Shown one piece after another: positions 1-64,000 of a DNA stretch of 64,000 nt (its first letter is position 1; every line of letters begins with the position of its first letter). The notes beneath the pieces were generated by a model. That model was not told the origin of the DNA. It did not search any database and saw only the letters and a program-made list of their open reading frames with translations. The stretch spans positions 4,673 to 68,672 of the forward strand of contig JAQXIT010000103.1 in NCBI GenBank assembly GCA_029007925.1, written 5' to 3'. This stretch comes from Bacillota bacterium (GTDB lineage Bacteria > Bacillota > Clostridia > Oscillospirales > Oscillospiraceae). A program made the position numbers and the translations under genes.

Positions 1-1
1 G

Positions 2-1288
2 GCCCGTTTTGTGGACGAGACAAAATGCACCGGCTGCGGCCTCTGCACCGAAAAATGCCCCCAGAAGAAGGTTCCCAACGAATTCAATCTGGGGCTGGAC
101 AACCGGCGCGCCATCTACATCCCCTTCGCCCAGGCGGTGCCGAAGGTGGCCACCATCGACGCGGACTACTGCTCCATGCTAAAAACCGGCAAGTGCGGCG
201 TCTGCTCCAAGGTCTGCACCGCCGGTGCCATCGACTACAAGCAGCAGGATACCTTCCTGGAGGAGGAATACGGCGCCATCGTGGTTGCCACGGGCTTCAA
301 TCCCATCAAGCTGGACAAATTCGATGAGTTTGCCTATTCCCAGAGCAAGGATGTGGTCACCTCTCTGGAGTTTGAGCGGCTGATGAACGCCGCCGGCCCC
401 ACCGGCGGCACTCTGCTGCGCCCCTCCGACGGCACCCATCCCAAGACCATCGTCTTTGTCCAGTGCGTCGGCTCCCGGTGCGACGACAGCAAGGGCAAGC
501 CCTACTGTTCCAAGATCTGCTGTATGTACACCGCCAAGCACGCCATGCTGTGCCGGGAAAAGTACCCCGACACCGACGTGTATGTGTTCTATATCGACGT
601 CCGCACCCCGGGCAAGAATTTTGACGAATTCTACCGCCGGGCGGTGGAGGAGTACGGTGTCCACTATATCAAGGGTATGGTGGGCAAGGTGGTGCCGGAA
701 AACGGCAAGCTGAAGGTTCAGGCTTCCGATCTGCTGGGAGGCAGACAGCTCCATATCGATGCCGATATGGTGGTGCTGGCCGCCGCCATCGAACCGGACG
801 AAAGCGCGAGGCCCCTGGCCACCATGCTGACCGCCTCCATGGACACCAACGACTTTTTCACCGAGGCACACCCCAAGCTGCGTCCCGTGGAGAGTCCCAC
901 GGCGGGCATTTTCCTGTCCGGCGCCTGCCAGGGCCCCAAGGACATCCCGGAAACGGTAGCTCAGGCCAGCGCGGCGGCGGCCAAGGTCATCGGTCTGCTG
1001 TGCAAGGATCAGCTCGTGTGCAATCCCTGCGTGGCCCAGCCCGATGAGCTGATGTGCAACGGCTGCAGCAGCTGTGAAAAGGTCTGTCCCTACGGCGCCA
1101 TCACTTACATCAACAAGGAATTCCGCGGCCCCAACCGCACCACGCTGCTGCGCCGGGTGGCGCAGGTCAACGGGGCGGTGTGTCAGGGCTGCGGTGCCTG
1201 TACCGTTGCCTGCCCCTCCGGCGCCATGGATCTGAAGGGCTTCAGCAACAAGCAAATTATGGCGGAGGTGGACGCGATATGCCGGTAA
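2..1288 (+). CDS. hdrA: Heterodisulfide reductase subunit A (HdrA), 5'-truncated by window edge
   Basis: CTGCGLC..C ferredoxin insert, VVATGF FAD motif, QCVGSR and YCSKICCM cluster motifs, GACQGPKDIP, two C-terminal CxxCxxCxxxCP motifs; frame open from base 2. Confidence 0.95.
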   Translation, partial: ARFVDETKCTGCGLCTEKCPQKKVPNEFNLGLDNRRAIYIPFAQAVPKVATIDADYCSMLKTGKCGVCSKVCTAGAIDYKQQDTFLEEEYGAIVVATGFNPIKLDKFDEFAYSQSKDVVTSLEFERLMNAAGPTGGTLLRPSDGTHPKTIVFVQCVGSRCDDSKGKPYCSKICCMYTAKHAMLCREKYPDTDVYVFYIDVRTPGKNFDEFYRRAVEEYGVHYIKGMVGKVVPENGKLKVQASDLLGGRQLHIDADMVVLAAAIEPDESARPLATMLTASMDTNDFFTEAHPKLRPVESPTAGIFLSGACQGPKDIPETVAQASAAAAKVIGLLCKDQLVCNPCVAQPDELMCNGCSSCEKVCPYGAITYINKEFRGPNRTTLLRRVAQVNGAVCQGCGACTVACPSGAMDLKGFSNKQIMAEVDAICR

Positions 1289-1719
1289 ACGAAGAATTCA
1301 AGCCTACCATCGTGGCGTTCTGCTGCAACTGGTGTTCCTACGCCGGTGCCGACCTGTCCGGCACCAACCGGCTGCAGTATCCAGCCAATGTCAAGATTAT
1401 CCGGATTCCCTGCTCCTGCCGCCTGAACCCCATGTTCATCCTGCGGGCCTTCCAGCGGGGCGCCGACGGCGTGATCCTCTGCGGCTGCCATCCCGGCGAC
1501 TGCCACTACACCACCGGCAACTATTACGCCCGCCGCCGGATGACCCTGCTGTTCTCCATGCTGGACTATCTGGGAATCGAGCGGGAGCGCACCCGGGTGG
1601 AGTGGGTATCCGCCGCCGAGGGCGCCAAGTTCGCCGCCACCATGAACGAGTTTGCCGGGACGGTCACCAAGCTGGGGCCGAACCGGAGATTGGAGGATCT
1701 GCGATGCAGGAAAGAGTAA
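1279..1719 (+). CDS. flxD: MvhD/FlxD [2Fe-2S] subunit
   Basis: FCCNWCSYAGAD, RIPCSCR and GCHPGDCHY MvhD signatures; ATG at 1279 after GGAGG, overlapping the hdrA stop. Confidence 0.93.
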   Translation: MPVNEEFKPTIVAFCCNWCSYAGADLSGTNRLQYPANVKIIRIPCSCRLNPMFILRAFQRGADGVILCGCHPGDCHYTTGNYYARRRMTLLFSMLDYLGIERERTRVEWVSAAEGAKFAATMNEFAGTVTKLGPNRRLEDLRCRKE

Positions 1720-2678
1720 AGCAGAAGGCCATCGAGCTTCTGGAAAATGGCACGGTTGACCGGGTTCTCGGTTGGAAAACCGGCGAGTTTTTCTACGATC
1801 TGACCCCCGCGGTGTTCACCTCCCGGGAGGAAGCGGAGACAAATTTCGTATTCAGCGCCTTCTCCGGGGCCAACCTCAGTAAATACTTGATCGCGGAATC
1901 CCGGAAGGGCGGCAAGGTGGCCGTGTTTCTGAAGCCCTGCGATTCCTATTCCTTCACCCAGCTCCTGAAGGAGCACCGGATCTGGCGGGAGAATGTCTAT
2001 GCCGTGGGCGTGCAATGCGACGGAATGTGCGACGCGGAAAAGCTTCGGGATGCCGGCTGCGAGGGTATCCTCTCCGTCCGGGAGGAGGGGGAGAACCTGA
2101 TCGTCGGAACCCTGTACGGCGAAAAAACCGTGGCCCGGAAGGATGCCCTGCTGGAGCGCTGCACCGTCTGCAAGAGTAAGAAAATCGTCACCTTCGACGA
2201 GCTGATCGGAGAAAACGGCGAGGAGCTGGATTCCGATCGCTTCGCGGAAGTGGCGAGGCTGGAGGCAATGACTCCCGAGGAGCGGTTTGACTTCTGGCGG
2301 GGCGAGCTGTCCCGGTGTATCCGCTGCAACGCCTGCCGCAATGTGTGCCCCGCCTGCAGCTGCGAGAAGTGCGTGTTCGACAACGCGGATTCCGGCGTCC
2401 GGAATAAGGCCGCCGCCGATTCCTTCGAGGAAAAGCTGTTCCACATTATCCGGGCCTTCCATGTGGCCGGGCGCTGTACCGACTGCGGCGAATGCAGCCG
2501 GGTCTGCCCCCAGCATATTCCGCTGCACCTGCTGAACCGGAAGTTCATCAAGGATATCAACGAGCTCTACGGAACCTATCAGGCCGGCGCGGATCCGGAG
2601 ACAAAGCCGCCGCTGACGGATTACACCGTTTCCGACTGCGAGCCTTCCGTCGTGTACGAAAGGGGAGGGAAGCCGTGA
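1704..2678 (+). CDS. flxC: FlxC-like 4Fe-4S dicluster protein
   Basis: KPCD motif, CIRCNACRNVCPACSC, HVAGRCTDCGECSRVCP; position after flxD; GGAGG before ATG 1704. Confidence 0.85.
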   Translation: MQERVKQKAIELLENGTVDRVLGWKTGEFFYDLTPAVFTSREEAETNFVFSAFSGANLSKYLIAESRKGGKVAVFLKPCDSYSFTQLLKEHRIWRENVYAVGVQCDGMCDAEKLRDAGCEGILSVREEGENLIVGTLYGEKTVARKDALLERCTVCKSKKIVTFDELIGENGEELDSDRFAEVARLEAMTPEERFDFWRGELSRCIRCNACRNVCPACSCEKCVFDNADSGVRNKAAADSFEEKLFHIIRAFHVAGRCTDCGECSRVCPQHIPLHLLNRKFIKDINELYGTYQAGADPETKPPLTDYTVSDCEPSVVYERGGKP

Positions 2679-3700
2679 TGAAAACAATTGCCATTTCTGA
2701 GCTGAACCGCCTCTTTGAAGCCATTTCCGGCGGCAGAAAGCTGTACATCCCGGCGGAGGACGGCGCCGGCCAGGCCAAATTCACCCCCTGGCGTGATGGC
2801 CTGAAGCTGACCGATAAGCTGAACACCGTCCGAAGCGCCAAGGATCTGTTCTTCCCCCAGGTGGAGAACCTGGTGAATTTCAAGGTCACCGGCAAGCAGA
2901 TCGAGATCATCGAAAACCGGGACATCAGCGAGCCATTCGCGGTATTCGGTGTCCGCGGCTGCGACTGCCGCAGCTTCGACATTCTGGACCGGGTGTTCCT
3001 CAGCGACCCGGTGGATACCTACTATCAGACCCGGCGGGAAAACGGCCTGGTTATCACGCTGGCCTGCACCCGCCCTGCCGAGACCTGTTTCTGCGGCACC
3101 TTCGGCATCGACCCGGCCAGCCCCGGGGGAGACGTAACCTGCTGGATGGAGGGGGATGCCCTCTACTGGCAGGCCAATACGGAAAAAGGCAAGGCACTGA
3201 CCGCCGAGCTCCCCATGCTGCGAGACTGTGGTGAGGAAGCCGTGGAGACGCAGAAAACCCGGATCCGCGGGGCGCTGGAGAAGCTGCCCCTGCGGGATCT
3301 GGATCTGACGGGCTTCGACGGCGAGCATATGCAGACGTTGTTCCGCAGCGAAAAGTGGGCGGAGCTGTCGGAAAGCTGCCTTGGCTGCGGCACCTGTACC
3401 TTTGTCTGCCCCACCTGCCAGTGCTACGACGTGCAGGAGTTCAACACCGGCACCGAAGTCAAGCGCTTCCGCTGCTGGGACAGCTGTATGTATTCCGACT
3501 TTACCCAGATGTCCGCGGGGCAGCCCAGACCCACCCAGAAGGAACGGTTCCGCCAGCGCTTCATGCACAAGCTGGTGTATTTTCCCAGCAATAACCACGG
3601 AATCTACGGCTGCGTGGGCTGCGGACGGTGCCTGCAGAAATGTCCCATCCATATGAACATCGTCAAGGTGGCACGGACGCTGAAGGAGGAGATGAAATGA
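2678..3700 (+). CDS. flxB: FlxB (AsrA-like) 4Fe-4S protein
   Basis: GVRGCD, TCFC, CLGCGTCTFVCPTCQC, WDSC, GCVGCGRC..CP; TGATG coupling to the upstream gene. Confidence 0.88.
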   Translation: MKTIAISELNRLFEAISGGRKLYIPAEDGAGQAKFTPWRDGLKLTDKLNTVRSAKDLFFPQVENLVNFKVTGKQIEIIENRDISEPFAVFGVRGCDCRSFDILDRVFLSDPVDTYYQTRRENGLVITLACTRPAETCFCGTFGIDPASPGGDVTCWMEGDALYWQANTEKGKALTAELPMLRDCGEEAVETQKTRIRGALEKLPLRDLDLTGFDGEHMQTLFRSEKWAELSESCLGCGTCTFVCPTCQCYDVQEFNTGTEVKRFRCWDSCMYSDFTQMSAGQPRPTQKERFRQRFMHKLVYFPSNNHGIYGCVGCGRCLQKCPIHMNIVKVARTLKEEMK

Positions 3701-4521
3701 GACCCGATCCCCTGATTCCCATGCTGGGCGTGGTAACCGCCATCCGCACGGACACGCCGGATGTCAAAACCTTCCGTGTCACGGGTGTGGACGGGAAAAA
3801 GCCCTTCGTCCACATCCCCGGCCAATGCGCCATGCTGTCCATCCCCGGAGTGGGGGAGGCGCTGTTTTCCATCACCTCCTCGCCCACGGAGGATTATCTG
3901 GACTTTTCCATCAAAAAGTGCGGCTGCGTCACCGCGTGGCTCCACCAGATGGAGGTGGGGCAGCAGATCACCATCCGGGGTCCCTACGGCAACGGCTTCC
4001 CGGTGGACACGGAGCTGGCAGGGAAGGATCTGCTGTTTATTGCCGGCGGCATCGGCCTGGCGCCGCTGCACTCCGTCATCAACTACTGCCGCCATTACCG
4101 GGATCGCTACGGCAGCATTGATATCGTCTACGGCTCCCGCAGCAAGGCGGATCTGGTGGACTTCCCGGAGATTACAGACGAGTGGTGCCGGGAGGAGGGC
4201 ATCCGTGTCCACCTGACCATCGACAACGCTCAGCCCGACTGGGACGGTCATGTGGGCTTCGTGCCCAACTTCGTCAAGGAGCTGAATTTTGACACTTCCA
4301 AGACCGTGCTGATGTGCGGCCCTCCCATCATGATTAAATTCACGCTGGCGGGGCTCATGGAACTGGGCTTCTCCCGGGAACAGATCTACACCACCATGGA
4401 GCTGCGGATGAAATGCGCTCTGGGCAAGTGCGGACGCTGCAACATCGGCAACAAGTACGTCTGCAAGGACGGCCCGGTGTTCCGCTTCGATCAGCTTGAC
4501 CAACTGCCCGACGAGTATTAA
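3697..4521 (+). CDS. flxA: FlxA (AsrB/PyrK-like) FAD/NAD(H)-binding [2Fe-2S] subunit
   Basis: PGQ, RGPYGNGF, AGGIGLAP, CGPPIM, MKCALGKCGRC..VCKDGPVF; ATGA overlap. Confidence 0.92.
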   Translation: MRPDPLIPMLGVVTAIRTDTPDVKTFRVTGVDGKKPFVHIPGQCAMLSIPGVGEALFSITSSPTEDYLDFSIKKCGCVTAWLHQMEVGQQITIRGPYGNGFPVDTELAGKDLLFIAGGIGLAPLHSVINYCRHYRDRYGSIDIVYGSRSKADLVDFPEITDEWCREEGIRVHLTIDNAQPDWDGHVGFVPNFVKELNFDTSKTVLMCGPPIMIKFTLAGLMELGFSREQIYTTMELRMKCALGKCGRCNIGNKYVCKDGPVFRFDQLDQLPDEY

Positions 4522-4533
4522 GGAGAAAAGACA

Positions 4534-5208
4534 ATGGAACAAATGGTTAATGTTTTCCTTTTCGGCAAGAAATATTCGGTTCCCGGAAGCCTCACCATCA
4601 TGGAGGCCATGGAATATGCCGGGTATCAGCTCGTCCGGGGCTGCGGCTGCCGGAACGGCTTCTGCGGCGCCTGCGCCACCATCTACCGCATCGCCGGCGA
4701 CCGGGAGCTGAAAACCTGCCTCGCCTGCTCCACCAAGGTGGAGGACAATATGTATGTGGCGACTCTGCCCTTCTTCCCGCTGGTGAAGCAGGTCTACGAT
4801 CTGGAGAAGATCAAGCCCACGGAGCAGATCATGATGCAGCTCTATCCGGAGATCTACGCCTGCGTGGGCTGCAACGCCTGCACCAAGGCCTGCACCCAGG
4901 GGCTGAATGTTATGCAGTACATCGCCTATGCCCAGCGGGGTGAGTATGAAAAGTGCGCCGAGGAGTCCTTCGACTGCGTCATGTGCGGCGTCTGCTCCTC
5001 CCGATGCCCCGCGGGAATTTCCCATCCTCAGGTGGCCATGCTGGCAAGACGGCTCAACGGCAAGTATCTGGCGCCCCATTGTGAGCATCTGGACGACCGG
5101 ATCCGGGAGATCAATGAGGGTAAGTACGAAAAGCTTCTGGAGGATCTGATGGGCAAGCCCCTCAGCGAAATGCAGGAGCTGTACAACCACCGGGACATCG
5201 AGAAATAA
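4534..5208 (+). CDS. SdhB/FrdB-like iron-sulfur protein
   Basis: N-terminal CGCRNGFCGAC...C [2Fe-2S] motif; CVGCNACTKAC and CVMCGVCSSRCP; AGGAG RBS. Confidence 0.85.
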   Translation: MEQMVNVFLFGKKYSVPGSLTIMEAMEYAGYQLVRGCGCRNGFCGACATIYRIAGDRELKTCLACSTKVEDNMYVATLPFFPLVKQVYDLEKIKPTEQIMMQLYPEIYACVGCNACTKACTQGLNVMQYIAYAQRGEYEKCAEESFDCVMCGVCSSRCPAGISHPQVAMLARRLNGKYLAPHCEHLDDRIREINEGKYEKLLEDLMGKPLSEMQELYNHRDIEK

Positions 5209-5220
5209 GGAGGCGGCACC

Positions 5221-6819
5221 ATGTATCAGGATTTGTTTATGCAGGAATCCATCCGCAAGGTGGAGGCTGCCCGGCAGGCCAATATGAAGCTGGATCCCCG
5301 GCGCATGACCGCCGAGGAGAAGGATGTTCTTCTGAAAACCTATCATCCCGACTATCGGGAGGAGCAGTTCGTGAATCTGTCCTTTGGCCCCAACGCGGGG
5401 CAGAAGGTTCCCGGGGAGCTGGCTGCGCTGCTGCAGGGCAGATCCCGGATTCTCGGCCGGGAAATCGATCTGGAGCATCCCGACTACGATACCGACGTTC
5501 TGATCGTCGGCGGCGGCGGTGCCGGCGCTTCGGCGGCCATTGAAGCCGATGAAAACGGTGCCCGTGTGATGATCGTCACCAAGCTGCGCATCGGCGACGC
5601 CAATACCATGATGGCGGAGGGCGGTATTCAGGCCGCCGACAAGCCCGGCGACAGTCCGGCGCAGCATTTTCTGGATGCCTATGGCGGCGGCCATTTCGCG
5701 GCCCAGAAGGATCTGCTGTACAAGCTGGTGACCGAGGCGCCGGAGGCCATCCGCTGGCTGTCTGAGCTGGGGGTGGAATTCGACAAAGCGCCCGACGGCA
5801 CCATGATTACCACCCACGGCGGCGGTACCTCCCGGAAGCGGATGCACGCCGCCAAGGATTACTCCGGCGCGGAGATCATGCGCACCCTCCGGGACGAGGT
5901 TCTGAACCGGGGCATTCCGGTGGTGGACTTCACCTCCGCCATCGAACTCATCAAGGATGAGAACGGCCGCTGTGCCGGCGCGGTGCTGATGAATATGGAG
6001 ACCAAAGAGCTGTTGGTCGCCCGGGCAAAAACCGTGATTCTCGCCACCGGCGGCGCGGGACGGCTCCACTATCAGGGTTTCCCCACCTCCAACCACTACG
6101 GCGCCACCGCCGACGGTCTGGTGCTGGCTTATCGGGCAGGCGCCCGGCTGCTGTATCCCGACACCCTGCAGTACCATCCCACCGGTGCCGCCTTCCCGGC
6201 GCAGATCTACGGCGCGCTGGTGACGGAAAAAGTGCGCTCCGTGGGCGCCATGCTGGTCAACGCCAACGGCGAGGTGTTCATGAACCCGCTGGAGACCCGT
6301 GACGTTTCCGCGGCGGCCATTATCCGGGAATGCTCCGACCGGGGCAACGGCGTTCCCACCCCGGAGGGGCAGGCGGTTTGGCTGGACACCCCAATGATCG
6401 AACTGAAGCACGGTGCCGGTACCATTGAGAAGCGGATCCCCGCCATGATGCGGATGTTCGCCAAGCACGGCATCGATATCCGCCGGGAGCCCATTCTGGT
6501 GTACCCCACGCTGCACTATCAGAACGGCGGCCTGAAGATTACCGACGACGGGCAGACCGACATCGAGAACCTGTATGCCGCCGGCGAGGTGGTAGGCGGC
6601 ATTCACGGCCGGAACCGGCTCATGGGCAACAGCCTGCTGGACATCATCGTTTTTGGCCGCAACGCGGGCAGACACGCCTCCGAAAAGGCAAAGCAAACGG
6701 AGCCGGGTCGCCTGACGCTGGCACATGTGGATGCCTTCGAAAAGCAGCGTGCCGAAGCCGGTATCACCGACGGCACCGTGTCCCCCAGACTGCTGCCGGA
6801 TTACACCAGAAAGAAGTAA
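5221..6819 (+). CDS. Fumarate reductase/succinate dehydrogenase-family flavoprotein (soluble, TfrA/NadB-like)
   Basis: GGGGAG dinucleotide fold, AEGGI, LATGG, QYHPT, TEKVR, TRD, HYQNGG, HGRNRLMGNSL. Confidence 0.88.
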   Translation: MYQDLFMQESIRKVEAARQANMKLDPRRMTAEEKDVLLKTYHPDYREEQFVNLSFGPNAGQKVPGELAALLQGRSRILGREIDLEHPDYDTDVLIVGGGGAGASAAIEADENGARVMIVTKLRIGDANTMMAEGGIQAADKPGDSPAQHFLDAYGGGHFAAQKDLLYKLVTEAPEAIRWLSELGVEFDKAPDGTMITTHGGGTSRKRMHAAKDYSGAEIMRTLRDEVLNRGIPVVDFTSAIELIKDENGRCAGAVLMNMETKELLVARAKTVILATGGAGRLHYQGFPTSNHYGATADGLVLAYRAGARLLYPDTLQYHPTGAAFPAQIYGALVTEKVRSVGAMLVNANGEVFMNPLETRDVSAAAIIRECSDRGNGVPTPEGQAVWLDTPMIELKHGAGTIEKRIPAMMRMFAKHGIDIRREPILVYPTLHYQNGGLKITDDGQTDIENLYAAGEVVGGIHGRNRLMGNSLLDIIVFGRNAGRHASEKAKQTEPGRLTLAHVDAFEKQRAEAGITDGTVSPRLLPDYTRKK

Positions 6820-6834
6820 AAGGAGAGAACCGCC

Positions 6835-7122
6835 ATGGAATTTCTGCCTGAATTATTGGAAACGCTGATGATTGTCAGCTTCGGCATTTCCTGGCCCGTG
6901 AATCTGGCAAAAGCCATAAAAAGCCGATCCACCAAGGGCAAGAGCATTCTGTTTGACTTTTTCATTTTGTTCGGTTATATCTGCGGAATCCTGTCCAAAG
7001 CCATGACCCATACCTACAATCTGGCGTTCTGGTTCTATTTCCCCAATCTGATTATGGTCACCGCCGATATCGTGCTGTATTATCGCAACCGCGCGCTGGA
7101 AAGACGCTGCCCGCAGCAATAA
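6835..7122 (+). CDS. PQ-loop/SemiSWEET-like 3-TM membrane protein
   Basis: 95 aa, three hydrophobic segments, SWP..KSRSTKGKS loop; AGGAG RBS. Confidence 0.75.
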   Translation: MEFLPELLETLMIVSFGISWPVNLAKAIKSRSTKGKSILFDFFILFGYICGILSKAMTHTYNLAFWFYFPNLIMVTADIVLYYRNRALERRCPQQ

Positions 7123-7127
7123 GAATG

Positions 7128-7156
7128 TTGCTTTCCGGTAGAATTTGTGATATGAT
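7128..7156 (+). promoter_or_regulatory. sigmaA-like promoter for the aldolase gene
   Basis: TTGCTT-17 nt-TATGAT with TGn extension. Confidence 0.55.
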
Positions 7157-7195
7157 AAATTTACCGGATTCTGAAATCGGGAAGGAGATTGCAAT

Positions 7196-8488
7196 ATGAA
7201 TATCAATTACATTCATCCGGCAGATCAGTTGGTTATGTTCATGCAGCGCATCTACGACAAGGGAATGACCACCACCTCCGGCGGCAACCTGTCCATCATG
7301 GATGACGACGGAAATATCTGGATTACTCCCGCCAGCGTGGACAAGGGTACTCTGACAAGACACGACATTATTTGCGTCAAGCCCGACGGCACCTGCGTAG
7401 GCTCCCACAAGCCGTCCTCCGAGCTGCCCTTCCATGCGGCGGTCTATCGGATGCGTCCGGATCTTCGGGCAGTTCTGCACGCCCATCCGCCGGCACTGGT
7501 TTCCTTCTCCATCGTGCGGCAGCTTCCGGATCTGGATCTGCTGCCCTCCGTCCGCAAGGTCTGTCCGGAACTGCGGATCGCGGTGTATGCCGTTCCCGGC
7601 AGCGACAAGCTGGGCGAGAACATCGCGGCCTGCTTTGCCGACAACTGCGATATCGCGCTGCTGGAAAACCACGGCGTGTGCATCGGCGCCAAGACCATGT
7701 TCGAGGCCTTCCAGAAGTTTGAGACTCTGGAGTACACCGCCAATCTGGAAATCCTGGCAAAGCGGATCGGCAAGGTTCATCGTCTGCCCGCCGAGGCGCT
7801 GCGGGTGACGGAGACCACCACCCATCTGAAGATGGATGATTTCATCCCCAACAGCCATTCCTCCGAGGAACTGGCTGCTCGCCGGGATATGATTACCCTG
7901 ATCCGGCGCTCCTACCGACAGGGACTCTTCACCGCCACCCATGGCACCTATTCCGTCCGGCTGTCCGACGGCAGCTTCCTGATTACGCCCTTCGGAATGG
8001 ATCGGGCCTATCTGGAGGAGGACAATCTGGTGCGGGTCAAGGCTGGCATGAAGGAGCTGGGCAAGATACCCTCCCGGGCTGTGGGGCTGCATCAGAAGAT
8101 CTACGAGGCCAATCCGGAGATTCGAGCCATTCTGCTGGCGCATCCCGTTCACGCCATGGCCTTCGCGGTGACCGATACCAAATTCGATCCCAGAACCATT
8201 CCCGAAAGCTATATCCTGCTGCGGGATGTGAAGCGCCTGCCATACGGCGAGATCTACACCCAGCAGGAAAAGACCGCCAAAGAGTTTACCGAAGCCTGCC
8301 CCGCCGTCATGGTGGACAACGACTGCGTCATTGTCACCGGTGAGAGCCTGCTGAAGGCTTTCGACCGGCTGGAGGTTCTGGAATCCACGGCACATTCCAT
8401 CATCAACTCCAGCGCCATCGGCAGCATTGTCCATATCACCCAGGAGGAAGTGGAGGATCTGAAGGTGGCCTTCAACCTGAAGGACTGA
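7196..8488 (+). CDS. Class II aldolase/adducin family protein with two tandem domains
   Basis: Domain 1: GGNLS, TP, PSSELPFH, HAHP, NHG. Domain 2 repeats the pattern in degenerate form (GTYS, TP, PSR..LH, LAHP). Confidence 0.88.
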   Translation: MNINYIHPADQLVMFMQRIYDKGMTTTSGGNLSIMDDDGNIWITPASVDKGTLTRHDIICVKPDGTCVGSHKPSSELPFHAAVYRMRPDLRAVLHAHPPALVSFSIVRQLPDLDLLPSVRKVCPELRIAVYAVPGSDKLGENIAACFADNCDIALLENHGVCIGAKTMFEAFQKFETLEYTANLEILAKRIGKVHRLPAEALRVTETTTHLKMDDFIPNSHSSEELAARRDMITLIRRSYRQGLFTATHGTYSVRLSDGSFLITPFGMDRAYLEEDNLVRVKAGMKELGKIPSRAVGLHQKIYEANPEIRAILLAHPVHAMAFAVTDTKFDPRTIPESYILLRDVKRLPYGEIYTQQEKTAKEFTEACPAVMVDNDCVIVTGESLLKAFDRLEVLESTAHSIINSSAIGSIVHITQEEVEDLKVAFNLKD

Positions 8489-8503
8489 ACCCGAATTCCC
8501 ATG

Positions 8504-8539
8504 AGGACAGCGCTTCCAAAAGGAAGCGCTGTCCTTTTT
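8504..8539 (+). terminator. Intrinsic terminator
   Basis: AGGACAGCGCTTCC-AAAA-GGAAGCGCTGTCCT followed by a T run. Confidence 0.88.
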
Positions 8540-8592
8540 CCCGGCGTAAAGCGGGAATATCTGCGTATCCTAAGATCGGGAGGGAAAAGCGA

Positions 8593-8955
8593 ATGAGCGG
8601 ATGCGATCATTGCGGCGGAAGCTGCGGTTCCTGCGGCGGCTGCGGCACCCTGGAGCTGAACGGGGGAGAGATCCTCGTCCTGCGGAAGCTGGGGCAGATC
8701 CCCTTTCTGCCGGTGGCCAGAAAAGCGGAGGATCCCCGGCCGGTCTATCTGGAGGACGGGGACTGCACGGCGGAGGAATACAGCCTGATTCTGGAGTGCC
8801 TGGAAAAGAAGGGACTGATCAGCCTGGATTTTGACACACCCCTGAAGGGCTTCGATCCGGCGGAGTACCGGGCGTATCCCATCCGGGGCAGCTTTGCCCT
8901 GACGGCCCGGGGGCAGCGGGTGCTGGAGCTGCTGGAGATTCAGGGCGCGCAATAG
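8593..8955 (+). CDS. Hypothetical protein, Cys-rich N-terminus, possible winged-helix C-terminus
   Basis: GGAGGG RBS; host-like codon usage; CDHCGGSCGSCGGC; LEKKGLI...LTARG pattern. Confidence 0.75.
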   Translation: MSGCDHCGGSCGSCGGCGTLELNGGEILVLRKLGQIPFLPVARKAEDPRPVYLEDGDCTAEEYSLILECLEKKGLISLDFDTPLKGFDPAEYRAYPIRGSFALTARGQRVLELLEIQGAQ

Positions 8956-8962
8956 GCGAAAA

Positions 8963-8991
8963 CGGCAGGCATCCATTTCGGATGCCTGCCG
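8963..8991. terminator. Hairpin between convergent genes (probable bidirectional terminator)
   Basis: CGGCAGGCATCC-ATTTC-GGATGCCTGCCG, 12 bp stem. Confidence 0.75.
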
Positions 8992-9010
8992 CTTATATGT
9001 AGGAAAACGA

Positions 9011-9934
9011 TCAGATGGTGATGCCGGCCTTGTCAAGAATGGTGGGGACGTTCTTCTCCGCACCGATGGCCATGATGTGGACACCGTCGCACAGATGCTC
9101 GTCCCGGATCCGGGCGATCATTTCGGCGGCCATTTCGATGCCGAGCTGCATGGGCAGGCCCTTGACGCCCTTCTCCTTGCCCTCGGCGGCGGCAGCGGCC
9201 AGACGGTCGATCATGTGCTGGGGCACATCGATGCCGGGCACGTTCTCGTTCATGTACTTGGCCATACCGGCGGACTTCAGGGGGATGATGCCGGCCATGA
9301 TGTGGGTCTTGATGCCCATCATGTCCACCATATCCAGGAATTTCTTGAAGGTGTCCAGATCGAAAATACCCTGGGTCTGGATGTACATGGCGCCGCTTTC
9401 CACTTTCTGACGCAGCTTGTTGATCTGCAGGAAGATAGGCTCGTAGACGGGAGTGACCGCGGCACCCTTGTAGAACTTGGGAGCGCCGCCTGCCAGCTCA
9501 TTGCCGCCGCAGTCGCAGCCGGTCTGCTCCATTTTGGTCAGCATTTTCAGAATGCCAACGGAGTCCAGATCGTAGACGGGCTTGGCATCCTGGCAGTCGC
9601 CCACGATGGGGTGGTCGCCGGTGAGCGCCAGCATGGTGTCGATGCCGAAGCTGGCGGCGGAGAGAATGTCGCCCATGATGGCCATGCGGTTGCGGTCACG
9701 GCCGGTGACCTGCAGGATGGGGTCAATGCCCGCCTGCTTCAGCTTGACGCACAGACCGAGGCCGGAGGCCTTCAGGCTGGCGGACTGCATATCGGTGACG
9801 TTGACGGCATGAACCTTGCCCCGCAGAAGCTCAGCGGCTTCCAGAGGCTCGGAAAAATCAAAACCCTTGGGAGGTGCCATTTCGGCGGTGATGCCGAACT
9901 TACCGGATTCCAGTGCGTCTCTCAGATTACTCAT
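9011..9934 (-). CDS. metF: Methylenetetrahydrofolate reductase MetF
   Basis: EMAPPK, NVTD, GRDRNR, LALTGD, QTQ, GIIP, GVHIM motifs. Confidence 0.93.
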   Translation of the reverse strand: MSNLRDALESGKFGITAEMAPPKGFDFSEPLEAAELLRGKVHAVNVTDMQSASLKASGLGLCVKLKQAGIDPILQVTGRDRNRMAIMGDILSAASFGIDTMLALTGDHPIVGDCQDAKPVYDLDSVGILKMLTKMEQTGCDCGGNELAGGAPKFYKGAAVTPVYEPIFLQINKLRQKVESGAMYIQTQGIFDLDTFKKFLDMVDMMGIKTHIMAGIIPLKSAGMAKYMNENVPGIDVPQHMIDRLAAAAAEGKEKGVKGLPMQLGIEMAAEMIARIRDEHLCDGVHIMAIGAEKNVPTILDKAGITI

Positions 9935-10584
9935 TACTTCTTCCCCCTCAAGCTGATGGTTCTGGGATAGGACACCTTGGAATAGCCCTTGTCCTCACGG
10001 GTCTCGGTCAGCTTTTCCAACTGGCCGGTGGCTTCCAGCCGCTTGTAGATCTTGATCCACGCACAGTCGTTCTCGGGATTGACCTCGCACTTGCCGTTCT
10101 TCTGGCCGCCGCAGGGGCCGTTGACCAAGCTCTTGGCACACTGGGTAATGGGGCAGACGGCACCGGTCTGACCCAGCACGCAATCGCCGCAGAGGTGGCA
10201 GGCTTCTTCCCACACACCGAAGCGGACGGCTTCACCCAGATACATGGTGTTGTTGGAGGGGTAAACGGGAATGTTGCCGGCGTTTTTGGCGACGCACTGG
10301 ACGCCGTCGCCGCAGGACATGGTGATGACGCAGTCAGGCTTAGCCGCGACCAGGGGCTTCATTTTGCCGCGGACGCCCAGACTCATGCAGCAGTAGTCCG
10401 CCACGGTGGTGGCGACGACCTTTTTGCCGGCTTGTTCCAGAACGGTGGTCAGCTCGGCAATCTGAGCTTCGCCGCCGGTTTGGCAGGCGGTGGCACAGCT
10501 TCCGCAGCCGATGATTGCCACAGTTTTGGCATCGCCGACCATTGCCATCACTTCTTCGATGGGTTTCTTTTGAGTAATAATCAT
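9934..10584 (-). CDS. metV: MetV (MTHFR Fe-S/FMN subunit)
   Basis: GCGSCATACQTGG, CGDG, CHLCGDC, CPITQCAKSLVNGPCGG, CEV..CAW; TAATG coupling to metF; AAGGAG before ATG 10584. Confidence 0.92.
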   Translation of the reverse strand: MIITQKKPIEEVMAMVGDAKTVAIIGCGSCATACQTGGEAQIAELTTVLEQAGKKVVATTVADYCCMSLGVRGKMKPLVAAKPDCVITMSCGDGVQCVAKNAGNIPVYPSNNTMYLGEAVRFGVWEEACHLCGDCVLGQTGAVCPITQCAKSLVNGPCGGQKNGKCEVNPENDCAWIKIYKRLEATGQLEKLTETREDKGYSKVSYPRTISLRGKK

Positions 10585-10659
10585 GGTGCGCTTCTCCTTC
10601 CGGTGTTCTAACGGTGGGATTTGCTGTTTTGTGGGATGACCCCACACATTCCATTTTCC

Positions 10660-10687
10660 ATTATAGCAGATTTGTACAGAAAATCAA
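10660..10687 (-). promoter_or_regulatory. sigmaA promoter of metVF
   Basis: TTGATT-16 nt-TATAAT with TGn extension on the minus strand. Confidence 0.6.
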
Positions 10688-10731
10688 CTGCCAACTGAGA
10701 AAAAACAGGGAGAATTGCTGCCGTGGGGCGC

Positions 10732-12015
10732 TCAGCTCTGACCGTTTTCGGAGGGGTTGAGGGTTCTGGCACTGGTGCGTCCTTCGGGACGGATTTCGCC
10801 CACGGCGGTGAGGGAACGCTTGGTCAGGGTGGGGCCTACAAGCTCATATACCAACACTGCGAACAGCACTACGTTCCGGGCCAGCGCACCATCCGGCAGA
10901 GAAGCGGCGGTCAGCGCCATGCCCAGCGCTACGCCGGCCTGAGGGAGCAGGGTGATGCCCAGGTGATCCACAATGGGCTTGGGCTCATGGGTCAGGCGGC
11001 AGCTCAGATTGGCACCGCAATATTTACCGGCGGAGCGCGCCAGAATATAGATCACGCCCACGAGAATGGTAACGGGACTGGCCAGAACCTGAAGATCCAG
11101 TTCTGCGCCGGAGATAACGAAGAACAGAATGTTCAGCGGCGTAGTCCAGCCGTCCACACGGCTCATCAGCTCTTCGGAGGTGGAGCAGATGTTGCAGAAA
11201 ATGGTGCCGGTCATCATGCATACCAGCAGCAGGGAAAATCCGCAGTGAACGGGGCCGATTTGAAACTTCATCATGGAAAGACCCACCGTCAGCATTACGA
11301 AGGCCACGGAGATGGTCATACGCTTGCTGCGGGAGTGGAAGAACTGCTCCACCCAGTTCAGCAGCCAGCCCATGGCGCTGCCCAGTAGCAGGGACAGCAG
11401 AATCTCGATAATGGGCTCCACCACCACGGCCAGAACGCTGACCTGCCCGTTGGAGAGGGCGGTGGCGATACCGAAGGACACGGAGAAAAGCAGCAGACCC
11501 ACCGCATCGTCGATGGCTACCACCAGCAGCAGGAGCCGGGTCAGGGGGCCGTCGGCCTTGTACTGCCGCACCACCATCAGCGTGGCGGCGGGGGCGGTGG
11601 CGGAGGCAATGGCGCCCAGTGTGATGGCGCAGGGCAGGGAAATTATGTGGGGGAAGCACAGGTGCAGCCCGATCAGCACGATGTCCACCAGTACCGTGGT
11701 AATGACGGCCTGCAGGATGCCTACGGTGATGGCGGTGGCGCCGGTGGCCTTGAGCTGGCTCAGCCGGAACTCGTTGCCGATGGTGAAGGCGATAAAGCCC
11801 AGCGCGGTCTGGGTGACGATGCTCAGAGTCTCCACTTGGGCCAGCGAATTGAAGCCCAGGCCGGGAACCTTGAACGCGCCCAGGCAGAAGGGCCCCAGCA
11901 GCAGTCCGGCGATCAGATAAGCCGTAACCGCCGGCAGGTGCAGCAGCTTGGTCAGACGGGAAAGCATCAGTCCGCCGACCAATGCGACGGCAAGACAAAT
12001 CAGGTAGATTTCCAT
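10732..12015 (-). CDS. Cation:proton antiporter (CPA family)
   Basis: About 12 TM segments; ATAPAAT, AIDDA, ARSAGK and PQAGVALG motifs. Confidence 0.9.
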   Translation of the reverse strand: MEIYLICLAVALVGGLMLSRLTKLLHLPAVTAYLIAGLLLGPFCLGAFKVPGLGFNSLAQVETLSIVTQTALGFIAFTIGNEFRLSQLKATGATAITVGILQAVITTVLVDIVLIGLHLCFPHIISLPCAITLGAIASATAPAATLMVVRQYKADGPLTRLLLLVVAIDDAVGLLLFSVSFGIATALSNGQVSVLAVVVEPIIEILLSLLLGSAMGWLLNWVEQFFHSRSKRMTISVAFVMLTVGLSMMKFQIGPVHCGFSLLLVCMMTGTIFCNICSTSEELMSRVDGWTTPLNILFFVISGAELDLQVLASPVTILVGVIYILARSAGKYCGANLSCRLTHEPKPIVDHLGITLLPQAGVALGMALTAASLPDGALARNVVLFAVLVYELVGPTLTKRSLTAVGEIRPEGRTSARTLNPSENGQS

Positions 12016-12152
12016 AGAATTTTCTCCTCTTTTCGGTTGAAAACAATCTCTTTTCGGAAGGTATCATACCACGCCCGTGACCGCTCCGCAAGCGCAAAAC
12101 ACGCCAAATTTTTCCCGGAATCGGCAGGGCATTTGTGCATTTTCGCAAAACG

Positions 12153-12176
12153 AAAGCCCCACGGATGTGGGGCTTT
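12153..12176 (-). terminator. Terminator hairpin after the PAP2 gene
   Basis: AAAGCCCCAC-GGAT-GTGGGGCTTT. Confidence 0.65.
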
Positions 12177-12190
12177 GCTGTCTGAAAATG

Positions 12191-12877
12191 TCAGGCTGTA
12201 CGGCGGGCTTTCCATCGGGGCAGCCAATAGGATTTACCGAACACGATCCCTTCGGCCAGAAGTCCCACCGGTATGGCAGCCAGCACATCCACCGCGGAGT
12301 GCTGCTTGATGAACATGGTGGACAGGCAGATCAGAATGACGGCCACCACCACGAACACCTTTCCTCCTGTTGGGGCGGCCTTTTCCTTCAGCCACACCGA
12401 AGCGATGCCCAGAGAATAGGCCACGTGAAGGGACGGGCAGACGCCGGTGTTGGTGTCCATCGAATAGAGAAACGCCACGCAGTGGGTCAGGAAATTGTCC
12501 CGGGGGAACTCCGCCGGACGCAGATCCTGCCGGCTGGGGAACAGAACGTAGGCAATCATCGCCACAACCTGGGTAATGATGATGTACTTCGACAGATTTT
12601 TGAAGCTGTCCACATTGTACAGCAGGAAAATCAGCAGCGACACCACGATCAGCAGATACCATCCCACATAGGGGATCAGAAAAACCTCGCAGAAGGGGAT
12701 TACGTCGTCCAGCCAGCAGTGGACGACATGGCAGCTTTCCGCCGGAATCAGGTTCTCGGTGAGAAAATACGCGGCAAAATAGGCCACCCAACCAAGCAGG
12801 AGCTTCAGATGGGAAAAACGGGGATCGTTGATCCTGGACAAGCGGAACTCTCTGTAATCCACGACGGGCTGTTTCAT
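12191..12877 (-). CDS. PAP2-superfamily membrane phosphoesterase/phosphotransferase
   Basis: Multi-TM; PSLH and KQHS..D catalytic motifs. Confidence 0.85.
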   Translation of the reverse strand: MKQPVVDYREFRLSRINDPRFSHLKLLLGWVAYFAAYFLTENLIPAESCHVVHCWLDDVIPFCEVFLIPYVGWYLLIVVSLLIFLLYNVDSFKNLSKYIIITQVVAMIAYVLFPSRQDLRPAEFPRDNFLTHCVAFLYSMDTNTGVCPSLHVAYSLGIASVWLKEKAAPTGGKVFVVVAVILICLSTMFIKQHSAVDVLAAIPVGLLAEGIVFGKSYWLPRWKARRTA

Positions 12878-12888
12878 AGGTTCACCTC

Positions 12889-13638
12889 TTATGGAATGTT
12901 GGTGGGGTAGTTCTTCCTGGGAATGTTGCGGTAGGGCACCACGGTGTGCCGGGGGAGGGACAGGGCCATGCCCGTGATCTCGGTCATCAGATAGTCGCAG
13001 ATCCGCCGGCGCTCCTCGTCCATGGGGTTCGCGGCGCAGAAGCGGATGGGTTTGCCCAGATACATTTTCTTCAGCCTGGGGGCGATGTACATGGGAACAA
13101 AGGAAAGTTCCTTACCGGTTTTCCTGTAGTAGAGCTTGGCTGTGTCGATGAATTTATCCTGAAATTGGGTGATAATGTGGTTGTAAGGTTCCCCGTTTTC
13201 CGGGAAGATCACCACGCTGGCGCCTTCTTCCAGACGTTTGACGGTGTTTTTGAAGGTGGAAATGATCCGGGCGTCGTGATAGACGCCGATGGTTTGGGCG
13301 TTGTTGAACACGCACACCGACAGGGGCGCGATGAGGTAGGACAGCAGCTTGTAGAAGGGGCGGGTGAATTTGGGCTTTTCCGACCAGAAATCCTGGTAGG
13401 CATAAGCGGGCACATCCTTCAGGTGCATCATCTGGCCGGCGCACCAGGTATACCGATTCCCCGGGAAATACAGCTCGCAGGCGATGGGGCCGTTCATCTG
13501 GGTGTGGTTGCCCACGATCACGGCGGGCTCCGGCGGCAGATTCTCCGCTCCGACCACTTCGATTTTGGGATAAAACACCTTCACCAGCCATTTGATGACC
13601 CGGTAAAGAGGTGCGGATCTTTCGGCACCGCGGCTCAT
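12889..13638 (-). CDS. PlsC-like lysophospholipid acyltransferase family protein
   Basis: GNH and IFPE motifs; canonical HxxxxD Asp not evident; AAAGGA before ATG 13638. Confidence 0.75.
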   Translation of the reverse strand: MSRGAERSAPLYRVIKWLVKVFYPKIEVVGAENLPPEPAVIVGNHTQMNGPIACELYFPGNRYTWCAGQMMHLKDVPAYAYQDFWSEKPKFTRPFYKLLSYLIAPLSVCVFNNAQTIGVYHDARIISTFKNTVKRLEEGASVVIFPENGEPYNHIITQFQDKFIDTAKLYYRKTGKELSFVPMYIAPRLKKMYLGKPIRFCAANPMDEERRRICDYLMTEITGMALSLPRHTVVPYRNIPRKNYPTNIP

Positions 13639-13716
13639 GTCTATGCGTCCTTTCTGGTTTTTCTCATTTTTGCTGCGTGACAAATTGGAACAAAACAGCA
13701 ACGGTCTGTGAAATAC

Positions 13717-14304
13717 TCAGCCCTTGTAGGTTTTAATGATGTTTTCGGCGATTTCCCGCTTGGAAATCCGCAGATCCATGGCTTGCTTCTCAATGTAGCG
13801 GTGGGATTCTTCCTCGGTCATGCCCAGACATTCGATCAGCACCCATTTGGCCCGGTTGACCATCCGGATCTCCTCGATTTTTTTCTCGATGGAGTCCTGC
13901 CGCTCTTCCATCCGGCGCAGCCGCTCCCGAATGACCCGCAGTACCCGCAGGTTTTGCGCCACGGACTGCATATTGGTGGGCTTGGAAAGGGTCAGAATCC
14001 CTTCGGGAAGCATCTGCTCGGTGATTTCCTCATACACTTCGCTTTTCACCAGCAGCAGAACGGCGGCGCTGCCGCCGCTGCAGGCGTGGATGGCCAGCTT
14101 GGTGCCGGCGCCGTCGGGCAGCGGGGCGTTGATGATGACCAGATCCGTTTCCGAGTCCTGCAGCTTTCTCTGGGCCTCCGCCACACTGGGGACAAAGCGG
14201 ACGGGATAGTAGTCCGTAGGCGGCAGCAGAGGCGCAATGGCGCCGTTGAATTGCTCCGAAGCGGATACGATCAGGACGCTGTAGGTTCTGGCTTGATACA
14301 CCAT
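13717..14304 (-). CDS. ANTAR-domain antiterminator with pseudo-receiver domain
   Basis: C-terminal RAKWVLIE..MTEEESHRYIEKQAMD ANTAR motif after a coiled coil; receiver has N (VIINAPLPD) at the phospho-Asp position; AGGAGG RBS. Confidence 0.92.
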   Translation of the reverse strand: MVYQARTYSVLIVSASEQFNGAIAPLLPPTDYYPVRFVPSVAEAQRKLQDSETDLVIINAPLPDGAGTKLAIHACSGGSAAVLLLVKSEVYEEITEQMLPEGILTLSKPTNMQSVAQNLRVLRVIRERLRRMEERQDSIEKKIEEIRMVNRAKWVLIECLGMTEEESHRYIEKQAMDLRISKREIAENIIKTYKG

Positions 14305-14332
14305 GGGCTTCCCTCCTTGGAACTGAGGTTTC

Positions 14333-15055
14333 CTAGTATGCCACATACATCTGCCGGTAGGGGTTGGCGCTGTCCGGCGTGACCACTGTGTAGGGGCTGT
14401 CCAGCAACGCGGCGGCATCGGCGCCGAACAGACGGGCGTATTTGTTCAGATAGGGTTCGATCTCCGCCAGATCCTCCCGGGAAGCCGGGCGGGCGGAAAC
14501 CTGTTTGGGGAAGAGAATGCTTTCACACTTCGACCGGAGAAACAGCTTGCCGCCGTGCATCCCGGTGCAGGGGAAATTGCTGACGATGGGCTTTCCGTCG
14601 GTGTGGAGTCCTAATACCAGAATGATCCCACCGGCCTGATATTCGCCCAGAAAGCTGCCTGCCCGGCCGCCGATGACGATGACCGGAAGCTTGTTTTCAT
14701 AGGCTTTGACGTGGATGCCGGCGCGGTAGCCCGCGCTGCCTTCCACATAGATTTCTCCGCCCCGCATGGCGTAGCCGGCGGTGTCGCCCACGTCGCCGTG
14801 GATGATGATCTCCCCGGCGTTCATGGTGTCGCCCACGGCGTCCTGGGCATTGCCCATGACCTCCACCCGGGCACCGTTCAGGTAGGCTCCCAGAGCGTTG
14901 CCGGGAATGCCGGTGACCCGGATGCTCCGGTGATCCATGCCTGCGGCGAGAAACCGCTGGCCGCAGCAGCCGGTGAGAAGGACTTCTCCCTCCTGTTGAC
15001 GGATCCATTCATTCAGCGCGGCATGATCTATGCCCGCCGCATCCATATGCACCAT
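14333..15055 (-). CDS. Glutamate synthase GXGXG-domain subunit (GltB3)
   Basis: GQRF, GNALG, GDTMNAG, GYAMRGG, GEYQAGG and GTGMHGG-type beta-helix repeats. Confidence 0.9.
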   Translation of the reverse strand: MVHMDAAGIDHAALNEWIRQQEGEVLLTGCCGQRFLAAGMDHRSIRVTGIPGNALGAYLNGARVEVMGNAQDAVGDTMNAGEIIIHGDVGDTAGYAMRGGEIYVEGSAGYRAGIHVKAYENKLPVIVIGGRAGSFLGEYQAGGIILVLGLHTDGKPIVSNFPCTGMHGGKLFLRSKCESILFPKQVSARPASREDLAEIEPYLNKYARLFGADAAALLDSPYTVVTPDSANPYRQMYVAY

Positions 15056-15151
15056 TCTATCACACCTCCGCGATGATTTCCATAAAAATCTTTGGAAGCT
15101 CCGGAGAAATCGTCTGCCGCTGGGCAGCGGACGATATGTTCCGGGGTTCCC

Positions 15152-16657
15152 TTATTCTCCGGCGGCTTTCAGCCCCAGAATCTCCAGTTCCTTCTCGGTG
15201 AGCCCGATGCCCCGGAGCATGAGGCGGTTGCCGCGGAGGGCTTCGATGGAGTTAATTCCCATACCGCCCATCATTTCCTTGATTTCCCGTTTCCACGCGG
15301 TCAGCAGATTCACCAGCCGGCGGCTGCCTTCCTGGGGATCCAGCCGTGCCACCAGATCGGGGCGTTGGGTGGCGATGCCCCAGTTGCACCTGCCCGTCTG
15401 GCAGGAGCGGCACAGATGGCAGCCCAGCGCCAGCAGGGCGGCGGTACCGATATAGCAGGCGTCGGCGCCCAGAGCGATGGCCTTGACCACGTCGGCAGAG
15501 GAGCGGATGCTGCCGCTGACCACCAGAGATACCTGGTTGCGGATGCCCTCGTCCCGCAGCCGCTGATCCACCGCGGCCAGCGCCATTTCGATGGGGATGC
15601 CCACATTGTCCCGGATCCGGGTGGGCGCCGCGCCGGTGCCGCCCCGGAAGCCGTCGATGGCGATGATGTCCGCGCCGCTTCGGGCCACGCCGCTGGCAAT
15701 GGCCGCGATGTTGTGAACGGAGGCAACCTTGACAATGACGGGTTTGCGGTAGCGGGTGGCTTCCTTCAGGGAATACACGAGCTGCCGCAGATCCTCGATG
15801 GAATAAATATCGTGGTGGGGGGCGGGGGAGATGGCGTCGGAGCCCTCGGGGATCATCCGGGTGCGGGAAATGTCCGCGCCCACCTTGGTTCCCGGCAGAT
15901 GGCCGCCGATACCGGGCTTGGCGCCCTGACCCATCTTGATCTCACTGGCGGCGCCGGCGTTCAGATAGCCCTCGTACACGCCGAAGCGGCCGGAGGCCAC
16001 CTGAACGATGGTATTCTCCCCGTAGGCGTAAAAATCCTCGTGAAGGCCGCCTTCTCCGGTGTTGTAGTAGATGCCCAGCTCCCGGGCGGCTTTGGCCAGG
16101 CTTTCGTGGGCGTTGTAGCTGATGGAGCCGTAGCTCATGGCGGAGAACATCACCGGCATGGAAAGCTCAAGCTGAGGCTCCAGATTGTATTCCAGACGGC
16201 CGGAGGCGTCCCGCCGGAGATCGGACGGCTTCTTTCCCAGAAACACCCGGGTTTCCATAGGCTCCCGCAGAGGGTCGATGGAGGGGTTGGTGACCTGAGA
16301 GGCGTTGATGAGGATCCGGTCCCAGTAGACGGGGAAGGGCTTGGGATTGCCCATAGAGGACAGCAGCACGCCGCCGGTGTTGGCCTGAAGGAAGACCTCT
16401 TTGATGGTGCCGGTGTCCCAGTTGGCGTTCTCCCGGAAAACACAGCCGGATTTGACGATCTTCAGCGACCGGGTGGGGCAGACGGATACGCACCGCTGGC
16501 AGTTGACGCATTTGGTTTCGTCGATGAGGAGCCTGCCGCTTTTTTCGTCGAAGCTGTGGACACCGTTGGCGCACTCCCGGACGCAGATCCGGCAGCCGAT
16601 ACAGCGCGCCTCATTGCGGATGACTTCGAATTCGGGGTAAATGAATCCGATTCCCAT
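15152..16657 (-). CDS. Glutamate synthase FMN-binding subunit (GltB2) with N-terminal 2x[4Fe-4S]
   Basis: MSYGS, NTGEGG, QVASGRFG, GQGAKPGIGGHLP, SPAPHHDIYSIEDL, C-x2-C-x2-C-x4-C; N-terminal ferredoxin motifs. Confidence 0.93.
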   Translation of the reverse strand: MGIGFIYPEFEVIRNEARCIGCRICVRECANGVHSFDEKSGRLLIDETKCVNCQRCVSVCPTRSLKIVKSGCVFRENANWDTGTIKEVFLQANTGGVLLSSMGNPKPFPVYWDRILINASQVTNPSIDPLREPMETRVFLGKKPSDLRRDASGRLEYNLEPQLELSMPVMFSAMSYGSISYNAHESLAKAARELGIYYNTGEGGLHEDFYAYGENTIVQVASGRFGVYEGYLNAGAASEIKMGQGAKPGIGGHLPGTKVGADISRTRMIPEGSDAISPAPHHDIYSIEDLRQLVYSLKEATRYRKPVIVKVASVHNIAAIASGVARSGADIIAIDGFRGGTGAAPTRIRDNVGIPIEMALAAVDQRLRDEGIRNQVSLVVSGSIRSSADVVKAIALGADACYIGTAALLALGCHLCRSCQTGRCNWGIATQRPDLVARLDPQEGSRRLVNLLTAWKREIKEMMGGMGINSIEALRGNRLMLRGIGLTEKELEILGLKAAGE

Positions 16658-17751
16658 TAGTACATACCTTCTTTCACCCGGACAATCACCGGTTCACCGC
16701 CGGCGGGAGCCCAGATCCGATCCGGCTCCGGTTCCATGACCCGGATGGCGGCTTCTTCGCTGGCAATGTAAACCCGGTCGCCCTTTTCGCCCACCACCAT
16801 GCTGCGCAGCTTCAGCCGGTCGTTGAGGGCCATCAGACCGCCTTCAAAGCCCAGAATGATGGAGAAGGGCCCGGTAATCAGCAGGCTGGGGAAAACGGTG
16901 CGCAGATAGCTCAGACGCTCCCGCTCCTCCGGTGCCTTCCGGTCGATGGTGTCCCAGAAGGGAGCCGCAATGACGTTGGCCAGCTCCTCGGGGCGGAGCC
17001 CCTGCTTGCGCAGCAGGAAGTCGGCGATATAGGCGATGACCTCCGTGTCGGTCTGCAGGGTGCATTTGTAGCCGAACATTTCGATATAGCGGCGGTTGGC
17101 ATCGTAGGAGGAGATTTCTCCGTTATGTACGATGGTGTAGTCCAGCAGGGCAAAGGGATGGGCGCCGCCCCACCAGCCCGGGGTATTGGTGGGATACCGC
17201 CCGTGGGCGGTCCAGCAGTAGGCTTCGTATTCCTCCAGCCGATAGAACCGGCCCACATCCTCCGGGTAGCCTACGGCTTTGAAAACGCCCATGTTTTTTC
17301 CGCTGGAAAAGACGTAGGAGCCGGACAGATCGGTGTTGATTTTCATGACCACCCGGGCGATGAACTCCCGCTCGTCCACCTGCATACTGGAAAGCACGGA
17401 GCGAAGCGGCGTGACGAAATACCGCCAGATCAGCGGCTCGTCCACAATCTCGGGAATGGTTCGGGTGGGAATGGTCTCGGAGCGCACGATTTCCAGAGTG
17501 GATCGCAGGTAGCTTTCGCAGCGGACGCGGCTTTCCTCGTCGGTGAAGAAAATGTGCAGCGCGAAGAAATCCTGATACTCGGGATAAATTCCGTAGCCGG
17601 CGAAGCCTCCGCCCAGACCGTTGGAGCGATCGTGCATGGGTTTCATGCTCTCTATAATGGTTTTGCCGGTCATCCGTTCACCGCCGGTGGAAATCACCGC
17701 GGAGATCGCACAGCCGGAAGGAATGCGGATTTGACCTTCGTACAGCTTCAC
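16657..17751 (-). CDS. Glutamate synthase amidotransferase subunit (GltB1, class II GATase)
   Basis: PSGCAI with catalytic Cys, RSNGLG, AHGRYPTNT, HNGEIS, TDTE; probable GTG start at 17751 after GAAGGGA. Confidence 0.9.
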   Translation of the reverse strand: MKLYEGQIRIPSGCAISAVISTGGERMTGKTIIESMKPMHDRSNGLGGGFAGYGIYPEYQDFFALHIFFTDEESRVRCESYLRSTLEIVRSETIPTRTIPEIVDEPLIWRYFVTPLRSVLSSMQVDEREFIARVVMKINTDLSGSYVFSSGKNMGVFKAVGYPEDVGRFYRLEEYEAYCWTAHGRYPTNTPGWWGGAHPFALLDYTIVHNGEISSYDANRRYIEMFGYKCTLQTDTEVIAYIADFLLRKQGLRPEELANVIAAPFWDTIDRKAPEERERLSYLRTVFPSLLITGPFSIILGFEGGLMALNDRLKLRSMVVGEKGDRVYIASEEAAIRVMEPEPDRIWAPAGGEPVIVRVKEGMY

Positions 17752-17774
17752 AGAAATCAATCCCTTCAAAATGG

Positions 17775-17867
17775 AAAAAAGACGGTGTTTCCGGAGGAAA
17801 GGCGTACCTTTTTACGCAGGAACATCGTCCATTTCCTTATTATACTCTTGGGGTGCTTATGGGACAA
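17775..17867 (-). promoter_or_regulatory. gltB1 promoter and leader attenuator
   Basis: TTGTCC-17-TATAAT (17867-17839); leader GACGATGTTCC pairs with GGAAACACCGTC followed by TTTTTT, upstream of the RBS. Confidence 0.65.
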
Positions 17868-17927
17868 TCTCGCAATTTAGCAGAAAAATAGGGAAGAATG
17901 GGTTCGACGGTTTTTACAATCTGACAG

Positions 17928-18019
17928 TTGACTTTTTGTGAGCATTGCTGTATAGTATTCCTGTCATGAGACACTGGCGTCTCGGAGGGAAATCCTCTGG
18001 GGGCAGTGTCTCTCTTTTT
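17928..18019 (+). promoter_or_regulatory. GS promoter and ANTAR-type leader (antiterminator hairpin overlapping a terminator)
   Basis: TTGACT-17-TATAGT; GAGAC-ACTGGC-GTCTC hexaloop hairpin (A1, G4) at 17968-17983, mutually exclusive with the GAGACACTG/CAGTGTCTC terminator stem plus TCTTTTT. Confidence 0.8.
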
Positions 18020-18042
18020 ATTTCCTTTAGGGGTGATTATCC

Positions 18043-20139
<2,097 letters not shown>

Positions 20140-20160
20140 CGAGAGGAGATACAAAGGAAC

Positions 20161-20880
20161 ATGGAAAAGCTGCAGCAACTGTATGAAGGAAAAGCCAAGA
20201 AGGTATTCGCCACCGACGACCCCGAACTGCTCATCGTGGACTACAAGGACGACGCCACCGCGTTTAACGGACTGAAAAAGGGCACCATCGTGGGCAAGGG
20301 CGTAATCAACAACCAGATGAGCAACCGCCTGATGCAGCGCATCGAAAAAGCCGGCATCCCCACGCATTACGTCCGGGAGCTGAGCCAGCGTGAGACGCTG
20401 GTCAAGCGTGTCTCCATCGTACCGCTGGAGGTCATCATCCGCAATATCGCCGCCGGCTCCTTCTCCAAGCGCTACGGCGTGGAAGAGGGCGTCGTGTTCG
20501 ACAGCCCCACCATCGAGTTCTCCTATAAAAACGACGCGCTGGGCGATCCGCTGTGCAACGCCTATCACGCCATGGCTCTGCATCTGGCCACGGAAGCGGA
20601 GATCGAGACCATCAAGCGCTACGCCTTCCGGATCAACGAGATCCTCCGGGAATTCTGGGCCGGCTGCGGCGTGACGCTGGTGGACTTCAAGCTGGAGTTC
20701 GGCCGCCTGTCCGACGGAACCGTGGTTCTGGCCGACGAGATCAGCCCGGACACCTGCCGGCTCTGGGATTCCAAAACCCATGAAAAGCTGGATAAAGATC
20801 GCTTCCGCCGGGATCTGGGCGGCGTGGAGGACGCCTACGCCGAGATCATGCACAGACTGGTAGCACATGATGAACTGTAA
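20161..20880 (+). CDS. purC: SAICAR synthetase
   Basis: YEGKAK, KDDATAFN, DFKLEFG, LADEISPDTCRLWD. Confidence 0.97.
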   Translation: MEKLQQLYEGKAKKVFATDDPELLIVDYKDDATAFNGLKKGTIVGKGVINNQMSNRLMQRIEKAGIPTHYVRELSQRETLVKRVSIVPLEVIIRNIAAGSFSKRYGVEEGVVFDSPTIEFSYKNDALGDPLCNAYHAMALHLATEAEIETIKRYAFRINEILREFWAGCGVTLVDFKLEFGRLSDGTVVLADEISPDTCRLWDSKTHEKLDKDRFRRDLGGVEDAYAEIMHRLVAHDEL

Positions 20881-22354
20881 CCGGGTCATTCGCAAAGAAC
20901 ACCACATTCATGAAGAGTGTGGTGTCTTTGGCGTTTTTTCGGACAATCGGACGGACGTGGCATCCCTGGCATATTACGGCCTTTTTGCCCTCCAGCACCG
21001 GGGTCAGGAGAGTGCCGGCATCGTGGTCAACGACGACGGCGTGTTCAATGCCTACTGCGATGTGGGGCTGGTGAACGATGTATTTTCCGGTAACCGGCTG
21101 GAAAAGCTGGGAATGGGAAACATTGTGGTGGGACACGTCCGCTATGCCACCACCGGCGCGGACAGCAAGCGAAACGCTCAGCCGCTGGTCATCAACCACC
21201 ACAAGGGACAAATGGCGCTGGCGCATAACGGCAACCTGACCAACTCCTCGGAGCTTCGCGGTGAGCTGGAGGAGCGGGGCTCCATTTTCCACACCACCAC
21301 GGACTCCGAGGCCATCGCCTATATCCTGGTACAGGAGCGGCTGCGCTGCTCCAGTATCGAGTCCGCCGTCCGGGCGGCCATGGATCGGCTGGAGGGTGCC
21401 TATTCGCTGGTGATTGCCTCTCCCACCAAGCTCATCGCCGTCCGGGATCCCCATGGTTTCCGACCGCTGTGCATGGGAAGGCGGAGTGACGGTGCCATTG
21501 TGTTCGCGTCGGAAACCTGCGCGTTGGACGCGGTGGGAGCCGTATTTGAGCGGGATGTCCAACCCGGTGAGATTGTCACCGTCAGCCCTCAGGGTATCCA
21601 AAGCGACACCAGTCACTGCGGAAAAGTCCCCAAAACCCTCTGCGTGTTTGAACACATCTACTTCGCCCGGCCGGATTCCGTCATCGACGGTGCCGGCGTC
21701 AGCGATGCCCGGCAGAGAGCCGGCGCGTTCCTGGCGCAGGAGCATCCGGTGGAGGCGGACGTGGTCATCGGCGTGCCGGATTCCGGCTTGGACGCGGCAC
21801 TGGGCTATGCCAGGGAATCGGGCATTCCCTACGAAATCGGCTTTACCAAGAATAAATATATCGGGCGAACCTTCATCGCGCCGGATCAGAGCCTGCGGGA
21901 GGCTGGCGTCAACATCAAGCTCAATCCCATCCGCAGCGTCGTGGCGGGAAAACGGGTGATCCTCATCGACGACTCCATCGTCCGGGGAACCACCTGCCGC
22001 CGAACCATCGGTATGCTCCGGGATGCGGGAGCAAAGGAAATCCATATGCGCGTCAGCGCGCCGGCCTTCGTGGCGCCCTGCTTCTACGGCACGGACATCG
22101 ACAGCGCCGAGCATCTGATCGCCAACCACCACAGCGTAGAGGAGATCGCCCGGATCATCGGTGTGGACTCTCTGGGCTACCTGAGCCGTGAGCACGTGGT
22201 GCAGCTCACCGGCAATGACACCGGCTTCTGCACCGCCTGTTTTGGGGGAGAATACCCCACCAAAATCCCGGATGTGGGTGAGAAAAACCGTTTCGAACGA
22301 AAAATACATGAAAAAGACTTGGAGGAAACAAAATGCCAAACTGTGCGATTGTAG
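20867..22354 (+). CDS. purF: Amidophosphoribosyltransferase
   Basis: EECG, LQHRGQESAG, GHVRY, HNGN, VPDSG, IDDSIVRGTT; Fe-S Cys in PCFYG and CTAC. Confidence 0.96.
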   Translation: MMNCNRVIRKEHHIHEECGVFGVFSDNRTDVASLAYYGLFALQHRGQESAGIVVNDDGVFNAYCDVGLVNDVFSGNRLEKLGMGNIVVGHVRYATTGADSKRNAQPLVINHHKGQMALAHNGNLTNSSELRGELEERGSIFHTTTDSEAIAYILVQERLRCSSIESAVRAAMDRLEGAYSLVIASPTKLIAVRDPHGFRPLCMGRRSDGAIVFASETCALDAVGAVFERDVQPGEIVTVSPQGIQSDTSHCGKVPKTLCVFEHIYFARPDSVIDGAGVSDARQRAGAFLAQEHPVEADVVIGVPDSGLDAALGYARESGIPYEIGFTKNKYIGRTFIAPDQSLREAGVNIKLNPIRSVVAGKRVILIDDSIVRGTTCRRTIGMLRDAGAKEIHMRVSAPAFVAPCFYGTDIDSAEHLIANHHSVEEIARIIGVDSLGYLSREHVVQLTGNDTGFCTACFGGEYPTKIPDVGEKNRFERKIHEKDLEETKCQTVRL

Positions 22355-23607
22355 GAATCAACTGGGGCGACGAGGGAAAAGGCCGGATGGTGGATCTGCT
22401 GACGCAGCATTACGATGTGGTGGTGCGTTATCAGGGCGGCGGCAACGCCGGCCATACGGTGGTGAATGAGCGCGGCAAATTTGCCCTGCATCTGCTGCCT
22501 TCCGGTATTTTCCGGGAGAACACCGTGAACATTCTGGGCAACGGCGTGGCGCTGGACTGCGAGAGCCTGTGGAACGAGATGCAGGACGTGATCGCCAAGG
22601 GCGTATCCATCACGCCGGACAATCTGAAGATCAGCGACCGGGCTTCCTTGCTGCTGCCGTGGCACCGGGATCTGGATGGTCTGGAGGAAGCCAGACTCAA
22701 GGACAAGAAGTTCGGCTCCACCCGTCAGGGCATCGCGCCTTTCTATTCCGACAAGTATCAGAAGAAAACCGTTCTGGCGGCGGAGCTGCTGTATCCGGAG
22801 CATCTGGAAGCCCACCTGAAGGACCTGCTGGAGTGGAAGAACCTGACGCTGACCCGGGTCTACGGTGCGGAAGGGTACACGCTGGAGCAGCTTCTGGACT
22901 GGTTCCATACCTACGCCGACCGGATCAAGCCCTTCATCTGCGACACCGGTGCTTATCTGCGGGATGCCCAGGCCGAGGGCAAGAGCATCCTGTTTGAGGC
23001 GCAGCTGGGCGCTCTGCGGGATCTGGACTACGGCATCTACCCCTACACCACCTCCTCCAACGCCATCGCCGCCTACGCTCCGGTGGGCTCCGGCCTGCCC
23101 AACGCCAAGCTGGACGAGGTGATCGGCGTGGTGAAGGCCTATTCCTCCTGCGTGGGCGAGGGCCCCTTCACCTGCGAGTGGTTCGGTGAGGAAGCGGAAA
23201 AGCTCCGGGAAGCCGGCGGAGAATACGGCGCCAAAACCGGCCGTCCCCGCCGGGTGGGCCCCATCGATCTGGTAGCCACCCGCTACGGCGTCCGGACCCA
23301 AGGCGCCACCGCCGTTGCCCTGACCAAGCTGGACATCCTGAGTTATATGGACACGATTCCGGTCTGCGCCCGGTATGAGCTGAATGGCGAGATCACCGAT
23401 GAATTCCCCAATCCGGTGGTTCTGGCGGATGCCAAGCCCATAACGGAGACGCTTCCCGGCTGGGGCTGCGACATTTCCGGCATCCGCCGCTGGGAGGATC
23501 TGCCTGCCGAGGCTCGGGCGTATGTGGAGTATGTTGAGGAAAAGATCGGCTGCCATATCCGCTACGTTTCCGTAGGCCCGGAGCGGGACAGCATCATTAT
23601 TCGATAA
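22333..23607 (+). CDS. purA: Adenylosuccinate synthetase
   Basis: WGDEGKG, QGG.NAGHT, YPYTTSS, EYG.KTGRPRRVG, LTKLD, VSVGP. Confidence 0.96.
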   Translation: MPNCAIVGINWGDEGKGRMVDLLTQHYDVVVRYQGGGNAGHTVVNERGKFALHLLPSGIFRENTVNILGNGVALDCESLWNEMQDVIAKGVSITPDNLKISDRASLLLPWHRDLDGLEEARLKDKKFGSTRQGIAPFYSDKYQKKTVLAAELLYPEHLEAHLKDLLEWKNLTLTRVYGAEGYTLEQLLDWFHTYADRIKPFICDTGAYLRDAQAEGKSILFEAQLGALRDLDYGIYPYTTSSNAIAAYAPVGSGLPNAKLDEVIGVVKAYSSCVGEGPFTCEWFGEEAEKLREAGGEYGAKTGRPRRVGPIDLVATRYGVRTQGATAVALTKLDILSYMDTIPVCARYELNGEITDEFPNPVVLADAKPITETLPGWGCDISGIRRWEDLPAEARAYVEYVEEKIGCHIRYVSVGPERDSIIIR

Positions 23608-23618
23608 GGAGAGAGATC

Positions 23619-25034
23619 ATGTACGACCGCTACGAATCCCCCCTGTCCTCCCGCTACGCATCCGATGAAATGCTGCACCTGTTCTCCGCCGAGACCCGCA
23701 TTCGCACATGGCGGAAGCTGTGGGTGGCGCTGGCCAGAGCCGAACGGGAGCTGGGACTGCCCATCACGGAGGAGCAGGTTCGGGAATTGGAGGAAAACGT
23801 ATCCAATATCGACTTCGAGCTGGCCGCACGGCGGGAAAAGGAAGTCCGCCATGATGTGATGGCCCACGTTTACGCCTATGGCGCGGCGGCACCCTCCGCC
23901 GCCGGTATCATCCATCTGGGCGCCACCAGCTGCTATGTCACCGACAACGCGGATCTGATCCTGTACCGGGACGCCCTGCGGCATCTGCGGCGGGAACTGG
24001 TGTCCGTCATGAAAAATCTGGCGGATTTCGCCCTGCGGTATCGGGAGCTGCCCACCCTGGGCTATACCCACTATCAGCCGGCGCAGCTGGTGACCGTAGG
24101 CAAGCGGGCGTCGCTGTGGCTGCAGGATTTCCATTCCGATCTGCAGGAGCTGGATCAGGTGCTCGACGGCATGAAATTCCTGGGCTGCCGGGGCACCACC
24201 GGAACCGAGGCCAGCTTTCTGGAGCTGTTCGACGGCGACGGCGGCAAGATCGACGAACTGAACCGGAAGCTCTGCGACGCCTTCGGTTTCGCGGAATGCT
24301 TCGACGTATGCGGCCAGACCTATCCCCGGAAGGCGGACAGCCGGATTCTGAACTGTCTGTCCTCCATTGCCCAGAGCGCTTACCGCATGGCCCAGGACAT
24401 CCGGCTGCTGCAGCACGACCGGCAGTTGGAGGAGCCCTTTGAGAAGAATCAGATCGGTTCCTCGGCCATGGCCTACAAGCGCAATCCCATGCGCAGCGAG
24501 CGGATCTGCTCTCTGTCCCGGTACCTGATGGCGGATGCCATGAACGCGCCGATGACAGCCTCTGCCCAGTGGCTGGAGCGGACGCTGGACGATTCCGCCA
24601 ACCGCCGGATTTCCCTGCCGGAGGGCTTCCTCTGCGCCGACGCGATCCTGCGTCTGTGCCGGAACGTCACCGACGGGCTCCATGTCAACGAGAAAATCGT
24701 GGCCCGAACCGTCAACGAGTATCTGCCCTTCATTGCCACGGAAAATCTGCTGATGGAGGGCGTGAAGCGGGGCGGAGACCGTCAGCAGCTCCACGAAATC
24801 ATCCGTCAGTGCTCCATGGAGGCCACCGCCCGGATGAAGAACGGCGAGGACTGCGATCTGCTGCGGCGTCTTGCCGCCCACCCGGAGTTCCCCGTTTCCG
24901 AGGAGGACATGACCCGGCTCCTGAAGCCGGAGAAGTATATTGGCCGCTGCGCTCTGCAGGTGCAGCGTTATGTGGAAAAGCTGCAGCCCCTTTTCGAGGA
25001 CGCGGCGGACACGGCAGCGGAAATCGAGGTGTGA
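23619..25034 (+). CDS. purB: Adenylosuccinate lyase
   Basis: [32 protein letters not shown]. Confidence 0.96.
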
Positions 25035-25035
25035 T

Positions 25036-28181
<3,146 letters not shown>

Positions 28182-28204
28182 ACGCGAAACGGCAGGTGCG
28201 TGTG

Positions 28205-29311
28205 ATGACGAATCGAGAGTACGACAAGAAGATCATTCTGGAGGACGGAACCGAGTTCTACGGCTATGGCTTCGGCGCCGACCGGAATGTGATGGCGGAA
28301 CTGGTGTTCAACACCTCCATGGTGGGCTATCAGGAGATCCTGTCCGACCCTTCCTATACGGGTCAGGCCGTTGTGATGACTTACCCGCTGATCGGCAACT
28401 ACGGAATGTGCGATGACGACTACGAGACGGATCGGCCGGGCATCAGCGCCATGATCGTCCGGAAATACAATGACCGACCCTCCAATTTCCGCAGTACCAG
28501 GACATTGGAGCAGGTGATGCAGGCATTCGGAATCGTGGGGCTGGCCGGCGTCGACACCAGAAAGCTAACCCGACACATCCGGGACAGGGGAACCTGCAAA
28601 GTGCTCATTACCGACGCGGATTTCCCAAATCTGGCCGGTTTCGCCAAGCTGCGCACCAATGAGCTGCCGCGGGATGTGGTGGCCCGGGCCAGTACCGGGA
28701 CCACGCGGGAATATCCCGTCCCCGACGGGAAATTTCATGTGGTTGCGGTGGACTGCGGCATCAAGCGCAATATCCTGCGCTGCCTCAATGCCCAGGGCTG
28801 CAGCGTCACGGTGGTTCCGTGGAATACCGACCTGAAAACGGTGGAGTCGCTCCGCCCCGACGGCGTATTTATTTCCAACGGCCCCGGAGATCCCACAGAT
28901 GTACCGCCGGCCATTGAACTGGTGCGCTCCCTGCGGGGGAGGGTACCCATCTTCGGAATCTGCCTCGGTCATCAGATCATCGCCCTGAGCTACGGCGCCA
29001 AAACCTACAAGCTGAAGTTCGGCCACCGGGGCGGCAATCACCCCGTCCGCAATCTGCTGACCGGGAAGGTCGAAATTACCTCTCAGAACCACTCCTACGC
29101 CGTAGACGCGGACAGCCTGAAGGACACGCCCCTCACCGCCACCCATGTCAATCTGCTGGACGGCACCGTGGAAGGGATGCGCTGCGAAAAAGACCGGGTC
29201 TTTTCCGTACAGTATCACCCGGAGAGCGCGCCGGGGCCTCAGGACAGCGGCTATCTGTTTGGGGAATTCATTCGGATGATGGAGGAAGCAAAGCATGCCG
29301 AAGCGAACTGA
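28205..29311 (+). CDS. carA: Carbamoyl-phosphate synthase small subunit
   Basis: [34 protein letters not shown]; alternative GTG start at 28196. Confidence 0.96.
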
Positions 29312-32300
29312 TTTGAAGAAAATTCTGGTCATCGGCTCAGGCCCCATCGTCATCGGCCAGGCGGCGGAATTCGACTATGCCGGCACCCAGGCGTGCCTGG
29401 CGCTGAAGGAGGAGGGCTACGAGGTCATCCTGTGCAACTCCAACCCGGCCACCATCATGACCGACCCTGCCATCGCGGACAAGGTGTATTTGGAACCCCT
29501 GACGCTGGAATATATTGCCAAAATCATCCGCTACGAGCGGCCGGACGCCATCATTCCCGGCATCGGCGGTCAAACCGGACTGAATCTCGCCATGCAGCTT
29601 GAGAAAAAGGGCGTTCTGAGAGAATGCCGGGTGGAGCTGTTGGGCACCCCCAGCGAATCCATCGCTCAGGCGGAGGATCGGGAACGGTTCAAGGAGCTGT
29701 GCCAGCAGTTGGGAGAGCCGGTGCTGCCCTCCGAGGAGACGAATACCGTGGAGGAGGGTCTGGCGGCGGCGGAACGGATCGGCTATCCCGTGGTTCTGCG
29801 CCCAGCGTTCACGTTGGGCGGTACCGGCGGAGGCTTTGCCGACGACCCGGAGGAATGCAGGGAGATCCTGAAAAACGCCCTGGTGCTTTCTCCGGTGGGT
29901 CAGGTGCTGGTGGAGAAGAGCATCCGGGGCTATAAGGAAATCGAATACGAGGTCATGCGGGACGCCAATGATACCGCTATCGCCATCTGCAATATGGAGA
30001 ATGTGGATCCCGTGGGCATCCATACCGGCGATTCCATCGTGGTCTGCCCCTCCCAGACCCTGACCAACAAGGAGTATCAGATGCTCCGGGACAGCGCGCT
30101 GAAGCTGATCCGGGCGCTGAAGATTCAGGGCGGCTGCAATGTTCAGTTCGCATTGGATCCCCAATCCTTCCAATATTACCTCATCGAGGTCAATCCCAGA
30201 GTGTCCCGTTCCTCGGCGCTGGCCTCCAAAGCCAGCGGATATCCCATTGCCCGGGTGTCCGCCAAAATCTGCGTGGGGATGACGCTGGATGAGATCCGGC
30301 TTGCCAATACCCCCGCGTCCTTCGAACCGGCGCTGGACTATGTGGTGACCAAGATGCCCCGGTTCCCCTTCGACAAGTTCTCGGACGCCAACAATCGTTT
30401 GGGTACCCAGATGAAGGCTACCGGCGAGACCATGAGCGTAGGCAGAACCATCGAGGAGAGCCTGCTGAAGGGCATCCGGTCGCTGGAAACCGGCGTGTAT
30501 CACCTGCATATGAAGAAGTTCGATTCCTGGGAGCGGGATGAGCTGATGTCCTACATCCGGATAGGAACCGACGACCGGATCTATGCCATTGCCCAGCTTC
30601 TGCGGCTGGGAATCGGTGTTACTCCCATTGCCGAGGCAAGCGGCATCGACGCACTGTTTGTGCGGAAGCTGCGCAATATCGTCCGCATGGAGCAGACGCT
30701 GAAGAACGCGCCCAATGACCGCGCCGCACTGTTTCAGGCAAAGAAAATGGGCTTCTCCGACAGAGCCGTTGCCGACTTGTGGGGCGTTTCGGAACGGGAG
30801 ATCACCCGGCTCCGGCTGGAAAAGCATATTCAGCCGGGGTTCCGGATGATTGACTCCTGCGCCGGCGAATTCGACAGCTATATTCCGTATTTTTATTCCA
30901 CTTACGAAAGCGAAAACGAATCGGTAGTCTCCGATCGGAAAAAGATCATCGTGCTGGGCTCCGGGCCTATCCGGATCGGGCAGGGCGTGGAATTTGACTA
31001 TTCCACCGTCCACGCCATCCAGACCATCCGCAGCGCGGGCTATGAGGCCATCATCATCAACAACAACCCGGAGACCGTCTCCACGGACTACACCACCTCC
31101 GACAAGCTGTATTTTGAGCCGCTTACGGTGGAGGATGTGATGAACATTGTCACGCTGGAGCAGCCCGACGGCGTCATCGCCTCTCTGGGCGGCCAGACGG
31201 CCATCAATCTGGCCCAGCCCCTGACGGAGCTGGGGGTTCGGATCATCGGCACGGACTGCACGGCCATCGAGAAGGCGGAAAACCGGGACGCCTTTGAAAA
31301 TCTGCTTCTGGAGCTGGGCATTCCCCAACCCAGAGGCAAAGCGGTCACCCGGATCGAGGACGGCGTGGCCACCGCCAACGAGATCGGCTACCCGGTGCTG
31401 GTGCGTCCCAGCTTTGTCCTGGGCGGCAGAGCCATGCAGATTGTGGCCAACGAGGAGCAGCTCCGGCACTACCTCCAGACCGCCGTGGAGATCGACGCGG
31501 ACAAGCCGGTGCTGGTGGATAAGTATATCCGGGGCAAAGAGGTGGAGGTTGACGCCATCTGCGACGGCACCGCCGTGTTCGTTCCCGGCATCATGGAGCT
31601 GGTGGAGCGCACCGGCGTCCATTCCGGTGATTCCATCAGCGTGTATCCTTCCTTCAGCATTTCCAACCGGGTCAAGGGTACCATCCTGACCTATACGAAG
31701 ATGCTGGGACTGGCCATCGGCATCGTGGGACTGTTCAACATCCAGTTCATTGTGGATGCCGAGGAGAATGTGTATATCATCGAGGTGAACCCCCGTTCCT
31801 CCCGGACGGTGCCGTTCCTGTCCAAGGCTACAGGGTATCCGCTGGCGGACATTGCCACGCTGGTGATCCTGGGGAACAGCCTGAAGCAGCAGGGAATCTG
31901 CGACATTTACCCGGAGGAGAAAAAGCGCTGGTATGTCAAGGCACCGGCCTTTTCCTTCAGCAAGCTCCGGGGGCTGGATGCCTATCTGTCGCCGGAGATG
32001 AAGTCCACCGGCGAGGCCATCGGCTACGACTGGACACTGAACCGGGCTCTTTACAAGGCACTGCAGGCTTCGGGCGTCAAGCTCCAGAACTACGGCACCG
32101 TACTGGCAACCATCTCCGATGAGGACAAGGAGGAGGCGCTGCCTCTGATCCGCCGGTTCTATCAACTGGGCTTCAACATCGAGGCCACGGAAGGTACCGC
32201 CCGGTTCCTGCGGCAGCACGGCATCAAGACCCGGGTCAAGCCCAAGGTGGACGACCAAAATACGGATATTCTGGATGCCATCCGGCAGGGCTATGTGACC

Positions 32301-32474
32301 TATGTCATCAATACCATGGATGTCCGCTTCGAGAACAGCCAGTCCGGCTCCAGCCGGATCCGACGCTGCGCGGTGGAAAACGGCGTGACCATGCTCACCG
32401 CGCTGGATACGGTGCGGGTGCTGCTGGACGTGCTGGAGGAGATCACCATCGGCATCTCCACCATCGACGGCTGA
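29295..32474 (+). CDS. carB: Carbamoyl-phosphate synthase large subunit
   Basis: [15 protein letters not shown], duplicated ATP-grasp domains with EVNPR, C-terminal MGS-like domain. Confidence 0.97.
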
Positions 32475-32491
32475 ACGGAAACAGGGAAGAA

Positions 32492-32525
32492 AACCGGGGT
32501 GCCGCTATGAAGCGGCACCCCGGTT
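32492..32525. terminator. Strong hairpin ending the GS-to-carB run
   Basis: AACCGGGGTGCCGCT-ATGA-AGCGGCACCCCGGTT, 15 bp stem. Confidence 0.85.
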
Positions 32526-32555
32526 GCTGTGCGGTTGGGTATTTACTGCCGCGAA

Positions 32556-32636
32556 TCATGACTGCGGCGCATCCCGATCCTCCAAAGCCGCGCGAACCGC
32601 CGCAATGACAAAATCCGAGAAGGTGCAGTCTTTCCC
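32556..32636 (-). pseudogene. 3' fragment of a small ribbon-helix-helix-like gene
   Basis: Reads GKDCTFSDFVIAAVRAALEDRDAPQS*; no start codon; an in-frame stop lies just upstream. Confidence 0.5.
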
Positions 32637-32821
32637 TGAAGATTGTGGGCTTCTTCAGCACCCAGAAGCAGAAGAATGGGGCACCGGCCGATAATCCCAC
32701 CGGCAGCGATCCCGGAACAGCGCTTCCCGAAGTGCCCGATATGATTACCAAGAAAAATGTGGAGGAAGCGACGGCGAATCAGCTCCGCCCTCCCGATGGC
32801 ACCGATTCCGAAACCGTTTGA
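32636..32821 (+). pseudogene. 3' fragment of an unknown gene, followed by its own terminator
   Basis: Headless frame LKIVGFFSTQKQK...DSETV* with coding-like codons; hairpin plus T run at about 32826-32864. Confidence 0.45.
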
Positions 32822-32874
32822 TACATATCCCCCTCTCGGATTCCCCGGGGAGGGGGTATTTTTTGATAAAAATA

Positions 32875-32899
32875 TCCCTCCCGGAAATCCCGGGAGGGA
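32875..32899 (-). terminator. Terminator of tRNA-Arg
   Basis: TCCCTCCCGG-AAATC-CCGGGAGGGA, followed by a T-rich tract on the minus strand. Confidence 0.7.
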
Positions 32900-32949
32900 A
32901 ACTATCTTGCCACAGTGATCCGAATGAACCCAGATGTGACAACAACTGT

Positions 32950-33025
32950 TGGTACGCCGGAAGGGACTCGAACCCCCAACCCTCGGAACCGGAATCCGAT
33001 GCTCTATCCATTGAGCCACCGGCGC
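32950..33025 (-). tRNA. tRNA-Arg (CCG)
   Basis: Cloverleaf with GCGCCGG acceptor stem, anticodon loop TTCCGGT, GTTCGAGT T-loop, encoded CCA; TTTACA-17-TATAAT promoter at 33073-33045. Confidence 0.97.
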
Positions 33026-33158
33026 ATTTCCTGACAGCCCTCATATTATAGCAGGGTTTCCTTGGTTTGTAAAGAGGAGATTTTGAAAATCGGGAAAAGT
33101 TTTTTCGTGTGGGGAGAAAAAGCTGACCGCCGGAGTGATTCCGGCGGTGCTTTCTCCG

Positions 33159-34004
33159 TCAATCTTTACATTCACAGGTCTTATAGCCGCCGGTATCCTG
33201 CGCCGCTGCGCAGCCGTCGCAGCCGGTGGGCGCGAACCGGGAAGCGGGGAAGGGGATCCGGCTGAACATTTCGCAGGGATCCTCGGCGCAGCCCGCGGCG
33301 TCGCAGCATTCCTTGGTGGGAAGGGCGTAGTCCAGCATCGGCACCACAAGCTGGGCGTCCCGCTCCAGCCGGATGATGGAAAACTGCCCCAGAGTGACGA
33401 ACAGCCGCCGGCGCTCTCCGCCCTGAACCAGCTCGTCGTCGAACAGATTGCCGATGGCGGTGGGGATCTGGAGGGTCAGATCCTCCCGGCCTTTGTCCTC
33501 GCAGACCTCCCGAACCTTGGAGCTGAGCACCATGGGGTCCAGCACCTCCACCACGGCGGTGGGGCGGTTGGCGTAGTACCGGGTGCGGCCGTCGGGCTCA
33601 TACAGACGGGTGTCGCTGCGGAAAATGTGGGCATGACTGTCCTCACCGCAGAGAACGGCCCGCTTGGTAAACACCGCCAGGCCGTACAGGGCGGCGGGAC
33701 GGTTGGAGCCGATGGTGGCATCGGCCAGAATCCGGTAGTAGAACGTGACGTCAATGCAGTAGCGGTTCCGGTCAAAGGCCACCGGCTCCACGTCAATGTA
33801 TGTGTACAGCAGCTCCGCGCAGCGTACCCGGGCACTGGCGGCGGTGTCCAGCAGCGTCTGTGAGCCTTTGGTCAGGTAGACCCGCAGATCCTCGATGCAG
33901 TCCTTGTCACGGCAGGAGTCCGTGATCTTTTTGGTGTGAATGGACATGACCTGCTGCGGATCCGGGGGATCGCAGCGCAGGGTGTCCTGTCGGTTGTCGG
34001 CCAT
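33159..34004 (-). CDS. Cys-rich hypothetical protein, probably sporulation/spore-coat related
   Basis: GGAGG RBS; IHTKKITDSCRDKDC motif; Cys-rich tail; sigK-like promoter upstream. Confidence 0.75.
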   Translation of the reverse strand: MADNRQDTLRCDPPDPQQVMSIHTKKITDSCRDKDCIEDLRVYLTKGSQTLLDTAASARVRCAELLYTYIDVEPVAFDRNRYCIDVTFYYRILADATIGSNRPAALYGLAVFTKRAVLCGEDSHAHIFRSDTRLYEPDGRTRYYANRPTAVVEVLDPMVLSSKVREVCEDKGREDLTLQIPTAIGNLFDDELVQGGERRRLFVTLGQFSIIRLERDAQLVVPMLDYALPTKECCDAAGCAEDPCEMFSRIPFPASRFAPTGCDGCAAAQDTGGYKTCECKD

Positions 34005-34054
34005 AGTGGATACCTCCCGATGGAATGTAGGAATAAGCGAAACGCTTACAGGAC

Positions 34055-34082
34055 ATTTTATGCGCCCGGCGGGATTCCGTGC
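34055..34082 (-). promoter_or_regulatory. sigmaK-like promoter
   Basis: GCAC-16 nt-CATAAAAT on the minus strand. Confidence 0.6.
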
Positions 34083-34265
34083 GGGTTCCGGGGCGGCGTC
34101 AGGGAATCCGCGCCTCTTTTTTCGCGGAAGAACGGAGCCGCAGGTTCCCCGGGTATGGGAAGCAATTCCGCCATATTGCGGCGCAATTTTCCGGAATTCA
34201 CCGGGACTCTTCCGAAAAAGGTCAACTTTTCTGCGGGAACTGCCCTTTCCGGGAAAGGGGCGAAA

Positions 34266-34347
34266 ACACAACATATTGGGGTCTCCAAAAAAATTTCCAC
34301 ATTATTTTGTGATTTCCTCTTGCAAAAACCACAAGATGTAGTATAAT
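34266..34347 (+). promoter_or_regulatory. Three NrdR boxes and the nrdD promoter
   Basis: ACACAACATATTGGGG (34266), CCACATTATTTTGTGA (34297), CCACAAGATGTAGTAT (34329), spaced 31 and 32 bp; TTGCAA-16-TATAAT. Confidence 0.85.
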
Positions 34348-34397
34348 AGGTCTCGCACGGCACGTGATTTCATTCCCAGCGATAAGGAGGAATATAT

Positions 34398-36620
34398 ATG
34401 AAGATTATCAAGAGAAATGGCGCGGAGGCTGTTTTTGATATCGAAAAGATCCGAATGGCGGTAACCAAGGCCAACAACGCCGTTGACGAGAAGGTTCGCA
34501 TGACCCCCCTGCAGATCGACCGGATCGCCCAGAGCGTTCAGATTTCCTGCGAGGAGATGGGCCGCAGCCCCTCTGTGGAGGAGATCCAGGATCTGGTAGA
34601 AAAGGCGATCATGGCCCACGGCGCCTTCGAGGTGGCCAAGGAGTACATCACCTACCGCTACAACCGGAGCCTGCTGCGGCAGTCCAACACCACCGACGAC
34701 CGGATCCTGACCCTCATCGAGTGCAACAACGAGGAAGTCAAGCAGGAGAACGCCAACAAGAACCCCACCATCAACGCTGTTCAGCGTGACTATATGGCGG
34801 GCGAAGTCTCCAAGGACATCACCAGCCGGATCCTGCTGCCCAAGGACATTGTGGATGCCCACAACGCCGGCATCATCCATTTCCACGATTCCGACTATTA
34901 TGCCCAGCATATGCACAACTGCGATCTGGTGAATCTGGAGGATATGCTGCAGAACGGCACCGTCATCTCCGGAACCCTCATCGAGAAGCCTCATTCCTTC
35001 TCCACCGCCTGCAACATCGCCACCCAGATCATCGCGCAGGTGGCTTCCAACCAGTACGGCGGTCAGTCCATCAGCCTGACCCACCTGGCGCCCTTCGTGC
35101 AGGTCAGCCGGGACAAGATCCGCAAGTCCGTGGAGCAGGAAATGGCCGATCTGGGCGTCGCCGCCGACGAAGCCTCCATTGCCAAGGTGGTGGAGAGACG
35201 CCTGCGGGACGAGGTCAGCCGGGGCGTGCAGACCATCCAGTATCAGGTGGTCACCCTGATGACTACCAATGGTCAGGCTCCCTTCATCACCGTGTTCATG
35301 TACCTGAACGAGGCCAAGGACGAGCAGGAGAAGAAGGATCTTGCCATGATAATTGAGGAGACCCTTCGCCAGCGCTATGAGGGCGTGAAGAACGAGAAGG
35401 GCGTCTGGATCACCCCCGCCTTCCCCAAGCTGATCTATGTGCTGGAGGAGGACAACATCACCGAGGATTCTCCCTACTGGTATCTGACCCGTCTTGCTGC
35501 GGAATGCACCGCAAAGCGGATGGTTCCCGACTACATCAGCGAGAAGAAAATGCGGGAGTACAAGCTCTCCAAGGGCGAGACCCCGGGCAACGGCGACGTG
35601 TACACCTGCATGGGCTGCCGCAGCTTCCTGACCCCCGACCGCTCCGGCAACGGCTGGGACAACGTGGCCAGAGCCGGCAACTATGAGCCGGGGAAGCCCA
35701 AGTATTACGGCCGCTTCAATCAGGGTGTGGTCACCATCAACCTGGTGGACGTGGCGCTGTCCTCCGGCCGGGATATGGACAAGTTCTGGCAGATCTTCGA
35801 TGAGCGGCTGGAGCTGTGCCACCGGGCGCTGCTGTGCCGTCATGAGCGGCTGAAGGGTACCCTCAGTGATGCCGCTCCCATCCTGTGGCAGTATGGCGCC
35901 CTGGCGAGACTGCCCAAGGGCGAGCCCATCGACAAGCTGCTCTACGGCGGTTATTCCACCATTTCTCTGGGCTACGCCGGCCTTTACGAGTGCGTTAAGT
36001 ACATGACCGGCCGTTCCCACACCGACGAGGCGGCCAAGCCCTTCGCTCTGAAGGTCATGCAGCATATGAACGATGCCTGCAAGGGCTGGAAGGAGCAGCA
36101 CGACATCGACTTCTCCCTCTACGGCACGCCGCTGGAATCCACCACCTACAAGTTCGCCAAGTGCCTGCAGAAGCGTTTCGGCGTCATTCCCGGCATCACC
36201 GACAAGAGCTATATCACCAACTCCTACCATGTCCATGTGGCCGAGCAGATCGACGCCTTCACCAAGCTGGCCTTCGAGGCGGAATTCCAGCAGCTTTCCC
36301 CCGGCGGCGCCATCAGCTATGTGGAAGTGCCGAATATGCAGCAGAACATCGACGCGGTGCTGGAGGTCATGAAGTTCATCTACGACAACATCATGTATGC
36401 CGAGCTGAACACCAAGTCCGACTACTGCCAGGTCTGCGGTTTCGACGGCGAGATCGAGATCCGGGAGGACGACGGCAAGCTGGTCTGGGTGTGCCCCCAG
36501 TGCGGCAACACCGACCAGAGCAAGATGAATGTGGCTCGCCGTACCTGCGGCTACATCGGTACCCAGTATTGGAACCAGGGACGCACTCAGGAGATCAAGG
36601 ATCGGGTGCTGCACCTGTAA
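34398..36620 (+). CDS. nrdD: Anaerobic (class III) ribonucleoside-triphosphate reductase
   Basis: N-terminal ATP cone (IKRNG), HNC, MGCRS, CQVC/CPQC zinc site, RTCGY glycyl-radical motif. Confidence 0.97.
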   Translation: MKIIKRNGAEAVFDIEKIRMAVTKANNAVDEKVRMTPLQIDRIAQSVQISCEEMGRSPSVEEIQDLVEKAIMAHGAFEVAKEYITYRYNRSLLRQSNTTDDRILTLIECNNEEVKQENANKNPTINAVQRDYMAGEVSKDITSRILLPKDIVDAHNAGIIHFHDSDYYAQHMHNCDLVNLEDMLQNGTVISGTLIEKPHSFSTACNIATQIIAQVASNQYGGQSISLTHLAPFVQVSRDKIRKSVEQEMADLGVAADEASIAKVVERRLRDEVSRGVQTIQYQVVTLMTTNGQAPFITVFMYLNEAKDEQEKKDLAMIIEETLRQRYEGVKNEKGVWITPAFPKLIYVLEEDNITEDSPYWYLTRLAAECTAKRMVPDYISEKKMREYKLSKGETPGNGDVYTCMGCRSFLTPDRSGNGWDNVARAGNYEPGKPKYYGRFNQGVVTINLVDVALSSGRDMDKFWQIFDERLELCHRALLCRHERLKGTLSDAAPILWQYGALARLPKGEPIDKLLYGGYSTISLGYAGLYECVKYMTGRSHTDEAAKPFALKVMQHMNDACKGWKEQHDIDFSLYGTPLESTTYKFAKCLQKRFGVIPGITDKSYITNSYHVHVAEQIDAFTKLAFEAEFQQLSPGGAISYVEVPNMQQNIDAVLEVMKFIYDNIMYAELNTKSDYCQVCGFDGEIEIREDDGKLVWVCPQCGNTDQSKMNVARRTCGYIGTQYWNQGRTQEIKDRVLHL

Positions 36621-36629
36621 CAGCGCAGC

Positions 36630-36657
36630 AAAGGAGCCGCGAAAGCGGCTCCTTTTT
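36630..36657 (+). terminator. nrdD terminator
   Basis: AAAGGAGCCGC-GAAA-GCGGCTCCTTTTT. Confidence 0.9.
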
Positions 36658-36756
36658 GCGGTTTGTCGAAAATTTCTCTAGGCAAGGGCAAAAAAATGTG
36701 CTATAATCCGGGTAATATCATCCGAAAATCAAATCCTGGAAGCGGGAGGGAAGAAT

Positions 36757-37050
36757 ATGCGGGAAATACCGGAAAAGGAAACTTTGGAGCAGATCGCGGA
36801 GCTTTTTAAGGCATTTGCGGATCCCACCAGAGTTCGGATCCTGTCCCATCTGCAGCGGCAGGAGCTGTGCGTCAACGACATTGCCGAGGCGGTGGATCTG
36901 TCCCAGAGCGCCGTTTCCCACCAGCTTCGGATTCTGAAGCAGATGCACCTCATCAAGTTCCGACGGGACGGCAAGAACGCCCTGTATTCGCTGGCAGACG
37001 ACCATGTGCGCACCATTTTGGAAATGGGTCTGGAACACGTTCTGGAATAA
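36757..37050 (+). CDS. ArsR/SmtB family metalloregulator
   Basis: FKAFADPTR, ELCVND, SQSAVSHQL, DDHV..MGLEH alpha5-type site. Confidence 0.93.
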   Translation: MREIPEKETLEQIAELFKAFADPTRVRILSHLQRQELCVNDIAEAVDLSQSAVSHQLRILKQMHLIKFRRDGKNALYSLADDHVRTILEMGLEHVLE

Positions 37051-37208
37051 ATACAAAACTCCCGGTCTTAGGATCGGGAGTTTATTTGTCGAGGAGTTTT
37101 GCCGGACGGGTTCCAGAATCCATGGATTTTCCCTTGAATCGGTCAAGACGGTTTTTCTATAATGCCAACACCGCTGAGTCGGAGTACAAAAGGGAATGGA
37201 GTGGCGTT

Positions 37209-37958
37209 ATGAAAAGGCTGTGGTGGGTAACGGCAGTGGTATTCCTGCTGGGGATCGGCGTGGGGAAGGGGATTGACGGCTGGCAGCAGCAGCGGGAGCC
37301 CGGCCTGCCGGTCTTTGTCCAGAATACCGACCCGACGCAGCCGGAAACCGAAGCGGCCGGACAGACCCAGCCGGAACCGACCGGAGAGCCGGAGTCCATG
37401 CTGCCCTGTTCCCTGCGGTATACCACGCTGGTGGCCCAGAAGCTGGTGTCCTACGAGGGCCCCTATCTGGAAAGCGGCACCGAGGAAAACGTGGTGGATG
37501 TGGCGGCGCTGCTGCTGACCAACACCGGCACCATTGGTATTGAATATACCCAGATTGTGGTGACCCAGGGGAGTCGGGAGCTGTATTTTGACGCAACCTA
37601 TATTCCGCCCAGAAGCACCGTGCTGCTGCTGGAGGAAAACCGAAGCGACTATCTGTCCGACGAAGTGACGTCCTGCCGGTGCCGGACGGTGGTTCCCGGC
37701 ACCTTTGACCAGGAGCCGCGAACGATCACCCTTCGGGAGAAGGATATGTGTACGCTGGAGGTGACCAACCTGACGGATCAGCCCCTGAGCTGTGTCCGGG
37801 TGTTTTACAAGCACCACATGGGGCAGGACGACCTGTATCTGGGGGGCCTGACCTACAGCGCGGTGATCCAAAACCTCCAGCCGGGGGAAACCCGGGCCAT
37901 TACGCCTTACCGCTACGCTTCCGGGTATACAAAGGTGGTGGCGGTGACGGTGGAATGA
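37209..37958 (+). CDS. Hypothetical exported or membrane-anchored protein
   Basis: N-terminal hydrophobic segment, P/T/E-rich linker, beta-rich C-terminal region; GGAG RBS. Confidence 0.75.
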   Translation: MKRLWWVTAVVFLLGIGVGKGIDGWQQQREPGLPVFVQNTDPTQPETEAAGQTQPEPTGEPESMLPCSLRYTTLVAQKLVSYEGPYLESGTEENVVDVAALLLTNTGTIGIEYTQIVVTQGSRELYFDATYIPPRSTVLLLEENRSDYLSDEVTSCRCRTVVPGTFDQEPRTITLREKDMCTLEVTNLTDQPLSCVRVFYKHHMGQDDLYLGGLTYSAVIQNLQPGETRAITPYRYASGYTKVVAVTVE

Positions 37959-37959
37959 C

Positions 37960-38388
37960 TTACAGGAACCCTTCCATCCGGTGAATGCCGCCGTTTTCGC
38001 AGGCCAGAAGCGCTTCCGAAAGCTGAGAGATCTGCGGATCCCGGTGGGAATAACGGCGCAGTTCCTTCTGTCCCTTCTCCACGCCCCTGACGCAGCCGCG
38101 AACCATCATGGCGGCGATTCGGGCATCGCTGCTGCCGAAAGACAGCCGGGCCCGGGCAGTCAGACGCGCCATGCGGCGCAGTCCGGGTGACAGTTCCGGG
38201 AGCTGCCAGCCCCGTTGGGAGGCGATGGCCTGTGCTTGGGTTTCGATGGTGTCATATTCCCGGAGCTGGGAGCGGAGCGCCTTCTCCAGACTCTCGCTCA
38301 TGGGCGAGCGAAGGACGGAACGGATACCGGTTTGCCCCATCTGGGCGGTTTTCAGTACGGAGGTCAGCATATCCTGACTGGTTTTCAT
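37960..38388 (-). CDS. Hypothetical helical (ferritin-like?) protein, possibly forespore-expressed
   Basis: All-helical pattern (K.AQMG, IAAMMV.G); sigG/F-like promoter upstream. Confidence 0.7.
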   Translation of the reverse strand: MKTSQDMLTSVLKTAQMGQTGIRSVLRSPMSESLEKALRSQLREYDTIETQAQAIASQRGWQLPELSPGLRRMARLTARARLSFGSSDARIAAMMVRGCVRGVEKGQKELRRYSHRDPQISQLSEALLACENGGIHRMEGFL

Positions 38389-38405
38389 TTTTCATCACCC
38401 GGTGA

Positions 38406-38453
38406 CAGTATGACCGGTTTCGACGCAATTATTCCGGGGTATCCGCATAGAAT
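38406..38453. promoter_or_regulatory. Back-to-back sporulation sigma promoters
   Basis: Minus strand GAATA-17-CATACTG (sigG/F-like); plus strand CATAGAAT -10 element (sigE/K-like) before asnB. Confidence 0.5.
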
Positions 38454-38476
38454 AGCGGGACAGGAGGAGAAGCCAT

Positions 38477-40300
38477 ATGTGCGCGATTGCCGGAATCATG
38501 GATATAAACTGTTCGGATGGGACGAAGGAGAAAATGCTGGCCACCATGACCCGCCGGGGGCCGGATGCCACAGGCCGATATGAAAACGGCCCCGCAGTGC
38601 TGCTCCATGCCCGCCTTGCCGTCATCGACCCCGAAGGCGGCGCCCAGCCTATGACCTTTTCCCGGGCGGGGGAGACCTATACCATCGTCTATAACGGGGA
38701 ACTTTACAATACGGAAGAGATCCGCAGGGCGCTGACCCGGGAAGGACACCGCTTTCTGGGTCATTCGGATACCGAGGTGGCGCTCCACGCCTATGCCCAG
38801 TGGGGCGAGGAATGCCTGACGAAATTCAACGGAATCTTCGCCTTCGGCATCTGGGAGGCGGGGCGCCGGCGGCTGTTCCTTGCCCGGGATCGGATGGGTG
38901 TCAAGCCCCTGTTTTTCAAGTGCCATGAGGGCGGGCTGCTGTTCGCCTCGGAGCTGAAAACCATTCTGGCCTATCCAACGGTGCAGCCGGAACTGGACGA
39001 ACAGGGCGCCGCGGAGATCCTGCTGCTGGGGCCGGGACGAACGCCGGGCTGCGGCGTGTTCCGGGGCGTGGAGGAGCTGCAGCCCGGCTGCTGCGCCGTA
39101 TACGCCCATGGAAAGCTGCGGCAGCGACGCTACTGGAGCCTGAAGGATCGGGAGCATCGGGAGAGCTTTGCGGAAACTGCCGAGGTCGTCCGGGCGCTGG
39201 TGCTGGACGCCATCCGGCGGCAGATGGTATCCGATGTTCCCATCGGAACTTTCCTGTCCGGAGGGCTGGATTCCAGCCTGATTTCCGCCGTCTGTGCCGA
39301 AGAGCTGGGCAGGCAGGGAAAACGGCTGACCACCTTCTCTGTGGATTATACGGATAACGACCACTATTTTACCCCCGATAAATTCCAGCCAAATTCCGAT
39401 GGGCATTACATCCGCGTCATGGAGAAGACGCTGAATTCCCACCACCACTGGTGCGTCCTGAGCCCCCGGGAGCTGGTGGACTCCCTGGAGGAGGCGGTGA
39501 CGGCAAGAGACTTGCCCGGCATGGCAGATGTGGATATCTCCCTGCTGGCCTTCTGCAAACGGATCCGGGAGAAGGTAACCGTGGCGCTGTCCGGTGAATG
39601 TGCCGACGAGATCTTCGGGGGATACCCCTGGTACCGGGATCCGGAGATCCGGGATCGGGAGGGCTTCCCCTGGGCCCAGAATACCCGCCAGCGCTGTGCC
39701 ATACTGGCCCCCGGCCTGCGGGAGCGGCTGGATGGGGAAGGCTACGTCCGGGAACGGTATGAGAAAACCTGCCGGGAAAGCGACATCCTGCCGGGAACGC
39801 CTCCCGGGGAGGCGAGAATGAAGCAGATGGTGAATCTGAACCAGCAGTGGTTCATGCAGACTCTGCTGGATCGGAAGGATCGGATGAGCATGTATTCCGG
39901 CCTGGAGGTGCGGGTACCGTTCTGCGATTACCGCATCGCGGAGTATCTGTACGGTGTGCCCTGGGAATTTAAGGACTGGCGGGGCAAGGAGAAGGGACTG
40001 CTGCGCCATGCCATGGAGGGATTGCTGCCGGAGGAAGTGCTTTGGCGGAAGAAAAGTCCCTATCCCAAGACCTGGGATCCGGAATATCTGCGCCTGGTCA
40101 GTGAACGGCTGGAGGCACTGCTGGAGGATCCCAAGGCGCCGCTGTTTTCTCTGGTGGACAGGGAGGCTGCCCGTCGGCTTCTGACGGAAGCGTCTCCATG
40201 GCCGTGGTACGGGCAGCTTATGCGGACGCCCCAGACCGTATGCTATCTGCTGCAGATCGACTGCTGGCTGCGGAAATATCGGGTGGAATTGGACTGGTAG
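38477..40300 (+). CDS. asnB: Asparagine synthase (glutamine-hydrolysing), AsnB/AsnO type
   Basis: MCAIAG N-terminal Cys, RGPD, YNGELYN, RDRMGVKPL, LSGGLDSS, SGECADE, LEVRVPF. Confidence 0.95.
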   Translation: MCAIAGIMDINCSDGTKEKMLATMTRRGPDATGRYENGPAVLLHARLAVIDPEGGAQPMTFSRAGETYTIVYNGELYNTEEIRRALTREGHRFLGHSDTEVALHAYAQWGEECLTKFNGIFAFGIWEAGRRRLFLARDRMGVKPLFFKCHEGGLLFASELKTILAYPTVQPELDEQGAAEILLLGPGRTPGCGVFRGVEELQPGCCAVYAHGKLRQRRYWSLKDREHRESFAETAEVVRALVLDAIRRQMVSDVPIGTFLSGGLDSSLISAVCAEELGRQGKRLTTFSVDYTDNDHYFTPDKFQPNSDGHYIRVMEKTLNSHHHWCVLSPRELVDSLEEAVTARDLPGMADVDISLLAFCKRIREKVTVALSGECADEIFGGYPWYRDPEIRDREGFPWAQNTRQRCAILAPGLRERLDGEGYVRERYEKTCRESDILPGTPPGEARMKQMVNLNQQWFMQTLLDRKDRMSMYSGLEVRVPFCDYRIAEYLYGVPWEFKDWRGKEKGLLRHAMEGLLPEEVLWRKKSPYPKTWDPEYLRLVSERLEALLEDPKAPLFSLVDREAARRLLTEASPWPWYGQLMRTPQTVCYLLQIDCWLRKYRVELDW

Positions 40301-40306
40301 CCAAAA

Positions 40307-40337
40307 ACGGCGCGGCTCCGGGAGGGAGCCGCGCCGT
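40307..40337. terminator. Hairpin between convergent asnB and degV
   Basis: ACGGCGCGGCTCC-GGGAG-GGAGCCGCGCCGT. Confidence 0.8.
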
Positions 40338-40340
40338 GGT

Positions 40341-41198
40341 TTATCGGGTGGTATTTTCAAAGAAGGCCACCGCAATGGCGCCGGGGCCGGCATGGGTGCC
40401 GATGGCGCAGCCCACCGTGGAGATGGGCAGAGTATCGGTGCGGTCTGCCCAGAGGGACTGACAGTCCTTGATGTACTTCCGCAGAAGTACGTCCGACAGG
40501 CCGCTGTAGGCCAGCGCATAGGGGCGCCGGAAGTCGATGCCGCCGCATTTGACCACCATATCTCGGAGGAAATTGTTGCCGTTTTTGGAACCCCGGGCTT
40601 TTCCTGCCAGTGCAACCTCTCCGTTTTCCACGGCGATGACCGGCTTGATGGACAGGATCCCGCCGGCGAAGGCGGTGGCGGCCGAAATCCGTCCGCCCTT
40701 TTTCAGGTACTCCAGCGTGTCCAGCAGTGCCATCAGACGGATCTGTTTCTTTTCCGTGTTGAGGGCTTCCACGATCTGCGCCGCGTCCAGCCCCGCGTCC
40801 CGCAGCGCCAGACCCCGCTGGATCAGGATCCGCTGGCCGATGGTGACATTTTCACTGTCCACCACGAACACCTGCCCGGGATAATCCTGCGCCGCGATGA
40901 CGGCACTCTGGTAGGTGCCGGACAGCTTGGAGGACAGGGTGATAACCACCGCCGTGTCACCCTGGGAGACCACCTGAGCGTAGGCATCGGAAAAGACTGC
41001 CGGCGCGATCTGGGAGGTGGTGGGCAGAACGTCGCTTTCGATGAGCATTTCGTAAAAAGCCTTGTGGGAAAGGGTAACGGAGTCGGCAAATTCCTCGGTG
41101 CCGAAACGGATGGTGAGGGGAATGTGGATAATGCCCAGCGCCTTAGCCTCATCGGGGAGAATATCGGAGGCCGAGTCGATGATAAATCTGATTGCCAT
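40341..41198 (-). CDS. DegV/FakB fatty-acid-binding protein
   Basis: DSASD, PTTSQ, LSSKLSGT, YLKKGGRI, IKP, H.GPG. Confidence 0.95.
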   Translation of the reverse strand: MAIRFIIDSASDILPDEAKALGIIHIPLTIRFGTEEFADSVTLSHKAFYEMLIESDVLPTTSQIAPAVFSDAYAQVVSQGDTAVVITLSSKLSGTYQSAVIAAQDYPGQVFVVDSENVTIGQRILIQRGLALRDAGLDAAQIVEALNTEKKQIRLMALLDTLEYLKKGGRISAATAFAGGILSIKPVIAVENGEVALAGKARGSKNGNNFLRDMVVKCGGIDFRRPYALAYSGLSDVLLRKYIKDCQSLWADRTDTLPISTVGCAIGTHAGPGAIAVAFFENTTR

Positions 41199-41236
41199 AG
41201 GTATCGCTCCTTCTGATCGTTTTTAAGGAACGGCTC

Positions 41237-41689
41237 TTATTCGGGAAGACCGTCCCTGCTGAGTTTCTGAAGATTGGTAACAATGACTTCCAGCGACCGG
41301 TACAGGGTCTCCCGGTCGTCGTCGGTGAGGCCGGAGCCGCCCAGGTTCACTGCCAGCTTTGCCCGGTCGTTGATATGCACCGCAATGGCTTTGCCGGCCT
41401 CCGTGAGGCGGATTTTGGCGCGGTAGAGGTTGCCGCCTTCCGATTCCTTTACGATGAGCCCCTTGCTCTCCAGAAGCGTCACGGCTCGGGAAACGTCGGA
41501 TTTGTCCCGGCTGCACAGTTCACCCAGCCGGGAAGCGGTGATGCCCTCCGGGAAGCGGTTCAGGGCGGTGAAATAGACTGCGTAAGGCCCCTTGAGACCA
41601 TAAGGCTTCAGCTCGTCGGAGGCAATTTTGTGCCAGTATCTGGAAATCTCGGAAATGGCATAAGAGAAACGCTCAAATCGATCCATCAT
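41237..41689 (-). CDS. MarR family transcriptional regulator
   Basis: GIT..L, DKSDVSR...LESKGL, LTEAG winged-helix pattern. Confidence 0.88.
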   Translation of the reverse strand: MMDRFERFSYAISEISRYWHKIASDELKPYGLKGPYAVYFTALNRFPEGITASRLGELCSRDKSDVSRAVTLLESKGLIVKESEGGNLYRAKIRLTEAGKAIAVHINDRAKLAVNLGGSGLTDDDRETLYRSLEVIVTNLQKLSRDGLPE

Positions 41690-41733
41690 ATCGGTACCTC
41701 CACGGATTATTGGAAATCCTCTTCCTGACTGGG

Positions 41734-41764
41734 ATTATAACGGATAAATGTTGAAATGTCAACA
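41734..41764 (-). promoter_or_regulatory. marR-degV promoter with palindromic operator over the -35
   Basis: TTGACA-17-TATAAT (minus strand); TGTTGA-AATG-TCAACA at 41749-41764. Confidence 0.7.
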
Positions 41765-41894
41765 AATTTTTTGCATGCGCAGACGGCAAACCCAAAACCA
41801 TCGTTTTTTTAGCGGATTTGCCCACATGAAAAAACCCCGAATTTGTGCTATCATAACACAAATAGAAGAAAAAATCGGGAAAGAGGCGATACAA

Positions 41895-42398
41895 ATGTTT
41901 CAGATCGGAGACCTGGTGACGTACGGGATTCATGGCGTGTGCAGAATTGCGGATCAGGAGGAGCGGACGGTGGAGCACCGGAAGATCCGCTATCTGGTGC
42001 TGACTCCGCTGGAACAGACGGGAGCCCGCTTTCTGGTTCCCACCCACAACGAAGCCGCGCTGAGCAAGCTGCGCAGAATCCTCACCCGGGAGGAGCTGGA
42101 GGCACTGCTCCGCAGCGAAGAAGTGCGGCGCGACACGTGGATCGCCGACGAAAACCAGCGCAAACAGCGCTACCGGGAGCTGATTGGCAGCGGCGACCGG
42201 ACGGCGCTGCTGAAGATGATCGGCTCCATCCTCCGGCACCGGGAGTCGCAGACGGCAGCCGGGCGGAAGCTCCACCTGTGCGATGACAATTTCCTGCGGG
42301 ACGCGGAGCGGCTCATCAACGGGGAGTTTTCCCTGATTCTCGGCATTGACCCCGGTCAGGTGGGCGGATATGTGCGGGATGCCCTCCGGGACGCGTAG
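41895..42398 (+). CDS. CarD-family transcription factor
   Basis: MFQIGDLV.Y..HGVC.I RNAP-interacting domain; helical C-terminal domain. Confidence 0.9.
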   Translation: MFQIGDLVTYGIHGVCRIADQEERTVEHRKIRYLVLTPLEQTGARFLVPTHNEAALSKLRRILTREELEALLRSEEVRRDTWIADENQRKQRYRELIGSGDRTALLKMIGSILRHRESQTAAGRKLHLCDDNFLRDAERLINGEFSLILGIDPGQVGGYVRDALRDA

Positions 42399-42477
42399 CG
42401 AAAATTTCGGACGCCTGTTGCATTGCGGGCCGCGTCGCGGTATAATAAGTCCATACTTACAGTCGGAGGACTTGGCA

Positions 42478-43134
42478 ATGACTTACGAGCAAATCAAACA
42501 GGATCCCGCCATCCGTACCTATATCACCCAGGCGGATGCCTCGCTGGCGGCGCTGGGCTACACGGAGCATAGCTTTGCCCATGTCAGCCGGGTGGCGGAG
42601 ATCGCGGGATATATTCTGGAGACCCTGGGGTATTCGCCCCGGGAGGTGGAGCTGGCAAAAATCGCCGGATATCTCCACGATATCGGCAATCTGGTGAACC
42701 GGGTGGATCACAGCCAGAGCGGTGCGGTGATGGCCTTTCGGATTCTGGACCGGATGGGCTTCCCGCCGGAGGAGATTTCCTGCATCGTCACCGCCATCGG
42801 AAACCACGATGAGGGAACCGGCGTGCCGGTGAATCCCATGGCGGCGGCCTTGATTCTGGCGGACAAGTCCGACGTGCGGCGCAATCGGGTTCGCACCAAG
42901 GACACGGCGGCTTTCGATATCCACGACCGGGTCAACTACTCCGTCACCAAGGCGGAGCTGAAAATCAACGAGGCGCACACCATCGTGAAGCTGAAAATGT
43001 CCGTGGACACCCATTTCGGTTCCGTGATGGATTATTTTGAGATCTTCATGGATCGGATGCGCCTGTGCCGCCGGGCAGCGCAGACCCTGGGGCTGCAGTT
43101 CAAGCTGATTATCAATGAGCAGCAGTTGGTATAG
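42478..43134 (+). CDS. HD-domain phosphohydrolase
   Basis: EH..H, LHDIG, NH and ADK motifs; GGAGG RBS. Confidence 0.9.
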   Translation: MTYEQIKQDPAIRTYITQADASLAALGYTEHSFAHVSRVAEIAGYILETLGYSPREVELAKIAGYLHDIGNLVNRVDHSQSGAVMAFRILDRMGFPPEEISCIVTAIGNHDEGTGVPVNPMAAALILADKSDVRRNRVRTKDTAAFDIHDRVNYSVTKAELKINEAHTIVKLKMSVDTHFGSVMDYFEIFMDRMRLCRRAAQTLGLQFKLIINEQQLV

Positions 43135-43138
43135 TATA

Positions 43139-43170
43139 AAACAGGACGCGCCCTCGGGCGCGTCCTGTTT
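43139..43170. terminator. Bidirectional terminator
   Basis: AAACAGGACGCGCC-CTCG-GGCGCGTCCTGTTT. Confidence 0.85.
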
Positions 43171-43172
43171 GC

Positions 43173-43319
43173 TTATTTGGCATGCGGGCAGCTTCCGCTC
43201 ATGGGGCAATTGCCGCAGGAGCAGCCGGAGCATCCCCGCTTGCGGCGGCGGATCAGGTACCCCACAATGGCGGCGCAGATCCCGGCCAGCACAATACAGA
43301 CAAGAACTGTTGGATTCAT
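43173..43319 (-). CDS. FeoB-associated Cys-rich small membrane protein
   Basis: 48 aa: TM helix then GCSGCSCGNC...C; ATGA overlap with the feoB stop. Confidence 0.85.
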   Translation of the reverse strand: MNPTVLVCIVLAGICAAIVGYLIRRRKRGCSGCSCGNCPMSGSCPHAK

Positions 43320-45481
43320 ACGGATGCCCTCACTCGGCTGGGCCTGCGCACTACCAGATACACCATGGCCGCCAGCGCCAGTACTGCCGCCACGGTGAAC
43401 ACGCCGAAGGTGGCTTCGCCGGTCAGCAGCCCCACCAGCTGGAACACGATCATGGACGCAATGTAAGCGAATCCGCACATATATCCGATGGCGAAGGCTG
43501 TCCATTTCCCGCTGTTCATCTCCCGCCGGATGGCGCCGATGGCGGCAAAGCAGGGGGCACACAGCAGATTGAAGATCAGAAAGCTGTAAGCGGTGACGGG
43601 GCCGAAGTCCTGCGCAATCAGCGTCCAGATTTCCTGACCGGATTCGCTGAGTTCACCGGAGAAGTGATAGAAGGCGCCCAGGGTCATGACGATCTCTTCC
43701 TTGGCGATGAGGCCGGTAAAGGTGGCCACGGTGGCCTTCCACGCCATATCGCCCATCCATCCCAGGGGATAGAAAATCCAGGCGATGCCCTTGCCGATTT
43801 CGGCCAGCAGGGAGGCGTTGTTGTCTGTTACCATCTGGAAAACGCCGCCAACAAATCCGTAGTTCTGCAGGAACCACAGGACGATGGAGGAAAGCAGAAT
43901 CACGGTGCCTGCCCGCTTGATGAAGTCCCAGCCCCGCTCCCAGGTGACCCGGAGAATATTGGAGAGCACCGGCGCGTGATAGGCGGGAAGCTCCATGATG
44001 AAGGGGGCGGGCTCGCCCATAAATGGCCTGGTTTTCTTCAGAATCAGGCCGGAGACGATCACGGCGGCCACGCCGATGAAGAAGGCGGAGGTGGCAACCA
44101 GGGGAGACTGGCCGAAGACGGCGCCCGCAAACAGTCCCACAATGGTCATTTTGGCGCCGCAGGGAAGGAAGCAGGTGGTGATGATGGTCATTCTCCGGTC
44201 ATGTTCCTGCTCGATGGTGCGGGATGCCATGATGCCGGGAACACCGCAGCCGGTGGCCACCAGCATGGGGATGAAGGATTTGCCGGAAAGGCCGAATTTG
44301 CGCAGCAGCCGATCCATAATGAAGGCCACCCGGGACATATAGCCGCAGTCCTCCAGAATGGACAGCAGCAAAAACAGTACCAGAAGCTGGGGAACGAAGC
44401 CCAGTACCGCGCCCACACCGGCTACAATGCCGTCCAGGATCAGGCTGTACAGCCACGGCATGACAATGGGCTGCCCGGCGGCATCCAGCAGGACGCTGTT
44501 CAGCAGATTCGGAATCCACTGCCCGAAGAGAACATCGTTTGCCCAATCGGTGGCGGCGGTGCCGATGGAAATGCGCCAGCTTCCCATGGCAATGGCGTAC
44601 ATCAGGAACATAATCCCCACGAAAATGGGCAGTGCCAGAATCCGGTTGGTGACCACCATGTCGATCCTGTCGGAAACCGTCGGCTTCCCGGCGGAACGCT
44701 TCCGGTAACAGGAGGCCGTCAGGCGGCTGATGTAGTTGTAGCGATCGTTGATGATGACGGCCTCCGCATCGTCGCCCATCAGCTTTTCCACGGTGGTGAT
44801 ATCCTTTTCGATGTGATCCCGCAGGGACTTGTCCGGTTTGAGCCGCTCCAGCACTCTGGGATCCCGCTCGAAGAGCTTCACGGCGTACCAGCGCTGCTGC
44901 TCCTCGGGCATATTGTGGACGACGGCCTCCTCAATGTGGGCCAGCGCGTGCTCCACCGGGCCGGAGAAGAAGTACAGGGGCGCCGGTTTGGGATTGCGGG
45001 CGGCCTCAATGGCGGCGTCGGCGGCTTCCTGAATACCGTCGCTTTTCAAAGCGGAGATCTCCAGAACCTGACAGCCCAGAGCATGACTCAGCTTGAGGAT
45101 GTCGATGGTATCGCCGTTTTTGCGGACGATGTCCATCATATTGACGGCAATGACCACGGGAATACCCAGCTCCATGAGCTGAGTGGTTAAGTACAGATTT
45201 CGCTCCAGATTGGTGCCGTCCACAATGTTCAAAATGGCGTCGGGACGCTCGCTCACCAGATAGTTCCGGGCGATCACTTCCTCCTGGGTGTAGGGGGACA
45301 GGGAGTAAATGCCGGGCAGGTCGGTGAGGATGACGCTGGCATCCTTCTTCAGCCGGCCTTCCTTTTTTTCCACCGTGACACCCGGCCAGTTGCCCACATA
45401 CTGGCTGGAACCGGTCAGGGCGTTGAACAGCGTGGTCTTGCCGCAGTTGGGGTTGCCCGCAAGGGCAATTCGAATTTCCAT
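43316..45481 (-). CDS. feoB: Ferrous iron transporter B
   Basis: GNPNCGKT, VGNWPGVT, DLPG, NMMD GTPase motifs; GCGVP gate motif; multi-TM. Confidence 0.97.
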   Translation of the reverse strand: MEIRIALAGNPNCGKTTLFNALTGSSQYVGNWPGVTVEKKEGRLKKDASVILTDLPGIYSLSPYTQEEVIARNYLVSERPDAILNIVDGTNLERNLYLTTQLMELGIPVVIAVNMMDIVRKNGDTIDILKLSHALGCQVLEISALKSDGIQEAADAAIEAARNPKPAPLYFFSGPVEHALAHIEEAVVHNMPEEQQRWYAVKLFERDPRVLERLKPDKSLRDHIEKDITTVEKLMGDDAEAVIINDRYNYISRLTASCYRKRSAGKPTVSDRIDMVVTNRILALPIFVGIMFLMYAIAMGSWRISIGTAATDWANDVLFGQWIPNLLNSVLLDAAGQPIVMPWLYSLILDGIVAGVGAVLGFVPQLLVLFLLLSILEDCGYMSRVAFIMDRLLRKFGLSGKSFIPMLVATGCGVPGIMASRTIEQEHDRRMTIITTCFLPCGAKMTIVGLFAGAVFGQSPLVATSAFFIGVAAVIVSGLILKKTRPFMGEPAPFIMELPAYHAPVLSNILRVTWERGWDFIKRAGTVILLSSIVLWFLQNYGFVGGVFQMVTDNNASLLAEIGKGIAWIFYPLGWMGDMAWKATVATFTGLIAKEEIVMTLGAFYHFSGELSESGQEIWTLIAQDFGPVTAYSFLIFNLLCAPCFAAIGAIRREMNSGKWTAFAIGYMCGFAYIASMIVFQLVGLLTGEATFGVFTVAAVLALAAMVYLVVRRPSRVRASV

Positions 45482-45493
45482 ACTGCCTGCCTC

Positions 45494-45715
45494 CTATTCG
45501 ATCTCGATCATCTCGGCGTCGGCTTTGCGCAGACTCAGCTCGTACCCCCGGACAGTGAGCTCCATGGGGTCGCCCAGAGGGGCCACTTTTCGGATATAGA
45601 TCTCCACATTCTTGGTGATGCCCATGTCCATGATCCTGCGACGGACGGCGCCTTCGCCCCGGAGCCTGACCACTTTGACTGTCTGCCCGATTTCGGCATC
45701 CTTCAGAGTTTTCAT
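45494..45715 (-). CDS. feoA: Ferrous iron transport protein A
   Basis: RRIMDMG, APLGDP, LSLRK. Confidence 0.96.
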   Translation of the reverse strand: MKTLKDAEIGQTVKVVRLRGEGAVRRRIMDMGITKNVEIYIRKVAPLGDPMELTVRGYELSLRKADAEMIEIE

Positions 45716-45747
45716 TTTTGCATCCTCTCCTTGCTGTCTGTATAATG

Positions 45748-45831
45748 GTTAGCCGCTGCTAACAATGCGGGAAAAATAAAGTTAGCAGCCGCTAACGATG
45801 CCATTATACACAGTCTTTTGGACGTTGTCAA
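45748..45831 (-). promoter_or_regulatory. feo promoter with two palindromic operators (DtxR/MntR-like)
   Basis: TTGACA-17-TATAAT (45831-45803); GTTAGC-N4-GCTAAC at 45748-45763 and 45781-45796. Confidence 0.75.
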
Positions 45832-45888
45832 GTAAAAAATGTCGCCAGAGGCAAAAAAGACCGGGCGCGGAATCCGCACCCGGAAATC

Positions 45889-46611
45889 TCAGAGAACCTT
45901 GGACAGAAAATCCTGCAGACGGGGATTGGTGGGGGAGCCGAAGATCTGCTCCGGGGAGCCCTGCTCCAAAATTTTGCCCTCGTCCATGAACAGCACCCGG
46001 CTGCCCACCTCCCGGGCAAAGCCCATCTCGTGGGTGACCACCACCATGGTCATGCCGTCGTGCGCCAATTCCTTCATCACGGACAGCACCTCGCCCACCA
46101 TCTCCGGGTCCAGGGCGGAGGTGGGCTCGTCGAAGAGCATGACCTTGGGATTCATGGCCAGCGCCCGGACGATGGCGATCCGCTGCTTCTGACCGCCGGA
46201 GAGCTGGGCGGGATAGGCATCGGCCTTCTGCTCCAGACCCACCCGCCGCAGAAGCTGCAACGCCTGGGCATCCGCCTCCGCCTGGGTCATCAGACCGGTG
46301 CGGACGGGCGCCAGGGTGATATTTTTGCGGATGGTCATGTTGGGGAACAGATTGAAGTGCTGGAACACCATGCCCATCTGCTTGCGGATCAGGTCGATAT
46401 TGGTCTTGGGATCCGTGATCTCGGTGCCGTTGAAGGTGATGGTTCCGGAGGAGGGAAGCTCCATCAGGTTCAGGCAGCGCAGGAAGGTGGATTTGCCGGA
46501 GCCGGAGGGGCCGATGATGACAACCTTCTCCCCGGGATGGATATGCTCGGAAATATTGTCCAGCACCAGATGATTGCCGAAGGATTTGCTCAGATTTTTA
46601 ACGTCTATCAC
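45889..46611 (-). CDS. Polar amino acid ABC transporter ATPase (GlnQ/ArtR-like)
   Basis: [35 protein letters not shown]; GTG start after AAAGGAGG. Confidence 0.95.
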
Positions 46612-47362
46612 TTTGACGCAGCCTCCTTTCGAGAATACTCTGCAGATAGGTGAACAGCATAACAAGGGAAAGATAGATGAGGGCGGAGCCTACCAGCGGG
46701 AACATCTGCTCATAAGTACGGGATGCCACCGCCTGGGCGGCATAGACCAGCTCCTTGCCGCCGATGGTGTAGATCAGGGCGGTGTCCTTGAGAAGCGTAA
46801 TGAATTCGTTGCCCAGCGAGGGAAGGATACTTCTGAAGGCCTGGGGGATGACGATGAAGCGCATGGTGTCGATGTAATTCAGACCCAGCGAGCGGCCGGC
46901 CTCGGCCTGTCCGGGATCCAGCGACATGAGGCCGCCCCGGATGATTTCCGCCACATAGGCGCCGGAGTTGATGCCCAGGGTCAGAATACCGATTCCGGTA
47001 TAGTTCCGGCTGGATTTGAAGATGACAAAGCCCATAATGAGAAGCTGCACCAGCATGGGAGTTCCCCGGATTACGGTGACATACACCTTGCAGATCCCGT
47101 TGCATACGCCCAGAATCGGGTTGTGCCGGCCGGGACGCTGCTGGTCGTGGGCGGAGCGGACGACCGCAACCAGAACACCCAGCAGCACGCCGAGAATCAG
47201 GGCGGAGACGGTGACCAGCAGCGTGCTGCCCACACCCTCCAGATACTGCTTCCAGCGATCCGCCTCAATAAAGGCCTGATAAAATTTGACATAGGCTTCC
47301 TGCCAGAAGGGAAGACCGATGCCTTCGCGCATCAGTTCTTTCCATTGCAGATACAGTTCCAC
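46598..47362 (-). CDS. Polar amino acid ABC transporter permease
   Basis: [32 protein letters not shown]. Confidence 0.94.
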
Positions 47363-47440
47363 GGGGGAGCTCTCCTTTCAAAATGGGATTCTCGCGGAGA
47401 AAAAGGGCGGCGTTTGCCGTCCTTTTTCCCGAAAGCGGAA

Positions 47441-48217
47441 TTATTCAGCGGTAATATATTTGTCGATGATCTTCTGAACGGTACCGTCGGCGATCAGCTC
47501 CGCCAGAGCCTTGTTGACGGCGTCCTTCAGTTCGGTGTTGCCTTTGGCAAAGCCGATGGCGTAGTCCTCGGTGAGCCACTCGGTCTCGAGAATCTTCAGA
47601 CCCTTGTTGGTTTTCACGAATTCCTGGGCGGGGGCGTTGTCGATGATGACGCAGTCCACCTGACCGTTCTGCAGCGCCTGAATGGCGGTGATGCCGTTGT
47701 TGTAGCCGATCACGTTCGCTTCGCCGTAGCCGCCGTTCCCGGGGGTGTCGGAAGCGTAAATGTAGCCGGTGGTGCCCAACTGGGTGCCGATCTTCTTACC
47801 CTCCAGATCATCGGGGGAAGTGATGTCGGAATCCTCCGGAACGATGACCACCTGAACGCCGGTGGCGTAGCTGTCGGAGAAGTCCATCACGGCTTGCCGG
47901 TCGGGGCTGACGGTAACGCCGGCCATGACCATGTCACTGCTGCCCTGCTGGGCGGCCTCCAGAGCGGCCACAAAGCCCATATCATCGATGACCAGCTCCA
48001 GACCCAGCTTGTCGGCGATGGCCTTCGCGATCTCGATATCGATGCCGACATAGCTGCCGTTGTCATCGGTCATTTCGTAGGGCGGGAACTCCGCGTTGGT
48101 GGACATGATGAGTTTGCCTTTTTCAATGGTCATACCTTTGCTGTCGGAAGAGGTGCAGCCGGCGAACAGGGACAGAGCCAGAACGGCGGCGGTCAGAATT
48201 GCAATCCATTTTTTCAT
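47441..48217 (-). CDS. Polar (probably basic) amino acid ABC substrate-binding lipoprotein
   Basis: FAGC lipobox, TNAEFPPYE, GIDI, GTTG. Confidence 0.93.
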   Translation of the reverse strand: MKKWIAILTAAVLALSLFAGCTSSDSKGMTIEKGKLIMSTNAEFPPYEMTDDNGSYVGIDIEIAKAIADKLGLELVIDDMGFVAALEAAQQGSSDMVMAGVTVSPDRQAVMDFSDSYATGVQVVIVPEDSDITSPDDLEGKKIGTQLGTTGYIYASDTPGNGGYGEANVIGYNNGITAIQALQNGQVDCVIIDNAPAQEFVKTNKGLKILETEWLTEDYAIGFAKGNTELKDAVNKALAELIADGTVQKIIDKYITAE

Positions 48218-48259
48218 TTTCCATATCTCCTTTTCCCCTTGGGGGAGCTGAATGACTGA

Positions 48260-48288
48260 ATTATATACCGTATATTATACAACGTCAA
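48260..48288 (-). promoter_or_regulatory. sigmaA promoter of the amino-acid ABC operon
   Basis: TTGACG-17-TATAAT on the minus strand. Confidence 0.7.
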
Positions 48289-48417
48289 CTGTGGATAAAG
48301 CCAAAGATATCCGCGTGAAATCAAAAGAAAGGTGCAAAATACACAAAAAAATAGGAAAATAATGAATAAATGCATATTTTAGTGCGGAATAAATGAATAA
48401 TTAATATGAATATATGA

Positions 48418-48446
48418 ATACGCCCACGGCGCTGCCGTGGGCGTAT
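48418..48446 (-). terminator. tcdA terminator hairpin
   Basis: ATACGCCCACGGC-GCT-GCCGTGGGCGTAT. Confidence 0.75.
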
Positions 48447-48447
48447 G

Positions 48448-49179
48448 TCAGATCTGCGAAAGCTCCCGGATGACCTCACCGGCCAGAATCAGGCCGGCGG
48501 CGGCAGGGACGAAGGCGGTGGAGCCGGGGGTGGAGCGGCGGGAGGAACCCGGTCGCTGGGATTCCGGCGGATCGGAAGGATCGGCGGCAGGCTCCCGCGG
48601 AAGCTCCCGGGAGTAGACCACCTTGACATCCCGGAGCCCCCGCTTGGCACATTCCTTCCGCATGATCCGGGCGAGGGGACAGCCGGAGGTCTTGGAAATA
48701 TCCGCTACCGTGAAGGCGGTGGGATCCAGCTTGTTGCCGGTGCCCATGCAGCTGATGACCCGGGTGCCGGCGGCCTTGGCCTGAGCGATAAGAGCCAGCT
48801 TCCCGGTGACGGTGTCGATGGCATCCAGCACATAATCGTACCGTGTAAAATCAAACAGCGCCTCGGTTTCCGGCAGGTAGAAGGTTCGGAACACCCGCAC
48901 CTCAATGGTGGGATCGATGTCCCGGATCCGTTCCGCGGCCACATCCACCTTATATTTTCCGATGGTGGAATGGGTGGCCAGAAGCTGCCGGTTCAGATTG
49001 GTCAGGCTGACGGTATCGTCGTCGATCAGATCGATGTGTCCCACGCCGGAGCGTGCCAGCACCTCCGCCGCGTATCCGCCCACGCCGCCCAGGCCGAACA
49101 GCGCCACATACGCCGACCGCAGCCGCTCCATTCCTTCCTGTCCCAGCAGCAGACGGGTGCGGGAGTATTGATCCGCCAT
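48448..49179 (-). CDS. tcdA: tRNA threonylcarbamoyladenosine dehydratase (ThiF/MoeB family)
   Basis: GLGGVG, TNLNRQ, DAID, MGTGNK.DP, CPLAR, PGS.AFVP. Confidence 0.92.
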   Translation of the reverse strand: MADQYSRTRLLLGQEGMERLRSAYVALFGLGGVGGYAAEVLARSGVGHIDLIDDDTVSLTNLNRQLLATHSTIGKYKVDVAAERIRDIDPTIEVRVFRTFYLPETEALFDFTRYDYVLDAIDTVTGKLALIAQAKAAGTRVISCMGTGNKLDPTAFTVADISKTSGCPLARIMRKECAKRGLRDVKVVYSRELPREPAADPSDPPESQRPGSSRRSTPGSTAFVPAAAGLILAGEVIRELSQI

Positions 49180-49262
49180 GACGTTCCCTCCTTTGTTGTC
49201 TTTGGGTTATGGTATCACGGGGCTGGGCGGCTGTCAATGCGTAAAAATTGCTTTGGGTTTCG

Positions 49263-49291
49263 TTCTATCCGGGTTTTTGAGGACATACCCT
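49263..49291 (+). promoter_or_regulatory. sigmaE-like promoter of spoIVA
   Basis: TTCTAT...CATACCCT; spoIVA is an established sigE target. Confidence 0.6.
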
Positions 49292-49342
49292 GTGATAGAC
49301 CGTGGCAGGAGCCGTCTCTCCTGCCGGATGAGGAGGCTGGCT

Positions 49343-50806
49343 ATGGAAAATATCTACGCGGACATCGCCGCCAGAACCGGCGGCAATATTTATATGGGTG
49401 TGGTGGGGCCGGTGCGCACCGGAAAATCCACGCTCATCAAGCGGATCATGGAGGTGCTGGTGATTCCCTGCATCGGCGATCCCTATCGGGCGGAGCGGGC
49501 CCGGGATGAACTGCCCCAGAGCGGTTCCGGCAAAACCATCATGACCTCGGAGCCCAAGTTCGTGCCGGAGGAGGCCGTGGAGATCTCACCCGACGGAAAG
49601 ACCCGGCTGCGGGTGCGGATGATCGATTCCGTAGGCTATATGGTCACCGGTGCGGTGGGAGCGGAGGAGAACGGGGTTCCCCGGATGGTGACGACGCCCT
49701 GGTTCGACCATGAGATCCCCATGACGGAGGCCGCGGAGCTGGGGACGAAAAAGGTGATGGAGGAGCATTGCTCCGTGGGCCTTGTGGTGACCACCGACGG
49801 CTCCATCACCGACATCCCCCGAAGCGATTATCTGGAGGCTGAAGGACGCGCCATCCGGGATATGCAGGCCACCGGAAAGCCCTATCTGGTGATCGTCAAT
49901 TCCCGCAATCCCCATTCGGACACCGCTAAGGCGGTGCGGGAGGAGATGCGAAAGCAATACGGCGTGGACGCGGCGGTGGCGGACTGTCAGGCGCTGGATG
50001 CGGGAGGCATCACGGAGCTGCTGCGGGAGCTGCTGTGCGCCTTCCCCATGCGGGAGCTGCGGGTGTATCTGCCCCGGTGGATGGACGCGCTGGAGCCGGA
50101 GCATCCGGTGAAGGCGGGGCTGTATACCGCCCTGCTGAATTGCGGGGAGAAGATTTCTGTGCTGGGGCAGGCGGAAGAAGCTCTCTCCGGCTTGGGTGAG
50201 CTGGAGCAGGTGACGGACTATTCCGTCCGTTCCATCGATCTGGGCACCGGGACGGTGTCCTGTGTGCTGACCTTCCCGGAGACACTGTTCTATGAGATCC
50301 TCAGCGCCCGGACGGGGATGACCATCCGCAGCGACGCCCAGCTTCTGGCACTGCTGACGGAGCTGAGTCGGGTGAAACAGGAGTACGACAAAATCTCCGA
50401 CGCGCTGTCCTCGGCCAAGGCGACGGGCTACGGCGTTGTCATGCCCTGCGCGGCGGAAATGAAGCTGGAAGCGCCGGAGATGCTGCGTAAAAACGGCTCC
50501 TTCGGGGTGAAACTGAAGGCGGGAGCGCCTTCCATCCATATGATTCGGGTGGATATCGACACGGAGATCAATCCTATGGTGGGCGGCGAGCAGCAGTCCC
50601 AGGATCTGGTCAACTACCTCAGCGGAGAGGATCCCGACAAGCTGTGGGAGAGCAACATCTTCGGAAAATCCGTCTATGAGCTGATTCAGGAGGGGCTGAC
50701 CGCCAAGCTGGTGCGGATGCCCGAGGATGTGCGCGCCAAATTCCGGGGCAGTCTGACCCGGATCGTCAACGAAGGCGCCACCGGACTGATCTGCCTGATT
50801 CTGTAA
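49343..50806 (+). CDS. spoIVA: Stage IV sporulation protein A
   Basis: IAARTGG.IY.GVVGPVRTGKST, DELPQS, EPKF, TTDGS, SNIFGK, LICLIL C-terminus. Confidence 0.97.
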   Translation: MENIYADIAARTGGNIYMGVVGPVRTGKSTLIKRIMEVLVIPCIGDPYRAERARDELPQSGSGKTIMTSEPKFVPEEAVEISPDGKTRLRVRMIDSVGYMVTGAVGAEENGVPRMVTTPWFDHEIPMTEAAELGTKKVMEEHCSVGLVVTTDGSITDIPRSDYLEAEGRAIRDMQATGKPYLVIVNSRNPHSDTAKAVREEMRKQYGVDAAVADCQALDAGGITELLRELLCAFPMRELRVYLPRWMDALEPEHPVKAGLYTALLNCGEKISVLGQAEEALSGLGELEQVTDYSVRSIDLGTGTVSCVLTFPETLFYEILSARTGMTIRSDAQLLALLTELSRVKQEYDKISDALSSAKATGYGVVMPCAAEMKLEAPEMLRKNGSFGVKLKAGAPSIHMIRVDIDTEINPMVGGEQQSQDLVNYLSGEDPDKLWESNIFGKSVYELIQEGLTAKLVRMPEDVRAKFRGSLTRIVNEGATGLICLIL

Positions 50807-50814
50807 TTTTTCGC

Positions 50815-50853
50815 AATCGATACTTTTCTATGTTCGTAATCGATACTTTTCTA
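50815..50853 (+). repeat. Perfect 16-bp direct repeat just upstream of a sigmaA promoter
   Basis: AATCGATACTTTTCTA at 50815 and 50838; TTGACA-17-TATAAT at 50858-50886. Confidence 0.85.
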
Positions 50854-50919
50854 CCTATTGACAACCGCCTGCCGGCAGGGTATAATGTGTCCAATTTGTT
50901 ACAAAGGAAGTGACCCAAT

Positions 50920-52011
50920 TTGGGAAAGATCAAAGCGTTCCTGCAAAAGAAGGACATCATTATCTCCGGCAAGCGGTACGGCATTGACGCACTCGGTGCC
51001 ATGGCTCAGGGCTTATTCTGCACCCTCCTGGTCGGTACCATCCTGAATACCGTCGGTCAGCAGCTCCATATCGGCTTTCTGACAACCGCCATTGTGACGC
51101 TGGGAAAGGGCGAGGGCGCCGTGTCCTATACCATCGGCGGTCTGGCCTCGGCTATGGTTGGCCCCGGCATTGCCATTGCCATCGGCTTCGCTCTGCACTG
51201 CGCGCCGCTGGTGCTGTTTTCTCTGATCCCTGTGGGCTTTGCGGCCAATGCCATGGGCGGAGCCGGCGGCCCGCTGGCGGTGTACGTAGTGGCCATCGTG
51301 GCCTCCGAATTCGGCAAGCTGGTGTCCAAGGAGACAAAAATCGACATTCTGGTAACCCCCATCGTCACCATTCTGGTGGGAATCGGCCTGTCCGTACTGG
51401 TGGCGGCTCCCATCGGTGCCGCGGCCAGCGCCGTGGGCAACGCGGTCAAGTGGGCCACGCTGCAGCAGCCCTTCCTGATGGGCATTCTGGTGTCCGTCAT
51501 CATCGGCCTCGCCCTGACGCTGCCCATCAGCTCCGCCGCCATCTGCGCCGCGCTGAGCCTGACGGGTCTGGCCGGCGGTGCCGCCGTGGCGGGCTGCTGT
51601 GCCCAGATGGTGGGCTTCGCCGTGATGAGCTTCCGGGAAAACCGCTGGGGTGGTCTGGTGGCGCAGGGCATCGGCACCAGCATGCTGCAGATGCCCAACA
51701 TTATCAAGAATCCCAGAATCTGGATCCCGCCCACGCTGGCTTCCGCCATTACCGGCCCGCTGGCCACCTGCCTGTTCCGCCTGGAGATGAACGGCGCGCC
51801 CGTGTCCTCCGGCATGGGTACCTGCGGTCTTGTGGGCCAGATCGGCGTATACACCGGCTGGGTGGAGACCGGCCACGCCATCACCGCCATGGACTGGATC
51901 GGTCTGGTGATGATCTGCTTCCTGCTCCCCGCCGTGCTGAGCTGGGGATTCTGCTGGATTCTCCGCAAATGGGGCTGGATCAAGGAAAACGACCTGAAGC
52001 TGGATCTGTAA
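50920..52011 (+). CDS. PTS EIIC-like / PfoR-family membrane protein
   Basis: MAQGLF, LPISSAA, GIGTSMLQ, SGMGT.GLVG; multi-TM; TTG start. Confidence 0.85.
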   Translation: MGKIKAFLQKKDIIISGKRYGIDALGAMAQGLFCTLLVGTILNTVGQQLHIGFLTTAIVTLGKGEGAVSYTIGGLASAMVGPGIAIAIGFALHCAPLVLFSLIPVGFAANAMGGAGGPLAVYVVAIVASEFGKLVSKETKIDILVTPIVTILVGIGLSVLVAAPIGAAASAVGNAVKWATLQQPFLMGILVSVIIGLALTLPISSAAICAALSLTGLAGGAAVAGCCAQMVGFAVMSFRENRWGGLVAQGIGTSMLQMPNIIKNPRIWIPPTLASAITGPLATCLFRLEMNGAPVSSGMGTCGLVGQIGVYTGWVETGHAITAMDWIGLVMICFLLPAVLSWGFCWILRKWGWIKENDLKLDL

Positions 52012-52014
52012 AAC

Positions 52015-52049
52015 AAACGGACGCATCCCAATGGATGCGCCCGTTTTTT
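52015..52049. terminator. Terminator between convergent genes
   Basis: AAACGGACGCATCC-CAAT-GGATGCGCCCGTTT plus T run. Confidence 0.75.
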
Positions 52050-52053
52050 GCGA

Positions 52054-53076
52054 TCAGATGTATTGAACCGAAATCTCTCCGAAGCTGACGCTGGCTTGAA
52101 GCCGGATGGTGGCAGCGGGGGAGGGATCCGGCGTGCCGCTGACGGACAGCGACGCGAAAGCGGTGCTGGAATCGGGATCGACCCGGCAGTTCCGGGGCAC
52201 CATCAGGATCAGTTCACCGAAGGAACAGTTCGCCTCCAGCTCGCAGCCGTCGGCGATTTCTTCGCATCCGGTGAGATCCACCGTCAGTTCGCCGAAAGAA
52301 CAACTGATCTCACCGCCGGCCAGCCGTGGGATCTCCACCAGGTGACGGTTCTCCCCGAAGGCGAGACTGCATTCGAAACGATCGCCCATCTCCTGATAGT
52401 GGCTGTTGCGCTCCCGCTTGCCGGAAGTCTTGCCGTTGTGAGTGACGGTGAATTTTGGCTTTCTCGGCTTGCGCAGGGCGTCCACCAGCAGGCTGATGCC
52501 GAACAGCACCAGAATCACGGGGAACACCAGCTTGCCGCCGAACTCCAGTTGCCAGATGCCCAGATTGGCAATCAGGAAGTAGCCGCCGAACAGCGTGCAG
52601 CCCAGACTGAAGAAGGTAAATTTCCTCAGCAGTCCAAATACACCGAACACCAGCAGCGCAGAGGGCCACAGAATGCCCCAGAAGCTGACGTCCCACTGCA
52701 GGAAAGCGTTGGCCAGCGCCAGAACGCCCACCAGCAGCACCCAAATGCCGAAGGCGATCCCGCCCCGATTGCCGCCGTCCCACTTGAATTCATAGTCACC
52801 GGACTGAAAATGCAGACCGTCCTGTTCCTTGCGGTCATCTTCCCCGACGATCTCCGCCTGATGTACGGTCTGGGATTCCCGGCCCAGCAGCTCGTCGGTG
52901 GAGATTCCGAAAATCTCCGCCAGCCTGGGCAGCATGGTGATGTCCGGGCAGGACTGATCGTTTTCCCACTTGCTGACGGCCTGGGCGGTGACTCCCAGCT
53001 GCTCGGCAAGCTGATCCTGGGTCAGACCCAGACGCTTGCGGTTGGCCATGATCCGTTTGCCCATTGTTTGCTCCAT
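52054..53076 (-). CDS. XRE-HTH + 4-TM + LiaF-like C-terminal domain fusion
   Basis: LTQDQLAEQLGVTAQAVSKWE..PD HTH; WP-containing TM segments; repeated SFGE beta units; GAGGAGG RBS. Confidence 0.85.
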   Translation of the reverse strand: MEQTMGKRIMANRKRLGLTQDQLAEQLGVTAQAVSKWENDQSCPDITMLPRLAEIFGISTDELLGRESQTVHQAEIVGEDDRKEQDGLHFQSGDYEFKWDGGNRGGIAFGIWVLLVGVLALANAFLQWDVSFWGILWPSALLVFGVFGLLRKFTFFSLGCTLFGGYFLIANLGIWQLEFGGKLVFPVILVLFGISLLVDALRKPRKPKFTVTHNGKTSGKRERNSHYQEMGDRFECSLAFGENRHLVEIPRLAGGEISCSFGELTVDLTGCEEIADGCELEANCSFGELILMVPRNCRVDPDSSTAFASLSVSGTPDPSPAATIRLQASVSFGEISVQYI

Positions 53077-53137
53077 AGTGATTTCCTCCTCTTGTTTCAT
53101 CTGAGAATATCATGCCATAAATCTCCGGAAAAAGCTA

Positions 53138-53206
53138 TCAATTATTCGTTAATTTCCATATTTTTCTGAATCAACGGTGGGTTGAGCGGAATCAACCGAC
53201 GGTTGC
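53138..53206. promoter_or_regulatory. Three TCAAY-N5-GTTR palindromic sites
   Basis: TCAATtattcGTTAA (53138), TCAACggtggGTTGA (53171), TCAACcgacgGTTGC (53192). Confidence 0.65.
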
Positions 53207-53301
53207 GCGCGGTTTTCCTTGCATTTGCGGCCGAATTGCGGTATGATATGGAAAAATCAGAAGCGCCGCGGACTGCCGTGGCCGGGATCGGAGAGAAGAA
53301 T

Positions 53302-53778
53302 ATGGAGAAGATCGCAAGCTTTACCGTGGATCATCTGCGGCTGCAGCCGGGGCTGTATGTGTCCCGGAAGGATCGGGTGGGGGCGGAAACCGTCACCACC
53401 TTTGACCTGCGGCTGACCAGCCCCAACGAGGAGCCGGTAATGAACACCGCGGAGGTGCATACCATCGAGCATCTGGCGGCAACCTATCTGCGCAACGCGG
53501 CGGGCTGGAAGGAACGGGTGCTGTATTTCGGTCCCATGGGCTGCCGCACCGGCTTTTATCTGCTGCTGGCCGGGGACTGGGAGCCGGAGGACGTGGTGCC
53601 GCTGGTGCGAGACTGCTTCCGGTTCATCGCGGATTACCGGGGGGAGATCCCCGGCGCCAGCCCCAGGGACTGCGGCAATTATCTGGACATGAATCTGCCT
53701 ATGGCAAATTACTGGGGCCGGCGGTATGCCGGGCTGCTGAGCAATATGGGCCGGGACCGGATGGTCTACCCGGAGTGA
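53302..53778 (+). CDS. luxS: S-ribosylhomocysteine lyase
   Basis: SF.VDH, HTIEH, GPMGCRTGFY, CGNY; TTGCAT-17-TATGAT promoter at 53219-53247. Confidence 0.96.
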   Translation: MEKIASFTVDHLRLQPGLYVSRKDRVGAETVTTFDLRLTSPNEEPVMNTAEVHTIEHLAATYLRNAAGWKERVLYFGPMGCRTGFYLLLAGDWEPEDVVPLVRDCFRFIADYRGEIPGASPRDCGNYLDMNLPMANYWGRRYAGLLSNMGRDRMVYPE

Positions 53779-53788
53779 GGAGCGGAAC

Positions 53789-54496
53789 ATGAAACTGGGA
53801 ATTATTGGTGCCATGCGGCAGGAGATTGAGACACTGCTGGAGAAAATGGAAGACAAGACCTTCCGGAACATTGCCGGAAGTGCCTTCTGCGGGGGAAAGC
53901 TGGAGGGATTGGACACCGTGGTGGTTCAGTGCGGCGTAGGCAAGGTCAACGCGGCGCTGTGCGCCCAGATTCTGTGCGACTGCTTCGGCGTGACCCATCT
54001 GGTGAATACCGGTATTGCCGGCTCCCTGTGCGCCGAGCTGGACATCGGGGACCTGGTTGTGAGCCGGGACGCCATGTATCACGATATGGACTGCCATGTC
54101 GTGAATTATCCCGTGGGTCAGGTGCCGGGAATGGACGTTTTGGCCTTTCCTGCGGACGAAATGCTGATCCGCTGCGCCTTTGAGGCGGCGGAGTCGGTGC
54201 ATCCCGGCCACACCCGCGTGGGCCGGGTGGCCAGCGGCGATCAGTTTGTGGCCGATCAGGCGCAGAAGGAAACGATCATCCGGGTGACGAATGGACTCTG
54301 CACGGAGATGGAAGGGGCCGCCATCGCTCACACCGCCTACCGCAACGGGATCCCCTTCGTCATTCTGCGGGCGATTTCCGACAAGGCGGATCACAGCGCG
54401 GAGGTGGACTATCCTACCTTTGAGATGCTGGCTGCCCACCGCTGTGCGGAGGTAACGACGGCCATGGCGCGGCGCCTCCGGGACGCGGAGGGCTGA
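53789..54496 (+). CDS. mtnN: 5'-methylthioadenosine/S-adenosylhomocysteine nucleosidase
   Basis: GIIGAM..E, GVGKVNAA, NTGIAG, SGDQF, EMEGAA, RAISD. Confidence 0.96.
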   Translation: MKLGIIGAMRQEIETLLEKMEDKTFRNIAGSAFCGGKLEGLDTVVVQCGVGKVNAALCAQILCDCFGVTHLVNTGIAGSLCAELDIGDLVVSRDAMYHDMDCHVVNYPVGQVPGMDVLAFPADEMLIRCAFEAAESVHPGHTRVGRVASGDQFVADQAQKETIIRVTNGLCTEMEGAAIAHTAYRNGIPFVILRAISDKADHSAEVDYPTFEMLAAHRCAEVTTAMARRLRDAEG

Positions 54497-54523
54497 GCGG
54501 CGGCTTACAGCAATGACGGAATT

Positions 54524-54555
54524 CGGGGACGCAAGCGTTGCGTCCCCGCCTTTTT
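54524..54555 (+). terminator. luxS-mtnN terminator
   Basis: CGGGGACGCAA-GCG-TTGCGTCCCCG plus T run. Confidence 0.8.
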
Positions 54556-54662
54556 GTGCCGTTTTGTTGAAGGAAAACCCCGGATTCCCCGGTTTCTTGA
54601 CATTTTTTACAAATTATGCTATCATATGCAAAAACCATCTCTTACGGAACAGGAGAATCATT

Positions 54663-56987
54663 ATGAAACCCTTCGCAAGACTTCTTGCTGTGATCCTGTG
54701 CGTGGGCATCGTACTGTCCGCGGCGGGCTGCAGCGGATCGCCGCCGGAGGACACCGCACCCACCGAAGCCACCCTTTCGGTATCCGACGCGGTGGCACTG
54801 TATTCGGCGGCAAGGGATGCCGCCCGGAAGGCCTCAGAGCTGTCCCTTAGTATGGAATACACAAAAAGCTGCACCTTCGGTGGCGAAACCTATACGGAGA
54901 GCGGATCCGGCAGCCTGACCTATACCGGCTTCGGAACCGGAAATATGAAGGCTTTGCTGGAGCAGAAGCTGTCCTTCGGCACCTATGAGAACCAATATTG
55001 GGAGTTTTTCACCGGAAACGCCGCCTACTGCCGGGTGAATAACCGCACCTTCACGTCGGAAATGACCGAAGCCGAGTTTCTGTCGCGGCAGTTCCCGGCC
55101 GCGCTGCCGGATCCCGGTCTGTATGCCGGGACCGCGGCATCCGTTCAGGATGGGATTACCATCATCACCTTCTCGTCACCCACCGCGCCGGAGGAATGGA
55201 TCCAAGGGGATCCGGAGCTCACACTCCTTTCCGCCGAGGGAACCGCGGAGCTGGATGAAGCGGGGACGCTGCTTCGCTCCGGGTATCAGGCGCGGTACCA
55301 GCGCGGCACCGCCGAGTTTTCTCTGGCGGTAACGGTGTCTATCGCACCGGAGGAAACGCCGGATCCGGCTGCCCGTATGCCTGTGATCCCCGAGAACTGC
55401 ACCCGACTGTCGTATTTTGACACGCCCCGGCTGCTGCTGCAGACGGTGGGGAATATCTATTCCGCAGAGGCCATAACCGCTTCCTCCAACGAAACGGTGT
55501 ACAGCGAGCTGCTGTCGGTGATCCGTGTTCAGACGGACACCGTGGATACCTGGGGCTCCGGCGCGGACTTTATGGCCAAAGCCGTCAGCGAAGTGGGGCT
55601 GACCAATTATACCAATACCACCACCACCAATTCCCAGGTTACCCAATTCCGGAACGGTAGAGGCACCTGTGCTGTCAACGGAGCCGAGCCGGCGGAGCTG
55701 CCGGACGCCACCGGAGAAAGCATCCGGCAAAGCTGCGAGGACGTGATTCTGAGGGCGCTGATGCCCCTGGACGCGCTGGCGGAGGCCGAGGTGAAGGATA
55801 CAGGGGATTTCCTGTGTGTGACCTTCACGGGAACCGAGAATTTTGCGGACAGCCTGTGCCGCGGGGTATACGGCATTTTCCAGATAGATATGGACAGCTA
55901 CTCCAGCTCCCATACCACCGAAAGCGTTGGCGGCTATCTGTGCGTCAGCAAGAGCACCGCTCTGCCTACATCCCTGGGGGTCAACGTGGTGAGGAACCAT
56001 GTGGCCGACGGCATTACCTATCGCCTGGAGTACACCCTGGATCTTACCGTCCGGCTGTCCAGCTCCACCGCTTACCAAACCATCACCGGAGAGCGGCAGG
56101 CGGAAACGCAGCCGGAGAACACCGCCACACCCCTGTTTTACCGCGTCACCGATGGAAAAGGCGGAAGTATGTGGCTGCTGGGCACCGTCCATGTGGGAGA
56201 CGTGAGAACCGGCTTCCTGCCGGAGGAGATTTACGATGCCCTGGACGGTTCCGCCGCGCTGGCTGTGGAGTACTCCGACGATGCCTTTGAGGAGGCGGTG
56301 GCCTCCGACCAAGCCCTTGCGCTGCAGCTTGTGAAGGCGTTTTTCTATCTGGACGGGACGCAGCTGGCGGATCACATCGACGCAGATCTGCTGGAACGGG
56401 TGGAGCCCCTGATGCTGGCCAGTGGCATGGCCGGCGGAACGGCTTCCTGCTACCGGGCGGTGATTTGGTGGAACCTGCTGAGTGAATTCTTCCGGGAGCA
56501 GGACGGGACGCTGACCTCGGCCAAGGGCGTGGATCAGCGGCTGCTGGAGCTGGCACAGGAGAAGGGCAAGAAGATCCTGGAGATTGAATCCGGTCTCTCC
56601 CAGATCCGGATGCTGGCGGACTTCTCGGAGCCGCTGCAGGCAATGCTGCTGTCCAAGCTGGTGGATGCCGGAGCTGCGGAATACTGCCGGGGTGTTCGGG
56701 AGCTGTACGAGCTTTGGTGCCGGGGAGACGAGGCGGCGCTGATGGCAGCGCTGTATCCGGACGAAAGCGGCCTCTCCCAGGAGGAAACGGCGCTGACGGA
56801 GGAATACGATCAGGCCATGTTCTCCGACCGCAACGCCCGGATGCTGGAGGCTGCCAGAACATATCTGAACAGCGGTGAGACGGTGTTCTATGCCGCGGGG
56901 CTTGCCCACCTGCTGGGGGAGGGCGGCTTGATTGCCCAGCTTCGTGACGCCGGGTTCACTGTGGAGCAAGTTGTGTTCACGGAATGA
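54663..56987 (+). CDS. Large lipoprotein with C-terminal TraB/GumN (TIKI-like) domain
   Basis: AAGC lipobox; LLGTVH, AVE, GVD, RN and GLAH motifs in the C-terminal ~290 aa. Confidence 0.85.
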   Translation: MKPFARLLAVILCVGIVLSAAGCSGSPPEDTAPTEATLSVSDAVALYSAARDAARKASELSLSMEYTKSCTFGGETYTESGSGSLTYTGFGTGNMKALLEQKLSFGTYENQYWEFFTGNAAYCRVNNRTFTSEMTEAEFLSRQFPAALPDPGLYAGTAASVQDGITIITFSSPTAPEEWIQGDPELTLLSAEGTAELDEAGTLLRSGYQARYQRGTAEFSLAVTVSIAPEETPDPAARMPVIPENCTRLSYFDTPRLLLQTVGNIYSAEAITASSNETVYSELLSVIRVQTDTVDTWGSGADFMAKAVSEVGLTNYTNTTTTNSQVTQFRNGRGTCAVNGAEPAELPDATGESIRQSCEDVILRALMPLDALAEAEVKDTGDFLCVTFTGTENFADSLCRGVYGIFQIDMDSYSSSHTTESVGGYLCVSKSTALPTSLGVNVVRNHVADGITYRLEYTLDLTVRLSSSTAYQTITGERQAETQPENTATPLFYRVTDGKGGSMWLLGTVHVGDVRTGFLPEEIYDALDGSAALAVEYSDDAFEEAVASDQALALQLVKAFFYLDGTQLADHIDADLLERVEPLMLASGMAGGTASCYRAVIWWNLLSEFFREQDGTLTSAKGVDQRLLELAQEKGKKILEIESGLSQIRMLADFSEPLQAMLLSKLVDAGAAEYCRGVRELYELWCRGDEAALMAALYPDESGLSQEETALTEEYDQAMFSDRNARMLEAARTYLNSGETVFYAAGLAHLLGEGGLIAQLRDAGFTVEQVVFTE

Positions 56988-56994
56988 CGGTTTT

Positions 56995-57024
56995 ATCCGC
57001 CTGTGCCGACCGGTACAGGCGGAT
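56995..57024 (+). terminator. Hairpin after the TraB/GumN gene
   Basis: ATCCGCCTGTGCC-GACC-GGTACAGGCGGAT. Confidence 0.65.
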
Positions 57025-57087
57025 TTCATAAAAAGCGAAAAAAAGTGTTGACAAATGGAAAAAGAATGCTATAATACTTCTTGTTCC

Positions 57088-57163
57088 GCGGGTGTAGCTC
57101 ATCTGGTAGAGCGCCACCTTGCCAAGGTGGAGGTAGCGAGTTCGAGCCTCGTCACCCGCTCCA
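57088..57163 (+). tRNA. tRNA-Gly (GCC)
   Basis: Cloverleaf with anticodon loop TTGCCAA, GTTCGAG T-loop, encoded CCA; TTGACA-16-TATAAT at 57048-57075. Confidence 0.97.
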
Positions 57164-57166
57164 GAA

Positions 57167-57209
57167 AAAACCTCTTTTGCCGGTTGGCAAAAGAGGTTTT
57201 CTTTTTTTT
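57167..57209 (+). terminator. tRNA-Gly terminator
   Basis: AAAACCTCTTTTGCC-GGTT-GGCAAAAGAGGTTTT plus T run. Confidence 0.9.
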
Positions 57210-57338
57210 GAAACATATCATTGCGTCAGCTTGGCACATGGGAACACAAGAAGTTGGATCCTCGCCGCGGCGCTTCCGCCAGTGTTGGCTTTTGCATTTT
57301 TTTCGCGATTATGCGGGAAATGCGATTCCGAAATCCGA

Positions 57339-59183
57339 CTAAAATCTCTGCTCCATGTAGTAAAATCCGTAGGCGGGAACCGTCAGATCTTGCAGGGTGT
57401 ATGATTCACCGGTGAGCATTTCCGTGAACACACCCCGGTCATAGGGGAGGGTAACCCGCTTGTCCCACTCGGTAAAGTTGAATATGCCGATGATTTTCTG
57501 TCCCTCAGCGTAGCGGCCGATGGACAGGAGCCCGTCGTCACCGGTGTCCAGCGTCCAGATATCCGCGGACGGGGAAAACGCGGGACTGTGCCTGCGAATC
57601 TCGTTCAGCGTCTGCAATCCCCGGAAAATCCGACCCTCCGGCGCCGACGGATCCTCCCGGCGCTGCGCCAGATCCCAGCGCATTTTTCCCCGGTGGAGAT
57701 AGCGGCTGTCCGCGGCTTTGTCGGGATCCGCCTTGTAGGAGTAGTCGTTTGTTTGCGCGATCTCATCGCCGCTGAAAAGCATGGGAATGCCGCTTTGCAG
57801 GAACATCATGGCGTGCAGCGTCAGGTCAAACCGAAGGGCGCGGTCCAGCGCGGAGGCATCCCCCTCAGCGGCGGCTTTTTCCACTCCGCAGAGGCTGGCG
57901 GTGGTGCCGCAGAAACGGGCATCGCCGGTCACGGGATCGTCGTTGTACAGCTCGCCGCGGCTGTTGCTGCCGCCCGTCAGGCCGAGGAAATAGTCGTTGA
58001 GATACTTTTTGTGGGGGATCTCTTCCATCCCAAAGGATCGAAGGGTGCCGTAATCCAGTCCCCAGCCGATGTCGTCGTGGCAGCGCAGGTAGTTCAGGAA
58101 GGTGTACTGCCTGGGCAGGCTGTTCACGCTGTCCAACTGCTTGCGCAGCAGGCGGGTATCCCGGGTGGCCACGGTGTGCCAGGTGGTGCACATGGTGGTC
58201 ACATTGTACAGCAGGTGGCACTCCGGCTTGTCCACCGTGCCGAAGTAGGGCACCACCTTCACCGGCTCCATCACGACCTCGCCCAGCAGAATTACGCTGG
58301 GGCAGACAATCTCGCCGATCATACGCATCATACGGACGATGGTGTGAACCTGAGGCAGATTGCGGCAGCCGGTGCCCAACTGCTTCCAGATGTACGGTAC
58401 GGCGTCAATGCGGATAATATCCATACCCCGGTTGGCCAGGAACAGGAAATTCCCCATCATTTCGTTGAATACTCTGGGGTTTCGGTAGTTCAGATCCCAC
58501 TGGTAGGGGTAAAAGGTGGTCATGACATACTGCCCGCAGTCTTCCAGCCAGGTGAAGTTGCCCGGCGCGGTGGTGGGGAACACCTGGGGCACGGTTTTTT
58601 CGTATTCCGCGGGGATGGCCGGATCCGTATAGAAGAAGTAGCGGTTCCGGTACTCCTGTTCGCCCCTCCGGGCGCGTTTGGCCCACTCGTGATCCTCGCT
58701 GGTGTGGTTCATCACAAAGTCCATACAGACCTGAATTCCCTTGGCATGGCAGGCGGCGGTCAGGGATTCCAGATCCGCCATGGTGCCAAGATCGGGCCGC
58801 ACGGTGCGGAAATCCGAGACGGCATAGCCGCCGTCACTGCGCTCCGGCACCGTGTTCAGGAACGGCATCAGGTGCAGGCAGTTGACGCCCAGCTCCGTGA
58901 AATACGGCAGATTGCCGCGCACGCCCTTCAGATTGCCGCCGAAATTGTCGATGTACAGCATCATGCCCACCAGCTCCTGGGACTGATACCAGCCGGGATC
59001 CGCCTCCCGCAGGAGGTCGCGGGCTTTCAGGGCATCCCCCCGGGCCTCAGCGAAGCGGTGCAGATCGGCGCAAAGCTGGTCAAACATCCCTTCGTCGTTG
59101 TATAACTCCATATACAGCCAGCGCAGCTCGTCCATGTGGCGGGTCAGACGCCGGCGGAAAATCGTTTCGTCTTGAATCGTCAT
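57339..59183 (-). CDS. GH13 amylosucrase/sucrose hydrolase-like protein
   Basis: LHLMPF, SDGGYAV, DFVMNHTS, FYPYQWDLN, RIDAV (nucleophile), GE (acid/base), RCHDD. Confidence 0.88.
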   Translation of the reverse strand: MTIQDETIFRRRLTRHMDELRWLYMELYNDEGMFDQLCADLHRFAEARGDALKARDLLREADPGWYQSQELVGMMLYIDNFGGNLKGVRGNLPYFTELGVNCLHLMPFLNTVPERSDGGYAVSDFRTVRPDLGTMADLESLTAACHAKGIQVCMDFVMNHTSEDHEWAKRARRGEQEYRNRYFFYTDPAIPAEYEKTVPQVFPTTAPGNFTWLEDCGQYVMTTFYPYQWDLNYRNPRVFNEMMGNFLFLANRGMDIIRIDAVPYIWKQLGTGCRNLPQVHTIVRMMRMIGEIVCPSVILLGEVVMEPVKVVPYFGTVDKPECHLLYNVTTMCTTWHTVATRDTRLLRKQLDSVNSLPRQYTFLNYLRCHDDIGWGLDYGTLRSFGMEEIPHKKYLNDYFLGLTGGSNSRGELYNDDPVTGDARFCGTTASLCGVEKAAAEGDASALDRALRFDLTLHAMMFLQSGIPMLFSGDEIAQTNDYSYKADPDKAADSRYLHRGKMRWDLAQRREDPSAPEGRIFRGLQTLNEIRRHSPAFSPSADIWTLDTGDDGLLSIGRYAEGQKIIGIFNFTEWDKRVTLPYDRGVFTEMLTGESYTLQDLTVPAYGFYYMEQRF

Positions 59184-59236
59184 AGTTTTCCCTCTTCCAT
59201 CGGAAAGGCGCTGTCTGGGACAGCGCCTGTTTTCCG

Positions 59237-61414
59237 TTATATGCGGTTTAGTTCCATCTGATAGGCGAGGTATTCGCCCATTTCCAACGGCAGGGGAAGC
59301 CCTGCCTCCATCAGCGCGCTGCCGGAGTACCGGCGGCCGGTGGCGGCGTCTTCGTAGACGGCCTCCGGTTCCAGACCCCGCAGCCGGAGATAGGCTGCCG
59401 GCATATTGCCGTGGATTTCCAGCATCACGACACTGACCAACGCGCGGCTTGTGTCCCGGGAATTGATCTGCCAGGCGGCACAGACGTCCCGGAAGGGATC
59501 GGTCAAACGGTAGTAGCTGCCGTTTTGCACCAGCGGCGCATAGTCCCGGTACTGCCGGATCTGCTGCCGGATTTCCTCTTTTTCTCCCGGGGTCAGCTTG
59601 CCGAGATCCAGCTCATAGCCGAAAGCGCCGGACATGGCTGCGACAAAGCGCGTGTGCAGACGGGTGGAGCGGCCGGTCTGGTGATTGGGTACGGCGGTCA
59701 CATGGGCGGCCAATGTGCTCATCGGATAGAAGAAAGAAGTACCATACTGGATCCGCAGCCGGTCGATGGCGTCGGTATTGTCGCTGCACCAGATCTGTGG
59801 GGAGTAATACAGCATGCCGGCGTCAAAACGGCCGCCGCCGCCGCTGCAGCCTTCCAGCAGAAGATTGGGATAGCGTTGGATCAATTTCTCCAGAAAGTCG
59901 TAGACACCCAGCACATAGTCGTAGGCAACCTTGCCGCAGACGGTTTCGGCGGAATACAGCTCCGCAAGGCTGCGGTTCATGTCCCATTTCAGGTATTCCA
60001 CATGGGCCCGATCCAGCACGGAGCAGATCTGCTGAAAGACGTGATCCCGTACCTCGGCGCGGGAGAAATCCAGCACCAGCTGGTTGCGGCCCCGCACCGG
60101 ACGGCGGCCGGGAATCCGGAGCGCCCAGTCCGGGTGGGCGCGGAACAGATCGCTGTCCTCGGAAACCATTTCCGGTTCCACCCCCAGACCAAAACGCACG
60201 CCCAAGGCATTGACCCGCCGGGTCAGCTCGTCCAGGCTGCAGCCCAGCTTTTGCTCGTTGACCACCCAGTCGCCCAGGCCGCTGTTGTCGTCATCCCGCT
60301 TGCCGAACCAACCGTCGTCCATGACCACCATGTCGATGCCAAGCTGAGCGGCCTGTTCGGCCAGACGGCAGATGGATTCCGCGTTCACATCGAAGTACTG
60401 CGCTTCCCAGCTGTTGACCAGCACCGGGCGGAAGGTGTGGCTGTATTCGCCGCGGCACAGGTGATCCCGGATGCAGGCGTGGAATTGGCGGGAGAGCTGC
60501 CCCAGACCCTGCCCGGAGCAGGACAAAATGGTCTCCGGTACCGTCAGTGACTGGCCGGGGGACAGGGGATAGTGGAGGCCTTCGCTTTGCAGACCCATGA
60601 GAAGCCGGGTCATACCAAACTGATCCTTTTCGCTTTCGCACAGGAAGCCGCCGCTGTACACGAAAACCATGCCGCAGCATACGCCGGCGTCCTCGGTGGC
60701 GTCCCGGGACGCAAGGATCACAGCCGGGTTATACTGATGGCTGGAGGTGCCCCGGCGGCTGCCAATGGTGAAATTACCATGGTTCACGGGTACGCGCTGC
60801 ACATTGCGCTCCATGGTGTGGCGGCCGTACAGGCTGATGAGGTCGTAATCGCCGCTCAGGAAATCCAGACAGGCCGAGGCAGCCTTTTCCACACAGATCC
60901 TGCCTTCGCCTGCGTTGGTGATGCGCACACTGCGGGTGATGATGTCCGACGCTTCCAGCACGCCGTACAGGAGCCGCACCTGTACATGGCTGACGGCATC
61001 CTCCAGCAGAATTTCCAGCGTTTCCGCCTGATCCGCATCCGCGAATACCGCCGGCAGACCCTCCAGGGCATATTTACCCTTTCGGATCTCGTGGCTCACA
61101 TAGCGGGGATCGCAGCATTCCGACCCGTCAGGGTTCCGCAGGATCAGCCCGGTGGCGCGGAAGTCGCCGGTACCCAGCGACGGGTACTCCTGCGGGAGCG
61201 TGTCCAGGGAGTAGGTTCGATCGTTTTCGGCATCTGCCGGATTGACGGAAAACCCACGGTCGGCGTAGGTCAGCAGATAATCCAGATTGCCGGAGACCTT
61301 TGGGCCGTAGTACAGGTGCAGCAGCACACCCAGACGATCCGCCTTCATCTGATAGGTTGTATGGGCTGTGTTCAGCGTGAAAAGGCGGTTTTCCACCTGA
61401 TATTGAATGGACAT
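59237..61414 (-). CDS. GH36 alpha-galactosidase
   Basis: NSWEA, MDDGWF, EPEM, KWDMNR, CSGGGGRFD, WCSDNTD. Confidence 0.95.
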   Translation of the reverse strand: MSIQYQVENRLFTLNTAHTTYQMKADRLGVLLHLYYGPKVSGNLDYLLTYADRGFSVNPADAENDRTYSLDTLPQEYPSLGTGDFRATGLILRNPDGSECCDPRYVSHEIRKGKYALEGLPAVFADADQAETLEILLEDAVSHVQVRLLYGVLEASDIITRSVRITNAGEGRICVEKAASACLDFLSGDYDLISLYGRHTMERNVQRVPVNHGNFTIGSRRGTSSHQYNPAVILASRDATEDAGVCCGMVFVYSGGFLCESEKDQFGMTRLLMGLQSEGLHYPLSPGQSLTVPETILSCSGQGLGQLSRQFHACIRDHLCRGEYSHTFRPVLVNSWEAQYFDVNAESICRLAEQAAQLGIDMVVMDDGWFGKRDDDNSGLGDWVVNEQKLGCSLDELTRRVNALGVRFGLGVEPEMVSEDSDLFRAHPDWALRIPGRRPVRGRNQLVLDFSRAEVRDHVFQQICSVLDRAHVEYLKWDMNRSLAELYSAETVCGKVAYDYVLGVYDFLEKLIQRYPNLLLEGCSGGGGRFDAGMLYYSPQIWCSDNTDAIDRLRIQYGTSFFYPMSTLAAHVTAVPNHQTGRSTRLHTRFVAAMSGAFGYELDLGKLTPGEKEEIRQQIRQYRDYAPLVQNGSYYRLTDPFRDVCAAWQINSRDTSRALVSVVMLEIHGNMPAAYLRLRGLEPEAVYEDAATGRRYSGSALMEAGLPLPLEMGEYLAYQMELNRI

Positions 61415-61457
61415 TACTGGTTGCTCACTTTCTTGCTCTGGTGTACCAGAGGGAGAT

Positions 61458-62297
61458 TTATTTGACGGCGCCGTTTACCATGCCGTTCAGAATCTGCTTT
61501 TGGCAGATGAGGTAGAAGATCAGTACCGGGATCAGGGACAGCAGGTAGGAGGCAAAGGCCAGGTTGTAGTTGGTGCCGAATTGGGTCTGGAAATTCAACT
61601 GAGCCAGAGGCAGGGTGTTCTGGCCGGAGCCCGCCATAATAACCAGGGGGGTCATCACATCGTTCCAAACGGCCAGGGCCGTGATGATGGCGACGGTGGC
61701 GTGCATGGGCTTCATAATGGGGAACACGATTTTCCAGTAGGTACGCCAGGTGGTCGCGCCGTCCACGGTGGCTGCTTCTTCCAGCGCCAAGGGGACATTC
61801 ACCAGATAACCGGCGTACAGCATGACATTCATGGGCATATAGAATACCACATAGAGCAGGACAACACCCACCCAGTTGGCAAGATGCATCTCGGCGGTCT
61901 GCTTTGCCAGAGGCATCATCAGAATGGCAAACGGCACAAACATACCGCTGACGATGAACAGGTAAACAAAGCCGTAGAACTTATTGCCCGCCTTGCTGCG
62001 GCCCAGAGCGAAGCCCATCAGGGAGTGAATCAGCACCGCGAGAACCACGGTACAGACCGTGATCACCAGGCTGTTGCCCAGGGAATGCCAGAAATCGGTC
62101 ACGCGCATTGCCTCGCGGAAGTTATCCAGACTCCAGTTCTGGGGCAGGGACAGAATGCCGCTGATGCTGTTGGTCATTTCCGAGGGCTGCTTGAAGGCGA
62201 TGACAATGGTCATATAGAGCGGGAAGGCGATGGTGGAAAGTCCCAGAATCAGCAGAATCATGGCTGGGGTATTGACTTTTCCCTTTCGTGTTTTCAT
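61458..62297 (-). CDS. Carbohydrate ABC permease (MsmG-like)
   Basis: EEAATVDGA EAA loop, WND, TM helices. Confidence 0.92.
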   Translation of the reverse strand: MKTRKGKVNTPAMILLILGLSTIAFPLYMTIVIAFKQPSEMTNSISGILSLPQNWSLDNFREAMRVTDFWHSLGNSLVITVCTVVLAVLIHSLMGFALGRSKAGNKFYGFVYLFIVSGMFVPFAILMMPLAKQTAEMHLANWVGVVLLYVVFYMPMNVMLYAGYLVNVPLALEEAATVDGATTWRTYWKIVFPIMKPMHATVAIITALAVWNDVMTPLVIMAGSGQNTLPLAQLNFQTQFGTNYNLAFASYLLSLIPVLIFYLICQKQILNGMVNGAVK

Positions 62298-63160
62298 AAC
62301 TGCTCCTCCTTCTTTCCGGAGAATTTAAGCTGCGCAACGGAGATGACTACGATCATAATGAAGAACACCACAGCGTTGGCGCTCTGGAAGCCGAACTGAC
62401 CGCCGGACATACCGTTGTTGTAGATGAGGTAAGAGATGGATTCGGTGCTTTGCGCGGGGCCGCCCTTGGTCAGAGCCATGATCTGGTCGAACACCATCAG
62501 GAAGTTCTTGACGCTGAGCACCATGTTGATGGAGAAGAAGGGGATAATCAGGGGGAAGGTCAGGTGGAGGAATTTCTTCCAACCGGTGGCGCCGTCGATA
62601 TCGCCGGCCTCATACACATCCTCGGGCACGGTCTGCAATCCGGAGATGTAGATGATGGTGTTCATGGCAATCGCCTGCCAGGCACACACGATCATGATGC
62701 CGATCCACGCGGCGCTGGGGCTGGACAGCAGACTGGACTGCAGAGCCTCAATGCCGACGATCCTTCCGAATGCGGGGAGGATATAGGTGAAGAAGTAGTT
62801 GAAGATATAGCCGACTACCAGGGAACCCAGAATGTTGGGCAGGAAATAGGCGCCCCGGAAGAAACTCTTGGCGCGGATCTTGCTGTTGAGCGCCAGGGCA
62901 AGGATCAGGCTGATCACGTTGACCACGATGGTGGTGACGATGGCCAGCTTAAAGGTGAACCAGTAGGACTTGCCTACCCGGGCGTCCGAGAACAGGTCGA
63001 TGTAGTTGCGCAGTCCGACCCAGTTGTAGCGGCCGAAGCCTTTGAAGTTGGTAAAGCTGTAATACACGCCCCGGAGCAGCGGCACGGTGTTGAAGCAGAT
63101 GAAAAGCGCCAAAATGGGAAGCGTAATCAGCAGGAATGTTCTCTTGCGTTCATTTTTCAT
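62294..63160 (-). CDS. Carbohydrate ABC permease (MsmF-like)
   Basis: VGLRNY, YEAGDIDGA, FDQ..LT.GGP. Confidence 0.92.
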   Translation of the reverse strand: MKNERKRTFLLITLPILALFICFNTVPLLRGVYYSFTNFKGFGRYNWVGLRNYIDLFSDARVGKSYWFTFKLAIVTTIVVNVISLILALALNSKIRAKSFFRGAYFLPNILGSLVVGYIFNYFFTYILPAFGRIVGIEALQSSLLSSPSAAWIGIMIVCAWQAIAMNTIIYISGLQTVPEDVYEAGDIDGATGWKKFLHLTFPLIIPFFSINMVLSVKNFLMVFDQIMALTKGGPAQSTESISYLIYNNGMSGGQFGFQSANAVVFFIMIVVISVAQLKFSGKKEEQL

Positions 63161-63178
63161 GTCAGCAACCCTCCTTTG

Positions 63179-64000
63179 TTATTTGCCGGCGTGGGCGGCT
63201 TCATAGTCCTGGACGAGGCGGATGATATCCCGGTTGTAGCGCAGCCAGTCCGTGTCGAATTTGGACAGGAAAGCGTTCGTATCCTTCTGAATCAGGTAGG
63301 TCTGGAGCTGGGCGTCAACGGCCATTTCGGAAGGGTAGTAGTGATCCTGATAATCCAGCATCAGGCCTTCGCTGATGTAGTAGCGCATGCCGTCGAGAAT
63401 GCTGGGCAGCGTGAAATCGCCCTCCTTGCAGGGGATTGCGGTCTGGGCGTCGATGTACTGCTGCAGGTTCTCATCGTCCAGCAGGAAGTCCAGCACCTCG
63501 TAGGCGGCTTCCTTATTCCTGCAGCTTTCCGTCACGGCAAAGAGCAGGTCAATACCGGAGTTGAGGACGTTGCCGGAGGCGTCATCGCAGGCGGGCATGA
63601 CGAAGGAGTCCAGATTCATATCCGGATTGACGGAAAGAATCTGGGGCGCGGCGTAGCTGCCGATGGTGTACATGGCGGACTCGCCCCGGGCGAAAGCGGT
63701 ACAGGCGTCGTTGTAGCCGTAGGCGAAGGGATCGTTCTGACCATAGGGCAGCAATTGCAGATATTTTTCGGAAAGGGTCCGGTATTCCACGGCGAAGGTG
63801 GTTTCGCCCCGGTTCACCCGCTTGGTGGTATCGGCGGGAGACAGCGCCACGGCCATGGCGTTCCAGGGAGCCAGGCAGGTCCAGGTGTCCTTAAAGCCGA
63901 AGTAGAAGGGCAGGATGCCCTGAGCCTTGATCTCGTCGCACAGGGTCAGCAGCTCATTCCAGGTTTCGGGGATCTTCCAGCCATGGGCGTCAAACATATC
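63179..64000 (-). CDS. Carbohydrate ABC substrate-binding protein (MsmE-like), 5'-truncated
   Basis: PETW.E, KDTW, FARGESAM...G motifs; upstream of the two permeases. Confidence 0.85.
   Translation of the reverse strand, partial: DMFDAHGWKIPETWNELLTLCDEIKAQGILPFYFGFKDTWTCLAPWNAMAVALSPADTTKRVNRGETTFAVEYRTLSEKYLQLLPYGQNDPFAYGYNDACTAFARGESAMYTIGSYAAPQILSVNPDMNLDSFVMPACDDASGNVLNSGIDLLFAVTESCRNKEAAYEVLDFLLDDENLQQYIDAQTAIPCKEGDFTLPSILDGMRYYISEGLMLDYQDHYYPSEMAVDAQLQTYLIQKDTNAFLSKFDTDWLRYNRDIIRLVQDYEAAHAGK

Follow-up and report, generated by a model that had tools for sequence, protein, structure and literature searches.

The FlxABCD-HdrABC module of Desulfovibrio vulgaris, with DsrC as the proposed electron sink, was reportedly described by Ramos and co-workers in 2015, and the soluble thiol:fumarate reductase TfrAB of methanogens, whose B subunit carries one [2Fe-2S] and two [4Fe-4S] clusters, is said to go back to work by Heim and co-workers in 1998. 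In tubeworm symbionts and Thioflavicoccus, work on an rTCA cluster composed of Hdr-Flx, KorABCD and TfrAB proposes that Hdr-Flx feeds both fumarate and a low-potential acceptor, either directly or by a carrier; in Endoriftia, the expression of tfrAB departed from that of the rest of the Hdr-Flx cluster (PMC6315080, PMC11636981). The ‘succinate operon’ of Pseudoclostridium thermosuccinogenes (CDQ83_RS03365-RS03315) comprises a fumarate hydratase gene, seven Flx-Hdr genes, two genes for fumarate reductase and, as proposed succinate transporter, a small hypothetical gene; those of its genes that appear in the supplement go up in concert by 3- to 4-fold when CO2 is limiting (PMC7282089). Bifurcation of NADH-derived electrons towards ferredoxin and fumarate was already proposed there (PMC7282089, citing Koendjbiharie & van Kranenburg, Preprints 2019), and fumarate is unmentioned in PMC6543838. 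Both the operon and the bifurcation hypothesis have thus been in print since 2019-2020 and the idea is not new, so that the value of the locus described here lies in confirming how far the system has spread and in directing attention to relatives in culture. In line with the sequence-only reading of this DNA, which knew of no biochemical characterisation, no biochemical proof of the coupling was found in the literature searched, with the 2019 preprint and a 2018 AEM paper lying outside its coverage.

The window analysed here is a stretch of 64,000 nucleotides from an 81%-complete genome (G000), a completeness that limits how absences are to be read. Its coordinates confirm the eight plus-strand open reading frames read earlier from hdrA to a small membrane protein gene, which overlap or abut and then continue with gaps of 12-15 bp (junctions of -10, -16, -1, -4, +12, +12 and +15 bp). 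The earlier suggestion to look upstream for hdrB and hdrC proved fruitful, as both were found directly upstream together with fumC and mdh. The locus thus exceeds the window and forms a run of 12 genes, mdh-fumC-hdrBCA-flxDCBA-frdB-frdA-PQ-loop gene, with gaps between -16 and +15 bp. In contig coordinates (locus L001, contig C103), the upstream genes are mdh (452-1399; PF00056/PF02866), fumC (1412-2788), hdrB (2796-3593) and hdrC (3590-3961), while window coordinates are used for all features within the window. Terminator-like matches in L001 numbered 14, compared to 9.9 +/- 3.7 in shuffled sequences; those on the plus strand were all intragenic and none fell into an intergenic gap of the operon, which bears out the terminator-free run from hdrA to the small gene.

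The order of genes in P. thermosuccinogenes is alike (fumarate hydratase, seven Flx-Hdr genes, two fumarate reductase genes, small gene), and the FrdA and FrdB genes measure about 1602/675 nt there and 1599/675 nt here, with some 12 nt between them in either case; this likeness rests on gene order and lengths. The present locus differs in that it stems from a gut organism, that mdh heads the operon and that the last gene has 288 nt instead of about 249 nt. Based on gene content, gene order, cofactor motifs and the lack of membrane segments, from which the coupling is inferred, we consider it on balance likely that the 12-gene operon converts oxaloacetate to succinate, with Hdr-Flx splitting the electrons of NADH between ferredoxin and fumarate.

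All seven subunit types of the Desulfovibrio module are also present here, ordered hdrBCA-flxDCBA. The 3' two thirds of hdrA lie at 2..1288 (+) of the window, the whole gene (G000:C103 3972-5960) encoding 662 aa with its 5' part outside the window. NCBIfam HdrA models scored 598-795 bits, which is under their methanogen cut-offs, and in the alignment with 5odc_A (E 2e-207) the residues matching Glu356 and Lys409, which we take to form the bifurcating-FAD environment of HdrA, are kept; HdrA is accordingly a predicted bifurcating flavoprotein. It is followed by flxD (1279..1719, +), an MvhD-like [2Fe-2S] protein (PF02662, 185 bits; 5odc_D, E 1e-50), by a 324-aa Fe-S protein placed at the FlxC position (1704..2678, +) by its 4Fe-4S dicluster and position only, by flxB (2678..3700, +), encoding a 340-aa AsrA/HydB-like Fe-S protein with PF17179 and ShyB/HydB/AsrA models below cut-off, and by flxA (3697..4521, +), the predicted NADH entry with FAD/NAD(P)-binding and [2Fe-2S] domains (PF00175, PF00970, PF10418). 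HdrC shows eight Cys that are invariant in 16/16 sequences, and HdrB contains PF02754 twice, with ten Cys invariant in 19/19. These ten Cys are also compatible with a live thiol/disulfide site. None of the redox subunits has a predicted membrane helix in a Kyte-Doolittle scan, in agreement with the soluble, cytoplasmic enzyme proposed earlier.

In Desulfovibrio the proposed sink is DsrC; here the module is flanked by fumC and frdBA, and a search of the genome (81% complete) for DsrC (PF04358) came up empty, so that, as far as this genome shows, a sink of the Desulfovibrio type is unavailable. The sequence-only reading had noted the lack of a hydrogenase large subunit, and indeed neither the operon nor the genome, at 81% completeness, yielded a NiFe large subunit (PF00374). 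The genome encodes three RnfC and one FeFe hydrogenase as possible users of reduced ferredoxin. In the proposed mechanism, based on family knowledge, FlxA would oxidise NADH and pass electrons via FlxB/C and the [2Fe-2S] cluster of FlxD to the FAD of HdrA, where they would bifurcate. Low-potential electrons would go to ferredoxin and from there to Rnf or the FeFe hydrogenase, while high-potential electrons would run through HdrC/HdrB to the [4Fe-4S] pair of FrdB, its [2Fe-2S] cluster, the FAD of FrdA and finally fumarate. The net reaction would be 2 NADH + fumarate + 2 Fd(ox) -> 2 NAD+ + succinate + 2 Fd(red). It appears quite likely that FrdBA is fed by Flx-Hdr, and rather likely that the system is truly bifurcating.

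FrdBA is very likely a fumarate reductase. FrdA (5221..6819, +; 532 aa, PF00890) has E. coli FrdA as its top fold match (TM 0.68), and it keeps all six dicarboxylate-site residues, assigned by alignment to solved Sdh/NadB chains: His319, Glu336, Arg360, His432 and Arg466 are invariant in 40/40 sequences and Thr335 in 38/40. While fold and dicarboxylate-site residues are thus shared with complex II (FrdABCD, SdhABCD), the present pair has neither an anchor nor the C-terminal PF02910 domain, which was not found anywhere in the 81%-complete genome. The position of the covalent-FAD His is Asn128 in 40/40, and the FAD is therefore predicted to be non-covalent. An N-terminal extension of about 88 aa received no identity from the fold search. 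FrdB (4534..5208, +; 224 aa) combines Fer2 and a 4Fe-4S dicluster, giving [2Fe-2S] plus two [4Fe-4S] clusters and a helical tail, and its eight 4Fe-4S Cys are invariant in 38/38. In complex II, the Fe-S subunit canonically carries a [3Fe-4S] cluster where FrdB has its second [4Fe-4S] motif. The predicted FrdB model (pLDDT 88) matched SdhB/FrdB folds weakly (E ~1e-5, TM ~0.3, rmsd ~13), with HdrC chains also among the weak matches (E ~3e-3), all of them too weak to bear on docking. In protein searches, 7987/7999 scored candidates lay at E <= 1e-100, their names being uninformative.

Compared to TfrAB, the pair is likewise soluble and lacks the covalent-FAD His, and it shares the cluster set of the B subunit; TfrA is also the best-scoring NCBIfam model for FrdA (355 bits vs a cut-off of 718). 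On the other hand, FrdA lacks the C-terminal domain and carries the extension, and FrdB lacks the thiol-oxidising CCG domain (PF02754), the TfrB model matching only positions 19-98 of 488. Membership of the Tfr family was rejected on the TfrA score and the missing CCG half. These features bear on whether a thiol/disulfide carrier, as considered in the sequence-only reading, links the two modules: HdrABC would reduce a disulfide, and the resulting thiol would be re-oxidised by FrdBA and HdrB(C), which together would make up a split thiol:fumarate reductase, leaving net bifurcation unchanged. We regard this as unlikely, albeit with some points in its favour, namely the invariant Cys of HdrB, the TfrA match, the arrangement hdrC-hdrB-frdB-frdA without a nearby hdrA in two loci (L149 and L151), which resembles TfrB in pieces, and the top model for HdrB, which belongs to 8-methylmenaquinol:fumarate reductase (its SdhE anchor; 145 bits vs 136 for the HdrB model, both far below cut-off). 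It would, however, require one HdrB, the single copy found in the genome, to serve both half-reactions, and besides DsrC, for which the 81%-complete genome gave no match, the operon holds no thiol-carrier gene. Of the two routes, direct Fe-S wiring is preferred here, given the lack of a thiol-oxidising domain in FrdB and the finding of just one HdrB.

A different substrate for FrdA, either L-aspartate as in NadB or an alkene of larger size (for example mesaconate, itaconate or aconitate), appears very improbable. In its favour, the NadB model reaches 287 bits vs a cut-off of 453, Gly200 (Gly in 36/40) replaces a Phe of the Mycobacterium SdhA chain 7d6v_A, which is why the pocket may differ, and distant members (51-56% identity) have PrpD, PrpF, aconitase or AtuA genes as neighbours. 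Against this, the position aligned to the Glu of the NadB ‘REGGH’ stretch, presumably the specificity residue for L-aspartate, is Gly, and a search of the 81%-complete genome turned up no NadA; on these grounds and the low score, an identity of FrdA as NadB was rejected, and an action solely as L-aspartate oxidase, raised earlier as a refuting case, is disfavoured. Moreover, the dedicated Fe-S partner adjoins FrdA in 75/75 close loci and fumC is present in 54/55. Fumarate as the sink is further supported by the first two genes of the operon, which encode a malate-type dehydrogenase and FumC, by the catalytic residues and by C4 transporters behind the operons of relatives.

In order to assess conservation, the 80 closest GTDB loci by FrdA similarity were compared, with counts restricted to loci with room; as these loci are kin chosen by FrdA similarity, the counts are not independent. 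Presence was 75/75 for frdB, 72/73 for flxA, 65/66 for flxD, 56/57 for hdrA, 55/56 for hdrB and 35/53 for mdh, and the full order from fumC to frdA was kept in 53/55. Across a phylum set of 40 loci, hdrB was found near frdBA in 17 and nowhere nearby in 23, the full Hdr-Flx set occurring in only 8. The synteny of the Frd-like pair with flx-hdr, which the sequence-only reading had named as a check, is thus near-invariant in gut Clostridia but does not hold phylum-wide. In 4/40 phylum loci (~55% identity), the opposite arrangement frdBA-hdrBCA-flxDCBA was observed; in the three of these that were inspected, the gene that follows codes for DcuC, DcuA/B or a CoA transferase. FrdBA also occurs beside genes of cytochrome c or b561-like type, beside a DAO+BFD flavoprotein (L088), beside pyruvate carboxylase, or with no such neighbour. 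HdrA was not found in the FrdBA-bearing genomes G187 and G434 (99% complete, E <= 1e-40), nor in G439.

Since the pair occurs in genomes in which no HdrA was found, FrdBA can use other donors, and its occurrence on the other side of Hdr-Flx and beside other donors suggests a modular sink. Hdr-Flx and FrdBA could accordingly be two uncoupled redox valves in one Rex-type operon, with FrdBA fed by ferredoxin, flavin or a non-bifurcating path. The varied neighbours and the genomes where HdrA was not found speak for such co-regulation, which we nevertheless judge improbable: it leaves Hdr-Flx with no evident high-potential acceptor in the genome, and it has to accommodate the position of Hdr-Flx between fumC and frdBA in 53/55 close loci as well as the adjacency in reverse order. 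Extending the coupled reading, it is conceivable, though tentative, that a complex of nine subunits, working with neither thiol nor quinone, is the main energy-conserving succinate route in many gut and rumen Clostridia. In it, HdrC/HdrB would wire the bifurcating flavin of HdrA to a distinct FrdBA family, marked by the N-terminal extension, the truncated C-terminus and the non-covalent FAD, and across ~12% of sampled phylum genomes FrdBA would also be served by further donors (HdrA-HdrA'-MvhD, HdrCB by itself, cytochrome modules, the DAO+BFD flavoprotein).

With midpoint potentials of -320 mV for NADH, +33 mV for fumarate and -420 to -500 mV for ferredoxin, the proposed reaction comes to about -49 to -33 kJ per turnover. 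Hdr-Flx is reversible in principle, and some phylum members lie beside succinyl-CoA synthetase or Kor/Por genes, both of which would suit operation in reverse in vivo, where succinate would be oxidised together with reduced ferredoxin by confurcation to NAD+. This direction is extremely unlikely, as it is 33-49 kJ uphill by these potentials, the matching operon belongs to a succinate producer, and the close relatives include records of Ruminococcus flavefaciens, which makes succinate. Together with Ruminococcus sp. YRD2003, also among these records, it offers a cultured relative in which the system could be tested. If the bifurcating reading is true, quinone-free gut and rumen fermenters would gain reduced ferredoxin, and hence Rnf-driven ion motive force or H2, per succinate, fumarate would join the high-potential sinks of Hdr-type bifurcation, and models of ATP yield and hydrogen flow for succinate producers would change. 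The like proposal for the tubeworm-symbiont cluster differs by an autotrophic setting with Kor and ACL.

At the head of the operon, FumC scored 711 bits against TIGR00979 (cut-off 665). The best NCBIfam matches of Mdh are L-LDH models, and its specificity position is Arg in 35/35 relatives, which is malate-type. From family knowledge, Mdh and FumC would turn oxaloacetate into fumarate; PEP carboxykinase was not found in G000, which showed only the carboxylase domain PF02436. Upstream of mdh lie a promoter-like site (contig 325-353) and a Rex-like palindrome (contig ~358-375), and a Rex-family gene is present in the genome; in a partly post hoc test, a Rex-like site scoring >=12/14 was seen in only 14/51 loci.

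Six RNA runs contain part of the stretch; the comparison covered 4 of 11 listed runs from two studies, all as assembled contigs. Contigs of run X1 span flxA/frdB (4373-4889, with 36 differences in 517 letters and thus possibly from a relative), frdB/frdA (4974-5691) and the region from frdA to an aldolase gene (6073-8439), and some upstream junctions are bridged too, although such bridging falls short of showing one transcript.

The small gene at the end of the operon (6835..7122, +) encodes a PQ-loop-like membrane protein of 95 aa and is a candidate transporter, its Atlas neighbours being clusters of PQ-loop proteins at a score of 0.96, which is no more than a lead. Of its earlier description as a 3-TM protein, the membrane nature stood, whereas the scan gave two clear segments instead of three. 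A role as partner of the downstream aldolase found no support, as both occur together in no relative checked. The protein contains a single His, is PQ-loop-like and is interchangeable with AspT/YidE transporters, and a role as Frd heme anchor was therefore rejected; with the helix-free redox subunits, this upholds the absence of an FrdC/D anchor noted earlier. Among 76 relatives, the slot after frdA is occupied by an AspT/YidE-family transporter in 53, by a PQ-loop gene in 14 and by PEPCK in 3, and the last gene would likely export succinate.

All eight open reading frames from hdrA to a small membrane gene were present on the + strand of the window with the spacing of the sequence-only reading: hdrA-flxD-flxC-flxB-flxA overlap by 10, 16, 1 and 4 nt, and gaps of 12, 12 and 15 nt separate flxA-frdB, frdB-frdA and frdA-small gene. 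The first base of the window falls within hdrA (G000:C103:4673, contig C103 of the window's genome). The suggested check upstream located hdrB and hdrC directly 5' of hdrA: the preceding 4.7 kb of the contig carry four further same-strand genes, namely an LDH/MDH-family dehydrogenase (mdh, C103 452-1399, +), a class II fumarase (fumC, C103 1412-2788, +), hdrB (C103 2796-3593, +) and hdrC (C103 3590-3961, +), with spacings of 12, 7, -4 and 10 nt along mdh-fumC-hdrB-hdrC-hdrA. A sigma-70-like site lies ~100 nt 5' of mdh, the first operon gene. Because the terminator scan gave no match in any intergenic gap, and the earliest clear hairpin with a T run (~window 8504-8539, spotted by eye and absent from the scanner's list) follows a class II aldolase gene, the operon comprises 12 genes, possibly with read-through into a 13th.

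The Hdr-Flx-FrdBA feature is real. Among the best 80 of at least 596 relatives, which are kin chosen by FrdA similarity, the order fumC-hdrBCA-flxDCBA-frdBA was intact in 53 of the 55 loci with enough upstream DNA, and mdh was present in 35/53; the linkage of Hdr-Flx to FrdBA was thus borne out. The two exceptions lacked fumC (L096) or Hdr-Flx (L088). In the latter, fumC-frdB-frdA (L088:6278-11662) is preceded by a glycerol-3-phosphate dehydrogenase-like flavoprotein gene (DAO plus BFD-[2Fe-2S]) where Hdr-Flx is expected, with a divergent GntR-like gene also ahead; HdrA was not found in that genome, and the flavoprotein is a possible alternative electron donor for FrdBA. A near-orthologue (E < 1e-240) was detected in 13/40 relatives of the window's genome, so either its presence is patchy or their assemblies are incomplete. 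Directly 3' of frdA, 53/76 close loci from the same best 80 carry a PF06826 AspT/YidE-type transporter (assigned by Pfam on one representative), 14/76 a PQ-loop-like gene of the kind present in the window and 3/76 a GTP-PEPCK. Given the transporters in this position, the window's small gene is best read as a candidate transporter slot, not an anchor. Together with zero predicted membrane segments in every redox subunit of the operon, this agrees with the proposed lack of a membrane anchor. As to the supply of oxaloacetate, PEPCK was not found in the window's genome (81% complete); a PF02436 carboxylase domain was present.

The fumarate-reductase identity of FrdBA is well supported. The AlphaFold model of FrdA (pLDDT 88.8) has the complex II flavoprotein fold, with E. 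coli FrdA as best match (TM 0.68), and the residues that align with the dicarboxylate site do not vary among the 40 family members, except Thr335 (38/40). These residues and fumC in the operon uphold fumarate as the sink. Unlike complex II, FrdA has Asn at the covalent-FAD His position (40/40), lacks the C-terminal PF02910 domain, carries an N-terminal extension of ~88 residues and has Gly200 (Gly in 36/40) where the SdhA chain 7d6v_A has Phe. In contrast to NadB, Gly occupies the position aligned to the NadB Glu; NadA was not found in the genome (81% complete). The best curated model for FrdA is TfrA, at half of the cut-off score. FrdB combines one [2Fe-2S] motif with two complete [4Fe-4S] motifs and ends in a helical tail; since the domain search found no CCG domain, its assignment as TfrB was rejected. 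The family also includes a natural FrdB-FrdA fusion (P0123, 727 aa).

Each operon protein matches only contig C103 within the assembly (E <= 1e-8). HdrA is full length (662 aa), aligns end to end with the solved methanogen HdrA 5odc_A (E 2e-207) and retains the residues aligned to its Glu356 and Lys409, which we take to act at the bifurcating FAD. HdrB contains two CCG domains, all ten Cys being invariant across 19 aligned sequences, FlxD (PF02662) matches MvhD, and FlxA has FAD-, NAD- and [2Fe-2S]-binding domains. As noted earlier, the cluster has no hydrogenase large subunit; neither the NiFe type nor DsrC was found in the genome (81% complete). FumC exceeds its equivalog cut-off. Mdh scores best with the L-LDH model; its specificity position is Arg, which 35/35 aligned relatives share and which presumably indicates malate.

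In the most economical reading, the operon would take oxaloacetate via malate and fumarate to succinate. NADH would enter at FlxA and bifurcation would occur at HdrA, with ferredoxin as low-potential and fumarate as high-potential acceptor; with commonly used midpoint potentials, the coupled reaction would be 33-49 kJ downhill. Reduced ferredoxin could be spent by Rnf or FeFe hydrogenase, the genome (assembly of 1.7 Mb) encoding an FeFe hydrogenase and three RnfC genes (G000:C11, C81 and C44) that all exceed the curated cut-off. Direct Fe-S electron transfer from HdrC/HdrB to FrdB is the preferred candidate route because FrdB alone cannot oxidise thiols and there is one HdrB; a thiol shuttle between HdrB and FrdBA, with which the intact HdrB cysteines are consistent, is a live alternative. 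Of the NADH:ferredoxin/fumarate bifurcating system originally proposed, the genes are confirmed and the fumarate sink is well supported; bifurcation by Hdr-Flx-FrdBA is a plausible prediction.

The operon belongs to an already proposed system. According to PMC7282089, which puts forward the same bifurcation hypothesis, the P. thermosuccinogenes 'succinate operon' comprises fumarate hydratase, seven Flx-Hdr genes, a pair of fumarate reductase genes and a gene that may encode a succinate transporter, with gene spans almost exactly those described here; PMC6315080 and PMC11636981 hold a parallel proposal for tubeworm symbionts. In line with the sequence-only reading, no biochemical demonstration of such a system was found in the literature searched, with most subscription papers and a 2019 preprint outside reach.

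Across the phylum, the FrdA family (E <= 1e-90) occurred in 47/400 other sampled genomes; 40 of 50 matches, from 37 genomes, were analyzed as loci, four of them extended. FrdB adjoins frdA in 38/40, hdrB is nearby in 17/40, hdrA in 15/40, and 8/40 have a complete, linked Hdr-Flx set, four in window order and four as frdBA-hdrBCA-flxDCBA. The latter (L175-L178, frdB-frdA-hdrB-hdrC-hdrA-flxDCBA) are followed by DcuC, DcuA/B or CoA-transferase genes in the three checked; L177 has an asparaginase gene nearby. Fumarase, malic enzyme, MDH, succinyl-CoA synthetase or Kor/Por neighbours were tallied in 24/40, greedy ORF picking missing some genes. HdrB was not nearby in 23/40 and HdrA was not found in the FrdBA-carrying genomes G187, G434 and G439, which counts against obligate FrdBA-Hdr coupling. 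Judged from this gene content, FrdBA is a modular fumarate-type sink, whose predicted partner in gut Clostridia is Hdr-Flx.

Seven loci have HdrB(C) together with a pair of HdrA-type genes and one MvhD-like gene but lack FlxA, a candidate for another bifurcating or confurcating variant. In these (L143, L144, L147, L163, L166, L171, L173), frdBA follows hdr genes with a second large HdrA-type gene (1000-1500 aa), an mvhD-like and an Fe-S gene, and Kor/Por or succinyl-CoA synthetase genes come next. Two loci (L149:2999-6625, L151:3064-6669) have hdrC-hdrB-frdB-frdA with no hdrA nearby and other HdrA genes elsewhere in the genomes, resembling thiol:fumarate reductase divided over four genes. FrdBA adjoins small cytochrome c-type genes or an FMN-binding/4Fe-4S membrane module in L141, L155, L159 and L167, which suggests membrane-linked donors. 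Distant FrdA-family members in L168-L170, L156 and L160, some with a 4Fe-4S/cytochrome b561 partner, have genes for PrpD/MmgE, PrpF, aconitase or AtuA as neighbours and may reduce other alkenes, e.g. aconitate or methyl-branched C5 acids.

A Rex-like palindrome 94 nt 5' of mdh matches 12/14 positions of a Rex consensus (0/100 shuffles reach that), and a Rex-family gene is present in the genome. At least 12 positions were matched in 14/51 loci, and the shuffle p was <= 0.05 in 15/51. Since the pattern was loosened after the palindrome had been seen, NADH-linked control by this putative site has modest support. Metatranscriptome contigs labelled pig gut span the operon and bridge key junctions; without a DNA control, they do not prove a single transcript. 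RNA contigs also enter the tandem-domain class II aldolase gene (window 7196-8488), which starts 73 nt past the operon, and end near its 3' limit; in the relatives checked, this gene does not adjoin the operon. About 2 kb downstream, a split MetF/MetV-type methylenetetrahydrofolate reductase pair (PF02219, PF12225) lies on the - strand (window 9011-10647); MetFV partners Hdr in some acetogens.
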